Shown here: positions 1-64,000 of the stretch, in pieces
Layout: each line of letters starts with the position of its first letter
How positions within the stretch are numbered: the first letter of the stretch is position 1
NCBI GenBank assembly: GCA_965287045.1
Contig: OZ336874.1
Location: forward strand, 61,008,001 to 61,072,000
DNA from: Carcharhinus amblyrhynchos
Taxonomy: Eukaryota
DNA: 64,000 nucleotides
Reading direction: 5' to 3'
The notes under the pieces: generated by a model
What the model was told of the DNA's origin: nothing
The model's database searches: none
What the model saw: only the letters and a program-made list of their open reading frames with translations
Position numbers and translations under genes: made by a program

Positions 1-19
1 TTCCCATCTAAGGTTTAAT

Positions 20-605
20 GGTGTTATGTAGAAGAGTACAAAAGTAAGGAGGTTATGCTGGACTTATTCAAGGCATTAGCTGGAGTATTGTGTACAGTTC
101 TAGGTATCACACTACAGGAAGGATGTGAATACATTAGAGAGAATGTGGAAAACATTTACAAGAATGGTTCTAGGGATGAGAAATTTCAGTTATAAGGATG
201 GGTTAGAGAGGTTGGTACTGTTCTCCTTGAAGAGAAGGCCGAGAGGGGATTTCATAAAGATGTTCAAAATCATGCAAAACTGGACAGTCTATATGGAGAA
301 ATGGTTCCCACTCACAAAAGAACAAGAAGGACACAGATAAGTGATTTGCAAAAGAAGCAAATGTGATGTGAGAAAAACTTTTTCATACAGTGAATGGTTC
401 AGATGTGGAATGCATTGCATGTTGAGTGTGGTAGAGACAGGTTCAATAGAGGCATTCAAAACAATGGTTGTTTGAATAGAAACAATGTGCAGGGGTACTG
501 GAAAAAGGTGGGGGGTTGGCCCTAAGTCATAATACTCATTTGGAGAGTCGGTGCAGACGTGATGGGCTGAATGGCCTTCTGCACCATAACAATTCAATGA
601 TTCTG
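20..605 (+). mobile_element. Degenerate 3' fragment of a CR1 LINE (RT C-terminus + 3' UTR)
   Basis: Broken frames read EYKSKEVML, LEYCVQF, FTRMV, LFSLK, RGDFI. Ends in a CR1-type tail (gatgggctgaatggcct...caatgattct). Confidence 0.85.
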
Positions 606-961
606 AAAAATAATTACTTAACATGAAGCACAGTGTGTACAAAATATACTTGTAAGTGCACAATAGTACTTTTGTTCAACTGAAATATCTCATATTATAT
701 ACACTTGTAGTTAATGATGCCAAGTGAAAGTAAGAAAGTGCAGTTTCCCTAAACACACTTTACAAAAATGTATTTACTTTTAACATGAGTGCATTTGAGA
801 TATCACAATGTGTAGCATGATAAAAGTTTGGGAGATGCTTACTAGCTTCGAAACACTGAAGGGTTAAGAAAATCTTATCTGGGACCAAGGTATCAAACAG
901 CAGAGGTTTCTTGAGTACAGAGGTATTGTATAGTGTAATGCATACAATAATCATTGTTTTA

Positions 962-1093
962 AAAATAAAATACAGCAGATGATAGATATCTGAAATAAAA
1001 ACAGAGAGCATTGGAAATGCTTAGCAGGTCTGGCAACATTTATGGAGAGAAAGTGTTAACTTTTTGAGTCCAATATGGTTCCTCTTCAGAACG
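962..1093 (-). mobile_element. Penelope-like terminal repeat fragment
   Basis: Similar to 4231-4305 (cagcaggtctggcaacatttatggagaga). The minus strand has CTGAAGA-stem-AAAA, a decayed hammerhead-like core. Family assigned by recognition, not by search. Confidence 0.55.
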
Positions 1094-1730
1094 TATTTAT
1101 TATTCAATATTTATTGAATTTCTCTGAGTAATTAACCAAAAAATGTGGATTAAGAGGATATTGCTGCATGTCAATCAATGAGAATATTCCAGGGATTCCT
1201 ATTGGCTTTAAAATTACACTCTTGTAATACACAGTGCAGGAATGCAATTCGAAATATTTTCAGTCTGTAATTTAAAGTAAATTGTTGTTAATATCTTCAT
1301 TTAAAAGCTGACAAAGAGAATTCAAAATTCAAATATATACAGAAAAATCCATTTGTGCCCTGCATTAATTTCTCTGGAGCAAATGGCACTGAAGGTCAAT
1401 GTTTGTAAAGCATTTTTTATTGAAATCATTGACATCGAACTTCTCATCCTGGAGGAGTGAGGGGGTGGGGGGGAAGGGGGAAGAGGTGGTCATATCCCAG
1501 AGGTAGCCCAGAAGATACCCCCAGAAATCCACACACAAGGACTGCATGGCAATTGCTCAGGAAGTTTTAATTTCTGCACTTGGAACCATCTAATACTCAG
1601 ATTTATATTCAAGACTTTGGATTGTCCGACTCTCTTAGTAGAACAGCTACCTAGGAAATTTTGGAATCAGTAAAATCATTTCACCATTTCTAACTTCTAA
1701 GTGATGATATTACTGACACAACCACCCCAG

Positions 1731-1806
1731 CTCTCTCTCTCTTCTCTCCTCTCCTCTCCTCCTCCTCCTCCTCTCTCTCTCTCTCTCTCTCTCCCCCCCC
1801 CACCCC
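1731..1806. repeat. (CT)n/(CCT)n polypyrimidine microsatellite with poly-C end
   Basis: Directly visible. Confidence 0.95.
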
Positions 1807-2204
1807 AATGATTGCCACTTCATAGACATTCTTGGCTCATTGAAGAAACCCACACAGGTCACTCATGGCACTGTATTGCCATGGAGAATCAATGTAATCT
1901 GAGAAGTGTACCTAAGCAAATGAACATTTCCCCTCATAAGATATTGAGAATTTTAAACCCAGCACTTTTAAACTGGTGCTGAAATCTTTGATGTTATTGT
2001 GAACAAATAATGGGGACCTCATCAGTTGAAATTCTGATGTTTAAAATGATATGCTACAATGTTTTTCCATGTGCATAGAGAGGAATGAGCCAATACCTGC
2101 AGGGTGCATCAACTGAAAAATATGGCCCTGATGAGCTGTTTCTGCATTCCCTCTATCAACCATTCATGCTTTCCCTAACCTTCTTCCTTCATTGTTACTA
2201 AACT

Positions 2205-4667
2205 TGTGATCCAGCAGCTTGGATTAAATATCCAGGCTTATGACAGCTGGAAGAATTTAAGTTCAACAAATTAAGAAATTTGGATCAGTAATTATGATTA
2301 GGAAACTACTGAATTGACATAAATTCACTAATATCATACAGGAATTGAAATCTGCTATTCTGCCTGATGAAATAACTTGGTAAGTCATTGAACTTTATCA
2401 AACACTTAGCAAAAAGTTAAAGAAGAATAAAACTGTTGGATCACCTGGCATTAGCAAAAGCATACTCTGCTTAGAGAATCCACTAGCAATTTTTTCAGAG
2501 ATCTATCCCACAGGCTAGGAAAACTATAGCCTGACATGTACTCACTAAATAATACATCATTACTAGTGTTCCAGACAGCTCTATCACCATTCCTGGTAAT
2601 GTCTTGTCTTACCGATAGAACAAATTCACCAGAGATGACAACACAGTGGTATACAGTTGTAAGCGAGTAGCCCTTGCACTCCTCAACCTTTGAGTCTGGG
2701 TCTCATGAAGTCACATGGCATCAGGTCAAAAAGGGAAATCACTTGCTGATTATCAATTACTAACTCCACCTTCCTCCCTCAGCTAATGAGCTTGTACGCC
2801 TCTATGTTAACATCACTTAGAAGATGCAGTGAGAGTAGTAAGGGAACAAAATGTACGCAAGGACCTAAATTTCTATGTCCATCACCAAGAGTAGCTCGGT
2901 GGAGTCCTGATGGACCTATCAGCATGACTGGACTTGCAGCAAGTGGTGAGAGAGTCAACACGAGGAAAAAACCTACTTGATCTCATTCTCACTTACAACT
3001 ATTGACCAAGTCCTATCTTCACATTGAGGAAACCATACATCTTGTGTGCCTATACCACTGTGCTAAAAGGGAAATATTCAGAACAGATTTAGCAGCTCAA
3101 AAATGGGCTTTCATGAAGCAATGTGGACTACCAACAGTAGCAGAATTGTATTCTGCAAACTCATAGCCTAACACATCCCTCACTCTACTACTGCCATCAA
3201 ACAAATGGACCAACCCTGGTTCAGTGAAGAACGTAGGAAAGCATGTGAAGTACTGCACCAGATAACAGGCATACCTAAAAATATGCTGCCAAGAACTGAA
3301 GCTACAACATAGATTTGTGTGCATGCCAGTTAGCTCACTTTAGACAGAATTAAGCAAATCCACTACCCACAGATCAAGTTAAAGCTCTACAGTCCTGCCA
3401 CATCAGCTGTGAATGGTGTGGCCAATTAAACAATTAACTGGAGGAGGAGGTGCTACAAATATTCTCAATGATGCTGGTGCCTAGCATATCAGTGCAAAAA
3501 TTGAAGCAGAATCATTTGCAACCACTTTGAGCAGAAGTAGCAAATTCATCTGGGCCTTTTCTTAAGATCCCCAGCATCATAGATACCAGCATTGAACCAA
3601 TTCTATTCACACCACGTGATGTCAAAAAATGACTGCAGGCACAAGATACAACAAAGGCTATTGGCCCTGGCAGCATTGTAGATATAGTACTGCAGACTTG
3701 TGGTCCAGAAATAGCTTTGCCCCTAATCAAGCTGTTTTAGCACAGCCATAGCACAGGCATTTACCTGGCCATGTGGAAAGTTGCCTAGGCTAGATTGAAG
3801 AAGCTGGAGCTATTCTCCTTGGAGAAGTAAGGATTATGAGGTGATTTTTAATCATTAAAGTGATGGGAGGGATCATTGGATTGCTATGATGTGGCACTTA
3901 CTCAACAATAATCTACATATTGATACTCAGTTTGGGCCCTGCAGGCCCACTCAGCTCCTGTCTTTATTACAGCCTTGATTCAAACATGAACGAAAGAGTG
4001 GAACTCTAAAGGTGAAGTGAGGTGGATTGCTTTGATAGCGACATAGTATTTGACTGTGTTACTGTATCAATCAGCCTTAATAAAAAGCCAATTGAAATAA
4101 TATATAGCATATATTATTTCAATCGTATATAGCAGACAGGAAATGGTTGAAGTTGTTGAGTCCAATAATCTCAGTCCAAGGACATTGTTTCAAGTGTTCC
4201 TCTGGGTAGTGTCACAGCCCTAACCATCTTCAGCAGGCCTGACAGGATCTGTGGAGAGAAAATAGAGCAAATGTTCTGAGTCAGGATGACACATTATCAG
4301 AGCTGTGACAGAGTGCCCAACCATCTCCTCTTGATGTTCATTGGTATGTCCATTGCTGAATCCAGTAACATCAATATCCTGTGATTGCCATTGACCAGAA
4401 AATTACTGAACCAGTCAGAAGAACAGATTAGAGTCTGTGAATTCTGTAGTGAGTAACTCACCTCCTGACTTCCCAAAGCTTGCTTACCATCTGCAAGGCA
4501 CTAGTCAGGTGCAAGGTGGGATACTCAACACTGAGCTGGAGGAATGCAGCTCCAGTAATACAGTTCAAGAAGGCAGTTCACTATCACCTTCTCAAGGACG
4601 ATTATGGATGGGCAACAAATGCTGGCCTAGCCAAGAATACTCGCACCCGATGAACAAATAAAATAAA
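2205..4667 (+). mobile_element. Degenerate L2/CR1-group LINE (APE+RT remnants, A-rich tail)
   Basis: APE remnants (VPDSSITIPG, LDLILT-like) and RT remnants (KAIGPGSI, QFG, SVPLGSV). Tail is gatgggcaacaaatgctggcctagcc...aaataaaataaa. Collinear with the minus-strand copy at 37780-42712. Confidence 0.75.
4231..4305 (-). mobile_element. Short Penelope-like terminal fragment nested in the LINE
   Basis: Interrupts the RT region and resembles 962-1093. Confidence 0.5.
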
Positions 4668-4679
4668 GCCCCATCACTC

Positions 4680-6480
4680 ACTGATCATCAGTCTCTGTTA
4701 AGCACGACTCATACCCAACAATTATATGCTCCACCTCACCCTCACACACTGAGCATTGATAGAAGTCTCACATCCACATTTCATAGCTTGCACACATTGC
4801 CAGACATTTAAACACAACAGCCACATCGACAAAAATTATTGCATAGTACTCACAGGCACACTTCTCTTTCTTGTAGGTCAAAATGCTGCAAAACCAACAT
4901 CAACAGTTGCTAATCAGATGGAGACAGATACACCCACATATCCTGATCTGCATGGATGAGCCATTATTGGAATGCTATTACTAAGATTGTAGCCAGTGGA
5001 AGAACAAAACCTATTTAAGATGATGACATCCTCATGCATAATTTTCCTTCTTACATCCCACCTCTGCCTCAACTCACACTCCTCTCTCTATCAGCTGCAG
5101 ATGATGTAAGGATGCACCTGTTACGTTGTGTCTTTAAGACAGAGATGGGTTCTTGTTTAATCAGGGGATCAGGGGTATGGGGAAAAGGCAGGAGAATGGG
5201 AATGAGAAAAAAACAGCCATGATTGAATGGCAGAGCAAACTCGATGGGCTGAGTGGCCTAATTCTGCTATTGTATCTTATGGTCTTTCCCTGCACTACAG
5301 CCTTACCTTTCTGCCTTCTACATACCAGATACCCAAGAAATGAAACTTAGTCAGGCAGTGCAGGAACAGCAAAGAGAGAGATGATTATGGCGCAGCACTA
5401 ACTTGTGATTTTAAAGTCAATACCACCACAGCTGGTGGTATTGAGTTTAAAAATTTAGATACTAAAATTTAGAAGATCTGACTGGTGAGAGATTGGGAAT
5501 GTGAGGTTTTTAGCTAGGACTTTGGCAAATTTAGCATCGATGTCAACTTGCTGGAAGAAGAGATCACACGAGTTCTGCTGTGGCCGATTCTAGATAGCAC
5601 TTTGGGACAGTATATAAGCTTAGGCTGATGGGCAAGTACAAATGAATTGCTTTGTGCATTGGAAAGCCTGTCATCAGTGTGAAGGAAAATGAGGGAGTCC
5701 AACATCAACTTGGCAGAAGACTTCTTGCGGAGTTGGAGCCCGTCGTTTCAAACGCAAAATGTCAGATAAATCTATAAGCACACTAGTGAATCCAGCCATG
5801 ATGCAACATCTAAAGGATGTGTTTTGGCTCCCATTGCAGCTCAAACAGCTTCCACCAAAGGTTTAAGTGCAACAGCAGAAACTTAAACTGAAGTCATGCA
5901 GGGCCAACTTGCTGCCATGCAAAATTATGCCTTTGCCATTGTGGCTGTGGATAGTAGTGTTCAAAGGGCTTGCATGATGTCGCGGCAGTCTCACAATCTG
6001 TCATTAACCTGATTATTTTGATTGCTGAGGAGCCAGCAGAGGAGAATGACAGTGGCCCCATAGATCACAAACCTGTTATCGTCTCAGAGTGATAGCATTT
6101 GTCTTGCAAACATTGTCACTTCACCATTGTTCTTGCTGTGGCCTACTGTTAGCTACCTCAGATTGCTGTCACCCATATCAAAATTGTGCAGACTGCAGCT
6201 AGGTCTTCTGAGCCCAAAGTTGCCTGAGCTTGTCTTTCAAGCGATCTGTTGTCTCCTTCACTGAATGTCAGCAGTTTTCCATCAGTCCCCCAATGCTGCA
6301 GGCAGAGGATTGGCACTTAGTAGGGGCATGAGGACAGGCAAACACACATAGACACACAGGAATGGACAGTTGTGTTTGGTTGACTTTTGTGTGTGGCATA
6401 GATGATCTCAATCATAGGTCCTGTTTGGAATGTTTATTTTGTGATAGCTTTCATTTCTACAATATAACAAAACTGATGCT
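4680..6480 (+). mobile_element. Probable PIF/Harbinger Myb/SANT-gene remnant
   Basis: CA-rich intron-like block shared with 11600-11790 (ctcaccctcacaca), then an acceptor-like ttctctttcttgtag. Converges on a HARBI1-like transposase. Confidence 0.45.
5128..5287 (+). mobile_element. CR1 3' end fragment
   Basis: Reads VFKTEM...GIRG, followed by the tail cagccatgattgaatggcagagcaaactcgatgggctg...tcttatggtctt. Confidence 0.85.
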
Positions 6481-6499
6481 CTAACAGTCAGTAACAAAG

Positions 6500-7330
6500 G
6501 AGCATAAGGTATGTTGGTGAATGGGCAATTAGGGTTTTGGTTTCAGTTTCTTGTATTGCACCCAGATGAGTTTTCTTTGATGGCCTAGTTTCCTCTGGCT
6601 CCTCCTCATGCTTCTGTTTGTAACAGGTAGTGATAAAGGCTGAGCCCATATGGTTGTGTGATTGTACAGCATGCAGCAGACCACCATGAATCTTAATGCC
6701 TAATCTGCTAACTCCAGACAACAAAATTGTTATTTAAACATGCAGTTGCCTGCTTTATCACATTTTGTGTAACAACATGTCTTTCATTGCATTTATGTTG
6801 TCTACGCGTGCATGGGTTGTGCACTGGCCTGATCAAGATATGATTTTCTATGGTAGTTCAAAAATAGCTGGCAGAATGAACTACTGGAAAATGATGGCAT
6901 TGTGACTGCTACTAGCATACTGGGCATTGACCCGCATGATTCTCTGCTTATGCTCAGATGCCAGTTGGACCTTTGAGGGAGTGGAATCTTTTTAGTTATG
7001 GTTTAGGGCATGGTTGACATGTGGCACTTGCAAGGTGATTTATATTTCAATTAATGCATCCAGCACCATAGAAGCCTACATTTATAATGAAGCTGCTCAA
7101 CTGCTCTGCATGCTTCTCTCTAGCAAGAGAGAATTAAATGGAGTTAGCCATCAAAGAAGGTGCCAACCACTTAAAATTTATTGTCACTGGAAATGCTGTC
7201 CTTTCCACGTTCTAAGATTGTGGTTGTGACTGCAATAGATGGCAAATTTCAGTGAAGGTATCTTTACTGAAGCTCAGACATTGTACACATATTTCCTCAC
7301 TGAGTTCCAAGTTAGAAAATTTCTCTCTGA
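6500..7330 (-). pseudogene. HARBI1-like PIF/Harbinger DDE transposase remnant
   Basis: Minus-strand pieces read KRFHSL, VQLASEHKQRIMRVNAQYASSSHNAIIFQ, TQNVIKQA and MVVCCMLYN. These match the HARBI1 motifs KGFHSLNVQ, PGSxHD, TRxxIEQ and CCxLHN. Many stops and frameshifts. Confidence 0.75.
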
Positions 7331-7790
7331 ACACACCAAATAGGGATGGTCTTCTATTGAGAATCTACTCCCCCTCAATTCCCTCCCTTTCCAGCAGCTT
7401 GTCTGGCTTTGCATGGCCTCTCTTTACTTTTCCAAGTCATGCTGTAGTTCAAGGGAACAACTGGATTGCATTTTTAAACAGTTCTAGATTCTCGCACAAA
7501 AGGAAACAACTGTCTGGACCAATGACACTTTGGGAGTGCAAATCTTTGGGTGATTGAAGTTTTTAATGCCACATTTGATTTCCTGACCTTCCAGATTAAT
7601 CTATGTGTCTTGTTACATCTAATTAATTCAGTGCAATTTCTGGTATTTTGGCTGAGAACATTTGGAACATGAGCTTGGATACACATTTTGAGGTGATCTT
7701 TTTTCCCCGGTAGGGAAATTTGGATTTGCGAAAATTAGAGCAGACTGTCTAAAGTATTTCTAAAAAGTTGGTTAGTTTAACTGATATGTC

Positions 7791-8482
7791 GGGCAGGATT
7801 TTCCTATGAGCATTAGGGGCCCTGGTGTCAGGACAAAATGGGTGTTCCAACTCTGTAACTAACAGGAGCTAGACCAAGAGAGCCAGTTTCCTCAAAGTTT
7901 GCCTCCTAATTGGTTGCTTCCAGGTTCACTATCCAGTTAAAGACAGTGAGTTGGCTGCTGTTGCCACTGACCCTGAGAGCCAACAGTTTTAAGACCTTAT
8001 TACCTCAATGAGACAGGTGGAGCTAAGCCTAGAATAGGATCTCAAAACGGAAGGACCCTTAGACGAGTAAAAGTAATTAATTTTTTTTAGCGGCACAAGG
8101 CTCCTCCGATTGTAAGGGAAACATTCCTGGCAGCAGCATTTGAACTGTGGGTTGCAACCTTGGATGCCAGCAGCTCCCTTTTAGGGGAATGAAGCATCTC
8201 GGCCCAATGGATTGCCACATGGAGGCTGCCTCCATCATGTTGGTGTCCTCTGCATGTTGCAGGAAGGCACTCTACCACTGGCAAGACACTGGTGAGCACT
8301 CTAAATAGCCCTTACTGGAGCCTTAAACATGCAGGTTGGCTGCACCAGTTGCCTTGCATTTCTGCCTGCCTGGGGAAACACACCTCACAGGTAGAAATGC
8401 ATTGGGGAGCTGTCGTGGTGTTACTCCCTGCCATTTTACCTGCATCTATACCCAGTACCACAGGGCTGGGAAAATTCTGCAC
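7791..8482. mobile_element. MITE-like non-autonomous DNA transposon (Harbinger-type TIRs)
   Basis: Left end gggcaggattttcc (7791-7804) matches the reverse complement of the right end ggaaaattctgcac (8469-8482) at 12/14. No clear TSD. Confidence 0.6.
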
Positions 8483-8686
8483 TTCACTTTCTTGCTCATA
8501 TTTGGGAATGTGCTCATGTAGCTTTATGTCTTAGAGTGTCTCATGCAGAGGACAGTTTTGGGACCAGATTTTAATTTAGTTTTACTGAGCACCCAGCAAT
8601 CTAAGATTAAATGATCTGCATGACTTGATTTACTTCCTTTACCTTTTCCCTTGCACTGGAGAACTAGTAGAGTCACCAGGCATTCT

Positions 8687-8838
8687 CATAAGAACATAAG
8701 AACATAAGAAATAGGAGCAGGAGTAGGCCATCTAGCCCTTCGAGCCTGCCCCGCCATTCAATAAGATCATGGCTGATCTGTCATGGCTCAGTTCCACATT
8801 CCCGCCCTCTCCCCATAACCTTTAATCCCCTCTCTTGT
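8687..8838 (-). mobile_element. Young 5'-truncated CR1 (family B, (TTCTTATG)n tail)
   Basis: Near-identical to the 3' ends at 38300-38450 and 55725-55870. Confidence 0.95.
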
Positions 8839-11339
8839 TAGCTGAAGCTGTGGATTTGTATTTTTATAAATTGTTACAGAGTTCCATAAATTCCTGGTTG
8901 ATCACCTTGGGGTTAAATGTTATGACATCATTATTGGTGTGCAGTGATGGGTTATTCTGCCGGCAGATTGACGCCTTGGGCCATAAGATTTTGCCTTGTT
9001 TATAGTAATGTGACCATATGAAACACATCAGTTTCTCTTTAACTTTCATGAGAGAATCTTGTAATCTCTTGGTCTGGCCTATGTGAGGTCTCATTTACTT
9101 TTTCCACAGAATTACACAAAATTGCTAAATAGGATCAGGCAGCATGCCCCAACTGGTTTGTGCTGATTTGATTTGTCAAAAGCAGCAGTCTAAAGAGCAG
9201 TGGAGTCCTGCTCTCTGAGGATATGGGCTTCTTCTTTCTTACTTGTCACCATTGCAGCCAGAAGAAAAACATGTCTTATGATGTTTACCCTATAACAAAC
9301 CATACAAATCTATTGCACTGCAAAATTTTCAAGATGTTTGACTATGTCAATTTTGGGCTCCTGAAGGAATTCAAAGATTCAGTTCCCTGCAGCTGATTGG
9401 TGCAGCCTGAAGCTCACCAGATAGTGGGGCTTATTATAAAATGAGTTGCATGATGGCACTATTATGTTTAGGCTTCATTCTGTGGAGTGTAAAAAAGATC
9501 ATGAGGTAAGTCTGTAGTACTTAACATGTGAGCACTTCATTTTAGATGTTCATGGTAAGTCCTAGACTGATTCCCTACCCTGTGGTCGCCTGACACACAC
9601 TCTTAAAGGGGCATTATGCACTGAACCTACATATAGAACATCCCTCCTCTTTCGTCTCTCATATTAAACATCTGTTCACCATGGATACTCCTACCTCCTG
9701 AACAGGGAAAGCGGTAATTCTGGGTGATTGCTTCTACTTGTCCTCCCTCTCACCACTTGGCTCCAAATCAGAACATTCTGTGTAGCATTCTGCACCTGAC
9801 AATTGACACCAGTACCTTGTCTTCTTGGGAGAAGTACGTAATCTTCAGGTTCCAGTTGGTACATCTTTATCCCCAGGTATTGGCAGCTTTGACAGGACAT
9901 CTTTCACTTCCACTACACAGGGTCCAGTCTGCGAAGATGTATCTCAATTTTCCACTGATCTTCACAACAGAACCCTATTGCCTGCTTGACCCCTTGCTCC
10001 AAGTCAGTAAAATAGCCATTGTGGGGTGAAAACTTGGCGTTGACCACTAGAGCAAGTTTGACATGTTGTACCTGGAAAGAGGATCAACTTATACACGTAG
10101 TATCTGCAAAAATGTGATTTTTAGGGCCAAAAAAATTAGGTTTTGTTATATGCTGGGCCAGTTTATAGGTGTGATCTATGGTAACTAATTTAGTTTCCAA
10201 AATGAAAAAAAATTACATAAAATAACAAAAATACGCTATTCAAAGCTGCTCTGTTTTTGTTGCTAACCTTCCTCCCGTGTTTTTAAATTATGCCTTGATT
10301 TAATACAAAATTTACATTTTGGCATAAAAAACACAGAAATACCAGCAAAATGAGGAAACATCTTTTCCAAATTAAGAGCTGAAGACAAGGTCAAGGTTCT
10401 AGCTTGTCATAGCCTGTGGCTGCTGTCAAATATAATTTAATGCCTGGTGCATTGTTGGCTGACCTAGGGTTTCTTAAATAGAGGTGCGAGCCACTTGCAC
10501 CATTATAATGCCTGGAGTTCATTCATTTTCCAAAGGCATTTCATAATAATGTTCAATGAAGGAGAGAAACATGAACTTGGTAATAAAGAATGAATGTCAA
10601 GTAGTGTCAAGATCCCTTTATTCATAAAATTGATATTTCTTTGTGCAACTGTATTATTCTCTTTTCAGCTGCAATAGTCTCCGTTTGTCTGTGATGTTCA
10701 AAGGAGTATATGTTACACCAAATACTGCCTGAAGTGTTTTCAATGTTTTTGTATTTGTTTCTAATGATTAGTGCTTATTTAAGCTAATAATAAGTGCAGA
10801 GAGAAGCTCTTGTTTGCTTGACAAGTAAATATTCTCTTAGTCAGGTGTGTCACAAAGAATAAATGGTTGAAACTAGGAATCATTAAAATGAACCAATCAT
10901 CCCGACATACCTTGTTAAAAGCTGTCAAAAATACTCAGAATCCCATGATCCCAGTTACCTTGCTTTGCCAAAGATTGTGACCCCATGCTACCTTCTTGAT
11001 GCTTAATTTCTTTACCCACTGATATATTGTTTGTTAGTTTGAGATAAGGATAAAATATTACTGAGCTAAATTGGATATCTATCAAAATCGGGTATGTGGA
11101 ACGTCATGTGCAATAGTTAACCTGTGTCTACTAATTTTGTGCTACCTGCTAATTTGGATGAATTGCAACATTGAGTTAGCACTATACACAATGGTTATGT
11201 TCCTCATCAAGGAATCCATGCAAGTCTTGCATACTTAAAGATAACCTGCGTTACTTAAAACTAGCCTGTACCTCTTAATGAAGAGGTGCATTCCAGCTGG
11301 AGTAGATGCTGGAACTGGATGTGGAAAAGGGTTTGTGCA

Positions 11340-11790
11340 GGAAGAAGAGTCAGTTATGCAGAAGGGGTGAGCTTGTAGGTCTTCTGATGGTGCACTGGAC
11401 ACCTTGGTGGAAGAACGGGTGCAGTGGTAATGATGTCTACCTGATCAACTTTGATGGCAGTGGATCTAGATGCCCATTGACAGCCAATATCAGAATCCAG
11501 CCACAAGGACTTGGATGTGGTGTCACAAAGAATTCAATGATTTCACACAAAGTGGCTAAGCTCAACTAATGTATTTTCAGATATCATATCCCACAAACCA
11601 TATCATCAGACTCGTAGACTGCTCTATGCACCACAGCTCCTGATTCACCTGCAACAAGTTTGTACCAATCATGTCTCATATCTAACTTCCATAGCTTCAC
11701 CTCACCCTCACACATCTAACACTGCAACAAGCCTCACACCAACATCTTGCAGCTTGCGTACACTACCAGCAACTTAACTTATAACAGCTG
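11340..11790 (+). mobile_element. Harbinger Myb/SANT-like remnant
   Basis: Reads SDGALDTLVEE and CHKEFNDFTQ (cf. FSD..L..LVE / CRKKFNDL), followed by a CA-rich block. Confidence 0.5.
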
Positions 11791-13377
11791 GAAGCTTGCA
11801 CCTAAAGCCTCCAGCTGACAGTCCATCAGCCCCCACTTACCTTACTCTGTGTTGTCTCTGCTCATTCTGTTACACTACAATCCAAAGGAGCTACAGTACT
11901 GGATTTACGTGAGAGAGCAACTGGTTTGTGCAGGATCATTAAAGTCATCACAATGGTCTTCTGCAGATGCAACATCAATTCTTGTGGCTATTATTAACTT
12001 TGAAGAACTCTAGAAATTACCAAATACTACATGATCGTAGCAACAGCTAGTAGAAATCAATCAGCAAATAAACTGAAAGTTGTTGATAATCCCTTCAATT
12101 CTTTCCTGATATTGAACACATGTTCAGGTGTGTGTGCTTAAGACTGAGCCACACTGGCACATTGAACCCAGTAATTGTAGAGGTGATGTCAAATCGGCAT
12201 TACCTGCTCACTGATGTAACAATCTATTTCCTTATCATAATTTCAATGGACACTTTCTGTGGACACACTTAACATCTTCAGTACAATGGAGCTTGCATTA
12301 GAAATGTTTGTTTGGACCACGTAAGCCATTAGAAAGCCAAGACGCTAAGGATCTGATATGAATGAATTAAACTTTAATAGTGTATATAAACCTCATTCAT
12401 ATAAGAACAGAAATAATTTTGTTGGATCTCATTGCAGAATTTAGCATTAATCAAGAAAAAAATTATACATTATAAGGCTCACTATTGGTGTATCTGTCAG
12501 TTTGCATTTCGCATATGTACTTCAATGTTTCTAATTTTAAGGGTAGTGTCTTAGTTTCTAAGTTCCTAATTGGGATGCCAGTATTTTCCTTTCAGAACTG
12601 TGCGTGGTGTTTTTTTCCTATTACCTGGTCTTATATGACGAGTTGCTTTTAGAATTATATTGTATATGATTTCTTTTCTTCAAGAATTGTATGTTGACTT
12701 TTACCATTATGTAACTGTGAGGCTTCGATGTTTTTTTAAATGTGTAGCACTAACTAAATATACTAAAAAGAGATATTGAAAATGGAGAAAATAAGCATCC
12801 ATGCCTGTAAAACTTAAGAATTTGCTTCCAATTTTTTCTTGAAATGCAAGTTTTCTCTTGTAACTTTGAATGGATTTATGCACGTCTGATTTTATAATTC
12901 TATTTTGTTTTTTGTAATATTGCATTGTTACAAAACACTTTACTTGGGATTATTAAATTCAGTTTTGCCTTCAGTTGCACAAATTGATCGCTTGATTTTG
13001 AAATACAGAGAAAGCGCATTCCTCTAAACCCACATTTCCCAAACTATGATACAAAACCCCCTGGATGTAGACAAGATATAAATGGGAGAAAATTTATGTA
13101 ACGATGGCACATCTTGCATGAACTTTCTGGTCATGCTCACGCTCTCCCTTGACTAGCTTCTAGACTCCAAGCTATACCCTGATGTATTCTTTAGCGTCCA
13201 TTACACTTTGCTCTTATACAGACACAGAATTGGATGACAAATCTCTTTAAGTTGTCTCATTTGAATGGCAGCAAGAATTCAATAATCATTCTTGCTTGTG
13301 CTGTCATAGAATATATAGTACAGAAAAAATTCTTCGGTCCATCATGTCTGCACTGTTCTATTGAAAGTGATCTGCAA

Positions 13378-13695
13378 TGGGTGGCTTGGTGGTACAATAG
13401 TTAGTTGTCTCATTGCCCCAGGGACCCCAGTTCAATTCTGGCCTTGGGTCACGGTCTGTGAGGAGTTTGCATATTTTCCCCATGTTTTTGTGTGTTTCGT
13501 CCAGGTGCATTGGTTTCCTCCCATATTGCAAAGATATGCAGATTAGGTTGACTGGCCATGCTAATTTGCCCCTTAGTATCAAGGGATTAGTAGGGTAAAT
13601 ATGTGGTTTTACAGGGATAAGGTCTGGGTGGGATTGTAGTCAGTGCAGGCTTGATGGGTCAAATGACCACCTTCTGCACTGTAGGGATTCTATGT
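13378..13695 (+). mobile_element. HE1-like tRNA-derived V-SINE with CR1 tail
   Basis: A/B-box-like head (cagttcaattc), V-domain (gagtttgcatatt...ggtttcctccc) and tail ctgcactgtagggattctatg. Confidence 0.85.
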
Positions 13696-14177
13696 TTTAA
13701 TTATCCAATAAAAGTTTGTTTCCTGAAGGAATAGTAATTTTCCATTCCCTTTATTCCTAAATTATACAGGAAAAGAATAGGGACTTGTTTAATTTGGGCA
13801 TGACATCAAGTCAAGATTTATGTTGCAAACTTTTAAAAGTAAATTACAACGGCTGTAAATGTCAATAATAATCATAGTGCAACATTTGCAACCTTGGAGC
13901 ACCGAAATATAGGCCCTTTCATTAAAAGATAAAATTATTTTGTTTTTTTCACTGAACCCTTATCCATACAAATTAGCATGTAGATTTACTTTGAAGAGCA
14001 AATGCTTTATTAATGCACAAGCAATGCTTAAAGGAGGGAGGACTTGTCAAGTCCTAAACAGTGTCACAGAACAATAATATTGTTTGATGCAGTGGAATCT
14101 CAGTTTTAAACTAACTGGGCCAAGGAATGTTCTGATAATTGATTGATTACTCTAAAACAAGTACAGATCAATAAATA

Positions 14178-15785
14178 AAACATAGAAACATTGAAAATAG
14201 AAGCAGGAATAGGCTATTTGGTCCTTTGAGCCTGCTCTGCCATTCATTTTGATAATGATTGATCATCAAAATCAACATCCTTATTCTGCCTTCTCCCTAT
14301 ATCTCTTGATCCCTTTAGCCCCAAGAGCCATATCTAATTTCTTCTCTTCTCAAAGTCACACATTGTTTTGGTCTTGCCTATTTTCTGCGGTTGTGAATTC
14401 CACAGATGTACCACTTTCTGGGCGAAGAAATTTCTCCTCATCTCAGTCCTGAAAGGTTTACCCATTATCCTCAAACTATACCTCTCATTCTGGATTCCCC
14501 CACCATTGACAACATTCTTGCTGAATCTACTCTGTCAAATCCTGTTAGAATTTTATCGATTTCAAGAGATCTCCTTTCACTCTTCTAAACTCCAATGAAT
14601 ACAATCTTAACCAACTTAGTCTCTCCACATATGACAGACCTGCCATCCTAGGAATCAGCCTGGTAAACTTTTCTGCATTCCCTCAAGGACATCCTTCCTC
14701 AGATAAGTACACCAAAACTGCACACAATATTCTAGATGTGGTCTCACCAACACACTGTATAATTGCAATAAAACCTCCCTATTCCATACTGAAATTCTCT
14801 TGCTTTGAAGGCCAACATTTGCCTTCTTTACTGTCTGTTGCACCTGTGTGCTTACTTTCACCAACTGATGCATAGGACATCCAGGTCGTGTTGAGTATTC
14901 ACTTCTCTCAATTTACACCCATTCAAATAATAATCTGCCTTCCTATCTTTGCTACAGAAGTTGATAACTTCACATTTATCCACATTATACTGCATCTGTC
15001 ATTCATATGCTCATTCACTCAGCCTGTCCAAATCATGATGAAGCATTTCTGCATCCTTCTCACAGTTCAGCCTCCCGTCCAACTTTGTATCAGCTGCAAA
15101 TTTGGAGATAATACATTCAGTTCCCTCTTCCAAATCGTTAGTAGAAAATGTGAACAGTTGGGGTCCTAGCACAGAGCCCTATGGTATCCCAAAAGTCACT
15201 GCCAGCCATTCGGAATAATGTCCATTTATGTCAACTCTTTGCTTCCCATCTGCTAACCAGCTTTTGGACCATCTCAGACATTACCCACAATTCCATGGGC
15301 TTTTATTTTACATAGTAGTCTGGTATGTGAGACCTTGTCAAAAGCTTCTGAAAGTCTAAATAAACCACATCCACCATTAGTCAACTCTACTAGTTATATC
15401 CTCAAAGAATTCCAATAGATTCATCAAGCATAATTTCCCCTTTGTAAATCCATGTTGAATTTGTCTGATTATACCATTGCTTTCCAAATGCCGAGCTAGT
15501 AAATCCTTGATAATGGACTCTAGCAACTTCCCCAGTACTGACATTAGGCTCACAGGTCTATTGATCCCTGTTTCCTCTTTACCTCCCTTTTTGATAAGTG
15601 GGCTCACATTAGCTACCCTCCAATCTGTAGGAACCAATGCAGAGTCCAAAGAAGTTTGCAAAATGACCACCAATTGATCTACTATTTCCAGGGCCACTTC
15701 CTTAAGTACCCTGGGATGAAGATTATCAGACCCTGGAGATTCATCCACCTTCAATCCCATCAATTTCCTTAAAACCATTTCTCTA
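14178..15785 (-). mobile_element. Degenerate CR1 LINE (RT to 3' tail)
   Basis: Reads SPGSDNLHPRVLKE, WRVANVSP, QHGFTKGK.CL.NLLEFFE and LVRPHLEYCVQFW. Tail near 14180. Confidence 0.9.
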
Positions 15786-16518
15786 TTAAAACACTTGCAG
15801 ACATATTTTTGCTATTCTTGGTTTTATTTCCATGACACTGACATTTGTTACAAACCTCCTTGACTAGATTCAAGGCTCCAAATTGCAACCTAGAATGTTC
15901 TTTGGCATCAATACTATTTATCCTTTAACAACCCTAAGATGGGTAGAAAATCTCATTTAAAAAATAAGGAATTTCAAATTTGACTAATCATATTTAAACG
16001 CGTGAAAGTTTGTTCCTTTGGCCAGTGAGTGTCTTTTTTGAATGTCTTGTTTCTGTGTGCAAAACACTTCAATCTTTTGTCCCCATGGCATATTTGACAA
16101 AATAATGGATTTGTATCATGACTGGCATGAAAGTGCAGAACAGGTTAAGCAATTAATAACTTGCAACCAGCCACAAATGCAAGCTTTCTGCCAAAACCCA
16201 TCAGCAATGCATCCATTGTGGAAAAATATAACAAGAAAAACTGTCAAATTTTTACTGCATTGGAATATTCAGATTTGTAGCAGACTAACTTTATAGGTAG
16301 TCTTCCACGTGGAACATGCTACTTATCACTTTGTAAACGTGTTTCCTGAACTAGCTCCAGTTCCTACTAGAACATGTTGTTAAATTCACACTGTTTTAAG
16401 TCACCAGTTCTCAGTGTCTGGAGTTGAACACCTGGCCCACTTGAGGCAACCAATAATTAAATAATCTCTTGAAAGCTTTGGCTGGGGTAATTCAAAAAAC
16501 AGAACCAGGGCATCATGA

Positions 16519-17192
16519 GGGGAAACCTCAGGTGATGGAGAGCACGCCGGTGGATGTCCCCCTTCAAAATAAGTACTCCTGCCTGAGTACTACTGGGGGG
16601 GGACAGCTCATCTGAGGGAGGCAGCAGCGACCAGGTCTCTGGAGCTGAGCCAGTATGTCAAAAAATTTAAAAAGAGAGCAGAAAGGTAGTACTAATAGGG
16701 GACTCCACAGTGAGGGGGGCGGACAGGCGTTTTTGTGGACGTAGACGTGAGTCGCGGATGGTGGTTTGTCTCCCTGGAGCTGGGATCCGGGATGTCTCTG
16801 GGCGTGTCCCAGACATACTGAAAGGGGAGGGTGAGGAACCGGAGGTTGTAGTGCATATAGGTACTGCTGACGTAGGCAAGAAGAGGGAGGCAGTCGTGAA
16901 AAGGGACTATAGGGAACTGGGTAGGCAGCTGAGGAAGAGGAAAGCGAAGGTAGTAATCTCAGGATTGCTGCCTGTGCCACGAGAGAATGAGGGCAGGAAT
17001 GGAATGAGGTGGAGGCTGAATGCGTGGCTGAGGGACTGGAGCAGGGGGCAGGGATTTTGGTTCCTAGATCATTGGGACCTCTTTAGGGGCAGGTGTGACC
17101 TGTACAGTAAAGATGGGTGGCACTTGAATCCCAGGGGGACTAATATCTTGGTGGGAAGACTGGCTAGGGCTACTGGGGGGACTTTAAACTAG
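16519..17192 (+). pseudogene. CR1 ORF1 (SGNH/GDSL esterase domain), 5'-truncated and disrupted
   Basis: Reads VLIGDSTVRG, CLPGA, VHIGTAD, SGLLP, DGWHLN. An in-frame TAA lies upstream of GDS, and the zinc-finger N-terminus is absent. Confidence 0.85.
17183..17192 (+). promoter_or_regulatory. Candidate -1 frameshift slippery site T_TTA_AAC_TAG
   Basis: X_XXY_YYZ heptamer in the ORF1 frame. Its -1 frame joins the reconstructed ORF2. Confidence 0.6.
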
Positions 17193-17228
17193 AAAGGATG
17201 GGGGGAGGGAATTGTAATGGGGAGACTG

Positions 17229-17329
17229 AGCCATGACAGATCAGCCATGATCTTATTGAATGGCGGGGCAGGCTCGAAGGGCTGGATGGCCTACTCCTGC
17301 TCCTATTTCTTATGTTCTTATGTTCTTAT
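17229..17329 (+). mobile_element. Family-B CR1 3' tail nested in the family-A element, TSD GACTG
   Basis: Matches 38349-38450. GACTG occurs at 17224-17228 and 17330-17334. Confidence 0.9.
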
Positions 17330-20300
17330 GACTGGGACCGAGGAGGTTAGCTCCCAGGTAGGGAAGGACTGCAGGCAGTATGAGAGGGAGGCTAGACAGG
17401 GGGTGAAGAAGGGAAATGCCCAGACTGAGGGGCTGAAGTGTATCTATTTTAACGCCAGGAGTGTAGTAAATAAGGTAGATGAGCTTAGGGCATGGATTGC
17501 TGCTTGGGAATGTGATGTGGTGGCCATTACGGAGACTTGGATGTCTCAGGGACAGGACTGGGTACTTCAGGTGCCAGGATTCAGATGCTTCAGGAAGGAC
17601 AGGGAGGGAGGCAAAAGAGGTGGTGGAGTGGCACTGTTGATCAGGGACAGTGTCATGGCTGCAGAGAAGGAGGATGCCGTGGAGGGACTATCTACAGAGT
17701 CTCTGTGGGTGGAAGTTAGGAACAGCAAAGGGTCGGAAACTTTGCTGGGCGTATTCTATAGGCCGCCCAATAGTGACAGGGAAGTTGAGGTGCAGCTAGG
17801 GAAACAGATTCTAGAGAGATGTAGTAATAACAGAGTTGTCGTGATGGGGGACTTCAATTTCCCAAACATCGATTGGAATATCCCAAGGGTAAGGGGTTTG
17901 GATGGGGAGGAGTTTGTTAGGTGTGTTCAGGAAGGTTTCCTGACACAGTACGTGGATAAGCCTACGAGAGGAGAGGCTGTACTTGACCTGGTACTGGCGA
18001 ATGAACCAGGACAGGTGACGGATCTCTCGGTAGGAGACCATCTTGGGAATGGTGATCATAATTCTATCTCCTTCACAATTGCATTGGAACGAGATAGGAT
18101 CAGGCAGGCTAGGAAGGTGTTTGTCTGGAGTAAGGAGAAATATGAAGACGTCAGGAAGTTAATTGGACAAATAAACTGGAAGGAGGCATTCTTGGGGAAA
18201 AGTACCGAAGGAAGGTGGCGGATATTCAAGGAATGTTTGTCTGGAGCTCTGCACGACAACATTCCGATGAGACAAGGAGGTTTTGGTAGGTCGCGGGAAC
18301 CGTGGTGCACCAAGGCTGTGGTGAACCTAGTCAGGAGGAAAAGGAAGGTGTACAAAAGGTTCAGGGAGCTAGGAGATGTTAAGGATCTTGAGGAGTATAA
18401 GGATTGTAGAAAGGAGCTTAAAAGGGAAATTAGGAGAGCCAGAAGGGGTCATGAGAAGGCCTTGGCGGGTAAGATTAAGGAGAATCCCAAGGCCTTCTAT
18501 AAATATGTGAAAAGTAAAAGGATGAGAAGAGAAGGGATAGGACCTATAAAAGGTGAAGGGGGAAAGGTCTGTGTGGAACCAGAAGAAATGGCAGAGGTGC
18601 TTAATGAGTACTTTGCCTCAGTATTCACGGTGGAAACTGATCTGGGAGATTTTGCTACAGGTTTGCAGCAAATGGAAAAGATTGAGTATGTGGATATTAA
18701 GGAAGAGGATGTGTTAGAACTTTTGAATTCTATCAAGATAGATAAGTCGCCAGGACCAGATGGGATGTACCCCAGGTTACTGTGGGAGGTGAGGGAGGTG
18801 ATTGCAGAGCCCCTGGCGATGATCTTTGCGTCGTCAATGGAGACGGGAGAGGTTCTGGAGGATTGGAGGATTGCGGATGTGGTTCCTATTTTCAAGAAAG
18901 GGAACAGAGATAGCCCGGGAAATTACCGACCGGTAAGTCTGACCTCAGTGGTTGGTAAGCTGATGGAGAGGCTTCTGAGGGACAAGATTTATGAGCATTT
19001 GGAGAGGTTTGGCATGATCAGAAATAGTCAACATGGTTTTGTCAAGGGCAGGTCGTGCCTTACGAGCCTAGTTGAGTTCTTTGAAAATGTGACTGAACAC
19101 GGTGACGAAGGAAGAGCAGTGGACGTGGTTTACATGGACTTCAGCAAGGCGTTTGATAAGGTCCCCCATGCAAGACTTCTAGAGAAGGTGAGAGGGCATG
19201 GGATCCAAGGGGCTTTGGCCTTGTGGATCTAGAACTGGCTTGCCTGCAGAAGGCAGAGAGTGGTTGTGGATGGGTCTTTTTCTGCATGGAGGTCAGTCAC
19301 CAGTGGAGTGCCCCAGGGATCTGTTCTAGGACCCTTGCTGTTTGTCATTTTCATAAATGACCTAGATGAGGAAGTGGTGGGATGGGTTAGTAAGTTCGCC
19401 GATGACACGAAGGTCGGTGGTGTTGTGGATGGTCTGGAAGGATGTCAGAAGTTGCAGCAGGACATAAATAGGATGCAGGACTGGACGGAGAAGTGGCAGA
19501 TAGACTTCAACGCGGATAAATGTGTAGTGGTCCATTTTGGCAGGACCAATGGGATGAACGAGTACACTATCAAGGGCAGGAGTCTTAGCAGTGTTGAAGA
19601 GCAGAAGGATCTTGGGGTTCGGGTCCACAGGACTCTTAAATCGGCCTCGCAGGTGGAGGATGTGGTCAAGAAGGCGTATGGTGTACTGGCCTTCATTAAT
19701 CGAGGGATTGAGTTTAGGAATCGGGAGGTAATGCTGCAACTTTATAAGACCTTTGTCAGGCCTCACTTGGAGTACTGTGCGCAGTTCTGGTCGCCTCACT
19801 ATAGGAAGGACGTAGAAGCTATTGAAAGGGTACAGAGGAGATTTACAAGGATGTTGCCTGGATTGGGAGGTATGCCTTATGAAGATAGGTTGAGGGAGCT
19901 GGGACTCTTCTCCCTGGAGAGACGAAGGTTGAGAGGCGACCTGATAGAGGTTTATAAAATGTTGAGAGGAATAGATAGGGTGGATTCTCAGAGGCTATTT
20001 CCCCGTGTTGAAATGGTCGCTACGAGAGGACACAGATTTAAGGTGCGGGGAGGAAAATACAGAAGTGATGTTAGGGGTAAGTTTTTCACTCAGAGGGTGG
20101 TGAGTGAATGGAATCGGCTGCCGTCAGTGGTGGTGGAGGCGAACTCGCTGGGGTCTTTTAAAAGACTTCTGGATGAGTATATGGGATTTAATGGGATTGG
20201 GGGTTATAGATAGGTCTATGGATTGGTAGGTATTGATGTGATCGGCGCAACTTGTGGGCCGAAGGGCCTGTTTGTGCTGTAGTGTTCTATGTTCTATGTT

Positions 20301-20814
20301 CTATGATGTTGATTAATCTTTCCATGGTTTTGGTATATCCAGGACTTCAATGTTCTCTCGCAAGAGCCTCTACCAAATTGATTGCTTTCAGGCTGCTGTA
20401 ATGTGCATTGGGCTTTAGAATTGGGAGAGAAACACAAATCAGGGCTACCAGAGATTGTCCTAAGCAGAATGTCAAGTTGTGGATTTTAATTAACTTTCTT
20501 TTCAATAAGCTGTCATCAAGTTTTCTCTAGAACTCTTCTTGTTAGAGTTTTAAATGCATCATGTTTTTTTCATGTGTTTTGATCTCAATTGAAGTGTAAA
20601 ACGCCAAATCTATTCTTTATAATTTATTGTTGTAGTTTGACAATTCCGTCCAAAGATGTAACTAATCTCACTGAGATGTCCACCCCTCTTCTGTTCCCCA
20701 ACCATGCGTCCCAATACTCTCACTGCCAGCCTGGCCCCGACAAGACATTAGACTCACCTCCAACACTGGCTCCAACACTGAACCCCTTTCAGCCCTTAAT
20801 CTTTAACCATGTGG

Positions 20815-20953
20815 TGGTCAGGTGCATTGGCCATGCTAAATTCTTCCTCAGTGTACCCAGCAAGAGCCGGAGCGTGGTGACTAGGGGATTTTCATAGTAA
20901 CTTCATTACAGTGTTAATGTAAAACTACTTGTGACACTAATAAATAAACTTTA
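20815..20953 (+). mobile_element. 3' fragment of a V-SINE with non-CR1 tail
   Basis: gtgcattggccatgctaaatt...cttgtgacactaataaataaactt. Matches 32077-32365 and 49503-49755. Confidence 0.8.
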
Positions 20954-21409
20954 AACATATCACTGTGCTAATATTTGGTTCAATTAAGAAAGATTTTCTT
21001 AAATGTATCATCTATGATAATCCCCATGATTCCATGAGGAATCTCTAATTGATCTCCCTGTGGAGCTTGTTGGATATGCGTTCCCTTGGTAACAAGCAAT
21101 AGCCTGTCCAGGTGGAACTCGTCACCTGAACTTTTCATAAGGCAGACAACAGGAATGGGTCTTTAGAACTATTGTCCTGGTTGGGATTTGTGTATGTGTG
21201 CCATGGAGTAATGGCTTTATTTTGTATTTCACAATAAGTACCATTCCTTTCCAGTTGGGCTTCCTGAGTTATTACACTGGTGACAAGGAGCAAGGAAAGT
21301 TTCTGATAACCTTGTCTTTCACCAAACCTGGTAAAACAGTAATGAGGAAACTAGAAAATGCAGCTGTTCAGAAAATTGGAACCACGCGATGTGGGTATGG
21401 CGCATTGGC

Positions 21410-23991
21410 CCCAGTATGCATGTAAAACTAGTACAGCAATTATCCTGGGGAATTTTAATCTACATGTCAATTGGTCAAACCAGGTTGATCAAGGTAGCCT
21501 TGAGGAGGAATTTATAGAATGTATCCGCGATAGCTTCCTTGAACAATATGTAATGGAACCTACGAGGGAGCAAGCCATCCTGGATCTGGTCCTGTGTAAT
21601 GGGACAGGAATAATTAATGATCTTATAGTTAGGGATCCTCTCGGAAGAAGCGATTACAGTATGGTTGAACTTAAAATACAGATGGAGCGTGAGAAGATAA
21701 TATCCAATACCAGTGTCTTGTGCTTAAACAAAGGAGACTACAATGGGATGAGGGATGAATTGGCCAAGGTAGACTGGGAGCAAAAACTTAATGGTGGGAC
21801 AATTGAGGAACAGTGGAGGACTTCCAAAATGATTTTTCACAATGCTCAGCAAAAGTATATGCCAGTAATAAGGAAGGACTGTCGAAAAAGAGATAATCAG
21901 CCATGGGTATTAAGGAAATAAAGGAGGGTATCAAATTGAGGGTATCAAAGTGATTAGTGAGAAACTAGAGGGTAGGGAAATCTTTAAAGGTCAACAGAGC
22001 CACGAAGAAAGCTATAAAGAAAAGTAAGATGGATTATGAAAGTAAACTAACTCAGAATATAAAAACAGATAGCAAAAGTTTCTACAAATATATAAAATGA
22101 AAAAGAGTGGTTCAAGTAAACATTTGTCCTTTAGATGATGAGAAGGGAGAGGTAATAACTGGAAATGAGAAAATGGCTGAGGCATTGAACAGGTATTTTG
22201 TGTTTATCTTCACATGCCAAACAACATGCCAAAAATTGATGACAGGAAGGCTATGGCAGGTGAGGATCTAGAAACTATCATTATCATGAAAGGGGTAGTG
22301 TTGGGCAAGCTAATGGGGCTAAAGGTAGACAAGTCTCCTAGCCCTGATGGAATGTATCCCATGGTTACAAATAGAAACGTAGAAACCCCACAGTACAGAA
22401 AGAGGCCCTTCAGCCCACTGAGTCTGCACCAACCACAATCCCACCCAGGCCCTACCCCCATATCCCTACATATTTACCCACTAACCCCTCTAACTTGCAC
22501 ATCTCAGGACACTAAGGGCAATTTTTTTTTAGCATAGCCAATCAACCTAACCTACACGTCTTTGGTTCTAAAAGAGGTGGCAGGGAAATAGCAAATGCAC
22601 AAGTGGTAATTTACGAAAATTCGCTGGACTCTGGGGTGATTCCCGCAGATTGGAAAACAGCGAATATGATGCCATGGTTTAAAAAAGGAGGTAGACAAAA
22701 GGTGGGTAACAATAGGCTGGTTAGCTTTACTTCTGTTGTAGGGAAAATGCTTGAATCTATCATCAAGGAAGAAATAGCGAGACATCTGGATATAAATTGT
22801 CCCATTGGTAAGATGCAGTTTGGGTTCATGAAGGGCAAGTCATGTTTGACTAATTTGGTGGAATTCTTTGAGAACATTACATGTGCAGTGGACAATGGTG
22901 AACCTGTGGATGTGGTGTATCTGGATTTCCAGAATCCACTTGACAGGGTGCCACATAAGATAAAGGTGCACAGTATTAGGGTAATGTATTAACATGAAAG
23001 AGGATTGGTGAACTAACAGAAAGCAGAGAGTGGGGTAAATGGGTGTTTTTCTGGTTGGTGATCAGCGGCTGGTGTGTGCCTCAGGGACCAGTGTTGGGAC
23101 GTCAATTGTTTATGATTTACATAGATGATTTGGAATTAGGGACCAAATGTAATGTGTCAAAAGTCGCAGATGACACTAAGATGAGTGGCAGAATAAAGTG
23201 TGCAGGGGATGCTGAAAGACTGCAAAGGGATATAGATAGTCTAGTCTAAGTGAGTGGGCAAGGATCTGGCAGATGAAGTACAATGTTGGTAGATCTGAGG
23301 TCATCCATTTTAGTAGGAATAACATCAAAATGGACTATTATTTAAATGGTAAAATATTGCAGCATGCTGTTGTACTGAGGGACCTGAGTGTCCTTATGCA
23401 AGAATCACAAGGAGTTGGTTTGCAGGTGCAGCAGTTAATTAAGAAGGCAAATGGAATTTTGTCCTTCATTGCTAGAGGGATGGAGTTTAAAAACAGTGAG
23501 ATTATGTTGCAGCTGTATAAGGTGCTGGTGAGGCCACACCTGGAATACTGTGTGCAGTTTTGGTCTCCTCACTTGAGAAAAGATATATTGGCACTGGAGG
23601 GAGTGCAGAAGAGGTTGGCTTATGAGGAGAGACTGAGTAGACTGGAGTTATACTCACTGGAATTCAGAAGAATGAGAGGAGATCTTATAGAAACATATAA
23701 GGTTATGAAGGGAATAGATGAGATAGAAGTGGGGAAGTTGTTTCCACTGGCAGATGAAACTAGAACTAGGGCCATGGCCTCAAAATAAGGAGGAGCAGAT
23801 TTAGGACTAAGAGGAGGAACTTCTTGACCCAAAGGGTTGTGAATCTGTGGAATTCACTACCCACTGAAGCAGTGGAGGCTACCCCATTGAATGTTTTTAA
23901 GGCAAGGATAGATACATTTTTGAACAGTAAAGGAATTAAGGCTCGAAGGGCCAGATGACCTACTTCTGCTCCTAGTTCTTAAGTTCTTATG
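21410..23991 (+). mobile_element. Older CR1 LINE (APE to tail), many frameshifts
   Basis: Reads ILGNFNLH, EPTREQAILDLVL, DKSPSPDGMYP, QFGFMKGKSCLTNL, VADDTK, RPHLEYCVQFW. Tail is ttcttaagttcttatg. Confidence 0.92.
22367..22562 (-). mobile_element. 5'-truncated HE1-like SINE nested in CR1, TSD TGGTT
   Basis: Matches 32791-32975. TGGTT occurs at 22362-22366 and 22563-22567, and the host frame resumes (MYPMV|LKEVA). Confidence 0.85.
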
Positions 23992-25771
23992 CTGAATGAA
24001 TAAAATGTTTCTTCTGGGCAAATGGAATAAAAGGGGATGACTGGCAAAAAGTCATCCTCCTGACCGCTGTGAGGCCCCAACTTTCAGCACCATAAACAGA
24101 TTAATCTATTGGCAGCCCCAGATTCCTTTAATGAACAGACACATTTGGCAGCAAACTACTACAACTCCAAATCGTCTGTTATATTGCAGCACTGTAGGTT
24201 TAACATGTAAATAGACTTTCTGGGGGACCAGTAATGGAACTTGTAAATGAGACTGCAGAAATTTGCGGAACGCTAAGTATGGGCCAGCACTTCGGGTAAA
24301 GTTAAGGCTTAGAATGTGGAGTAAATAATATTGCAACCCAAAGGAAGCTACTGACTGAGCTGAAACTGGATTTTAGGAAAGCCATAGCCTTTCTCATGCA
24401 AGCTTGCAGAAAGATGCCCAAGGGCTTCATGGATCCATTGATAGTACCATCCTCAGCCTTGGGTGACCTCCATGCTGCAGAAACAAATTACCAGCGGATA
24501 ACAGTTACGTCTCCTATTGTTGCCAAGGAAGGATGATTGGTTGAGGAGGCTGCAAGATTCCAGACTGGACAGGAGGTTTCTTCACAATATCGTGAAGAGT
24601 GAGCACCTTGATGCTGTATTCCAGTTGTAGGGTCCACCCCAGACAAGGCTAATAAAACAGGCAAAACTTGAATCACCCAGGCTAAAGGGCAAAGCTCCTC
24701 AAAAGAGAACTTTGCAAATAAATCAGCCCAAGGATGAGGAATTGATGCAACAAAGTTACCTCACTGCACCCAAAGTGACCACAATCTAGATTTAATTCCA
24801 GGTAAATGACCACTCCCTAGACTTGGAGGTAGGCATAGATAGTGCAATATCTATCAATAGAGAGCAGATCTGTTGGTGACTCTGACTGGGCATTTGTCTT
24901 TAAGCTTGCAAGACACCAAGGCTAGATTGACTACTTATACCAGGGAACCCTTATGCATTATTAGGACCACTGTAACCCCAGTTACACATGGTTGGACTTC
25001 CTGTAATAGGGATCCTGTAACAGGACCCAGCTTCTTAGGAAAGAACTAGCCACAGAACATTCACTTGGGTTAGCCACAGATCTTTAAAATGGGTACTGGC
25101 AATCAAAATTAAGCAATTGGGAAGTACCTGAAATGTTCCAAGAAGACCTTGGGAAGATTAAAGGTGCCGGGGTTAAAATCTAACGAGACTCAAAGGCCCA
25201 CCCAAATACTTCAAGGCACAATCAATCCCCTATGCCCTTGCGCTAAAGTAGAGGCCAAATTAGAACATCTAGAGGAACTTGGCATTATATGCCCAATACA
25301 AATTGCCAAATAGGCCACATCAGTAGTCTAAGTTTTAAAACTTAAAAACCCAGTCAATCTCTGGGACTATAAGCTGATGAGCTACAGAGCTTTACACTTA
25401 GACAGATACCCCATTCACGCATGGAAGACTTTTGCACAAAACTGGCTGGGGGTCATATATTTTCCAAATTGGAGATGAGCCACGCCTACCTCCAACTGGA
25501 GCTTGAGGTGTCATCCAGAAAATATATCATTATAAATAAATACCCACAAAGGACCATATAAGTACGCATTCTTGTCTTTTGGGGTATCTTTGGCTTGTGC
25601 CATTTTTTCAAAGGGTGATGGTAACATCCTTCAAGGGTGCCCAGAGTTGCAATCTCTGGATGACGTGTTAATCTCAGGAGCTACTGTAAAGTAACATTTG
25701 GAGAATTTGGAGGCGGTCTAATGGAGTTTCTCTGAGGCGGTTGTCAAACTTAAAAGAGAAAAGTGTGTGTT

Positions 25772-25885
25772 ACATAGCAACATAGAATATAAGGGCAGAA
25801 GGAGGCCATTTGGCTCTTTGAGCCTGCTCTGCCATTCACTATGATCATGGTTGATCATCCAACTCAATAGCCTAATCCTGCTTTT
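25772..25885 (-). mobile_element. CR1 3' tail nested in Gypsy RT
   Basis: catagcaacatagaat...ggccatttggctctttgagcctgctctgccattc, similar to 14180-14290. Confidence 0.75.
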
Positions 25886-26002
25886 CCAGGTTATCAAAGT
25901 AACACACCTTGGGTACAGAGTTGACGTAGATGGACTTCACCCTGTCAAAGAGAAGGTGAAAGCCATAAAAGGGTTTTGACTCCAAGGAACACGACAAAGG
26001 TT

Positions 26003-26185
26003 GGGCTCCTTCTCTGCCCAACGCTGCAAAAATCTAAAGGTAATGAATGAAGCCCGGTCCATCACACAAACCAGCCTCCCATCCATTGACTGTGTCTATA
26101 CTTCCCGCTGGCTCGGAAAAGCAGCCAGCATAATTAAGGACCCCACGCACCACAGGCATATTCTTTTGCACCTTCTTCCATCTTC
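26003..26185 (+). mobile_element. Rex1/Babar-like LINE C-terminal fragment nested in Gypsy
   Basis: Reads ARSITQTSLPSIDCVYTSRWLGKAASIIKDPTH...HLLPS, typical of the Rex1 ORF C-terminus. Confidence 0.7.
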
Positions 26186-27009
26186 TTCCTGTTGAAGAAA
26201 TTCCACCAATACATCTACAGTAGACATTTCACCATAGTGGTGGACCACAAACCTCTGTTTAGCCTCTTCATAGAAAGCTTCCTCCCATAATATCAGTTCA
26301 CATTCAACACTAGGCACTGCTATTAGGTGTCTATGAATATACCCTAGAACATCGTCCAGAGAGACAGATCGCTGATGCGGATGCATTGAGCTGCCTACCA
26401 CTACCCACCAACCTTTGAAGATGGATGAAATCATCATGATTTTGAACTTCATGGGCACTCTGCCAGTACCTACCAAGTAAATTCAGGCTTGGACCCAAAA
26501 AGATCCCATGTTGGCAAAGCTACCTCATATTGCCCTTAGTGGTGCACTAATAGGGCATCTTGCAGAGGATCTAAAACCTAATGCTTCCATATACCAAGAT
26601 CTGAACATTCAGGATGGTATCATCTTATGGGGAGTCCAGCTGGTTGTCCTGCCTCCATGCCAGTGATCAATGCTCCACGAATTGCATAATGGCCACCAAG
26701 GGATTCCTAAAATGAAGTTGCTTGCAAGAAGCTACGTCTGGTGGCTTGGTGTAAATAAGGACATTGAAAACCTGGTCCAGTGGTGCAAAACCTGCCAAGA
26801 AAACCAGAAGATCCCACCAGCATCCTTGTTGTACCTCTGGGAATGGCTGTGAAGACCCTGGGTGAGTTCATGTAGAATTTTGCAGGGTTATTTATGGGCT
26901 CTATCTTCCTAATTCTGATTGAAGCCTTTTCAAAATGATCAACATGCACCAGATGCTCTCTGTTACCTCTTATAAACCATAGAAAAATTTCAGCAATCTT
27001 TCTATGGTG

Positions 27010-28748
27010 AACACACCTCGGGAGCACACGGAGCAAATGTGGAATACAATGAAAGTAGAAAGAAACTTAAGCAAGGAATAAGGAGGCTAAAATGGGTCAC
27101 GAGAAAACGTTGGCTGGCAGGATTAAGGAAAATCCCAAAGATTTTTGTACATATATAAAGAGCAAGAGTGTAGCCAGGGAGAGGGTTGGCCCACTCAAGG
27201 ACAAGAGAGGGAATCCATGCATGGAGCCAGAGGAAATGGGCGAGGTATTAAGTGAGTACTTTGCGTCAGTATTCACCAAAAAGAAGGACTTGGTAGATGA
27301 TGAGTCTAGGAAAGGGTGTGTAGATAATTTGAGAAACATTAAGGTAGACAGGGCCTGATGGGATATACCCCGGAATACTGAGAGAGGCAAGGGAGGAAAT
27401 TGCTGGGGCCTTGAGAGAAATTTTTGTATCCTCACTGGTTACAGGGGAGGTCAACATAGTAAGATGTCTCACAACACCAAGTTAAAGTCAAATAGTTTAT
27501 TTGGTAGCAAACACCACTAGCTTTTGGAACACTGCTCCTTCATCAAGTGAGTGGGAGTTCTGTTCACAGACAGTGCATATAAAGACATAAACTTAATTTA
27601 TGGAATAATGATTGGAATACAAGCCATTACAGTCTAATCAACTTAAAGGTACAAACAATGTGAGTGGAGAGAGTATTAAGCACAGGTTAAAGAGATGTGT
27701 ATTGTCTCCATGCAGGACAGTTAGTGAGATTTTGCAAGTTCAAGCAAGTTGTGGGGGTTACAGAGAGTGTGACATAAACTCAAGATCTGGTTGAGGCGGA
27801 ACTTGGCTATCAGTCTCTGCTCAGCGACTCTGCGCTGTTGTGAGTTGTGAAAGCCACCTTGGAGAACGCTTACCTGAAGATCTTCGGGTAATATAGGTAT
27901 GGATCAGTTGTAGACTTGGGCGGGGAAGTGGCAGATGGAGCTTAATCCGGACAAATGTGAAGTAATGCATTTTGGAGGGTTTAACTCAAATAGGAAATAT
28001 ACATTAAAGGCAGAACCCTTAAGAGTATTGATAGGCAAAGAGACTTGGGTGAACAGGCACACAGGTCACTGGAAGTGGCAACGCAGGTGGAGAAAGTAGT
28101 CAAGAAGGCATACGGCATACTTGCCTTCATCGGCCGGGGCATTGAGTTTAAAAATTGGCAAGAAATGTTGCAGCTTTATAGAACCTTAGTTAGGCCGCAC
28201 TTGGAATATAGTGTTCAATTCTGGTCACCACATTATTAGAAGGATGTGCAGGCTTTAGAGAGGATACAGAAAAGATTTACCAGGATGTTGCTTAGTATGG
28301 AGGGCATCAGCTATCAGGAAAGGTTGGAGAAACTTGGTTTTTTCTCGCTGGAATGACAGAGGTTAAGTAGTGACCTGATAGAAGTCTACAACATTGAGAG
28401 GCATGGACAGAGTGGATAGTCAGAAGCTTTTTCCCAGGGTGGAAAAGTCAATTACTAGGGTGCACAGGTTTAAAGTGTGAGGGGCAATGTTTAAAGGAGA
28501 TGTACGAGCCAGATTTTTTACACAGAGGGTGGTGGGTGCCTAAAACTCATTGCCAGGGGGAGGTAGTGAAAGCAGATGCAATAGTGATTTTTAAGGTGCA
28601 TCTTGACAAATATATGAATAGGATGGGAATAGAGGGATATGGTCCCCACAAGGGTAGGGGTTTTTGTTAAGTTGGGTAACATGGTTAACGCAGGCTTGAA
28701 GGGCCAAAGGCCCTGTTCCTACGCTCTAATTCTCTTTGTTCTTTGTTT
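27010..28748 (+). mobile_element. Degenerate CR1 LINE with (TTCTTTG)n tail, RT core missing
   Basis: Reads GHEKTLAGRIKENPK, EYFASVFT, KKAYGILAFIGRGIEFK, RPHLEYSVQFW. Confidence 0.9.
27452..27885 (-). mobile_element. Penelope-like 3' fragment (GIY-YIG C-terminus + terminal repeat)
   Basis: Minus strand reads DLQVSVLQGGFHNSQQRRVAEQRLIAKFR, then LNQDLEFMSH. The terminal region has a decayed hammerhead-like core. Confidence 0.75.
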
Positions 28749-31700
28749 TTTCTGCACATATGATATACTTGAGGTCCTTGGAAGAGACAAATAAAGCCCA
28801 TTTACCAGTGGAGATTTTTAAACCTTTGTGAACACAAATGGAGTGAAGCACATCCACACAGAATCCTTTTGCCTGTCTTCAAATGGCCTGGCTGAGTGAG
28901 CAGTCCAGGTATACAAAAACAACATGAAGAAACAAATGATGGGTTCTTTAGAAATGTAACTTACATGTTTCCTTTTCAATTATAGGCCAATACCGCACAT
29001 GACATGGGAGTAGCCCAGCAGAGCTATTAATGGGCTGATGCCTTTGGACCAGGCTTAGCCCCACTTTTCCAAATATGAGTGGCAAATTCAAAGAAAAATA
29101 AGAAGGACAGCAAAAAGGAGGAAAGATGGAGATAGACCTGATAGCACCTTTAAATTGGGAGTCATTGTCCAAATATAGAATTTTGGAGATGGCATCTAGT
29201 GGATCCCAGGAATTTTCCTCTCAAAGACAAGACCAGTATCATACACAGTAAAAACTGGTGAGAAATCTACAAAAAATATTTCATTCTTCAAATAGAACAT
29301 TTGTCAGTTGTGCAATGAGGTGATATCTTGTATAAGCATTTGTCATTTGGAATTTCTCAATAATCAGGAAGCTGGATAATTGAAGTGCAAGTAAATGACT
29401 CCACTGTAATATTTATTCTATCTACTGTGAAAGTAATTGTTTCACATCTGTTTTAACCTTTTCTGTATATATGTGAGAAATGGCAATAATAGGAATAGCA
29501 TATTAGATCAACTCCAACACTTCAATAGGTTCTTGTGAAGTAGATAATGTGATGGAAAAAATTTGATATAATTTGAAGACAAAAAGGTGCCAGGTGAAAA
29601 GTGGATGACTTCTGATCCCAAAAGCTGTTTGAAACCCATTGAGCATGAACTAGACCACTGCATAATCCAGACAAGATAATGAACAAGAGACAAATGGTCC
29701 CAAAAGAGCTCCCTCTGGGTATGCTAGGAACATGTTGTGAAGTAGATTTATTATCTTCACATATTCTGCAGTGACCTAAAAGAATTATTGGTAATACTTT
29801 AAAAAATAAAGTGCATGCATTGGTTGCCAAAATGCTTAACGTGAGTGAATATGGGAAACTTCAAAAAGACGTTGTTAAAATTGTGAAACAAAATGCTTCT
29901 AAAATGTAACAAATGTCACATTTCCTAGTGTTTCAGTATTTTTCTTTCAAAGACGTTGCACGCACAAGGTGTAATCCCAAAAGGTATGGTCAGTACTTTC
30001 TTAGACTAGTAATATCACAGTGTTTTCCATTTATGTACACCTGCAGTGATGTTTTAATTACCAGCCTGTTCAGGAGTCAGACCTCTGATGTTATCCTGAT
30101 CACAAGATAAGGCACAGCTTGCAGCTATAAAAGGCAATGTTCATTTGAAACATGTCTGGACCTTTTTTATGTGATAAATGATTGCATCATTATTGCAAAA
30201 GTAGACTTTGGGAATGTGCGGATGACCAATTACAGATGTTCAAGTAAATCAATCTTACAAGGCAAACAAATCAGAATGTGGGTATATTGAAGATTCATAT
30301 TTGAAATTAGCAATTTGACCAAACCACTAGCTTGGTGAAAGTTAGTTAAATCAAAATGTTTCATTCATTTTCTGTTCAAAATCTTTAAGTAGCTTGTAAT
30401 TAAAGTAGCTTTCAAAAGCTGCCAGTTTGACAGAAATATGTTTGAAGGAGTTATTTATTTTTAAAAGTTAAAACACAGTGCCATTTTCTGCCACTAGATG
30501 ATGCCAAATACGTTACAATTTTGGAACGTTTTAAGGAAGTGTACTAGAGATATCTAGTGGTAGTGCAATATTACTGCATGAACTTTGCTACAATTTTCCT
30601 AGCCTTCTTTAGGTTAAGTTCTACAAATGAGGCTTTGTAGACACTGGTGATCTATCCCTACCAGGTAAATGATTTCATTATGGAGATATAGGAAGGGGTC
30701 TGAGTCTGTGTCAGATGTTCTGCTCTGTCAAAACTTGTGCTGGCAAATTGAAAGTCAAAAAGATTTGTTCCTTTTGGTTCCTTCTATTTCTTTTTGTATA
30801 TCCTTAGCTGAGAATGTTAGTGCACTTCTTTCTTCATGAGGTGAGAGAAAGAAAATTGACAAGCAAGAGAAATATTTCCTTTATGACAACTAACTCAACT
30901 GTTTTATATACTGCAGGGAAAAATTTATGTAGGACTTTCATGATTTCTTCCTATAACATTGGCAAAACATTAGAAACTGCAGAAAATGAAATTACCTTTC
31001 AACCCCACTTTCCTCAAAATATCAATCTTCTGCTAAATTTATGAGGCTGAAATTTAAACTGACTAGATGATCTGATCATGACTGATTTCTGTCAGGCAGG
31101 TTAGGTGAAGATTCATTCATTCATGTGTGCTCTGCCTAAAGGAAAGTCCTTGGCTCATTTCTGCTAGTGCTTCATTATGAGCTGTTATTTTGTCAGTGGT
31201 CATTTGCTATTGCTTTCCACTCTCAGGGTAGGATAAGGAGGCAGACCCCAAAGATTATCTCAGCCAGGAAAGGAATCACGCACCCCTTTGGTGCTATTCC
31301 TAACCCTAATGCTATCCATCTGCAACCGAGCTAACTGGTCCATGCTGTGTCCTGTGATGGTAAGCTTTGAGCTCAATTTCTTTATTCCTGTCAATTTTTA
31401 GATCTGATTATCATTTGCCTTTCAGCAATGGGAACTAACTTCTCTAATGTATCTTGCTATATGCAAGGGCTCATTTCATAGCTTCAACTTCTCAGTTTCC
31501 CGCAGGAGCTAGTTAGGACCAAAGCGGCATCCTTTTACAAGCTCCTCCAAAGCCTTGAGTTCTGCTTACTATGTCCTTTCCTGCAACTGTGGAGGTTACA
31601 CACAGATTCTCTTAGAGCAAACCTTATCTAATTTTAATTTGCAGGGGAAATCAGACATCCATAATATTTTACAGATATTCAGATCAAATGTCCCAGCACT

Positions 31701-32076
31701 TAGAACATCTTTATATATGAGCAATTTTGGACTAGGATTGGTTTAAGCAAAGTTGAATTTATTTTGTGTTATGATCACATCATATGCCTATAAAGCTTAC
31801 TCAGAGATAGACACTTCATTTTTTGAGATCAACTTAGCATATGGACACTAGAGGGTGAGATGACATTTTTGTGATTTTTGTTTGCACAGAGACAGACATA
31901 TCTGTGAATATATATCTGGAAAGTAACTTAAAATGCAAATTGCCTTCCCGGATGCTGATTGGCTACCCTCACCATTTCAGTGGAATAAACTTAAAACCAG
32001 ATTCATTGGCCCCATGAAAATGGAATTTCAGTTAAAGACATTTCTGGAGACTAATCACAGCTGGAATGTTGATGTT

Positions 32077-32365
32077 AGTTTATTAGTGTCACAAGTAGGC
32101 TTACATTAACACTGCAATGAAGTTACTGTGAAAATCTCCAAGTCGCCACACTCCTGTGCCTGTTCAGGTATGCTGCGGGAGAATTTAGCATGGCCAGTGC
32201 ACAAAACCAGCTGTCTTTCGGACTGTGGGAGGAAGCCAGAGCACCCAAAGAAAACCCACGCAGACATGGGGAGAACTTGCAAACTCCGCACAGACAGGCA
32301 CTTAAGCTGGGATTCCAACCTGGCGAAGTGAGGCAGCAGTGCTAACCATTGTGCCACCATGCTGC
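32077..32365 (-). mobile_element. Full V-SINE with non-CR1 tail
   Basis: Head tggcacaatggttagcactgctgcctc, V-domain, and tail gtaacttcattgcagtgttaatgtaagcctacttgtgacactaataaac. Confidence 0.9.
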
Positions 32366-32790
32366 ATGGGATGGGATATTATTCATTCCCCATTGTGTGC
32401 CATCAACCCATTATGTGGACAATGAAATATGTTGATAATGACATCACGTGAACTGAAACTGGCTGGTGATGGTAAATACCTTTCAATCTACCGGGACAGC
32501 CCAGTAGCTCAGTCTGGGATATAAAGTTTAGTAAAGAAAGCCATCTCATACCCAGCTGAAGGGATGACCCTGCCTCAAAAGTCAATTAGTCAGAGAATTG
32601 GGGCTTCTTGATTTTACCTGCTGAAAAGCCAGAAATCTTCAACTTTTTTTAATCTCTGTGAACCAAGAGTGAATCCTTCAGGCCTGCAATATTTAAAGCA
32701 CAATCTCAAAGTTTGTGTAAAAAGTGACCTATTTCTTTTTTTAGCCCTTCATGTAATTTATGCATATATTACAGCTTTAGAAATCATTTT

Positions 32791-33133
32791 TCATAGAATC
32801 CTACAATGCAGCAAGAGGTCCTTCGGCCCATCGAGTCTGCACCGAACACAATCCCACCCAGTCCCTACCCCCATATCCCTACATAATATACCCACTAATT
32901 CTTCTAACCTATGCATCCCTGGACTCTAAGGGGCAATTTCTTAGCATAGCCAATCAACCTAACCCGCACATCATTGGACTATGGAAGGAAACCGGAGTAC
33001 CCAGAGGAAACCCATGCAGACACAAGGAGAATGTGCAAACTCCACACAGACAGTGACCCGAGCCAGGAATCAAACCCAAGACCCTGGAGCTGTGAGGCAG
33101 CAGTGCTAACCATTGTGCTACCGTGCCACCCTC
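32791..33133 (-). mobile_element. Full HE1-like V-SINE with CR1 tail
   Basis: tRNA-like head with B box ggtttgattcc, V-domain, and tail gtaggattctatga. Confidence 0.92.
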
Positions 33134-33889
33134 GGCATGTGTATGTATCTGTGTATTCGAGGAGTGAGTGTTGTGTTTACATTTCAGGTGATGTGAACAA
33201 GAAACATTTAGCCTTTCTTTTGATGTAAGCATGTTTCTTGTCTGATCGTTAAGGTTGCAGCCCAAAAAGGTGAAAAAACACTCCTCAGTCAGCTGAGGGA
33301 TGAGAAAAAGGGGAAGGTCGTCCCACATATCTCTTCATTCATAACATTAGTAAAATGCTAGATAAGTTACACAGCAGCTAATTAAAGCAATAACAAAGTA
33401 TTTCAATAAAATGCTTTGTGGATGGAAAAAATAAAGCAGGTCACTTCTTTACATAGTTTCTGTGGGCGGGAACCTGATCAAGGTTAGCAGGTCAGATGAA
33501 TCCAATTGTTTTGAAGCCTGTCAGCAATCCTGATTTTTGGCTGTTGACCCATTCAGTGGGGTATCAGGATTCCTGTGAGCTGTCTCTCAAGGCTGGAGAA
33601 TCCAGCCCTACATGTTTCAATGAAATTATATATTTTTCCTTTGAGTTTTAGAGAATAAAGGCCTAAGCTACTCTATCTTACCTCATAGGATAAGCCTTAT
33701 CCCGGTAATGATTCAAGTGAACCTTTATCGCACTTTTACTAAGACAAGTAAATCCTTTCTTAGGTGAGGAGAACAAACCTAATGTAAACATAATATTCCA
33801 CTTGTGATCCTACTAAGGCTCTGTATAATTGTAGTAAGAAATATTTTCTCTTTTATGTGATACAGCCCTTACACAGATAATTGTGAGGT

Positions 33890-35230
33890 GCATTTTGACA
33901 GGAAGAATAGGAGGATCAGTTATTACTTAGAAGGTGCAAGTTTAACTGGGATAGAAAGACAAATGTATCTTGGAATACAATATACCAATCACTAAAAGTT
34001 GTGTTGCAGGTTAGCCAGAAAAAAAACAAACCAAGCACTAGAATCTATTTCTAAAGAGATAGAATTGAACATGGGAAATTATGCTAAACCTCTCCTGAAC
34101 TTTGGTTAGATCATCCTTATAGAGTATTCCATGCAGTTATAGAACATAGAACACTACAGCACAAACAGGCCCTTCGGCCCACAAGTTGCGCCAATCACAT
34201 CAACACCTACCAATCTATAGACCTATCTATAACCCCCAAACCCATTAAACCCCATATACTCATCCAGAAGTCTTTTAAAAGACCCCAGCGAGTTCGCCTC
34301 CACCACCACTGACGGCAGCCGATTCCATTCACTCACCATCCTCTGAGTGAAAAACTTACCCCTAACATCACTTCTGTACTTTCCTCCCCGCACCTTAAAT
34401 CTGTGTCCTCTCGTAGCGACCATTTCAACCCGGGGAAATAGCCTCTGAGAATCCACCCTGCCTATTCCTCTCAACATTTTATAAACTTCTATGAGGTCGC
34501 CTCTCAACCTTCGTCTCTCCAGGGAAAAGAGTCCCAGCTCCCTCAACCTAACTTCATAAGGCATGCCTCCCAGTCCAGGCAACATCCTTGTAAATCTCCT
34601 CTGTACCCTTTCAATAGCTTCTATGTCTTTCCTATAGTGAGGCGACCAGAACTGCGCACAGTACTCCAAATGAGGCCTGACAAGGGTCTTATAAAGTTGC
34701 AGCATTACCTCCCGATTCCTAAACTCAATCCCTCGATTAATGAAGGCCAGTACACCATACGCCTTCTTGACCACATCCTCCACCTGCGAGGCCGATTTAA
34801 GAGTCCTGTGGACCCGGACCCCAAGATCCTTCTGCTCTTCAACACTGCTAAGACTCCTGCCCTTGATAGTGTACTCGTTCCTCCCGTTGGTTCTGCCAAA
34901 ATGGACGACTACACATTTATCCGCGTTGAAGTCCATCTGCCATTTCTCTGCCCAGTCCTGCATCCTATTTATGTCCTGCTGCAACTTTTGACATCCTTCC
35001 AGACCATCCACAACACCACCGACCTTCGTGTCATCAGCGAACTTACTTACAGTTATTGTCATAATATTATAGAAAAGTGAAGAGGAACTGGAAACAGTGC
35101 AGAAAAGATTTACAAGGGTAACAACGGAAATACATGAGTGTAGATATTGGGTAAGGATTGACAGGTTGGGTCTCTAATAATACAGTAGAGGTCTTTAAAA
35201 TTATGAAAGATGTTGATAGAGTATACAGGG
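33890..35230 (+). mobile_element. Old CR1 RT fragment split by the young insertion at 34141-35049
   Basis: Reads CEVHF, ISKEIE, LVR, and after the insert LETVQKRFTR. Confidence 0.7.
34141..35049 (-). mobile_element. Young 5'-truncated family-A CR1, TSD CAGTTAT
   Basis: Translation differs from 19390-20213 at only a few residues. CAGTTAT occurs at 34134-34140 and 35050-35056. Confidence 0.95.
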
Positions 35231-35509
35231 ACAACACTCAAGCCTGCAAGGTTTCAACCATCATCTTAAGGATTGCTTAAAGAAGTAACCTTTTTTTAAA
35301 ATCCTTCAATTAATTTAAATTCATGTTGCATTTTATAAGTTATCATTTCTTGTGTGGGCACGCACATGTGTATCTATGTATTTGAGAACTGAGTGTTATT
35401 GCGTTTACATTTCAGGTGCTGTGAATAAGAAATATTTATGCTTTCTTTTGATTTCAACTTACAAACTCTGTTTTTTATCTATTCTTTGACTTATTCATTG
35501 CTAAACTCT

Positions 35510-35690
35510 ATTTCTGTCAACTAAATAAATACATGCTAATATTAAAGCTCCAATTCCATGAGCTCTGATTTTGTGCAATAATTTCTCGTGCAACAGCTTA
35601 TGGAAGACTTCTTGAAAATCCAAGTAAACTATACTCACTGGTTTCCCCATATCTACCAAATAGTTACAACCACAATAAAGCTTAGAATTT
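35510..35690 (-). mobile_element. Old CR1 RT fragment
   Basis: Reads VDMGKPVSIVYLDFQEVFHKLLHEKLLHKIRAHGI. Confidence 0.8.
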
Positions 35691-36879
35691 TCAACTATGG
35701 AGAATGGTAAAAAAGTAGTAAAAAGTTGTAACATCATTTGCTGCCAGTATCTCTGCTACACTACTTTATCTGCCATGTCAAAGCATCACTAGTTTGCATA
35801 ATGATCTGTGCATTCAATCTACACCCATCACTTAATAAATGCAATTAAATGATTGTTAATGAATCCTCATTATAGTAAATACTCTTTTCTGCTGGGAAAA
35901 TAAATATTCTATCAAATACTGTTCTCAGAAGTTAGCTAGAAGCTATTATTTCACAAAAACAGAGACATAGAGCTAATGGTCACAATGGTAGTGGATTCAG
36001 ATGTTTCAGACAATTCAGAATGGGCACATAAAATCTAACATTGCTGACCACTGTCAAATTCAAATTCAGAACAACTTGAAGAGTATCATATCCAACATGC
36101 AACAGTCCTGAAATTGAAGTGGTGATCCTCAGAATGTCAAGATGTAATATTTGCAATATATAAATGCATACACTAACAATGATTTATGATTAGAGAGCAG
36201 AAAACTCTCCTGTTATCCTGGTCAATATTTATCCTTCAAAGAAGATCATTAAAAACGCAGAATAGTTGGTCATTATCATATTCTGTTCAAGAACGTTTGT
36301 TCTATGCAATTTAGTTGCTGGATTTTCTGCATTGTAACAGCTGCTATACTTCAAAAGCACTTAGTTGGCTGAATTCTGAGATAGTAAATGGTACCACAAC
36401 GCACATTTTTTATGTTGTCCTATTAGCATTTCATGAAATATACCTCGCTAATAAACTGTTAAAAGACTTCGCTGCACAAAGCAATAATTAGTCGAAGGCA
36501 GTATAATTGGAATACGATTTCATTCATAAATATCATTATTCGATTAAAAACAATGGGCATAATTTTATTTTTTTTCAACTGTGTGTCAACTCAGGCAATG
36601 CAAGTGGTGTGTTGCACGCTAGTTGCATTGCTGGCTTTTCCTACCATATGTTTTGACATTCAAAACAAATCCCGAAAGTGGGTCCACCTTGTCAGACTAA
36701 ACCCAGAATGTGGGTCACATGATATCACACCACTCACTGTATCATGACTGTAAATAACCAAGATTTTTTCCTCACCATCTTTGGGTATGCTCTGGCCTAC
36801 TGAAAGGACAGACTCATCAGAGCTGGTGGCACAATGGCACACAGTGAGCTGGAAGTGACCCTGGGAATCTTCAACATTG

Positions 36880-37600
36880 ACCATGAATACCATGAGATTG
36901 TAAGGCTGGCTGCCACTGTTAAGCCAAGTGGCAGTCCTTCTCCATCAGGCATCTCCTATTGTTGGATGCTTCAAGGTGAAGTTGCAATGGCTGACCTGGT
37001 GATTGTTCTTAGGCATCTGAAAGTAACAATACAAGGTGAAAGCTGCAAGAGAGAAGTTGGGTAGGGTGGAAAGCAAGAGGTCCAGAATCACACCATCAGC
37101 AGTGTGCACTACAAGCCACATAGCAGGATGAAGATGAAGTAGGATTTGAAAGGATGCCAATGACAGGAATGCATAGTCATTCTAGATGTTCTCAGCAATA
37201 CTAGGTTTGGGCCTTTAGCTCTTTTGGTCTCCTGGATGAAGGCCTTCAGTATTGCATCAGAGAGTGTGGGAGCACTCTCTTTAGCCTGTTGCTCACTTGT
37301 TAGGTTTTTTTCCCTTCCCTCAAAGACTTTCACAAACAGTTCCACTTGCTATTGTCTCCTGAAAATGTTCCCTTTAAGATGGACAGGTTATCTTTAAGAA
37401 GTAAAAGCTAGCTAACATTTGCATTAACCACACCCACATCTAGGTACTGAATTTTGTAATAGTCTGCATGCCACAACAAGATGTCCAAGCAGCATGAAAT
37501 ATGCATTATGCCTGTCTTATCTGAACTGGGTGTGGCATAAATATGCATCATGATTCCCATATCTTTTAATGGGTCGAATTGAGTTTTCAGTTCAAAATGT
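36880..37600 (-). mobile_element. Probable Harbinger Myb/SANT-like remnant
   Basis: SAPTLSDAILKAFIQE resembles the APRFSD..L..L start also seen near 11380. Confidence 0.4.
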
Positions 37601-37914
37601 GTAAAAAGAATTTTCAACAAAAATGGAACAAATCTTCTGGCCGTTCACACCCATCGCCACTGCAAGCAAGATCAGAGAATTTGACAGTCAGTTTGGGTGC
37701 TCATTCAGAGAGCCAATGCAGGCACAATGGGGCAAATAGCCTCCTTCTTCGCTGAAACTATTCTGTGAGTTTGTGACGGGGAAATTGCAGGTGGTGGTGT
37801 TCCTAAGCATCAGCTCCTCTTGATCTTCTGGCAGGTAGAGTTTATAGTTTAGAAGGTACTATTGAGGAAGCCTTGATGAGTTGTTACAGTATACCTTGTA
37901 GATGGTACACTGTG

Positions 37915-38450
37915 CTGCGCAAGGATATTTTGGCCCTGGAGGGAGTGCAGAGGAGGTTTACTAGGCTGATACCGGAGTTGAGGGGATTGAGCTATGAGGA
38001 GAGGCTGAATAAACTAGGCTTGTACTCGTTAGAGTTTAGAAGAATGAGGGGAGATCTCATTGAGACGTATAAGATGATGAATGGGATGGATAGGGTAGAG
38101 GTGGAGAGACTCTTCCCGCTCAAAAAAGACAGTAGGACTAGGGGGCACAGCCTCAAGATAAAGGGGGGGCGGTTTAGAACGGAGTTGAGGAGGAACTTCT
38201 TCACTCAAAGGGTGGTGAATCTCTGGAATTCTCTGCCCGTTGAAGTGGTGGAGGCTGCCTCGCTAAATATTTTTAAGAAGCGGGTTGATGGGTTCTTGAT
38301 AAGAGAGGGGATTAAGGGTTATGGGGAGAGGGCGGGAAAGTGGAACTGAGCCACAACAGATCAGCCATGATCTTATTGAATGGCGGGGCAGGCTCGAAGG
38401 GCTAGATGGCCTACTCCTGCTCCTATTTCTTATGTTCTTATGTTCTTATG
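37915..38450 (+). mobile_element. Young 5'-truncated family-B CR1
   Basis: Open frame LRKDILALEGVQRRFTRLIP...GYGERAGKWN* followed by an (TTCTTATG)3 tail. Confidence 0.95.
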
Positions 38451-38685
38451 AATGAATATTTAAGGTGGAGAATGAGGTGCCAGTCAAGCACGGTTTTTTG
38501 TTCTGGATGGCATCAATGTTTTTGAGTGTTGTTGGAGCTCAACTCATCCAGGCAAGTGGAGACTATTCCATTACACTCCTAACTTGTGCCTTTTAGATGC
38601 TGGATTGGTTTTGGGGAATAAGAAGTTGAGCTACTCATTGCAGAATTCCCAGCCTATAACTTTCTCGTCTAGCCACGAGATCTAT

Positions 38686-39040
38686 TTAGAATCATAGAAA
38701 GAATCATAGAATTCTTACAGTGTAGAAGGAGACCATTCAGCCCATTGGGTCTGCACCAACTCTCCAATAGAGCATCCTACCCAGGCCCTATCTACCTAAC
38801 CTCATGTATTTATCCCATTAATCCCCCTAACCTATTCATTCTGGGACACTAAGGGCAATTTAGCATAGCCAATCCACCTAACCTACATATCATTGGAGTG
38901 TGAGAGGAAACTGGAGCACCCGAAGGAAACCCATGCAGACACGGGGAGCACATGCAAACTCCACACAAAGACATACCGAAGGCTAGAATTGAACCTGGGT
39001 CCCTTGCACTGTGAGACAGCAGTGCTTATCACTGCGCTAT
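38686..39040 (-). mobile_element. HE1-like V-SINE with CR1 tail
   Basis: Head, V-domain and (GATTCTAT)n-type tail. Confidence 0.9.
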
Positions 39041-39349
39041 GTCTGGTCCAGTTCAGTTTCTGATCAATAGTAACACCTCAGGATAATAATAGTGGGAGAT
39101 TAAGTGAGAAGCAATTTAATGTCAAGGTGAAATGGATAGAATCTCTCTTTTTGCATATGGTCAGCGCCTGCCACTTGTGTAGTGCAAATATTACTTACCA
39201 TTTAACAGCTCAAGCCTGAATGTTGTCCAGGTCTTGCTGCCAATGAGCATGGACTGCTTCAGTATTCGAGGAGTAGCGAATGGTGCTGAACGTTGTTCAA
39301 TCATCAGCGAACATCCTCACTTCTCATCTTATGATCAAGGTAAAGTGAA

Positions 39350-39465
39350 CAGAATATGAACAAATGGGAAATAGAGGGATACAGGTGGTTGGTCTAGATA
39401 AGGTAACATGGTTGGCACAGGCTTGGAGGGCTGAAGGACCTGTGCTGTACTGTTCTTTGTTCTTT
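39350..39465 (+). mobile_element. CR1 3' tail fragment
   Basis: Similar to 28610-28745. Ends tgttctttgttcttt. Confidence 0.8.
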
Positions 39466-41599
39466 GGATCATTGAGGAAGCAGCTGAAGATGTTTGGGCC
39501 AAGGACACTACCGTGAGGAACTCCTGTAGCCTTGTCCTGGGACTGAGGTGACTGACTCCAGCAACCACAAATATTTTCCTTTGTGCTGGGTATAACTCCA
39601 AGGTAGAATTTTCTTCCTTATTCCCATTGATGCCAGTTTTCTGGGGGCTCCTTGATATCACACTTGGTCAAATGTAGTCTTGATGTCAAGGGCAGTCACT
39701 TTTACCTCACAATTTGAGATTAGCTCTTTTGTCCATGCTTGGACCAAGGCTGTGATGAGGCTCAGAACTGAGTGGCCCTGAAAACACAAACTGCATGCTA
39801 ATGTGCAGGTTATCATGGAGGAAGTGTCACTTGATACCACTGCTGATAATCCCTTTCATCACTTTACTGATGATTGAGAGTAGACTGAATGGATGATAAG
39901 AGGCCAGTTTGGATTTGTCCCGCTTTTTGTGGAGAGGATATACCAAGACAATTTTCTACATGGCAGGGTAGATGCCAGTGTTGTAGTTGTACTGGAACAG
40001 TTATATATGTGCACAGCTAGTTCTGGAGCACAAGACTTCAGGACTATTGCTATGATATTGTCAGATTCCATATCCTTTGTAGTATTCAATGCTTTCAGCT
40101 ATTTCTAGATATCATGCATAGTGAATCTGTTACCCTCAAAGACTCTATCATTGATGAGTCCGAGATGATGTGGGTTTCAGGAAGTGGGCAAGATGAATAA
40201 TCAGATCAGTCCTTCTGCCTGAAGGTGGCTGCAAAAGTTTCAGCCTTGTCTTTTGCACAGATCAACTCGAGTCCTCCTTCATTGAGGATGGGGATAGTTT
40301 TGGAGCTCCTCTCCCGATTAAATGTTTAATTGTCCACCACCATTCATGACTTGATAATACAAGACTGCAAAGTTTAGATCTGATCCAGTGGTTACAGAAT
40401 TGCTTCACACTGCCTTTTGCAGTCTTTGGTGTCTGACATTCAAGAAATCAGTATAGTAACTTCACCAGGTTGACACATTTTTAGGTATGCCTGGTGCTGC
40501 TCCTGGCATTTCCACCTGCACTCTTCATTGAACCAAAGCTGATCTCTCCTGGCTCGGTGGTAATGGTAGAATGGGGGATATGCTGGGTCATAAATTTACA
40601 GGTTGTGTTTGTATATAATTCTGCTACTGCTGATAACCCAGGGCATCTCATTAACCCAGTTTTGAACTGTTAGCTTTGAAATCTATCCCACGCAACAGAG
40701 TGGAAGGTATCCTTAATATGAAGGTGGGATTTCATCTCTGCAAGGATTGTGCAATGGTCATTCTTATCAATACTGTTATGGACAGATGCATTTGTGACAT
40801 GTGGGTTGGTGAGAATGAGAGCAAATAGGTTTTCCCCTCTTGTTGGTTTACTAGCCACCTGCTGCAGATTCAGTCCTTTCGCACATGATCAGCTGAGTCA
40901 GTAGCGGTGCTACTGAGTCACTCTTGGTAAAGGATAATGAAATCTCCTACCTAGAGTACATTCTGTCCCCTGCCACCCTTAATATTTCTTCCATTTGGTA
41001 TCAACATGAGTAGTACTCAAATGGAGGAGTAGTGGTGGATAGTCATCAGCAGGGGATTTCCTTTCTCATGCTTGAACTGATGCCATGAGCCTTCATGGGG
41101 TCCAGAAACAATGTTGAGGTCTCACAGGATAACTCCCTCCTGTCTGTATACCACTGTCCACGATTTCTATTGACTCTATCCCTCTGCTGGGACAAGACAT
41201 ATCCAAAGATGGTGATGGTGGTGTCTTGGGCATTGTCTGTAGGGTAATTCGTGACTAAGACTATGCCAGGCTGTTGCTTGACTTATCTATGGGACAGCTC
41301 TTTTAATTTTGGCAAGCAGGTTGGAGGATTTTGCAGGATTGACAGGGCTGGGTGTCCCATTGTAGTTTCTGGTGCCTGAGTTAATATCAGCTGGTCCATA
41401 CAGTTTCATTCCCTTAGGCTTCACAGCTAAGTGACTTGCTCAGCCATTTCAGAGGGCTGTTAAGAGTCAATCACATTGTCGTGGGTCTGGAGTCATATGT
41501 GGGCCAGACCAGGTAAGGATAGCAGTTTTCCTTACCTAAAGGATATCAGTGAACCAAATGAGTTTTTATAAGAATTGATAATGGTTTCATGATCATTGT

Positions 41600-42595
41600 T
41601 GAGGACAGAGGAGGGAGGCAAATCTGTCAGTAAGCAGAAGTATTTAGTTTTTCAAAAAGGCTGCGTCATATTTCCTAAAACTCTCTGTGAGGCAGCAAAC
41701 TCTCTTTTGGGTTAAATCAGAGGTATTGTTTGTTCACACATTTCAAGCCAGGTAATTGTTGCAACTTCATATATACAGACAAGCACACAATAAGAAGATA
41801 GGAAAGATAAGTTTTTGAAATTCCTGTGGCTAACTTAAAGAAGAAGCACCATAGATGTGGACATTAGTTCACATGATGGCCAGTGTCTGAAAGTCAGAGT
41901 CTAATGAGGTTCCTTCATGGAGGAGTTATAGTTCAGCTAGCTGAAGCAAGATTTTGTATAATTCCTTAAAGTTGATGGTGATACAGTGAAATGAGATTAT
42001 TATCCAGAGACTTGGTCTGCTTGGCAGATGATGGCAGCAATCTTCCAGAGAAACCGGTTCCAAAGATTCTTAGGGTTCAATTTTACAGCCTTGCTAGGGC
42101 GAGATCAGAAATTCCTGCCCAAGGTCAATGGAGATTTCTGTTGTTGGACCCTCATCCACACCAATTCTGTGGCTAGTGAGGTGATAAGAGTTTCAGCCTT
42201 AGACTTGATACAAGCTGGTGGTCAGCCTGGAGTCCTGCTTGAAATTTTGTAGACTGGAGTTTAAACTGCAGACTGGGTTGCAAGTTCAGAAATATAATAT
42301 TGAATCTTTCCAAAGGCCAGAGGTTTAGGTCATCTGATATCGTCTACTAGTGAGTCAGTTGCAGGCTAACAAAAATCTAGTCAAAATCCATTGTTCACCT
42401 TCAAAATTAAATACGGTGGTTTTTAGTGCCTCTGCAGGTATAAAAGTTTTTGATGGCTTCCCCTTTGTATAGGACCATGCTGGATGGACAGATAACCTGT
42501 TGGACAGTTCCAGAAACTGTAGCCAACTTATGAGTCATGTGACCTTTAGCCGCTAACGTTTGGTTCAGTAAAGTCCACTTTATACAGAAGCAAAA
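41600..42595. other. Unclassified ~1-kb insertion splitting the LINE 5' region
   Basis: Its flanks appear contiguous in the homologous copy near 2250-2320. No convincing ORF, TIR or TSD. Confidence 0.45.
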
Positions 42596-42772
42596 ATATA
42601 AGGTTTATTAATTAAATTTAAAATCCACCAGTGATCACAGTGGCCTTTGAACCTGTGCCCTCAGAGCATTAACCTGGGCCTCTGGATTACTGGTCCAGTG
42701 ACACCATTGCTTCCCAATTTAGGGAGCTGACTGGCTTTCCATGGTGTTGCCAGCTAAATCAGAGCAGCAGCG

Positions 42773-43090
42773 ACTCGTAGAAACCCTACAGTGCAGAAGG
42801 AGGCCATTTGGCCTACCAAGTCTTACCCAGGCCCATCCCCTGCCTTATCCTAATAACTTCACATATTTACCCCGCTAATCCCCCTAATCTACACATTTTA
42901 GGACACAAAGGGCATGTTAGCATGGCTAATCCTAACCTGCACATCTTTGGACTATCGGAGGAAATAGGAGCACCCGGAGGAAACCTCACAAACACAGGGA
43001 GAATGTGCAAACTCCACACAGACAGTCACCCAAGGCTGAAATCAACCCCAGATCCCTGTCACTTTGAGGCAGTAGTGCTAATCGCTGTGT
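42773..43090 (-). mobile_element. HE1-like V-SINE
   Basis: V-domain, head remnant and CR1-type tail. Confidence 0.88.
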
Positions 43091-46000
43091 ATTGAGTTGA
43101 CCTCAGTTGCCTTGAAGCAGCCCTGAGAGAGGTGAAAACTGCTGAGGCTGCAAGGAGAAGAGGCTGTGCTGTACGGGGGGGGGTTGGAGAAGTAAAATAT
43201 TTGTTCCTGGGCTGGGGCAAGCAAACCCTGGCAATTTGAGGGAAACCATTCCAGCTTCAATGTTGGGCCCTGGGTTTGGCATGCTGCTGGGAGACTGCCT
43301 CCATGCAGCAGGTTGTCTCCCCAGATGGCTGGGGTGGGGGTGATGCTCCACTGCCTGGGAATATGGCCATTACTTAATGCTTTAATTATTTAAATTGGCC
43401 ATTTGCTGACTGGAGGCGGATAGTTAAGTAACACCATTCCAGTTGCTGGAAGAATGACCCAGCAGTTGGATTGTGTCCAGCAAACCCTCCCAATGAGGTA
43501 CCTAGTATTTTATTGCTTGCCACATCCTCATCCCATCGCTTCCTAGCCTGCAACTTGGTGCTTGGCAAAATCAAGATAGACAGAGTTGGGAAGAAATGAA
43601 ATAATCAAAGACAACAGCAGCAACATGACAGATATAAAAAGATTAATGTTATTTTGTGAACTTTAATCAAAATGTGTTTCATTGTTTGCATACTTTCATT
43701 AGCGAGGCTTGCACTTGTGCATGCATTGGATATAGTGTAAAAAATGCACATAAAAATATGGCATGTTCACTATAAATCAACATTAAGTTAGATATGACTG
43801 GATAGACCTTAAAGAAGTAATGTAACCTTCATGAGGTAATGCAAAATACGGAACCAACAAGATGTTTGGAAAAGCTTCATTTGAATCTTTAAAACCTTGT
43901 GATAGCTTATCTTTCCAATCCCCACATTAGGCCCATAGGAAGGCATAGTGCAGCTTCAGGTAGCAAAGGTATTCTGTCAACTAATGACATTATTTGTTTT
44001 GAAATTCTAACATAGCAGCAGCATAACTGATATGGCCACCAAACTTGCAAGAAATGATGAATAGATGTGTCATAGCAGATAATGTAACGTATATTAATAA
44101 AGTCTCAAATGAAAGCACATTTTATGAGAGTACTTCAAGAAGACATTATGGACTTGAAAAGAAGAAAATGAATTGGAAGTTTTATTTCAACTGCAATCTT
44201 TTTTTTCAGGTTTTCATTGTTAAATGTTATTATCTTATACTTTTAAACTGCTTTTTCTGCAAAATATCCAAGTGTGCATGCTTTTATAATTACTTGACAT
44301 TTGTTAAACAGCCTATCTAAAAATTCAGTCCCCCTTCCACTTCAAGCCATTTTCAGAACTGGGCAGTGTGCTGTATATTTTTTGTTTTAAAACTATTTGA
44401 GATGGTGCATTGTAATAGATGTTACTTTTTTCATTTACAATTTCAAGATATCATTTTAATTTTTCTCATACTGCATCTTCTCTGTCAATTGCAAGACAAC
44501 AATCCAATTAAGAGATCAGACCTTTGACCAAAATTCAAGTGGTCGATCTGTATCTGAGGTGAGATTAATGCTTTGATTTTAATGAAGAGCAGTCATTGTT
44601 ATTGATTATATTTGAAGGCAGTGAAATTGCTTTTCAATTGTTTTTCTACCATTGTGGGATTGCATTTCTCTTTCCTTTTCAGTCTCCAGATAACATGTGG
44701 CTTATAATTTTGAAGGAATACCAGGAGAGAAATGAATCCTATTGTGCTTATGTTTTCTCGGTTAAAAAATTGTATTGGGGGGCACTTACTTCTGGGTGCT
44801 ATCTCACAGAACCAACCACTGCTGGAATGGTGCTGCCGCCAAAATTCTAGCTGCTGATTTCCACTGCCCGGGGTGCCTTCCTGAAACAAGAATTAGGCCC
44901 TTCCAGTATGTTCATCATCTACAAATGCCTGTTTGAGCACCCCACGCTAAATTTGGTCTGTATGCGGCACAGCATTTATGGCACATGCTCCACTCATTTA
45001 TTCAGGGTCTACAGCAGCCTAAAGACTGGACCCTAATGATGGGTTAACACTTTTTAGCTACGTTTTTGTGGAGCTAAAAGGAGCAGTTGTCCTGCTCCTG
45101 GCTCTAATATAGCACTGCAGACCATTTGGACCTCCTCCTCCACCCCTCCCCCACCCACTCCCATCCCAGAACAAACTCATAGGACAGTCTGAACTTTGGA
45201 GCTAGACAATTTTCAATTTTCTTGAAGACCAGCCATATGTTTAATGCCTTCACCTGAATAGTTTTACATGGATGATGCTTGATGCGTAATTTCAACTGCA
45301 CCTTATATGCAGGCATCTTGGGGTGTGCATCTTCTTCACGGTGCCCATTTTATGCCAACTGCTCCTATTTCTTGGATATTAACTTTATGAAATAGGATCT
45401 GAAGGAATATTGAATTGGTCATGAATAACTTACAGTATTGTTAAATTAGATCTCATTCGATGCAAATCTGCCCACTCCAGGCATTGTGATTCAGTATTAA
45501 GAATAAAAACATGAAAGTCAGTCATTTCCTGCTTATTTAACTCTGAAGATTAACCAAGGATTTACAAGCTGCTAACCATCAGCAGGGAAACAATTACCCC
45601 CTGCCTGTTTACAATTATATCTTATTGATCTAAAAAAATGGACCAATTCTACATATTTCCATATTGCAGCCAAGCAATTTAGTAATACACTTGAAGCTGA
45701 ACGACAGCTGCAATAAAAAAAATCACAAAAATGGCAGGTAGAGTAGAGGAACACCTGCAAAACAAAGGCTGACAGAGTTAAATACAGAAACCTGCACAGC
45801 AGTTACAAAGAGGGAGGTAAATGTTCTGTAGAGTTAGAACACATTCTGAGTACAGCCCTTCCAAGCATTTTGAAAATGTTGAAATCTTAGTTTTGAAAAT
45901 CACTCTAAATTGAACACTATCATTTTAAAGCAAAGAAAGTATATTTTGCCCCAAAATAAAGCAGAGTCTTAACTAATTTCCAAGCCGTGTTGTACAAAGA

Positions 46001-46234
46001 ACTGAAATGCTCTGTGCCTTCATTGACATATTTGTTGCAAAGCTTTTTCTAAAATAAGCCCAGCAGCACAACCTTAAAAAGACAGTGGGAAACCAACCAT
46101 ATTGTAGCAACTACAACCTGTGTGAAAAAAATGCTTACCACACTCAATTTTAAAGATTTAACAAAATTTAAAGTGATAAAGCTACAGACAGAAAATTAGA
46201 AGAGATCAGAGAGAGAGAGAGGTTAACTCTCAAT

Positions 46235-46460
46235 AAAGGTCCATAGGCAGCAAGAGACCACAGATAGAGGACAACTCTGAATAAAGTGCCAAGAGCAATG
46301 AAAGATCCCACGGAGAGGCAACTCCACTGAGGGCAGCAAGAGACCCTACAGAGAGGGCAACTCCACCAAGGGCAACAAGAGGGGCAACAAAAGACCCCAG
46401 AGAGAGAGAATGACAAGAGACCCCGGGGGACAGCAACAAGAGACTTCAGAGCAATAAGAG
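46235..46460 (+). repeat. Degenerate purine-rich tandem repeat
   Basis: Recurrent ggca(g/a)caagagacc and gagggcaactcc units. Confidence 0.7.
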
Positions 46461-46517
46461 AGTAAACAGTTGAAAGAATGGTTAATTGTCCTTCAAGAAT
46501 GAATACAAAATGAATTC

Positions 46518-47135
46518 ATGATCTTTCAACAACATGAAGAAATGAAGCCTCTCTTAAACAGAAGAATGGAAGCACAGCAGAAGGAACTTCAGGTGAGTCT
46601 ACTGAATTACAGGAAAACTCAAGATAATGCCAGTGTGTTTCACAAAGAAAAGGAAAACCTATTGAAAGATCTTCACATACTACAAGAATTCCCTAGGTCG
46701 AGATTTATTCATCTGGATGATTATGAAGAGAAGCAAATGTCACGCTGAACAACATGATGAACAACATGGTTCCAGCAATGTTCCATATGCCAGGAGGAAG
46801 CCAAAAGCCACAAAAAACAGACTGAAAAGCAGCAGAAGAAGTTGAATGAAAGGGAGGAGGCATTGAAAGAAGAAGCCAGCAAACATTGCAAACTGTAGGC
46901 AGATAATACAGCCATGAGTAGCACAATTACAAAACTGAAAATTTGTTTGTGACAGCTGGCCAAAAGTGAAGCCAAAATGAAGGACAAAGACAAATTTCTG
47001 TTGCAGACAGAGAAAGAGATAGAAATCAGATCTGCAAGTATATATCTGACACTGAAGCACAGGGGAATAGAAGAAGGAAAAGCTGAGCTGAATGAAAAAA
47101 ACATAAGCTTGCAAAAGGATTTGAAACTAAAATAT
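46518..47135 (+). pseudogene. Disrupted coiled-coil reading frame of unknown origin
   Basis: ORFs starting at 46518 and 46977 share one frame. The intervening codons read QEEAKSHKKQTEKQQKKLNEREEALKEEASKH, with several stops. Confidence 0.5.
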
Positions 47136-47676
47136 CAAATAAATCTTTCAATTTGGCCCATTGCATTTGCTGCACCCAATGTGGTCTCCTCTATATCGGA
47201 GACACCAAACATAGACTGGGTGATCGTTTTGCTGAGCATCTTTGGCCTGTGCGCAATCAGGACCCTGATTTTCCTATTGCTTGCCATTTTAACACACAAT
47301 CCTGCTCCCATGCACACATGTCTGTCCTTGGCTTGCTGCAATGTTCCAGTGAAGCTCAACGCAAACTGGAGGAACAGCACCTCATCTTCCGGCTAGGTAC
47401 TTTACAGCCTTCTGGCCTCAACATTGAATTCAACAACTTCAGATGATTGGTTCTATCCCACCTCGGCTGCTTTATTTTCATTTTATTTATTTTTAACTGT
47501 TCTCTATCTTTTATTTCTTTATTGTCTTTCTTTATACCTCCCCCCCACTCTTTTCCCTTATTTTATCCCCTCTTTGCTTCCCTTTTCTTCCTTTCTCTAA
47601 ATTTTACTCTCTTCCATCCCGCGCCACGTCCCCCCCACCCCCCCAGATTCCAGCATTTGCAGTAATTTGCTTTTAT
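47135..47676 (+). mobile_element. Penelope-like 3' fragment with GIY-YIG endonuclease
   Basis: Reads CICCTQCGLLYIGDTKHRLGDRFAEH...HFN...RKLEEQHLIFRLGTLQPSGLNIEF. Followed by a pyrimidine-rich UTR ending ttccagcatttgcagtaatttgctttt. Confidence 0.9.
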
Positions 47677-47842
47677 CAAGCAAGTGTTTGGCTGAAATTG
47701 TGACTCAAATGGAAATGAAAATTCCATTTGTGTGACACGAATAAAAGGCAAAACATGGCAAGCACTATGAAAAAAGAAAATGAGAGTTCATTCCAGGAAT
47801 GAACTGTGCGCATTTCCCTCAGAAGAACAAGTCAAACTCACA

Positions 47843-49367
47843 GGGCAGAATTTTACCACCCGAAAATGGGTGCAACACGGTCATAAAGTGGGGTGTAAAG
47901 CTATTAGCGTGATGGGCAGCAGTTTTCATGACTGGTGCCAAATTACGAAAATAGGATTTCCAGTGCGGTTAGCCTTTTGCCAGAAATAGGTCTCTGCATC
48001 CTCCTTCTCCTGACCACCCTTTTGGGAGACTGCTCTCCCACTTCACGGCCATCAGCAGCTGCTCAATGCCCTCCATCCTAAGGGCCTGTAATTGGTTGCT
48101 CCTGGAGTGGCCTATCTAAGTCCTGCATCTCCTGAGCCACTTCCTCCCCCTTAGCCGCCATCATGATGGCCAGCTCTAAATCAATTAGATCTATTCTGCA
48201 TAATGGGGGTTAAAGAGAGTGAGAGATCAATAGATTCATGTCATTGCTTACAACTACCCCAACACCACCTCCCTGCCGCTGCCCCACCCCACCCCATCTC
48301 TCAGTGGAACCAACACAATCTATGGTGCCATAAGTCACCTGATTAGTTTGCCTGCTACTGGCATCGTTAATATGGCTGGCAGGGAGAGTATGATGGTTGG
48401 TGTGTGGGCATGACCATTGCGCTCCCTTGAGCCATTGCCATGAATACAACTACAGAATTCCCTTTCAGGCATGTGTTGCAAGTCAGGCACACAGGGCAGG
48501 GACAGACTCCTTCTTAGCACAAGTTGGGTTCCCATTCACTGCAGAATACATGCAATATGCATATCTATGTTGACCAGAGCACCCCCTGCTTGGAGCAGCA
48601 GCTGCCTGAACTGATGAGCCCTCAAGCAGCACATGGTTCACTTCCCCTTCTCCCCATTCCTCCTTCCTAAAACCCCAGCTCTCAGTCCAGTCCCACATCA
48701 CACCCCACAGCCAGAGCAATGGAACAGCCCAGTGGCTGCAAACAGCAGCCTGACCAAGTGTCAGTAAAGGACCCCACTGCACCCCACAGAGACTAACTAC
48801 ATAGAACACCCTTGAGCCTGGGGACAACACATCCAGCTCTCCAAGGACCTCCCATGGCAAGCAGAATTTTCTAGACTCTGCTTTCAACCTCCCATGCACT
48901 CTGGGGCTGCAACTCCATAAAATGTATCTCCTTTCTCCTGTTCAATGCTGCCATGCCACATCCCGACTTTACACTGCTGTTGTAATCCCCATCAGTGTGA
49001 TGTCACGTCAGAGTGGGGGGAGACGGTAACTGTTCCATTGTTCTGACTGTGGGGTGTGTTGCAGGACTGGACTGACTGCTGTGGTTTTAGGGAGGGGGGC
49101 TAGGGAAGGGGGAAGTGCACCATGTGCTGTTTGAGGGCTCATCAGTTCTAGTCATGGACCCACTAATTAAATGATAAGGGATGTAAACATATACTACTCT
49201 CCATTACACTGATTTTGAGCTTGGATCCATCAACGCTGAAAAACTTAGGTTGGAAGATGTGCTCAGGTCCAGCTGCACAGTGCAAACCATGCAAATTGGC
49301 CGTCGCTTGAATCTCCCAGCCCGCTGTGCTAAAAAATCAGCAAAGTGAGATGGAAGAATTGCCCCCA
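47843..49367. mobile_element. Probable non-autonomous Harbinger-type element(s)
   Basis: Starts gggcagaattttacc (like the TIR at 7791) and ends ggaagaattgcccc. More GC-rich than its flanks. Confidence 0.5.
48608..49148. repeat. ~120-bp imperfect inverted repeat (48608-48727 / 49030-49148)
   Basis: gaactgatgagccctcaagcagcacatgg...caatggaacag aligns with the reverse complement of ctgttccattg...gagggctcatcagttc. Confidence 0.85.
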
Positions 49368-49502
49368 TTGCTCTTCTGTGACTTGAACAACTGATGACAA
49401 ACATAAAGGTGTTTTAAGTATAATCAATAACTCTGGATTATTTTATATGTTAGTGCTCAAAATTACATTCTCAGCCAAGTAAGAACACTATCATTTTTAA
49501 AT

Positions 49503-49755
49503 TTTTTATTTTTGTCACAAGTTGGCTTACATTGACACAATGAAATTACCCTACTCTTCACACTCTGACACCTGTTCAGGTACACTGAGGAAGAATTTAG
49601 CATGGCCAATGCACCCAACCGATATGACTTTTGGACTCTGGGAAGAAACGGGAGCACCCAGAAGAAACCCACACAGACACTGGGAGTATGTGCAGATGCT
49701 GCAGAGACAGTGACTCAAGCCGGGAATCAGTGCTAACCACTGTGCCACCGTGCTT
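49503..49755 (-). mobile_element. V-SINE with non-CR1 tail, internally deleted head
   Basis: Matches 32077-32365. Confidence 0.85.
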
Positions 49756-50954
49756 TGTTTAAAGCACTTGTTTTTGCACATATTCTCCTTACCTAGAAAC
49801 TAGCATAAGTGTGAAGGAGGACTATAAACCTGACCTTTTAAAAGTGATTGAAGAACAATAATAAATTCAAAACTTCAAGTGATATAAATAATTTGAAAAT
49901 TGTATGATTTCTGGCATTATATGTTATTTTAATTATTTTGTGGTTTCAGTAATTTTGGGTTTTATCTGTCTCGCTTTTGTTTGCTCTAAAAGGTAAAAAC
50001 AGGTTAAAAATATGTAGAGGATTTGCTTTTTTCTTGATCAGACAACATCATTATTTTGACAAGCAGAATGAATGTTCCTGGTGAGGGCGATAAAATAGTA
50101 ATCATCACACAAATTATCAATGTAACTGATCCAACAATTTCAGGCTAGGACAAGCCCATCCAACTCAAGGTGTACAGAATGAGACTATTAATGTACCACA
50201 AAGGGAACATGGGATATGTTATTCTGAGGCTAAGGTAAAATTGATGTGTCAGAGGAGAATTCACAGCAACAAAGGTAAACTTTGTAGAGTATCTTTCCAA
50301 TTGTTGACTAAACTTGACTTTATTTCATAGTTGGACAAATCATCAATGTCAGAGAACAAACTTGCAAGATGTGGCATTAGCTAGATCTTTGAAATATGTC
50401 CTTTAATTTTGTTATGAATTAAATGTAGACAGAATTGAAAATGTTCCATTTGTGTATAGAGAGATATAGCGATGGAGCTTGTTATTGGTTTAATCCAAAA
50501 TCCAGGTATCATAATGACCAGGGAATCATTTTCTGAGCTGATATCATTGAACTAACTGTATAGGACTAGATGCTTCCTGTGGATGTCAACTGCTGATTTT
50601 ATTGCTGAAAGTCCTCTGTGATTTACAACTTCTGGCAGAGATATTAACTGGAGCATCAAAGTGTTATTATGTGTTTATTAGTTTGTAAATAGAGATCATG
50701 AGTATTTTTGATCGGATGATTGAATGATCAATTCTTTTATACCTATGAAGATTTTCTTTACATCGACCCTAATTTAAAATCTTGGAAAAAAATCTCAGCA
50801 AAATTCACTTGAAAGTGCATACCAATTTATTTTATGGAATTCTTATTATGAAATACCAACATTACAATTTCTTCAAATAAATACGACTTGAATTGGAATG
50901 GAAGCAGCATCTAATTTTAACCCAATGTGAAGTAAACAACAGGAATCTATAATG

Positions 50955-51295
50955 TAGCACAGCATGGTAACACAGTACTTAGCACTGCTGCTTCACAGCT
51001 CCAGGGACCTGGGTTTGATTCCTGGCTTGGGTCACTGGCTCTGTGGAGTTTGCACATTCTCCTCGTGCCTGCGTGGGTTTTCTCTGGGTGCTCCTGTTTC
51101 CTCCCACAGTCCATGCAACCAGTTGATTGGCCATGCTAAAATTGAGCCTTCGTGTCCTGAGATGTGTAGATTAGAGGGATTAGCAGGTAAATGTGTAGGG
51201 ATATGGGGGTAGGGCCTGGGTGGGATTGTGGTCGGTGCAGATTTGATGGGCCAGATGATCTCTTTCTTCACTGTAAGGTTTCCATGATTCTATGT
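50955..51295 (+). mobile_element. HE1-like V-SINE with CR1 tail
   Basis: Head with B box ggtttgattcc, V-domain, and tail ccatgattctatg. Confidence 0.9.
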
Positions 51296-51556
51296 GAGAA
51301 TCACCCTTAGTAAAATAGTGAAATTATCCTTTGGACTAATTGTGGCAGTTGTAAAATGGTATGGGATTGTAATGGATATTAAAGCATTTTGAAAGAGTTG
51401 AGTTAGTTGTTAAAAGCCAAAAATTAAATTGGGCAGCGTTAAGGTGGTTTACAATTAGCAGCAATTATTGATCTATTAAACATTTTTAAATCACATTTGC
51501 TCATTCTTAGTGTCATTTGAAATGTAATATTAAAATACCTAATGGTATGCTTACTT

Positions 51557-51770
51557 GATGGCTCAATATGTAAAAGCATCGGCTACTGTTGTACTGAACA
51601 TTACAAACAGGATGGCACCAGGCTTGATCGTTAGTCTGTGCTGTGTTAACATCTCTTACCTTGCACAGGGATAGCAACAATATAAATGGCCTCAGTGGCA
51701 TTGTCTAAGGAGGGGAGAAAAATCGCTTTGAATTCCTGCTTCAGCTTTCTATCCACTGGCCTACTTTGGA
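51557..51770 (+). mobile_element. Possible ancient tRNA-derived SINE
   Basis: A-box-like tggctcaatatg and B-box-like ggcttgatc. Highly decayed. Confidence 0.4.
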
Positions 51771-54700
51771 AAATGCTTAAATGTAATTGATATGCAATTG
51801 GAGAATTTAGCTTGGTTTCGAAGGACCTGATTCTAACTCATGCGTTTTAAATGAGTTAAAATCTCGCCTGATGCTTCCCCACCCTGGGGCTTGTGCATGA
51901 AAGGGTCTGGCAGTAGAACTGTAAGAAATTGGGAACTAATTGGAAAACGAGGCTGCCATAACAAGATGTTATGTAGTCATAAAATTATTTGTTATCATTT
52001 TTTATTGACAGTTACAGCAACTTGCAAATAATGATGAATGCTGAATTTGTGCAATTAGAATTAAGGTATAAAAGCATGTGGTCTGGGTACTGTGCAAAAG
52101 AAATCTTTTAGATCACTTTTCCAGCAAGTTATTCTTATCTATTTTCTGATAGTTCAGTGCAGTCGAAAGCCAAATAAAAGCTTGTCATGTAACAGTCATG
52201 TACTTGACATGGTTATATGTATAGCAAAAAAAAGATAATTTGTCCAATTTCAACTATAGTTCATATTCATGGTTGAGTTTCCAATCATTTGGAATTGGGC
52301 CTATGGATGCATTTTTTTATTAGAATGATGACCAATTGTGTGGATAAAATATAAAGATTATGAATTGCATTCAGTCCTTAACCTACCTACCATCTTTACA
52401 AAGGGACAAAATGTGTTGATGAACATGAAACACAAGGGTAAATATACTGATATGCATGCTGACAAGTCATCACTGAAGTATAGTCTGGGGAATTAATCCA
52501 TGAATATATCCAACTGATTATACTTTGAACAATTTATCTAGTCTTCAGCACGATATTTACTACAATTGGGAAATTTGCAAATGAAGATGGGTCTAAACTT
52601 AAATTAAACTTACAAGATGGACTTTTCACTAATGAGGGAGTTAATGAATTAAGCAGTTCATTATGACAAACCATTTTTATGGTTGTTAGGAAGCATGTAG
52701 TATTTGTCATCGTAGACCTGTCATATGAACTCTAATTATGATTAATATCTCATCTTTGATTCAGTCTTCATTCACATCTCAGGAGCAAATGCAAGTTCTA
52801 TTATATGTTCAGGGTTCAGTGGTACGTTGTGATCTGTTCATGGCCTCATATTTTATTCATGATCACATTCATATTTAACAGGTTTACATGAAAACAAAAA
52901 TGTCTTTGTCATTGCATTGTTTTATCATTTTTGGCTGTGATTCCTGCATAAAAAATTGGACAGAACATTTTAAACATACATTATCCTGTACTAGCGATCA
53001 GTCACCCCCCCGTTCCTGTCAGTGAAGTAAACAATATTTATCCATGATCATCAATGCTTTTTTTTATTGTGATCACTTCAATTTTATCATAGTTCTATTT
53101 GTTAATATTTTATCAAAAATGGATAAGATATCACTATTCCAATTTTGATTAAAACTAGAAAAAGTATTTAAAATTTACTTTTAGCCAGGTAACAGCCATA
53201 CATTAATCATTACAATGTAATTTTTGTAAACAAACCTTGAAAACTCTATTCTTTTTATGCTAGGATGACTTGAGAGGCAAATACTTGTGATTTATCAATT
53301 TTCCACAAAAAAGGGACAGATATATAATAACAAAGCAAAATATCAGTGAACTAAGGATATAAACCTGTCAAAAGTATTTTACAATGCATATCGAGAAAGT
53401 ATTCATTAAGGAAATATTAAAGTAGTTTCAACAATAAATTGAGTTTTTTATATAATGAAGATTATGCAGAAGTCTCATTATATTTATTTTAAAAGTTTGT
53501 TTTTAAACTTAATGTGTTTGATGATTTACTAGGGCTAATGTTGACTTTGTGCAATGATGCAAAATTGGTGATGGTAAGTTGGCAGCCTGATTCATACCAA
53601 ATATTTTATTCACTTTGATAGAAGTAAAAATTGGGAGAGCTGTATCTAGGTTCCCAATTTACCTTCACTCAAAAACCACATGGCACAAAGTTAAAATTAT
53701 CCCACTCTCTATTATGTTGTGTTTGGTCTTTTTAAGTGCTAACAGTATTGATAACTATAATACAAATAATGGAAGATTTAATTGGCTGTCAATAAAATGT
53801 AAATGTATAATGAAAGAAATTGTGTTTAGATGAAAGGTTGATGAAATATAGCTCTTGAAAACTGGAGTAATGGCCCTGTATTATGTGTCTCAGACCCCTG
53901 ATGCTTCTAACACAACCTTTAATCTCACCTCTGCTATTATGAAAATAAAGACAATCTGTATTTTCAAAATGCATAGCCAGACAGGCAGTAAACAGATCAT
54001 TTATCACATCCCAGCACTTCCTTCTTTACGCTTCAGCATCTTAGGGGGATACTTCCTTTGGAAGGTAAAGCATATAAGTCCCTGGCGTCAGAAACTATTT
54101 ATGAATTCATAGAGTTGATGATGAACACTCCAACAGTAAGAACATCAGGAACTTCCAGTAAGTGGCCGAGCACATGCCAAGTGTATGCTAATCTGGGCAA
54201 AGAGCCTTCTCTTGAGACTGAACAAATCACTCATTTATCAATGTAATTAGCTAGTTGCCCATTCCCCACCTAGTAAAAGATCTTAAATTCCATTTATTTC
54301 ATCTCCAACCAGACATACTTTAAACAGAATAATTTTTGGCATGACATTCAGTTTAGAAAGCTGAACTGTTGAGGGTATAGGTTTGAAAGAAACAAGAACA
54401 TTTAAGACAGTTTCAACATAAACAGATCAGATCAGCGAATCTCTTTTGTATTATTTTGGTCTTTCTTGTGAGATAAAATGCACATCATTTGCTTGTAATT
54501 TGAATATTGATGTATTAAAATATTTTCACATTACGAAGGAAACAATAATTTGTGTCAAAATTTATTAAAGTTTTACTGTTGTTTAGAATAAAAAATGTTT
54601 ATCTTGGTGTTTTTTGAAGCAGTATTGCTAATATAAGGTGTATTGAAGATGTATGTGCTAATGGAGTTTTTAAGTGAGCTTAATTGTGTGCCATCATTAT

Positions 54701-55724
54701 ACCTAGCCAGACCTACAGTGACAGCTTCATCCATCATGGCTGACAGCCAAGTGGACTGAAAAAAGAGAAAGCTGAAGCTTTCCAAAAATAATTTTAAAAA
54801 TTGTGATTTAGCACAATGCTTCACAATGTCATTAATTTTTTGTTGTGAAAATGTTAGGATCTGGTGAATTTTTTCAATTCAATTGTTTTGCCATATTCAG
54901 TTTGTTGGCCAAAAAAAGACACAAAATTAATTAATTTATTGTATTATAAATATGGTTTACTTCAAAAATATCTAACATGGACCATGCAACAAATCTTCCA
55001 AATAAAAAACACGCACCATCTTTATCTAATGGCTGGTGCAACTTTATTGTGGATAAGCTGGATTGCACTACTCATCTCAAGGGAACTGTATACATTCATA
55101 TGATAATTGTTAAGAGAAAATTATTATCATGTGGTACTTGAACCAGGGGATCTTATTTTGATATTCTGCAGTTGATATATGTAATGTTCCATATTTTCAT
55201 GTCTTCTGGGTCTTCCTATCCCACTGACCAAAATGTTTGGCATAAATTTGAAAACTTATCTATCTCTCTGCTTTAAACATTTTCTTAACTAGACATTTTT
55301 CAATGTGAAAAGGAGGGTTTCATCTTTTGAAAAAAGTAAATTATGTTGTGGCATGGCAGTTTGAATAGGGCAAATGGAGAGAAATGGAGGGAAACAAAGA
55401 TAATGAACTGGATTTTTCTATAGAATCAGGATTCCCAACATTGTGTTCCAATTGCTTCTCTGCTGGCTGCTTCCTATGTGACTAGTGCAGCATTACAACA
55501 GGAGAGGGGGCTGGCAGTTTGTCTCCTGCATATGCTGGAAGGCATTAAATTGGTGCGATTTTGGCATCACACAGCCAGGATTCAAGATTTGGACCATGAT
55601 GATCCTGTGTATGTATTCATTCAACACCCTTCAAAGACCTGGCAAAGAGGCTGCAAGGTGAACCTTTCACTCGCATTCCTTAAAAGTCGAGGCACCCAAC
55701 TTGCAGGTAAGGTAATTTTTGTCA

Positions 55725-56400
55725 ACATAACAACATAAGAAATAGGAGCAGGAGTAGGCCATCTGGCCCTTCGAGCCTGCCCCGCCATTCAATAAGATCA
55801 TGGCTGATCTGTCGTGGCTCAGTTCCACTTTCCGGCCCTCTCCCCATAACCCTTAATCCCCTCTCTTATCAAAAACCCATCAACCCGCTTCTTGAAAATA
55901 TTTAGCGAGGCAGCCTCCACCACTTCAACGGGTAGAGAATTCCAGAGATTCACCACCCTTTGAGTGAAGAAGTTCCTCCTCAACTCCGTTCTAAAATGCC
56001 CCCCCTTTATCTTGAGGCTGTGCCCCCTAGTCCTACTGTCTTTTTTCAGTGGGAAGAGTCTCTCCACCTCTATCCTATCCATCCCATTCATCATCATCTT
56101 ATACGTCTCAATGAGATCTCCCCTCATTCTTCTAAACTCCAACGAGTACAAGCCTAGTTTATTCAGCCTCTCCTCATAGTTCAACCCCCTCAACTCCGGT
56201 ATCAGCCTAGTAAACCTCCTCTGCACTCCCTCCAAGGCCAAAATATCTTTGCGCAGGTGCGGCGCCCAAAACTGCACACAGTACTCCAGCTGCGGCCTCA
56301 CCAATGCCCTATACAGCTGCAGCAAGACCTCCCTACTTTTATATTCAATCCCCCTCGCTATGAAGGCCAGCATCCCATTCGCCTTCCTGACCACCTGCTG
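55725..56400 (-). mobile_element. Young 5'-truncated family-B CR1
   Basis: Open frame QQVVRKANGMLAFIARG...GYGERAGKWN*. Near-identical to 37915-38450. Confidence 0.95.
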
Positions 56401-56519
56401 CAAAGTGTCTGGACATACCCGGGCATATTTTGGAAGATTTCTTTTTGTTGAGTTCCTCAATCTAATGCTGCATCCTTTTGGGGCCAGCAGAAGAGGCTCA
56501 GAAAGGCTGTAAAAAATAG

Positions 56520-56879
56520 AAGGGCAGCAGTGGCCGAACAAAGGAAACTATGAAGGTATGAGGGCCAAGTTTGCTATGGTGGATTGGGAAAATACATGAA
56601 AAGATTTGATGGCAGATGGGCAATGGCTAGTATTTAAAGAAGTATTACATAGTCCACAATAAATATGCATTCCTTTCAGACAGAAAAGCCTAACAGGAAA
56701 AGTGAATCAATTGTGGCTAACAAAAAAAAAGATAGCATATGTCAAAGAAAGTGGCTTATAAGGTTGTCAGAAAAAGTGGTAAACCTAAGGATTGTAAGCA
56801 ATTTAGAATCTAGCATAGAGGACTAAGAACCTGATAAAGAAAATGAAAAGAGAATATGATTGCAAGCAAGTGAAAGATA
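56520..56879 (+). mobile_element. Old CR1 ORF2 fragment (left part of a split element)
   Basis: Reads NKGNYEGMRAKFAMVDWEN and QWLVFKEVL. Continues at 58161-58173 and 62780 onward. Confidence 0.75.
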
Positions 56880-58160
56880 GAGAGGGGGTTTCACTGTTCC
56901 CATTTGCCATGAGCAGGAATCCAAATGGCCCATTGAATAAAGCGTTGGGACTAACACGGGATTGCTGCCGGGCATCAAAGCATTTATGATTCATCTGGCC
57001 TGCCCTATTGGCCCCAATCAGATTCCTGACCAGAATGAGAGGGAACCTGATGATTATACAAAAGTGTTAAATTAAATGTCATTAGCAGGCTTGAAGCCTG
57101 ATTCAATGTCATCCATTCACCTGCCTCCCCAGCTGGACTTGCACTATGCAGGCTTTGGTGTTGGTCATGACCAGTGTGAACCTGGACCTGACCTCAATGC
57201 TGTGTTTAAAGAATGTGGCTGAGTGAGGAGCTATAGAGAAGGGAATTCCCCTCCTAGTGAAAGTGATTGACTTCTGTCACTCACAGGTCTTGAAAGGGAC
57301 CTTCTCACACTGCAGCTTCTGAAAGAGAGGAAAGAGAATCCGTCTGCTAAATGCAGTGCTACTGGGATTTGGAAGTCTAAGGGGAAGTTGTCGAGGAGAC
57401 ATGGAGATTAAACTGACCAATCCACTTCAAAGTTTTCAAAGTTGACTGACAGGAATGAATATTTTGATCATGGAGCTGCCAGTAATCATCATGCCAAGAG
57501 TGATCTTCAGATTTATCAGGGCTAGAAGGGATGAAACCCCCATCCCAGGAGAGAGTCAACTCCTTGCTGCTGTCCTGAGCCCATTCAATCCCCAGGACCC
57601 TTTGAAGACCCTTCCTCTGCAGAGCTGGCAGTGGCAGAGGGGCACATGGTCACTGGACATACTTCCTTGGCTGCTTCTTTTGGGGTCCAAAGTGCCCGCC
57701 CAGGGCATCACTGCAGTGGTATCAGTGCCAAGGGACAGTGCAAGGTTGGCACTTCTGGGGGGTTGGGGGGGAGCCTGAAATGGGATGGGAGGATGGGAGG
57801 AGCAGGGTTCAGGTCACAGAATGGTGTGGGGACGTGTATGTCGTTATTTTAGTGTGGGGGAGAATAGCCCTTTTTGGTCAGGGATTGGGCTTTCTGTCCT
57901 GGCCAGTGAGGAAGGTTATCATTTCCATTGTGAGAGGGAGTGGGCTTCCTGGTGAACGTAGAGGTCATGTTAAAAAGGGTGATTAAAACAGGCTCTGATC
58001 TCTGAACAGCCAGACCGTCTGGGGTGTTTCACATTCTTCATATGTTTGAATGGTAAAGATGGGTGAGTCCCACATGACAGGTGCAGTTAGTACCAGCAGG
58101 AAACACTCCTGTTTTCCCACTGTCGTGGGCACTTTAGAGCTGATTCAGTGAATCACAGCC
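56880..58160. mobile_element. Probable non-autonomous Harbinger-type insertion
   Basis: Interrupts the old CR1. Imperfect TIRs share ttcactg/cagtgaa, and it is flanked by ATA at 56877-56879 and 58161-58163. Confidence 0.5.
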
Positions 58161-58336
58161 ATAAAGGCAGATTACAAAGAACAAAGAACAAAGAACAACC
58201 CAGCACGGGAAACAGGCCCTTCGGCCCAACGAGCCCGCGCCGCCGCATCGCCCTACACCTATTCTACCCTGCATGTCTACGAATGGGACCCTACTCAGTC
58301 AGATTCAGGGAAGAAATAGTGTCAATTTGGTGGAAA

Positions 58337-58487
58337 CCAATTAGCCTAAGAGCACATCTTTGGGGTGTGGGAGGAAACCGGAGCGCCCGGAGGAAACCCA
58401 CGCAACCACAGGGAGAATGCGCAAACTCCCACAGACACAGGCCCAAATCCATGTATCTGCACAGCTAGCAGTGCTAGTCACTGAGCT
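58337..58487 (-). other. V-SINE central domain and A-box remnant inside the LINE 3' UTR
   Basis: ggaggaaaccggagcgcccggaggaaacccacgca...gagaatgcgcaaactcc matches the SINE bodies at 32985-33050 and 32225-32295. Confidence 0.9.
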
Positions 58488-58697
58488 GTTGTGGAGCCCG
58501 TCTATCGGTCCAGGATCAAGCACACACACCGACATGAAGTACTAGGCCACTCCTGGACTTCCAAGAGCAGCCCACGCACAACCCGCCGTGTGCATGCCCC
58601 TCGCTTGACACGAGGTGGACCTCCACCTGTGGAATAAAGACAAAACATATTAATCATACAGCCTGCCCTTCCGGTGTCTCCCGAGGTTTAACCCTAT

Positions 58698-61586
58698 TTA
58701 ATAGCCCCTACCATATCCCTCCATTCTCGTTTCACTCATGTGCCTATCTAACTGCATCTTAAACGAGTCCAACGTGCCTGCCTCCACCACCCTACTCGGT
58801 AGCGCATTCCAGACCCCCACAACTCTCTGTGTAAAGAACCTTCCTCTTACCTCCAAATTATACCTCCCCCCCCTCACCCTTAAGTGATGACCTCTCGTGT
58901 TCGTACCCAGTCTAGGGAGCAGTCTCTCACTATTAACTCTATCTATTCCCTTCAGTATCTTATATACCTCTATCATGTCCCCTCTCAATCTCCTTCTTTC
59001 CAAGGAGAATAGCCCCAGTCTCTTCAGTCTCTCCTCGTAACCCAGTCCCCCCATGCCAGGCAACATCCTGGTAAACCTCCTCTGCACCCTTTCCAGAGAC
59101 TCCACGTCCTTCCGGTAATAAGGTGACCAGAACTGGACGCAGTACTCCAAATGCGGTCTGACCAACGTTCTGTATAACTGAAGCATTAGACGGCAGCTTT
59201 TATACTCTAAGCCCCTTCCTATAAAGGCTAACATCCCATAAGCCTTCCTAACAACGTTCTCCACTTGTGACACAACCTTCATGGATTTGTGGACCTGCAC
59301 TCCCAGGTCTCTCTGTACGTCTATACTCCTAATCGGCCTACCTTTTATCACATAGCTCCCCTCTGCATTATTCCTTCCAAAATGCATCACCTCGCATTTG
59401 TCAGGATTAAACGCCATCTGCCACCTATCTGCCCACTGCACCAACCTGTCTATATCCTGTTGTATCACCTGACAATCCAGTTCTGTACCCGCCAACCCTG
59501 CCATCTTGGTGTCATCAGCAAACTTGCTGATCACACCACCTACTCCCTCTTCTAAGTCATTTATGTAGACTACAAAGAGGAGAGGTCCCAGTACCGAGCC
59601 CTGCGGCACACCACTGGTCACTGGCCTCCAGCCCGACAAGGTACCCTCCACAACTACCCTCTGTCTCCTATTTCCCAACCAGTTCTCAATCCACCTAGCT
59701 ACCTGGCCTCGTATCCCATGCGCCTTAACCTTTTCTACCAGCCTACCGTGAGGGACTTTGTCAAACGCCTTACTGAAATCCATATAGATGACATCAACGG
59801 CTCTCCCATCGTCAACCGTTTTTGTCACCTCCTCAAAGAATTCCACCAGATTCGTAAGGCAAGACCTCCCTCTAACAAAGCCATGTTGCGTATCCCTAAT
59901 CAGATCGCAACGTTCCAAATGCTCATACATCCTACCCCTAAGTATTTTTTCCATTAACTTCCCTACCACCGACGTCAAACTCACCGGCCTATAATTCCCA
60001 GGGTTATCCCTACTACCTTTTTTGAACAACGGGACCACATTTGCTACCCTCCAGTCTTCTGGGACCTCACCTGTGTCCAAAGAAGAGACAAAGATGTGCG
60101 CCAGAGGCCCAGCAATTTCATCTTTCGCCTCCCTAAGCAGCCTGGGATAAATACCATCAGGCCCCGGAGCTTTATCCGTCCTTACGCTACCTAAAAGCCC
60201 TAGCACTTCCTCTCTCGTAATAACTATATCCTGCAACTGCACCTCCGCTCCCTCCAAGAGACCGCACGATTCCGAACCCCTCTCCTTTGTGAATACCGAC
60301 GCAAAGTATTCATTCAGGAGCTCCCCCATTCCCTCCGACTCAATACACAACTCTCCACTCTTGTCCCTAAGAGGACCAATTTTCCCTCTAACTACTCTCT
60401 TGCCTCTAATATAGGAATAAAATGCCTTAGGATTATCCTTAATCCTACCGGCCAAAGCCATCTCATGCCCTCTCTTCGCCCTTCTAATTCCCCTTTTTAG
60501 CTCCCTCCTACTCTCTCTATATTCCTCCAGCGCACACTCCGTACCCATTTGTTTTGACCTAACATACGCCTCCCTCTTCCTCCTAACCAAGTCTTCAATA
60601 TCCCCTGTAATCCACGGCTCTCTAATCCTACCTTTCCCATCCTTTCGCTTAACCGGAACAAACCTCCCCTGCAACCATTTCATTTTGTCCCTAAAAGCCT
60701 CCCACTTGCCAACCGTGGACTTGCCAGCTAACATTCCCTCCCAGTCAGTTTGCTGCAGCTCCCTCCTAATCCTGCCATAGCTTGCCTTTCCCCAGTTCAG
60801 CACACTCCCGCTTGGACGGCACTCGTCCCTTTCCATTTTTATCCTAAAGTAGACGGACTTGTGGTCACTGTTTGCCACATGTTCGCCTACCTCTACCTCA
60901 CCCACCTGCCCTGGCTCGTTTCCCAACACTAAATCCAGTATAGCCCCTCCCCTAGTCGGGCAAGTTACATACTGTTCTAGCGACCCTTCCATAACACATT
61001 TCACAAACTCCTCTCCCTTCGTACCCCCAGCTCTAGGCCCCCTCCAATTCACTCCGGGAAAATTAAAATCACCCACTACAACCACTCTATTCTTTCTGCA
61101 CCTGTCCAAAATGCCCCTGCAAATTCCCTCCTCCACTGACTTTGGGCTGTTGGGTGGCCTATAGTACACCCCTAGCAGTGTGATCTCTCCCTTTTTATTC
61201 CTCAACTCCACCCACAACGACTCAATCCCTATCTCTTCCATATCGCCCTCCCTCTGCACTACTGTGATGTTTTCCTTGACTAACAGTGCCACCCCACCAC
61301 CTCTCTTCAACACTCCTCTGTCATACCTAAAACACCTGTACCCAGGAACATTCAGCTGCCAGTCCTGCCCTTCCCGTAACCACGTCTCCGTTACAGCCAC
61401 CACATCCAACTGCCTCACAAACATCAAGGCCCTAAGCTCATCCGTTTTCCCTGCCACACTCCTAGCATTGAAACAGACACAGTTCAACCCACAAACGTCC
61501 CTCGGAACCACCTTCTCCCTTATAATTTTCCTTTCACCTGTCTCTCTCCCAGCCACCTCCCCACCCCCCCTCCCTATTAGTTTAAA
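58698..61586 (-). CDS. CR1 ORF2: APE endonuclease + reverse transcriptase (start mechanism unresolved)
   Basis: Uninterrupted frame with FNARS, VTETW, GDFN, LDLVL, SDH, QHGFVRGRSC, DFSKAFD, GVPQGSVLGP, FADDTK. The frame opens at the slippery site, and the first ATG lies inside the APE domain. Confidence 0.93.
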   Translation of the reverse strand, partial: FKLIGRGGGEVAGRETGERKIIREKVVPRDVCGLNCVCFNARSVAGKTDELRALMFVRQLDVVAVTETWLREGQDWQLNVPGYRCFRYDRGVLKRGGGVALLVKENITVVQREGDMEEIGIESLWVELRNKKGEITLLGVYYRPPNSPKSVEEGICRGILDRCRKNRVVVVGDFNFPGVNWRGPRAGGTKGEEFVKCVMEGSLEQYVTCPTRGGAILDLVLGNEPGQVGEVEVGEHVANSDHKSVYFRIKMERDECRPSGSVLNWGKASYGRIRRELQQTDWEGMLAGKSTVGKWEAFRDKMKWLQGRFVPVKRKDGKGRIREPWITGDIEDLVRRKREAYVRSKQMGTECALEEYRESRRELKRGIRRAKRGHEMALAGRIKDNPKAFYSYIRGKRVVRGKIGPLRDKSGELCIESEGMGELLNEYFASVFTKERGSESCGLLEGAEVQLQDIVITREEVLGLLGSVRTDKAPGPDGIYPRLLREAKDEIAGPLAHIFVSSLDTGEVPEDWRVANVVPLFKKGSRDNPGNYRPVSLTSVVGKLMEKILRGRMYEHLERCDLIRDTQHGFVRGRSCLTNLVEFFEEVTKTVDDGRAVDVIYMDFSKAFDKVPHGRLVEKVKAHGIRGQVARWIENWLGNRRQRVVVEGTLSGWRPVTSGVPQGSVLGPLLFVVYINDLEEGVGGVISKFADDTKMAGLAGTELDCQVIQQDIDRLVQWADRWQMAFNPDKCEVMHFGRNNAEGSYVIKGRPIRSIDVQRDLGVQVHKSMKVVSQVENVVRKAYGMLAFIGRGLEYKSCRLMLQLYRTLVRPHLEYCVQFWSPYYRKDVESLERVQRRFTRMLPGMGGLGYEERLKRLGLFSLERRRLRGDMIEVYKILKGIDRVNSERLLPRLGTNTRGHHLRVRGGRYNLEVRGRFFTQRVVGVWNALPSRVVEAGTLDSFKMQLDRHMSETRMEGYGRGY
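61550..61586 (-). promoter_or_regulatory. Candidate -1 frameshift cassette: T_TTA_AAC_TAA + G-tract
   Basis: Heptamer at 61586-61580, a 5-nt spacer, then GGGAGGGGGGGTGGGGAGGTGG. Confidence 0.65.
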
Positions 61587-62467
61587 TCATTCCTGAACAC
61601 CCCAGCTAACCTCCCTGCTAAGACACTAGTCCCCCTCCCGTTCAAATCCTCCCCACCCCTCCTGTACAGTTGCCCTTCTCTCCTAAACACCTCCCAGTGA
61701 TCTACATAAATAAACCCCTCTCCCCTACACCAGTCCCTCAACCATGCATTCAACTGCATGATCTCGTCATTCTTAGCCCTGCTCGTACTGGGCAGCAACC
61801 CAGACAGTGCCACCCTAGAGGTCCTGCTCTTTAGTTTGGCCCCCAACTCCCTAAATTGCCTACGGACCTCTCCCCTACTCCTCCTTCCTATATCCCCCTC
61901 CCCTACGTGTACTATGACCTCTGCCTGGGTCCCCTCCCCTTTCAAAATTCCCTCTACCCTTTCCATTATATCCTTTACCCCTGCTCCAGGGAGGCAGACC
62001 ACCATCCTGGAGTCGCGCCCTTGCCCACAGAACCTCCTATCAATCCCTCGGACCCTCCCATCCCCTACCACTATCACCTTACCAGCCCCCTTCCGTCCCT
62101 CTAAATCAGTCTCCCCTTCCTTCCTATTTTTCTGTGCCCCTGCCGACGAACCTTGGGGGGCCTCCGGGGAGGCCGGGGGACCCTGACTACTCTTCTTCCT
62201 CTTTCCCCTCCTAACAGTCGTCCATCCTCCCTTCTCTTCAGCCCTTGAGACCTCCTCCTGCTCATGTTTCCCAGCCATTATCTCCTCATTCTCCCTAACT
62301 AGAAACGCATCTTCCAGTCGCCCCTCGAGTTGCCTGACCCGGGCCCTCAATCGCTGCAGTTCTAAACATTTACTGCAGATGTGTACCTTGGGGACCCGTG
62401 ACACCACCAGGAACTCCCACATGTGGCACCGGACGCAACTTACATTCCTCCCTATATTCCCTGCCAT
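61577..62467 (-). CDS. CR1 ORF1: zinc finger (CxxC...CxxC), leucine zipper, SGNH-fold domain, 296 aa
   Basis: ATG in GACATGG context. Reads CVRC...CSKC, LQRLRARVRQLEGRLE, VVGDG, CLPGA, SGLLP. Confidence 0.9.
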   Translation of the reverse strand: MAGNIGRNVSCVRCHMWEFLVVSRVPKVHICSKCLELQRLRARVRQLEGRLEDAFLVRENEEIMAGKHEQEEVSRAEEKGGWTTVRRGKRKKSSQGPPASPEAPQGSSAGAQKNRKEGETDLEGRKGAGKVIVVGDGRVRGIDRRFCGQGRDSRMVVCLPGAGVKDIMERVEGILKGEGTQAEVIVHVGEGDIGRRSRGEVRRQFRELGAKLKSRTSRVALSGLLPSTSRAKNDEIMQLNAWLRDWCRGEGFIYVDHWEVFRREGQLYRRGGEDLNGRGTSVLAGRLAGVFRNDLN

Positions 62468-62583
62468 GTCCCAACCTCCTGTAAGTGCCCAAGGTAGAAA
62501 TCTGTCACTCACCTTCTCTAAGCCTGCACTCGCCTAAGCCCAGCAAGCCAAAGCCCTTCTCACTCAGTTCCCACTCACTCTGC

Positions 62584-62703
62584 TGCCCGCTCTATACTGC
62601 TACCCCTTTTTTATACCCCCCGCTCCCCCTTAACGACTATCCCCTGGCCTAACTTCCGGTACGGAAGTAAACTACACTCTAACAAGCCCCGAGAACCGGA
62701 AGT
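62584..62703 (-). promoter_or_regulatory. Candidate internal Pol II promoter: three ETS-type motifs, TATA box, CA start
   Basis: CGGAAGT-core motifs at 62652-62660, 62661-62668 and 62695-62703. TATAAAAAA at 62615-62607, with a CA dinucleotide 31 nt downstream. Confidence 0.55.
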
Positions 62704-62779
62704 ACAGGAAAAAAGCGGTTTTCACTTTAAATCAGTCACTCACCACAGCCACAGCCACCAGGTTCAATGCTCCGGAGAA

Positions 62780-63170
62780 CAGATTGTAAAACCTCCTTTA
62801 GGCATGGGTAAAGGAAAAGATTAGTAAGGACAAATATGGGTCCATTATATCTGAAAACTGGGGAATTTATAATGGAGAATATAGAAATGGTGGAGAAATA
62901 AAACAATTACTTTGTGTACTTACTTTCTGATTTAGAAAATCTTCCAGAATAAATAGGGAACCAAGCGATTTGTGAAAATGGGGAATTAAAAGAAATACAT
63001 ATTAATAAAGAGGTAGTACTTGAAAAATTAATTGGATTTAAATTTGATAAATCCAGTGGGCTAGATTAGCTACATCTCAGATTGTTGAAGAACGTGAATT
63101 TAGAGATAGTGGTGGGGGGATGCTGACTCAATGGGCTGAATGGTCTCCTTCTGCACTGCAGAGGTTCTAT
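62780..63170 (+). mobile_element. Old CR1 fragment (right part) ending in a CR1 tail
   Basis: Reads KRLVRTNMGPL, NNYFV, VLEKLIGFKFDKSSG. Tail is gggctgaatggtctccttctgcactgcagaggttctatg. Confidence 0.8.
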
Positions 63171-63399
63171 GAAACCTTTTTTCAAAGGACAACAACATCA
63201 GCAATCTATCTTTCTATGTACCTTATGTTTTTGTAGTTAGATTCTTGCAAAACTCATCTGCACCCTCTGAAATGCCTTTGCATTCTTCCTGAAGTGCTAC
63301 GCCCAGGATTGGACAGTGTGGCATTTTACCATTTTTTTATCTTAGTGCTGGTTGGTCTTGAAGCTGGGAAAGTTTCTGATCTGTCTTTTGGGCATGTTT

Positions 63400-64000
63400 T
63401 AGGCTCCCTCCCCCACTCCTCCCATACACACTCTGTCTGCAAAATTCTGAGTGAGCCTGTTGCTCGCTGCTCTCCCTCCATCCCCCCACCAAACGCTGCA
63501 AAGTGGCATTGGGGCCCCTCCCCCCATTGGCCCACCCCCACCCCCACCCCCATTAGCTCTGCCCCCACTGCCCCCCCCAGTAGTCCCTCTCCCATTAACC
63601 CCCCCAGCACTGCCCAGTGGGTATTGCCCAGGTGCCAGGGTGGCATGATAGTCTGGCACTGCCCAAGGGGCACCCCCCCCTTGACCTGGGCATTCCCAGA
63701 GAATCTTGATGGCCTCTGGTTCCACCAGTGAGGCCAAGCTGACTGCTCCCTATTCATGGGGAGCAAGTCTATTCCTTGCCAGCGAGAACCTTTTCCGATG
63801 AGGTCATAAAAGCAGGCAAGCCTAGATGATTGAGTGCCGGACTCACTAATGACATGTAAGTATTTCTTTAAATAGATTCAAATATATTAACCTGCCGCTT
63901 GCCCATTTCCAGTGAGAGGCTGACCGCGCTGGAAATCCTGCGTTCATAAAATGGCGCCTGTTGTGAAAACCAGCGCCCATCGTGCTAATCGCTTTACTCA
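63400..64000. mobile_element. Probable MITE-like DNA element running off the window end
   Basis: Abrupt C-rich/GC-rich block with repeated (g)cactgccc / tgccagg motifs. No credible ORF. Confidence 0.4.

What the first reader, a model, noticed from the sequence alone, without database searches (positions are those of the whole stretch)
17165..17228. Second CR1 family has the same slippery ORF1/ORF2 junction
Seen: ORF1 ends ACT TTA AAC TAG, followed by a G-rich run (GGATGGGGGGAGGGA). The -1 frame reads TTT AAA CTA GAA AGG ATG GGG GGA GGG AAT TGT AAT GGG GAG ACT. Once the nested insert is removed, it continues GGG ACC GAG GAG GTT into ORF2. That frame is closed just upstream by TAG at 17165. The ORF2 N-terminal linkers of families A and C do not align by eye, yet TTTAAACTA, the phase and the G-tract are kept. 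This independently supports the frameshift model. Caveat: this family also has an in-frame ATG at 17198.
Basis: partly seen in the sequence, partly recalled or inferred. Interest (0 to 1): 0.7.

Follow-up and report, generated by a model that had tools for sequence, protein, structure and literature searches.

The report
Conserved frameshift signal in CR1 retrotransposons
In CR1 jumping genes from cartilaginous fish and many other animals, the first gene ends in the same slippery seven-letter sequence followed by a run of Gs and the second gene sits one base back, so ribosomes most likely slip back one base to make the copying enzyme as a fusion protein, as retroviruses do.

Summary
This dead CR1 LINE copy ends its esterase ORF1 with T TTA AAC TAG (17183-17192). 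A 106-nt nested insert with a 5-bp duplication hides the phase; without it ORF2 is in the -1 frame. Contigs from two runs show the same 106-nt skip.

The window's two families are saturated at synonymous sites (56 of 181 fourfold sites equal) yet share the heptamer. Six families (31-62% ORF1 identity) all have TTA AAC + stop, ORF2 in -1 and G at +8, +11, +12, +14 and +16. Of 21 invariant ORF1 residues, only the final Leu and Asn use a single codon. Three families have no AUG before the endonuclease. Published vertebrate consensuses carry the motif with all three stop codons.

Best reading: programmed -1 ribosomal frameshifting gives an ORF1-ORF2 fusion (about 0.8). No conserved RNA structure follows the site; the fixed G-tract is the candidate stimulator.

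Against: this family has a strong-context in-frame AUG at 17198, so reinitiation stays possible here, and no product was observed.

The parts
16514..17192 (+). Family C ORF1 remnant: 5'-truncated, frame break between about 16600 and 16632, SGNH/GDSL esterase domain open 16671-17192
   Evidence: Pfam PF13472 E 3e-14; tblastn with P0006/P0004
17165..17167 (+). TAG closing the -1 frame upstream; confines entry into ORF2's frame to the last 8 codons of ORF1
   Evidence: the common family variant at 17167 keeps a stop
17183..17189 (+). Slippery heptamer T TTA AAC (X XXY YYZ)
   Evidence: codon fixation across families
17190..17192 (+). ORF1 stop codon directly 3' of the heptamer
17198..17200 (+). 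In-frame (ORF2 frame) ATG in strong context, 5 nt after the stop; family-specific possible reinitiation site
   Evidence: P0180 begins MGGGG; absent in families A, G001/L002, L016
17200..17209 (+). G-tract (G6, A, G3) starting 11 nt after the heptamer; candidate stimulator
   Evidence: invariant G at +8, +11, +12, +14, +16 in 6 of 6 families
17224..17228 (+). Left copy of 5-bp target-site duplication
   Evidence: joint with both=5
17229..17329 (+). Nested 101-nt 3'-UTR tail of another CR1 family (5'-truncated insertion)
   Evidence: blastn to 8688-8788, 38349-38449, 55724-55819; loose ends and 106-nt skips
17330..17334 (+). Right copy of the duplication
17335..17429 (+). Rest of the ORF2 N-terminal linker; no stop in the -1 frame from heptamer to endonuclease when the insert is discounted (2 and 5 stops in the other frames)
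17430..20213 (+). ORF2: APE endonuclease and reverse transcriptase, with a premature TAG at 19230-19232 (dead copy)
20283..20303 (+). 3' tail, three copies of a 7-nt unit
61577..62467 (-). Family A ORF1, intact, 296 aa, ending Asp-Leu-Asn-stop
61580..61586 (-). Family A heptamer T TTA AAC, followed by TAA
61564..61570 (-). Family A G7 run, 10-16 nt after the heptamer
58698..61586 (-). Family A ORF2, open for 962 codons in the -1 frame from the heptamer; no ATG before the endonuclease

Best explanation
The junction is a programmed -1 ribosomal frameshift site shared by esterase-bearing CR1 LINEs. Most ribosomes stop at the codon after U UUA AAC and release ORF1p. A minority slip back one base with tRNA-Leu and tRNA-Asn on the heptamer, read through the linker and make an esterase-endonuclease-RT fusion (about 1,256 aa for family A), which sets the ORF1p:ORF2p ratio as Gag:Gag-Pol is set. 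Shown: the heptamer, its codon-level fixation, the -1 phase, the open linker, the G-tract at a fixed distance, and the lack of an AUG in three families. Inferred: that slippage occurs, and that the pause comes from the adjacent stop codon plus the G-tract (protein-bound, or folded as a quadruplex where enough G-runs exist) rather than from a stem-loop or pseudoknot. In family C the AUG at 17198 may give a second route to free ORF2p.
For: Six families, 31-62% ORF1 identity: TTA AAC + stop in 6 of 6, preceding base T in 5 of 6 and G in 1. Of 21 invariant residues only the terminal Leu and Asn have one codon. Stop-to-endonuclease distances differ (89, 89, 98, 104, 122, 134 nt) but are all 2 mod 3, with no stop in the -1 linker of the six representatives. 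25 distinct junction copies: heptamer T TTA AAC in 23; the 12 G001 copies in -1 share one distance, the 5 off-frame copies have other distances, with private indels seen in the 4 inspected. No ATG in the -1 linker of A, G001/L002 or L016. Proteins: 65 of 98 ORF1 tails end in a heptamer-compatible tripeptide against 4.6% of control tripeptides; 56 end LN and 9 end QGN, compatible with G GGA AAC. Two database proteins read across the junction as FKL in the -1 frame, one on into the endonuclease (P0184, P0058). Published consensuses: 18 rows with T TTA AAC + TAG, TAA or TGA at the ORF1 end, and 0 of 15 hits of 11 synonymous-variant terms at a junction. U_UUA_AAC and G_GGA_AAC are named among the most shifty heptamers, and G_UUA as the equine arteritis virus variant (PMC5009743).
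Against: No translation product, ribosome footprint or reporter was seen. No conserved RNA structure 3' of the site (fold z between -1.2 and +1.6 in six representatives, -2.3/-2.5 only in L003; no Rfam hit). A quadruplex is predicted for A and C only. Family C has a strong-context AUG 5 nt after the stop; three published shark rows have the stop overlapping an in-frame AUG, which also forces the -1 phase; L001 has an AUG at +77. Mammalian L1 ORF2 initiation is described as independent of its AUG (PMC5009743; PMC1965478), so a missing AUG is not proof. A one-G deletion at 17200 shows in about 10% of X1 depth (20 contigs, none in X9), and two joints skip 107 nt. 33 of 98 ORF1 tails do not end in a compatible tripeptide. 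The QGN covariation rests on protein only.
Confidence: 0.8

Rival explanations
1. Termination-reinitiation, as in SART1, L1 or caliciviruses: ribosomes stop at the ORF1 stop and restart ORF2 at a nearby AUG (17198 in family C; a stop-overlapping AUG in some shark families) or at a non-AUG codon. No fusion is made.
For: ATG at 17198 with A-3/G+4; P0180 starts MGGGG; stop-overlapping AUG in ScyCan_CR1-1a and SquAca_CR1-17a and -6c. It is the tested mechanism for SART1 and the proposed one for L1 (PMC2881922; PMC5972666).
Against: It does not explain why the terminal Leu and Asn codons alone are fixed. No in-frame AUG in A, G001/L002 or L016. In several published rows the AUG near the G-tract is in ORF1's frame, not ORF2's (by eye). 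The UGGGA core is absent within 110 nt upstream in 4 of 7 representatives and at scattered positions in 3. No conserved downstream structure like SART1's.
Confidence: 0.12
2. The motif is an RNA-processing or transcription signal (a weak polyadenylation hexamer with a downstream G-rich element, an internal promoter, or a splice acceptor) giving a separate ORF1-only or ORF2-only RNA.
For: The constraint is on nucleotides, and G-tracts are known processing elements (own knowledge, not tested).
Against: The stop varies among TAG, TAA and TGA, so no AG acceptor is kept. An ORF2-only RNA would still lack an AUG in three families. The linker stays in phase with the heptamer across six lengths. Polymerase slippage on the G-run cannot join the frames because the stop lies upstream of it.
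Confidence: 0.05
3. The esterase needs a C-terminal Leu-Asn; the heptamer and phase are by-products.
For: LN ends 56 of 98 tails. The lack of K/E/Q/M/W before LN (1 of 56) is also seen at two positions further back (5 and 4 of 56), so it could be structural.
Against: Protein selection cannot fix TTA among six Leu codons or AAC over AAT. A clade of five L2-like esterases resembling the solved ZfL2-1 domain (4C1B) ends without LN. It does not predict the phase or the G-tract.
Confidence: 0.03

Closest known systems
-1 programmed frameshifting at U_UUA_AAC (coronavirus 1a/1b; retroviral gag-pro-pol)
   Same: Same heptamer at the end of the upstream ORF; polymerase ORF in -1; predicted fusion (PMC5009743, passages).
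   Different: No pseudoknot or stem-loop found 3' of the site; the element is a LINE, not a virus.
Dictyostelium TRE5-A and TRE3-A non-LTR retrotransposons
   Same: A review legend states both require a -1 frameshift for ORF2 (PMC5911963, passage; primary papers not read).
   Different: Other LINE lineage and host, with an ORF1 of unknown function; whether their site resembles this one was not examined.
PRRSV nsp2 frameshift (nsp1beta + poly(C)-binding protein on CCCANCUCC)
   Same: Linear homopolymer-rich motif 11 nt 3' of the shift site, with a protein complex in place of an RNA structure (PMC5009743); the CR1 G-tract mostly starts at +10 or +11.
   Different: G-rich rather than C-rich; no trans-acting factor identified; stop codon adjacent to the site.
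SART1 stop-start coupling and L1 AUG-independent reinitiation
   Same: Bicistronic LINE RNA; some CR1 families have an AUG at or near the stop.
   Different: No fusion in those systems; SART1 needs a downstream structure (PMC5972666); CR1 keeps a slippery heptamer while the AUG comes and goes.
Esterase-ORF1 CR1 LINEs (canonical CR1)
   Same: Esterase ORF1, APE-RT ORF2, short tandem-repeat tail (PMC13343379 passages).
   Different: The junction signal is not mentioned in that survey's main text (0 hits for frameshift, slippery, overlap, translation).

Membership tests
CR1 clade LINE | ORF1 with SGNH esterase | tested here: met
   PF13472; 4C1B E 4e-33
CR1 clade LINE | ORF2 with APE endonuclease and RT | tested here: met
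   PF03372, PF14529, PF00078
CR1 clade LINE | 3' end in short tandem repeats, no poly(A) | tested here: met
   20283-20303
CR1 clade LINE | RT phylogeny within canonical CR1 | not tested
   No RT tree built; nearest named ORF1/ORF2 relatives are from rays, birds, lizards and a turtle
Canonical -1 PRF site | X XXY YYZ heptamer in the 0 frame | tested here: met
Canonical -1 PRF site | Downstream ORF open in -1 from the heptamer | tested here: met
   6 of 6 families
Canonical -1 PRF site | Stem-loop or pseudoknot 5-9 nt downstream | tested here: not met
   No conserved fold or long-range partner; no Rfam match; pseudoknots are not modelled by the folding used
Canonical -1 PRF site | Trans-frame product | not testable with these tools
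   No proteomic or ribosome data
Protein-stimulated PRF (PRRSV type) | Linear motif about 11 nt 3' of the site | tested here: met
   Invariant G at +8, +11, +12, +14, +16
Protein-stimulated PRF (PRRSV type) | Trans-acting protein bound to the motif | not testable with these tools
   None identified
Termination-reinitiation (SART1/calicivirus) | In-frame AUG at or near the ORF1 stop | tested here: inconclusive
   Present in family C and three published shark rows; absent in A, G001/L002, L016, L001, L003
Termination-reinitiation (SART1/calicivirus) | TURBS core upstream or SART1-like structure downstream | tested here: not met

The most novel reading that the evidence does not exclude
Esterase-bearing CR1 LINEs, the dominant repeat group of most vertebrate genomes, express ORF2 as an ORF1-ORF2 fusion by a -1 frameshift whose stimulator is an unstructured G-tract at a fixed 10-nt spacing, read by a G-run-binding host protein, by the element's own ORF1p, or as a G-quadruplex. 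This would be a natural G-tract-stimulated frameshift in a cellular mobile element, and a point at which host or element could switch retrotransposition.
Probability: 0.35. Interest if true: 0.87.

Novelty: new variant of a known kind. Interest (0 to 1): 0.7.

Why it matters
How bicistronic LINE RNAs make ORF2 is an open question; the studied animal cases (L1, SART1) point to reinitiation. A conserved frameshift in CR1 would show a retrovirus-like Gag-Pol strategy in the main LINE of cartilaginous fish, reptiles and birds. It would change the predicted ORF2 protein (an esterase-linked fusion rather than one starting at the first Met), which matters for annotation and for building CR1 assays. 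It makes the question testable with a 60-nt reporter insert. The G-tract without a structure points to a kind of stimulator that a 2016 review anticipated for G-quadruplexes but did not know in nature (PMC5009743).

Tried and rejected
No genome is held for the window, so copies could not be counted directly. Shark-type ORF1 patterns found nothing in JGI metagenomes or IMG/VR; broader patterns found nothing in IMG/VR; L050 gave no esterase or endonuclease domain on recheck and was dropped. A vertebrate profile over 401 genomes of G001's order hit only G001. DNA for the QGN-ending families was not obtained. Raw-read runs X21 and X22 held no family C. Local folding, long-range pairing of the G-tract and Rfam gave no shared structure; a universal quadruplex is rejected because G001/L002 have a single G-run. 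Splice acceptor rejected (stop identity varies); polymerase slippage on the G-run rejected (stop lies upstream). The 9-mer at 14105 is not at an ORF1 end and is treated as chance. Dropped before the 25-junction count: L004 and L005 (broken ORF1 ends) and L034, L035, L043, L044 (weak esterase matches without an in-frame Leu-Asn/Lys-stop); the count required that ending, so it does not estimate how many copies lack it. The careful tree did not finish; the quick tree was used. The Suh 2014 supplement showed only ORF2-internal or flank matches in the 4 passages returned, and its file 1 was not searched. Haas 1997, Kapitonov and Jurka 2003 and a 1997 turtle CR1 paper were not held.

Full report
What is there. 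The finding lies in a 5'-truncated CR1-type LINE (family C, about 16514-20303, plus strand). It has an SGNH esterase ORF1 remnant and an APE-RT ORF2 with a premature stop at 19230, and ends in a 7-nt repeat tail. The nearest named ORF1 relatives are from rays, so the host is probably a cartilaginous fish (inference). A second element, family A, lies at 58698-62467 on the minus strand with both ORFs open.

Observation. ORF1 of C ends ACT TTA AAC TAG. The -1 frame opens after TAG 17165, reads FKLERMGGG from 17183 and holds an ATG at 17198. The insert is 101 nt plus one copy of a 5-bp duplication, 106 nt in all. It is the 3' tail of another CR1 family, found at three more window places. Discounting it puts ORF2 in -1, with no stop between heptamer and endonuclease (2 and 5 stops in the other frames). 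Contigs of runs X1 and X9 show the 106-nt skip. Of 9 listed joints across the insert, 6 are net 106, 2 skip 107 and 1 skips 220; all are low-depth and 36 joints were not shown. Family A ends GAT TTA AAC TAA, with ORF2 in -1 and no Met before the endonuclease.

Is it more than shared ancestry? A and C are homologous (ORF1 87 of 163 residues, ORF2 558 of 923) but saturated at silent sites: 56 of 181 and 11 of 31 fourfold sites agree. Elsewhere 0 of 65 shared Leu are TTA in both and 1 of 18 shared Asn are AAC in both. Within family C, 19 of the 40 best-supported variant rows fall in 17036-17174, 15 of them at third codon positions of ORF1 (my count from coordinates), and none in 17175-17228; 34 rows were not shown, so this is suggestive only.

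Other families at DNA level. Animal-type CR1 DNA was found in 5 JGI contigs and 3 bacterial MAG records; hosts were not determined. Anchoring on the ORF1 profile and an in-frame Leu-Asn/Lys-stop gave 25 distinct junctions: 18 from G001, 3 JGI, 2 from G002/G003 and 2 from the window. The heptamer is T TTA AAC in 23, G TTA AAC in 1 and T TTA AAG in 1. ORF2 is in -1 in 17, frame 0 in 5 (one is the window copy with its insert), +1 in 2 and absent in 1. The 12 G001 copies in -1 share one distance (104 nt), one of them with a stop in the linker; the off-frame copies have other distances, with private indels visible in those inspected. Taking six families (31-62% identity over the last 150 ORF1 residues), all have TTA AAC + stop and ORF2 in -1, at distances of 89, 89, 98, 104, 122 and 134 nt. 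Of 21 residues invariant in all six, 19 use two to five codons; only the terminal Leu and Asn use one. G is invariant at +8, +11, +12, +14 and +16 after the heptamer, against 1 invariant offset in the 293 upstream ones (ungapped register). Three of these Gs are third positions in the -1 frame. There is no ATG in the linker of A, G001/L002 or L016; L001 has one at +77 and L003 one inside the first endonuclease strand.

Protein level. Of 162 ORF1-like proteins, 109 ended within 25 residues of the esterase match, giving 98 distinct tails: 56 end LN, 9 end QGN and 71 end in Asn. 65 of 98 final tripeptides fit an X XXY YYZ heptamer, against 443 of 9604 control tripeptides. The residue before LN is one lacking a T-ending codon in 1 of 56 (20 and 21 of 56 one and two places earlier, but 5 and 4 of 56 further back). 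All 9 GN tails are preceded by Gln, as G GGA AAC would allow. The query profile itself ended in LN, which biases retrieval. Named members include a snake and a swallow. On a quick tree built without the tails, LN occurs in both main groups, and a 5-member clade resembling the solved zebrafish ZfL2-1 esterase lacks it. A ray gene model (P0184) and P0058 run from ORF1 into FKL, the -1 reading of the site; P0184 continues into the endonuclease.

Published consensuses. In the supplement of PMC13343379 (searched by term, 400-letter cells read by eye) the heptamer plus TAG gave 12 hits, 11 at an ORF1 end; plus TAA 8 hits, 6 at an end; plus TGA 3 hits, 1 at an end. These cover rows coded for bowfin, bullfrog, chimaera, sharks, rays, coelacanth, crocodilians and a lizard, and one row labelled Crack. 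Eleven synonymous-variant terms gave 15 hits, none at a junction; the set is not exhaustive. A run of four or more G starts 7-11 nt after the heptamer in 12 of the 18 rows. These consensuses look gapped, so phase was not read from them. Three shark rows have the stop overlapping an in-frame AUG.

Mechanism. U_UUA_AAC and G_GGA_AAC are among the most shifty heptamers in mammalian ribosomes, and G_UUA is the equine arteritis virus form (PMC5009743, passages). The simplest account of fixed codons, fixed phase, an open linker of variable length and a dispensable AUG is -1 frameshifting into an ORF1-ORF2 fusion. The stimulator is not a conventional structure: folding of 45 and 90 nt downstream is no better than shuffles except in L003, no long-range partner is shared, a quadruplex is predicted only for A and C, and Rfam has no match. 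The G-tract sits where the PRRSV protein-binding motif sits, 11 nt 3' of the site, so a bound protein, with the adjacent stop adding a pause, is my preferred inference. This step is untested.

Against. Nothing here shows translation. Family C's AUG is in strong context and is echoed by P0180, and stop-overlapping AUGs give a -1 phase by themselves, so reinitiation as in SART1 or L1 (PMC2881922, PMC5972666, PMC3708506; passages) may operate in some families, alone or alongside. A one-G deletion at 17200 in about 10% of X1 depth and none of X9 fits neither model unless compensated; a homopolymer error or a dead sub-lineage is possible.

Prior knowledge. Ten full-text searches found no statement of a frameshift at the CR1 junction. 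The 2016 frameshifting review has no mention of CR1 in the first 300,000 characters held. Term searches of PMC13343379, PMC3905857, PMC4120745 and PMC3708506 found no 'frameshift' in the main text; PMC4255032 and PMC11835228 use it in other contexts. A -1 frameshift is stated for Dictyostelium TRE5-A and TRE3-A in a review legend (PMC5911963), so the kind is not new to LINEs. The original CR1 descriptions of 1997-2003 and Repbase could not be read and may remark on the site. An earlier unchecked note of this scan (e1-8041403) reached the same reading in another genome; it is not counted as evidence.

Verdict. Programmed -1 frameshift about 0.8; new variant of a known kind; interest 0.7.

Noticed in passing
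window 58698-62467 (-): Family A copy has both ORFs intact (296 and 962 codons), but the sequence after its ORF2 stop shows no tandem-repeat tail in the 250 nt viewed; possibly 3'-interrupted.
   Followed up: partly
window 17200 (runs X1, X9): One G missing from the G6 run in about 10% of X1 depth (20 contigs) and none of X9; sequencing error, decay or a non-autonomous sub-lineage.
   Followed up: no
proteins P0065, P0071-P0073, P0075, P0078, P0080, P0123, P0134; also P0126, P0102, P0132: ORF1 tails QGN, SKN, LEN and QEN in one clade suggest the heptamer has switched among G GGA AAC, A AAA AAC and G GAA AAC; no DNA obtained.
   Followed up: partly
L006-L049 (G001, G002, G003): Three bacterial MAG records carry animal-type CR1 DNA; G001 is 17.8 Mb with 28 ORF1 matches, which points to host contamination in a species-representative genome.
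   Followed up: no
window 8688-8788, 17229-17329, 38349-38449, 55724-55819: The same 101-nt CR1 3' tail occurs four times at 96-99% identity; its summed contig depth is roughly 100 times that of family C's flanks.
   Followed up: partly
P0184: A ray gene model named hydroxyacid oxidase 2 isoform X1 contains CR1 ORF1 esterase fused in frame to the ORF2 endonuclease, apparently a mis-annotation.
   Followed up: no
PMC13343379 supplement, SquAca_CR1-3 and -18: The same 9-10-nt motif also occurs in the 5' UTR of two shark CR1 consensuses; significance unknown.
   Followed up: no
window 61640-61700 (-): Family A's esterase reads GEDL where most relatives have DGLHL, so the catalytic His appears lost in this copy or family.
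   Followed up: no

Follow-up and report, generated by a model that had tools for sequence, protein, structure and literature searches.

Elements of a CR1-type LINE lineage in the shark Carcharhinus amblyrhynchos carry a short leader with a splice donor on the 5′ side of both open reading frames and an acceptor on their 3′ side, and we consider it probable that the lineage keeps this arrangement and that spliced copies in sister families arose by occasional splicing and copying in trans, as dead ends. The element under study lies in a stretch of 64,000 nucleotides (contig OZ336874.1, positions 61,008,001 to 61,072,000; the window, to which all coordinates refer). The evidence comes from 26 genomic copies in sister families in which the 5′ leader is joined exactly at the homologue of the donor at 62743 to the 3′ exon.

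The window LINE is young and intact (Table 1). It is framed by a 5-bp target duplication read in its flanks (62785–62781 and 58173–58169), and at least 12 other loci are 100% identical to it across 58470–58720. The CR1-type traits of a short tandem-repeat 3′ end, absence of poly(A) and frequent 5′ truncation are all present, and from the architecture we take it to belong to the CR1 clade. ORF2 matches Pfam RVT_1 and Exo_endo_phos, both over the cut-off, and ORF1 matches Lipase_GDSL_2 (E 4.5e-6) with 27.7 bits, under the cut-off of 32.9. The 5′ monomer has what are presumably ETS-like motifs and a TATA-like box (62615–62609), and may act as a promoter. Multi-monomer copies have a 201-nt period with a 29-nt linker between monomers, and this 29-nt joint is also present in sequencing run X1. 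A second CR1 within the window ends in a short 3′ UTR without a comparable exon.

Table 1. Features of the window LINE and its splice signals.
Feature	Coordinates	Strand	Remark
Full-length young CR1-type LINE, one 5′ monomer	58174..62781	-	copy ends cluster at 62781 and about 58175
Leader exon, 38 nt	62744..62781	-	homologue joined to 3′ exon in spliced copies
Promoter-like monomer, 172 nt	62610..62781	-	tandem monomers in other copies
Donor 1, GTG/GTGAGT starting 62743	62738..62746	-	homologue is the joint in sister copies
Donor 2, AAG/GTGAGT starting 62512	62507..62515	-	conserved, never found as joint
ORF1, 296 aa, putative esterase (GDSL/SGNH-like) domain	61577..62467	-	ATG at 62467
ORF2, 908 aa counted from first ATG, endonuclease and reverse transcriptase	58698..61424	-	
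Branch-point-like motif, pyrimidine tract and YAG acceptor ending 58627	58627..58659	-	
Near-palindrome, 16 nt, at exon start	58613..58628	-	specific to young subfamilies
3′ exon of 453 nt without a conserved ORF, predicted structured (z -3.4)	58174..58626	-	
Captured SINE: decayed tRNA-like head (58499-58447) and central domain (58446-58337)	58337..58499	-	
3′ tail: stem-loop and short tandem repeat	58174..58244	-	

A preliminary description of this DNA had placed donors at 62512 and 62743 and an acceptor at 58627, and all three are found there, with the ORF1 ATG 45 nt below 62512 and the end of the ORF2 stop (58698) 71 nt above 58627, against the 45 nt and about 70 nt it had given. Its length of 3886 nt for an intron from 62512 to 58627 is arithmetically right, and the span from 62743 to 58627 is 4117 nt. 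The acceptor is one of just two pyrimidine-rich acceptors in 58000–63300. There are nine donor-like 6-mers in the stretch, so the motif by itself is no evidence, which lies instead in the conservation of the sites and in the joined copies.

The sister families are 56–60% identical to the window LINE at fourfold sites, and they keep both donors, the pyrimidine tract and the YAG with differing flanking bases. Donor 1 has an identity of 0.89–1.00 in all 14 aligned relatives, and in the 48 nt after it identity is down to 0.38–0.50 in the six most distant ones. Donor 2 equals donor 1 in conservation; a deletion removes it in one relative (L319) and shifts it in another (L366). The acceptor is kept in 30/30 copies chosen by a downstream motif, and of 30 sister-family copies examined 29 reach it, 28 of these with the AG intact. 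In the 11 of 15 aligned elements where the motif was located, 11–13 of the 15 positions of the tract are pyrimidines at a sequence identity of about 0.5, and there are indels directly behind the AG among the relatives. Under a neutral null at fourfold-site divergence, which represents one pairwise comparison, the acceptor is kept in 7% of draws, each donor in 3% and all three sites in 0.006%; the motif used to locate the sister parents prescribes the GT of donor 1, so the factor for this donor is partly built in. Against this null the conservation of the sites in the family, on which the preliminary description had made its reading depend, is beyond chance.

The 26 joined copies comprise 14 and five more from one family, together with seven from subfamilies with other exon starts. 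The 14 are those that end in the leader's last bases among 100 matches listed of 120, and in each the leader match is at least 7 nt; the sister-family leader is 30 nt long from the same start. Ninety-four of the 100 leader matches listed run on as the donor and six as the 3′ exon. Six joined copies reach the first bases of the element, and a complete one is about 0.49 kb, which agrees with the lower end of the 0.5–0.7 kb foreseen for the short RNA and not with 0.7 kb. The copies are dispersed, with their own tail and variable 5′ truncation, and target duplications of 5–6 bp could be read by eye in four of 22 copies listed (L233, L244, L337, and L350). In full-length parents donor and acceptor are about 4.2 kb apart; the acceptor is present in cis in 27 of 40 parents examined, mostly 4.0–4.4 kb away, and matching parents were found for L343. 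These copies support the reading that both ORFs lie inside an intron usable in the lineage. However, the junction proposed as the main one, from 62512 to 58627, was found neither in the window's family nor in the sisters, where the homologue of donor 2 gave no joined copy and the joint is always at the upstream donor.

Joined copies are rare, with 14 against 3081 unspliced acceptors (about 0.4%, the one sister counted). On a tree that omits L314 and L183 (short or long-branched) and 13 junction-start rows, the 14 spliced rows require nine changes among 32 unspliced rows, at least four of them forced by well-supported branches, and an origin from a single master copy is rejected (p-AU 1.7e-6 against one clade). 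Being rare and scattered among unspliced copies, they look like recurrent by-products of many independent origins, and not like a self-copying SINE. There is some clustering of spliced rows (5 of 500 shuffles are as low), and L427 and L428 have in common a leader variant found in no unspliced copy; a little secondary copying of the spliced form may account for both. The anticipated short RNA does seem to have been retrotransposed in the sisters, but it does not behave like a SINE family with master copies of its own.

In the family of the window LINE we examined at least 1725 copies and found none that is spliced (Fisher p 0.0035 versus the sister rate). There are no exact matches to the junction at donor 62512, a probe able to catch the junction of either donor gave 0/14, and two matches to the donor 1 junction at one mismatch are both unrelated sequence. 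The genomic search that had been suggested for both junctions therefore succeeded for one donor, in sister families, with some target duplications, and failed in the family of the window, so that splicing of the window element itself would be supposed from its sisters only. Eight of 14 matches are young copies whose 5′ end falls on the exon boundary (control sites 0/12 and 0/6), and we reject these as splicing products because of their fillers: in four the filler is the reverse complement of bases just downstream (a match of 4–6 nt, versus 2 for the acceptor), in one it is target sequence and in one an inverted piece of the flank. The near-palindrome at the exon start is the likely cause of this 5′-truncation hotspot with fold-back filler. 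As for capture of host exons, fillers of the junction-start copies are by eye a few bases only. The young family has likely lowered splicing further, possibly through pairing of the pyrimidine tract, which is predicted to be unpaired at 0.28 versus 0.64–0.75 in others; the prediction is mixed, however, the values for the AG being 0.69 and 0.32–0.83.

We propose that the acceptor and the SINE body likely joined the lineage together, when an ancestor would have adopted a SINE-bearing stretch as its 3′ end. The unspliced RNA would be the normal template, and in the older sisters the joined form likely came from occasional splicing and was copied by the ORF2 protein of full-length elements. Because the 0.49-kb RNA encodes nothing, it would have to be mobilised in trans through its tail, which is likely the ORF2p recognition signal by analogy with known stringent LINEs; and since the ETS/TATA part of the monomer goes together with the intron, and the B-box is deleted, no re-transcription would be expected and the spliced copies are likely dead ends. 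As to the retention of the sites, we would guess that the full-length RNA benefits from first-exon and last-exon signals in its transcription and 3′-end processing, with splicing low. The conservation of donor 2 without use is explained in this model only by a non-splicing role. Escape from HUSH was also considered as a reason for the intron, and is weakened by the result that a spliced stuffer flanked by splice sites gave no protection (PMC8770142). That the sites soften sense insertions, as had been suggested, is doubtful because most copies are 5′-truncated and would keep the acceptor only.

It is conceivable, if doubtful, that the lineage is a two-exon gene under selection with its coding region in a retained intron, having a regulated, subfamily-tuned switch to a mobilisable SINE-domain RNA and a route to new SINE-like elements. 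We think it unlikely that there is a regulated switch with efficient intron removal as silencing in the soma, or in most cells, and retention in the germ line, with genomic spliced copies as a germ-line leak. The consensus-strength donor, the branch-point-like motif and the tract kept over long divergence are consistent with it, the product drops both ORFs at once, and genomic copies report germ-line RNA only, which makes the 0.4% share uninformative on the soma. However, assembled contigs from putative RNA runs of related organisms have no leader joint among 15 listed of 43, and contigs that end at 58627–58628 in runs X9 and X3 do so also in X14, the largest and probably genomic run.

The 3′ exon folds better than 100 of 100 shuffles and has no match in Rfam. 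Its captured SINE aligns with four free SINE copies within the window; the tRNA-like head is without 18 nt around the B-box that an older subfamily (L216) retains, and so has no intact internal Pol III promoter, and the central domain is what we take to be the V-domain. Identity across the captured SINE is 0.81–0.94, versus 0.78–0.80 for ORF2 DNA and 0.56–0.60 for fourfold sites, and by this comparison it is under constraint. Both the constraint and the folding, with no conserved ORF, could be read as selection on the 0.49-kb RNA itself, as a structured non-coding RNA that would assist the ORF2 machinery, titrate it or keep it in check. We consider this quite improbable, since the full-length RNA has the same sequence and could be constrained without any role of the spliced one, just six of 111 predicted pairs change on both sides, and the youngest and successful family left no spliced copy.

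There is little to commend the view that the motifs persist through a DNA-level or structural function (e.g. factor binding) and that splicing is accidental. An L1 donor overlapping a RUNX3 site is a precedent (PMC5860796), donor 2 is conserved though unused, and the donors are within the promoter-like region; however, the acceptor is 4 kb away from it, and conservation of its tract in composition rather than sequence, with indels behind the AG, is the behaviour of a splice signal. Deletion by template switching or DNA repair, without splicing, is scarcely credible: donor and acceptor do have a 3-nt microhomology and internal deletions occur in these elements, but the joint is at one GT-AG pair in all 26 copies, although these come from several subfamilies whose flanking bases differ, and a probe for a joint between leader and ORF1 start stayed at chance level (21 versus 23 control matches). 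The same probe gives no sign of splicing within the 5′ UTR.

Spliced transcripts of L1 and of a zebrafish LINE were reportedly described by Belancio in 2006 and Tamura in 2007. Splicing of these elements uses multiple sites within the element (PMC3091869). The closest known system to the one we propose is the human L1 SpIREs (spliced integrated retrotransposed elements; PMC5860796), which are likewise rare retroposed spliced LINE RNAs with one shared 5′ UTR donor, lost promoter sequence and a dead-end fate; they make up about 2% of full-length events and some need proteins in trans. In the sister-family copies, as in SpIREs, the joint falls exactly on a GT donor and an AG acceptor that full-length parents carry. 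However, the SpIRE acceptors described (PMC5860796) are in the 5′ UTR or early ORF1 and ORF2 stays, whereas the shark acceptor lies within the 3′ UTR, the joined form is without either ORF and entirely non-coding, and the acceptor region is conserved where no coding constraint applies. Canonical vertebrate CR1 elements are alike in their endonuclease–reverse transcriptase ORF2 and repeat-ended tail, and may be so in their esterase-like ORF1, and 5′ tandem subunits occur in some that have no ORF1; the main text of this survey (PMC13343379) does not contain 'splic'. We found no report of this architecture in the literature searched, which covered few subscription journals. The V-SINE HE1, with HER1 as its partner LINE, has a tRNA-like head, a conserved central domain and a CR1-type tail, as is seen here. 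HE1 and HER1 are present in sharks and rays (PMC3747384). The present SINE body differs from HE1 in its position inside a LINE 3′ UTR and in the loss of its B-box region, and at the start of the short form is the LINE's own leader and not a Pol III head.

To our knowledge, LINE splicing has been taken as purely harmful and its sites as side effects of constraints of another kind. In this lineage two donors and a dedicated acceptor in the 3′ UTR last across about 40% neutral-site divergence and give rise, in the sister families, to copies without either ORF, and the question of why a LINE would keep an intron becomes testable by a few point mutations. The higher conservation of the SINE central domain than of ORF2 DNA offers an assay for the long-open question of the role of such domains. 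A strong acceptor remains in thousands of truncated copies, which could trap host exons.

A genome search for copies in which the 5' leader is joined directly to the 3' exon identified 26 distinct loci (19 + 7, a total that takes in L347 and L248), all of them in sister families of the CR1-type LINE in the window. The two donors and the acceptor are present as first described, and the proposal that both ORFs lie inside an intron with a mobile product is borne out for the lineage by these joined copies. The preliminary description had the wrong donor, as the joint in all joined copies is donor 1, and the homologue of donor 2 gave no matches as a joint in the sister families.

Features of the window's LINE and of a second CR1 (window coordinates)
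Feature	Position	Strand	Description
Full-length LINE	62781-58174	-	open ORF1 (296 aa) and ORF2 (908 aa)
5' monomer region	62781-62610		201-nt tandem monomers
Donor 1	62743		
Donor 2	62512		
AT-rich motif	58703-58693		directly at ORF2 stop
Near-palindrome	58628-58613		16 nt
Acceptor	58627		
3' exon	58174..58626		
SINE body	58499-58337		
Second CR1	about 16500-20305	+	65-70% identical; short 3' UTR without acceptor and SINE body

For the family that shares 75% identity with the window, the junction probe had 120 matches; 14 of the 100 listed have the last four leader bases at their end, and in each of the 14 the agreement with the leader covers between 7 nt and its full length. Of 17 matches to a general probe, 14 are real; they newly add five copies of the 75%-identical family and one (L343) from a subfamily that has about 80% identity to the window and ends its leader in the same bases. 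All six matches to one further probe are joined copies. Six joined copies have the first bases of the element at their start, and the length of five of these is 482-486 nt; target duplications of 5-6 bp were seen by eye in four. Among 100 listed leader matches, the leader is followed by the donor in 94 and by the 3' exon in 6. The acceptor is present in cis in 27 of 40 fetched parents, mostly 4.0-4.4 kb away, with none within the fetched stretch for the other 13. A probe for a leader-to-ORF1 joint matched at chance level only.

The ORF2 of the window's LINE has endonuclease and RT domains, the esterase match in ORF1 is weak, and the element is flanked by a 5-bp target duplication. Its family is young, since the top score over 58470-58720 is tied by 13 of 40 scored matches (the window's own counted) and the genome has 1725 exact copies of a 21-nt motif at the acceptor. 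Junction probes found no joined copies among these 1725 (p 0.0035 against the sister rate), leaving a spliced product unsupported for the window copy's own family. The junction originally proposed, donor 2 to the acceptor, gave no matches in the genome search. Allowing one mismatch, the donor-1 probe matched two places, both unrelated, against 315 leader-donor matches. A probe for either donor (any purine at position -3, as both would yield) gave 14 matches, none with leader sequence: five are acceptor point variants, one is a chance match and eight start at the exon boundary, compared with 0/12 and 0/6 at two control sites. We rejected these eight as splicing products because the near-palindrome starts at 58628 and, in four of them, 4-6 nt of the filler agree with its fold-back; a reverse-transcription artefact is the best reading. 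A 5'-truncation hotspot lies at the near-palindrome, and the filler bases there are copies of the fold-back (L093, L095, L097 and L101). Several sister-family copies (L405-L423) begin exactly at the 3' exon's first base with unrelated flank, not clearly in excess of the truncation background, and one exon-boundary copy (L245, contig G000:C40) sits in sequence that by eye resembles zinc-finger coding DNA.

All 30 copies chosen by a downstream motif have an intact acceptor. The sister-family motif has 2037 matches; 29 of 30 sister copies examined reach the acceptor and 28 keep the AG, and the UTR upstream varies in length and sequence between subfamilies, yet the AG is kept. The AT-rich motif is also kept across subfamilies, and is polyadenylation-signal-like in some. 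When 15 full-length elements were aligned, the six most distant showed identities of 0.56-0.60 at ORF2 fourfold sites, 0.89 at donor 1, 0.89-1.00 at donor 2 (for five of them) and 0.32-0.50 directly inside each donor; the acceptor tract, located in 11 of the 15, holds 11-13 pyrimidines in 15 positions at about 0.5 identity. All three sites are kept in 0.006% of draws under a neutral null, donor 1 being partly built into the parent search, and both donors are kept in L107 and L123, two loci whose 5' ends were met by chance. Conservation of this kind shows selection acting on the splice sites, as read from the aligned elements.

In the 75%-identical family, which has 3081 unspliced acceptors, spliced copies make up about 0.4%, a lower bound, of copies reaching the acceptor. 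In a 3'-exon tree of 14 spliced and 32 unspliced rows, whose bootstraps had not settled, the spliced rows are mildly clustered (5/500 shuffles) but spread, and a single clade is rejected (p-AU 1.7e-6), so that a SINE-like life of its own for the short form is unsupported; spliced copies appear to be recurrent by-products. Two of them, L427 and L428 (contig G000:C26), are 112 kb apart, 95% identical and differently flanked, and have a common leader variant that was not seen in any unspliced copy; either their parent was lost or a secondary round took place once.

No conserved ORF was found in the spliced RNA and an Rfam search of it gave no match. About 125 nt of hairpin-forming sequence precedes the SINE body in the 3' exon, which folds better than all of 100 shuffles; two-sided covariation is thin (6/111 predicted pairs). 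The SINE body is 0.81-0.94 identical, compared with 0.78-0.80 for ORF2 DNA. The SINE type points to a cartilaginous fish as the probable host. The whole decayed SINE can be aligned with four SINE copies that stand free in the window, and the older subfamily at L216 keeps an 18-nt piece of the tRNA B-box region which the others have lost; it is therefore likely, from these alignments, that the LINE captured the SINE and not the reverse. At L216:1620-1830 the homologous SINE body lies within the LINE 3' UTR with its B-box region still there. Because that region is missing in the other subfamilies and the promoter-like monomer body sits inside the intron, spliced copies would be without Pol II and Pol III promoters. 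The monomers end at a TATA-like box (also L036, L052, L108 and L123); the following one begins about 30 nt below the box, which is also the point at which most full-length copies start, and each round of retrotransposition would lose one monomer. The antisense strand of their 29-nt linker includes a donor-like motif. Another repeat family has a 5' end (L111:5740-6200) whose first bases are almost identical to the element's, with a donor-like site some 65 nt from the start.

The closest known case is that of the human L1 SpIREs, described in PMC5860796 as rare dead ends with a shared donor, like the short copies here. The main text of a recent CR1 survey (PMC13343379) does not mention splicing, HE1/HER1 occur as a table row in PMC3747384, and searches of mainly open-access literature turned up no CR1 with a conserved intron spanning all coding sequence and a last exon that carries a SINE. 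We propose that unspliced RNA is the usual template, and that donor 1 is occasionally joined to the acceptor, giving a 0.49-kb RNA that retains the tail, would be copied by the ORF2p of another element and would go no further. Occlusion of the acceptor is a lead for the young family, in which predicted pairing leaves the tract 0.28 unpaired compared with 0.64-0.75 in others; the AG is not predicted to pair. The HUSH paper (PMC8770142) speaks against protection by splice sites alone. We favor the explanation that the sites are kept because they help the full-length RNA to be transcribed and to form its 3' end, with a tissue-regulated off-switch ranked second.

Follow-up and report, generated by a model that had tools for sequence, protein, structure and literature searches.

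How do ribosomes reach the endonuclease and reverse transcriptase of a LINE whose second reading frame lies at −1 to the first? The question is raised by a full-length young CR1-type LINE of about 4.6 kb (58175..62781, reverse strand) in the window, i.e., the whole 64,000-nucleotide stretch of DNA analyzed. The limits of the element are the ends common to its copies: among 29 aligned copies with a mean identity of 98.5%, 20 have their 5′ end at 62781, and the 3′ end is a (TTCTTTG)n tail at 58172–58182, found in 8/8 copies, made of short tandem repeats and free of poly(A). ORF1 (61577..62467, reverse strand) starts with the ATG at 62467, encodes 296 aa, and ends in Asp–Leu–Asn–stop. Its product carries two CxxC pairs, heptad leucines, and an SGNH-esterase-like domain whose catalytic motifs are degenerate; in this family, neither the GDS serine nor the DxxH motif is retained. 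The Pfam match (Lipase_GDSL_2, E = 4.5e-6) was under the curated cut-off. The whole of ORF1 could be aligned to named ORF1s of shark, ray, and coelacanth, and it fits the zinc finger, leucine zipper, and SGNH esterase type. The ORF2 frame (58698..61586, reverse strand) comprises a 39-codon ATG-less linker, an APE endonuclease, and a reverse transcriptase, with Pfam matches to Exo_endo_phos (PF03372, E = 3.4e-13) and RVT_1 (PF00078, E = 2.6e-33). Pfam detected no protease domain in ORF2. A phmmer search of the PDB with a single APE sequence returned no match, while the profile search matched the L1 endonuclease and aligned the Asn of the NARS motif to residue 14 of the L1 chain. Rfam gave 0 matches at E ≤ 1 for 57000–63000, and viral contigs scanned with P0059, A1, and A3 yielded no relative. 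All lineages in the APE tree of loci, the phylogeny that was built, are related. The labels CR1 and L2 are partly our presumption, and they were also taken from the ORF1 type and from labelled consensus sequences that share the junction. By its sequence, the element is classed as a CR1-clade LINE with an esterase ORF1.

A −1 frameshift signal, as defined in passages of PMC7618472 and PMC5009743, consists of an X_XXY_YYZ heptamer and a 3′ stimulator. The initial annotation had placed such a signal at the end of ORF1, and the anatomy of the junction bore this out. ORF1 ends GAT TTA AAC TAA TAG, its final 7 coding nucleotides being the slippery heptamer T_TTA_AAC in X_XXY_YYZ phase (61580..61586, reverse strand), assigned from sequence and conservation. 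The stop TAA TAG (61574..61579, reverse strand) follows directly, and its final G starts a G-tract (61553..61574, reverse strand), the candidate frameshift stimulator. As had been noted, GGG begins 5 nt past the heptamer (GGG A GGGGGGG T GGGG). In the −1 frame, a TGA stands directly upstream of the heptamer, after which the frame remains open for 962 codons (61586–58698) with APE and RT inside. The annotation had also held that the first ATG of this frame lies past NARS and that an AUG start would truncate the endonuclease. NARS was found at codon 40, with no Met until codon 55 (61424), and a start at Met55 would lose the strand aligned to L1 endonuclease residues 8–28. A GTG is present at 61556 in the −1 frame region, its position varying among lineages. 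In-phase heptamers numbered 5 in 1,637 codons of ORF1 bodies, and their occurrence at the junction exceeds chance. Among sequencing runs recorded as RNA, none contained the stretch. The junction is spanned by contigs from 4 runs, for which no indel at the heptamer was listed; they provide single-contig joints only and are uninformative in either direction.

The survey of heptamer and phase that had been suggested showed the motif kept in phase across copies and among relatives from sharks to crocodilians, or swapped for other slippery heptamers in distant relatives. Anchoring on the esterase motif, independently of the heptamer, gave 111 copies whose 26-codon ORF1 tail is intact. TTTAAAC was present in 105 of them, and the stop across the 111 was TAA (59), TAG (37), or TGA (15). 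Loci from searches blind to the heptamer residues contained it in 52 of 58 intact copies. Across 16 clusters, on average 45% apart in the ORF1 tail, the base before TTA was T in every case (16/16, T background 20%), the codon to which this T belongs encoding Gly, Ala, Thr, Asp, or Arg. The Leu codon at the heptamer was TTA in 15/16 clusters vs. 19% elsewhere, and the Asn codon was AAC in 13/15 vs. 22% elsewhere. Neighboring Leu, Asn, Gly, and Thr codons were free to vary in the same tails. Because the clusters share a common ancestry, these counts do not represent independent events. Genome-scale support consists of the copy samples (111 and 58) and a G-tract-anchored count, in which the pattern YTN AAY TRR before the G-tract had 4,692 genomic matches vs. 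54 for the control pattern; all 100 among the matches listed read TTA AAC. Judged by these comparisons, the heptamer is constrained at the RNA level.

Searches of sequence collections gave 50 matches, of which 31 were dropped as chance, truncated, or broken, leaving 19 host-derived contigs in which the end of ORF1 is complete. Eight of the 19 had an in-phase heptamer at the −1 junction, in four kinds: T_TTA_AAC (three), G_GGA_AAC (two), A_AAA_AAC (two), and A_AAT_TTT (one). The first three are named among the shiftiest heptamers for mammalian ribosomes in a passage of PMC5009743. The heptamer lay 30–60 nt upstream of the stop in four of these eight contigs, and the −1 frame continued into the endonuclease in six. 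Ten contigs were in-frame-stop elements, two of them with an in-phase CCCAAAC leading nowhere, and one (L181) had neither a heptamer nor an in-frame stop signal. Of 96 distant ORF1 tails, 67 contained the dipeptide [LGKP]N, compared with 5.8 on average for random windows, and 15 had no slippery-compatible dipeptide. An LN ending is seen in named ORF1s of snake, turtle, monitor lizard, and coelacanth. Distant relatives have a GN ending or an internal KN at variable distance, encoded by other heptamers where a DNA sequence could be consulted. In a published consensus library, 17 of 23 matches to ‘tttaaacta’ were at the junction by our own reading, and the junction was seen in published consensus sequences labelled alligator, crocodile, coelacanth, frog, and bowfin. 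The matches listed from the PMC4316615 supplement were ORF2-internal only.

Since the heptamer is phase-kept or swapped and this element has no usable start, ORF2 is likely produced via −1 slippage. Phase, synonymous conservation, heptamer replacement, the open in-frame linker, and the lack of a conserved start support the frameshift interpretation of the initial annotation. We regard it as probable, from these comparisons, that a programmed −1 frameshift yields an ORF1–ORF2 fusion; its predicted length is 1,256 aa, close to the 1,250 aa first estimated. A minority of ribosomes would likely slip back one base at U_UUA_AAC; tRNA-Leu and tRNA-Asn would re-pair on UUU AAA, and reading would resume at CUA. 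The product would be a Gag-Pol-like fusion of ORF1, linker, endonuclease, and reverse transcriptase. Most ribosomes would terminate at the ORF1 stop, presumably giving a high ORF1p:fusion ratio, and slow termination at the adjacent stop may assist the pause. Tandem slippage retains Leu–Asn, and therefore NDLNLIGR is the main junction peptide expected under the standard model. The peptides proposed earlier have to be revised accordingly: NDLKLIGR would arise in minor amounts, and NDFKLIGR should not form.

The strongest alternative, to which we grant a low probability, is termination–reinitiation at a nearby AUG or non-AUG codon in the −1 frame. It would release a free ORF2p, and the motif would then be a termination or reinitiation signal. 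According to reviews, ORF2 translation in SART1 (UAAUG) and L1 depends on ORF1 translation, through reinitiation or unconventional initiation, and the ORF1 stop of the CR1 element abuts the overlap. Single lineages also offer candidate starts (one TAATG stop–start, one Met at codon 6, and one right at the endonuclease start), and most copies in 5 of the 9 open-linker lineages have a Met before NARS. However, these Mets are non-homologous, and no start codon is common to the lineages: codon 4 of the −1 frame is ATA, ATT, ATG, GAA, or GTA, depending on the lineage, and the GTG shifts as well. In the family of the 58175–62781 element, Met before NARS was absent from 26/26 open linkers. Reinitiation leaves unexplained both the XXX swaps (TTT, GGG, and AAA in ORF1 phase) and the heptamers located 30–60 nt before the stop. 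Linkers differ by ~50% between lineages and are 117–192 nt long. An open −1 linker was found in at least one copy in 9 of 13 clusters, with 1–8 stops in the 0 frame and 2–6 in the +1 frame. In many genomic copies the linker is out of frame, usually because of the G-run (e.g., 13/25 in one cluster), which may reflect decay or homopolymer error. A supposed subfamily in which a shared +1 base would bring both ORFs into one frame was considered and rejected. It comprised 4 exact copies only, all inside the initial 3.2 Mb of a single contig, and 3/4 had ORF2 stops. Being few, clustered, and mostly interrupted, they were read as a broken copy duplicated locally.

Protein-level constraint or shared ancestry, whereby ORF1 needs its Leu–Asn end and ORF2 merely happens to lie at −1, is very improbable. 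In vertebrate CR1, the spacing between the esterase motif and Leu–Asn is indeed constant, and the relatedness of all lineages is consistent with inheritance. Protein constraint is largely refuted by the fixed synonymous sites (T and TTA) amid free neighboring codons, and the distant relatives reach GN or internal KN via other heptamers. Joining at the RNA level, by splicing or by polymerase slippage that adds one base to merge the two frames, is just as improbable: the junction G homopolymers are indel-prone among genomic copies, but an indel in the main G-run, which is 3′ of the ORF1 stop, could not link the frames; T3A3 is probably too short for polymerase slippage, and the purine-rich linker has no polypyrimidine tract for splicing.

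Within the preferred −1 frameshift explanation, the pause signal is the least certain part. We favor the G-tract at +6 to +20 as a roadblock; it may act as a G-quadruplex here and, in two-run lineages, as a G-run bound by protein or some weaker structure. The tract is conserved at +7..+20, the G fraction being 0.78 there vs. 0.38 in the remaining linker. The earlier suggestion of a G-quadruplex is plausible for the family of the 58175–62781 element, where a three-tier structure is predicted (G3 × 4, 1-nt loops), but it cannot be generalized: a three-tier motif was present in 4/16 clusters and a two-tier motif in 11/16. G4Hunter scores reached at least the 90th percentile in 13/16 clusters, and the score of the sister copy L001 (2.52) was the top of the scanned region. 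An RNA G4 behind U3A3C promotes frameshifting up to about 7%, best with a 6–8 nt spacer (PMC3919603). For this family, we place the predicted G-quadruplex as the stimulator slightly below an even chance. A stem-loop stimulator was not supported by z scores, no stem-loop being found downstream (z = 0.16 at the junction of this element, −1.3 to 2.1 over the 16 clusters). The same folding scans, which addressed pseudoknots only indirectly, contained no pseudoknot-like signal. Long-range pairing of the G-tract was rejected; the location of the best partner differed in every one of 9 lineages.

Retroviral and coronaviral signals (e.g., U_UUA_AAC of IBV) share with CR1 an in-phase canonical heptamer, a short overlap, and a candidate stimulator 5–6 nt downstream, together with the combination of an abundant structural protein and a rare polymerase fusion, which is predicted in CR1. 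In contrast to them, CR1 is a non-LTR element, the vertebrate CR1 stop is directly after the heptamer, no protease domain was seen, and no pseudoknot or stem-loop is predicted, a G-tract occupying that position. For Dictyostelium TRE5-A and TRE3-A, a figure legend in a review states that ORF2 requires −1 frameshifting (PMC5911963). These are likewise APE-type non-LTR elements, differing from CR1 in host kingdom, ORF1, and tRNA-gene targeting. CR1 subgroup 7 with ORF1 type IVB, as described by Metcalfe and Casane (PMC4120745), has the same ORF1 architecture and an APE-RT ORF2, whereas the esterase of the present family has lost its GDS serine and DxxH. The words ‘frameshift’ and ‘overlap’ are absent from the main text of PMC4120745 and of a 2026 CR1 survey, and a literature search, with the original CR1 papers outside its reach, found no report of CR1 frameshifting. 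L1 and SART1 are also bicistronic LINE RNAs, with a low ORF2 output tied to ORF1 translation, but they make a separate ORF2p, while the CR1 element lacks both an intergenic gap and a conserved start, having a conserved shift site instead. Reviews call LINE ORF2 translation unsettled, the tested cases favoring reinitiation. In engineered frameshift reporters, U3A3C with a G4 5–8 nt downstream works; the CR1 G-tract is natural and conserved in position. The arterivirus nsp1beta/PCBP signal acts via a protein bound to a short unstructured motif 10 nt downstream, and CR1 is only a candidate for such a mode.

CR1-group elements are the dominant retrotransposons in most vertebrates, according to the abstract of PMC13343379. 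If the frameshift is real, the active enzyme would share its coiled-coil and esterase domain with ORF1p, and frameshift efficiency would determine the proportion in which it enters ORF1 multimers. First-ATG ORF2 annotations would then miss the first endonuclease strand, and the junction would be a candidate for a natural G-quadruplex-stimulated frameshift. A wider reading is evenly balanced in our estimate: esterase-type LINEs may all recode for a Gag-Pol-like RT, the CR1 branch through −1 heptamers and the sister L2-like branch through readthrough of a single in-frame UGA-C. That estimate jointly covers the use of a stop-adjacent G-tract or natural G-quadruplex as the stimulator in vertebrate CR1. 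Should the whole reading be true, recoding would have been kept across jawed vertebrates in a main repeat family. The same junction had been reported near 17183, and T_TTA_AAC TAG is indeed present at 17183..17192 on the forward strand, in a second CR1 family. The heptamer-side linker to NARS is 268 nt in this copy vs. 162 nt in most sister copies, and the 106-nt insertion breaks its −1 frame. This second family has an in-frame ATG at codon 6 in 21 of 24 open copies.

The main element is a full-length young CR1-type LINE on the minus strand at about 62781–58175, as delimited by alignment of sister copies. Its start at 62781 was common to 20 of 29 aligned sister copies (mean identity 98.5%), and the 3′ UTR with its (TTCTTTG)n tail was common to 8/8 copies. 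ORF1, starting with the ATG at 62467 (minus), encodes 296 residues with two CxxC pairs, heptad leucines, and an SGNH-esterase-like domain; its best named relatives in a protein search came from rays and sharks, which points to a cartilaginous fish as the probable host. As the initial annotation had proposed, ORF1 ends with GAT TTA AAC TAA TAG, so that T_TTA_AAC (61586–61580) lies in phase, and the −1 frame opens at this heptamer, running for 962 codons without a stop through APE and RT. In the main element's family, the TGA immediately 5′ of the heptamer in the −1 frame means that ORF2 cannot start further upstream. The first Met of the ORF2 frame, at codon 55, indeed follows the endonuclease N-terminal motif NARS (codon 40). 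When a profile of 23 APE domains was aligned with the L1 endonuclease chain, the NARS Asn fell on residue 14. Asn14 is an active-site residue of that enzyme. Tandem tRNA slippage on the heptamer, one base back, would lead into the ORF2 frame. The predicted product has 296 + 960 = 1,256 residues, and its junction would read NDLN-LIGR instead of the NDLKLIGR or NDFKLIGR initially expected.

Within the genome, an ORF2-anchored pattern matched 13,635 places (control, 2). The sample comprised 167 distinct elements anchored on the APE motif; in 134 of these, a profile omitting the last residues allowed the ORF1 esterase motif to serve as an anchor, and 111 elements had an unbroken 26-codon ORF1 tail. 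TTTAAAC ended 105 of the 111 intact tails, and TTT was present in all 111; the background of in-phase heptamers in ORF1 bodies was 5 per 1,637 codons. A recount avoiding selection, without the copies picked by ORF1-end similarity, gave 52/58 intact tails and 64/79 anchored copies, broken ones included. The base before TTA was T in 16/16 clusters of copies (background 20%), its host codon encoding five different residues. The last Leu was TTA in 15/16 clusters (19% elsewhere; 3/15 and 3/13 at the two conserved leucines close by). For the last Asn, the codon was AAC in 13/15 (22% elsewhere). No P value is attached to these counts, since the clusters have a common ancestry and four of them consist of one decayed copy each. 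When the Leu and Asn codons were left free to vary, the pattern matched 4,692 places (control, 54), and all 100 among the matches listed carried TTA AAC.

The conservation of heptamer and phase extended to relatives, some of which keep the heptamer or swap it in phase. A first search found LN at the C-terminus of 37/59 proteins, including a coelacanth ORF1. A profile search added 140 new proteins, of which 96 with an anchored tail were kept and 44 dropped; snake, snapping turtle, and Komodo dragon were named members ending in LN. [LGKP]N occurred from tail position 22 onward in 67/96 tails (2,000 random draws: mean 5.8, maximum 14), and 15 of the 96 had no slippery-compatible pair. A DNA pattern scan gave 50 matches, 19 with a complete esterase ORF1 end. 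Eight of these 19 host-derived contigs carried an in-phase canonical heptamer at the −1 junction: T_TTA_AAC (L162, L190, L198), G_GGA_AAC (L182, L195), A_AAA_AAC (L183, L197), or A_AAT_TTT (L200). Six continued in the −1 frame into the APE motif, and the other two ended shortly after; in four of the eight, the heptamer lay 30–60 nt upstream of the ORF1 stop. In passages of the PMC13343379 consensus library, 17/23 'tttaaacta' matches were judged to fall at the junction, a share of these matches and not of all library CR1 consensuses. We interpret their labels as alligator, crocodile, bowfin, bullfrog, coelacanth, elephant shark, sharks, rays, and one teleost.

PMC5009743 counts T_TTA_AAC, G_GGA_AAC, and A_AAA_AAC among the heptamers on which mammalian ribosomes shift most readily. 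Since tandem tRNA slippage predicts their exchange in a fixed phase, −1 frameshifting is favored, and it probably joins ORF1 to ORF2. The junction is judged a real, deeply conserved recoding signal, most likely for a −1 frameshift. The linker diverged by about 50% between clusters and varied from 117 to 192 nt, and its −1 frame was open in at least one copy for 9/13 clusters, as against 1–8 and 2–6 stops in the other frames. The four clusters with no open copy were single copies; many copies were one base off frame, mostly at the G-run. Reinitiation, by which ORF2 would start anew near the ORF1 stop, draws its main support from the five of nine open lineages in which a Met precedes NARS; examples are a TAATG and a Met located where APE begins. 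However, these positions are non-homologous, 26/26 open copies of the main element's family have no such Met, and a reinitiation signal does not predict heptamer exchange in a fixed phase. Protein constraint on the ORF1 end, as a cause of the motif conservation, does not predict this exchange either.

No hairpin was predicted downstream of the heptamer in the main element or the 16 clusters, and no long-range pairing partner of the G-tract was common to the lineages compared. The G fraction was 0.78 at +7 to +20 from the heptamer versus 0.38 further downstream in the linker, and Gly codons were GGG in 17/25 cases there (73/165 elsewhere). GG at +7/+8 was retained across Trp, Gly, and Arg codons; judged by composition and codon use, the G-tract is conserved in place. 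The quadruplex noted initially held in part: the tract of the main family fits a predicted three-tier G4 with 1-nt loops, but only 4/16 clusters have such a motif (two-tier, 11/16), and several have two runs only. A G4 is therefore unlikely as a general rule. In the main family, a G4 stimulator is plausible, if tentative; the predicted structure is close to the engineered (G3U)4 design that gave ~7% frameshifting behind U3A3C (PMC3919603). Alternatively, the G-run may be protein-bound, an idea modeled on the arterivirus C-rich motif (PMC7618472), or may reflect the need for a Gly-rich linker; slow termination may also act as the stimulator. Raw folding, with no shuffle control, placed a hairpin within a few bases of the heptamer in L183, L190, and L200, and none in L197. 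In these three, whose heptamer precedes the ORF1 stop, the stimulator may be a classical RNA structure.

The remaining contigs mostly showed another arrangement. TGA followed by C ended ORF1 in 10/19, all metagenome contigs (L165, L167, L168, L169, L173, L176, L179, L184, L192, L194; L2-like esterase LINEs), and one locus had neither this nor a −1 heptamer. UGA-C is a leaky stop context. APE followed in frame in 9/10, six of the nine having no Met before the NxRS motif, and seven of these elements formed a separate clade on the APE tree (100/100, with a long-branch warning). Stop-codon readthrough is a candidate route to the same kind of fusion. A literature search found no report on UGA-C readthrough in such LINEs.

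Full-text searches of the literature yielded no report of CR1 frameshifting; the texts covered included parts of PMC2734521, PMC2881922, PMC4120745, PMC3905857, PMC3894237, and the PMC4316615 supplement, and the primary CR1/SART1 papers of 1997–2005 may hold an earlier remark. CR1 is not mentioned in the 300,000 characters covered of PMC5009743, nor does the word 'frameshift' occur in the available part of PMC13343379. The nearest precedent is Dictyostelium TRE5-A and TRE3-A, which are stated to require a −1 frameshift (PMC5911963).

The second element (plus strand) carries the junction annotated at 17183 (T_TTA_AAC TAG, 17183–17192), but its linker is broken by a 106-nt insertion at about 17230–17335. 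The insertion resembles a CR1 3′ tail, is accompanied by a short GACTG duplication, and shifts ORF2 to frame 0 behind the ORF1 stop. In four genomic copies (L075, L094, L110, L121), a common one-base insertion places the ORF1 esterase and ORF2 in a single reading frame; all lie within the first 3.2 Mb of one contig, and the join was set aside, since a broken copy was probably duplicated locally. The 3′ UTR of the main family (58175–58697, minus) is unusually long at ~520 nt in 8/8 copies, and part of it may resemble the core of vertebrate V-SINEs. AATCTG occurs at both element ends (62781–62786 and about 58168–58174, minus), a possible 6-bp target-site duplication. The ORF1 esterase (61580–62100, minus) has lost its catalytic motifs, with GDG for GDS and GEDL for DGLH, a loss also seen in some related sequences; it is an apparently dead enzyme domain retained by an expanding young LINE family.
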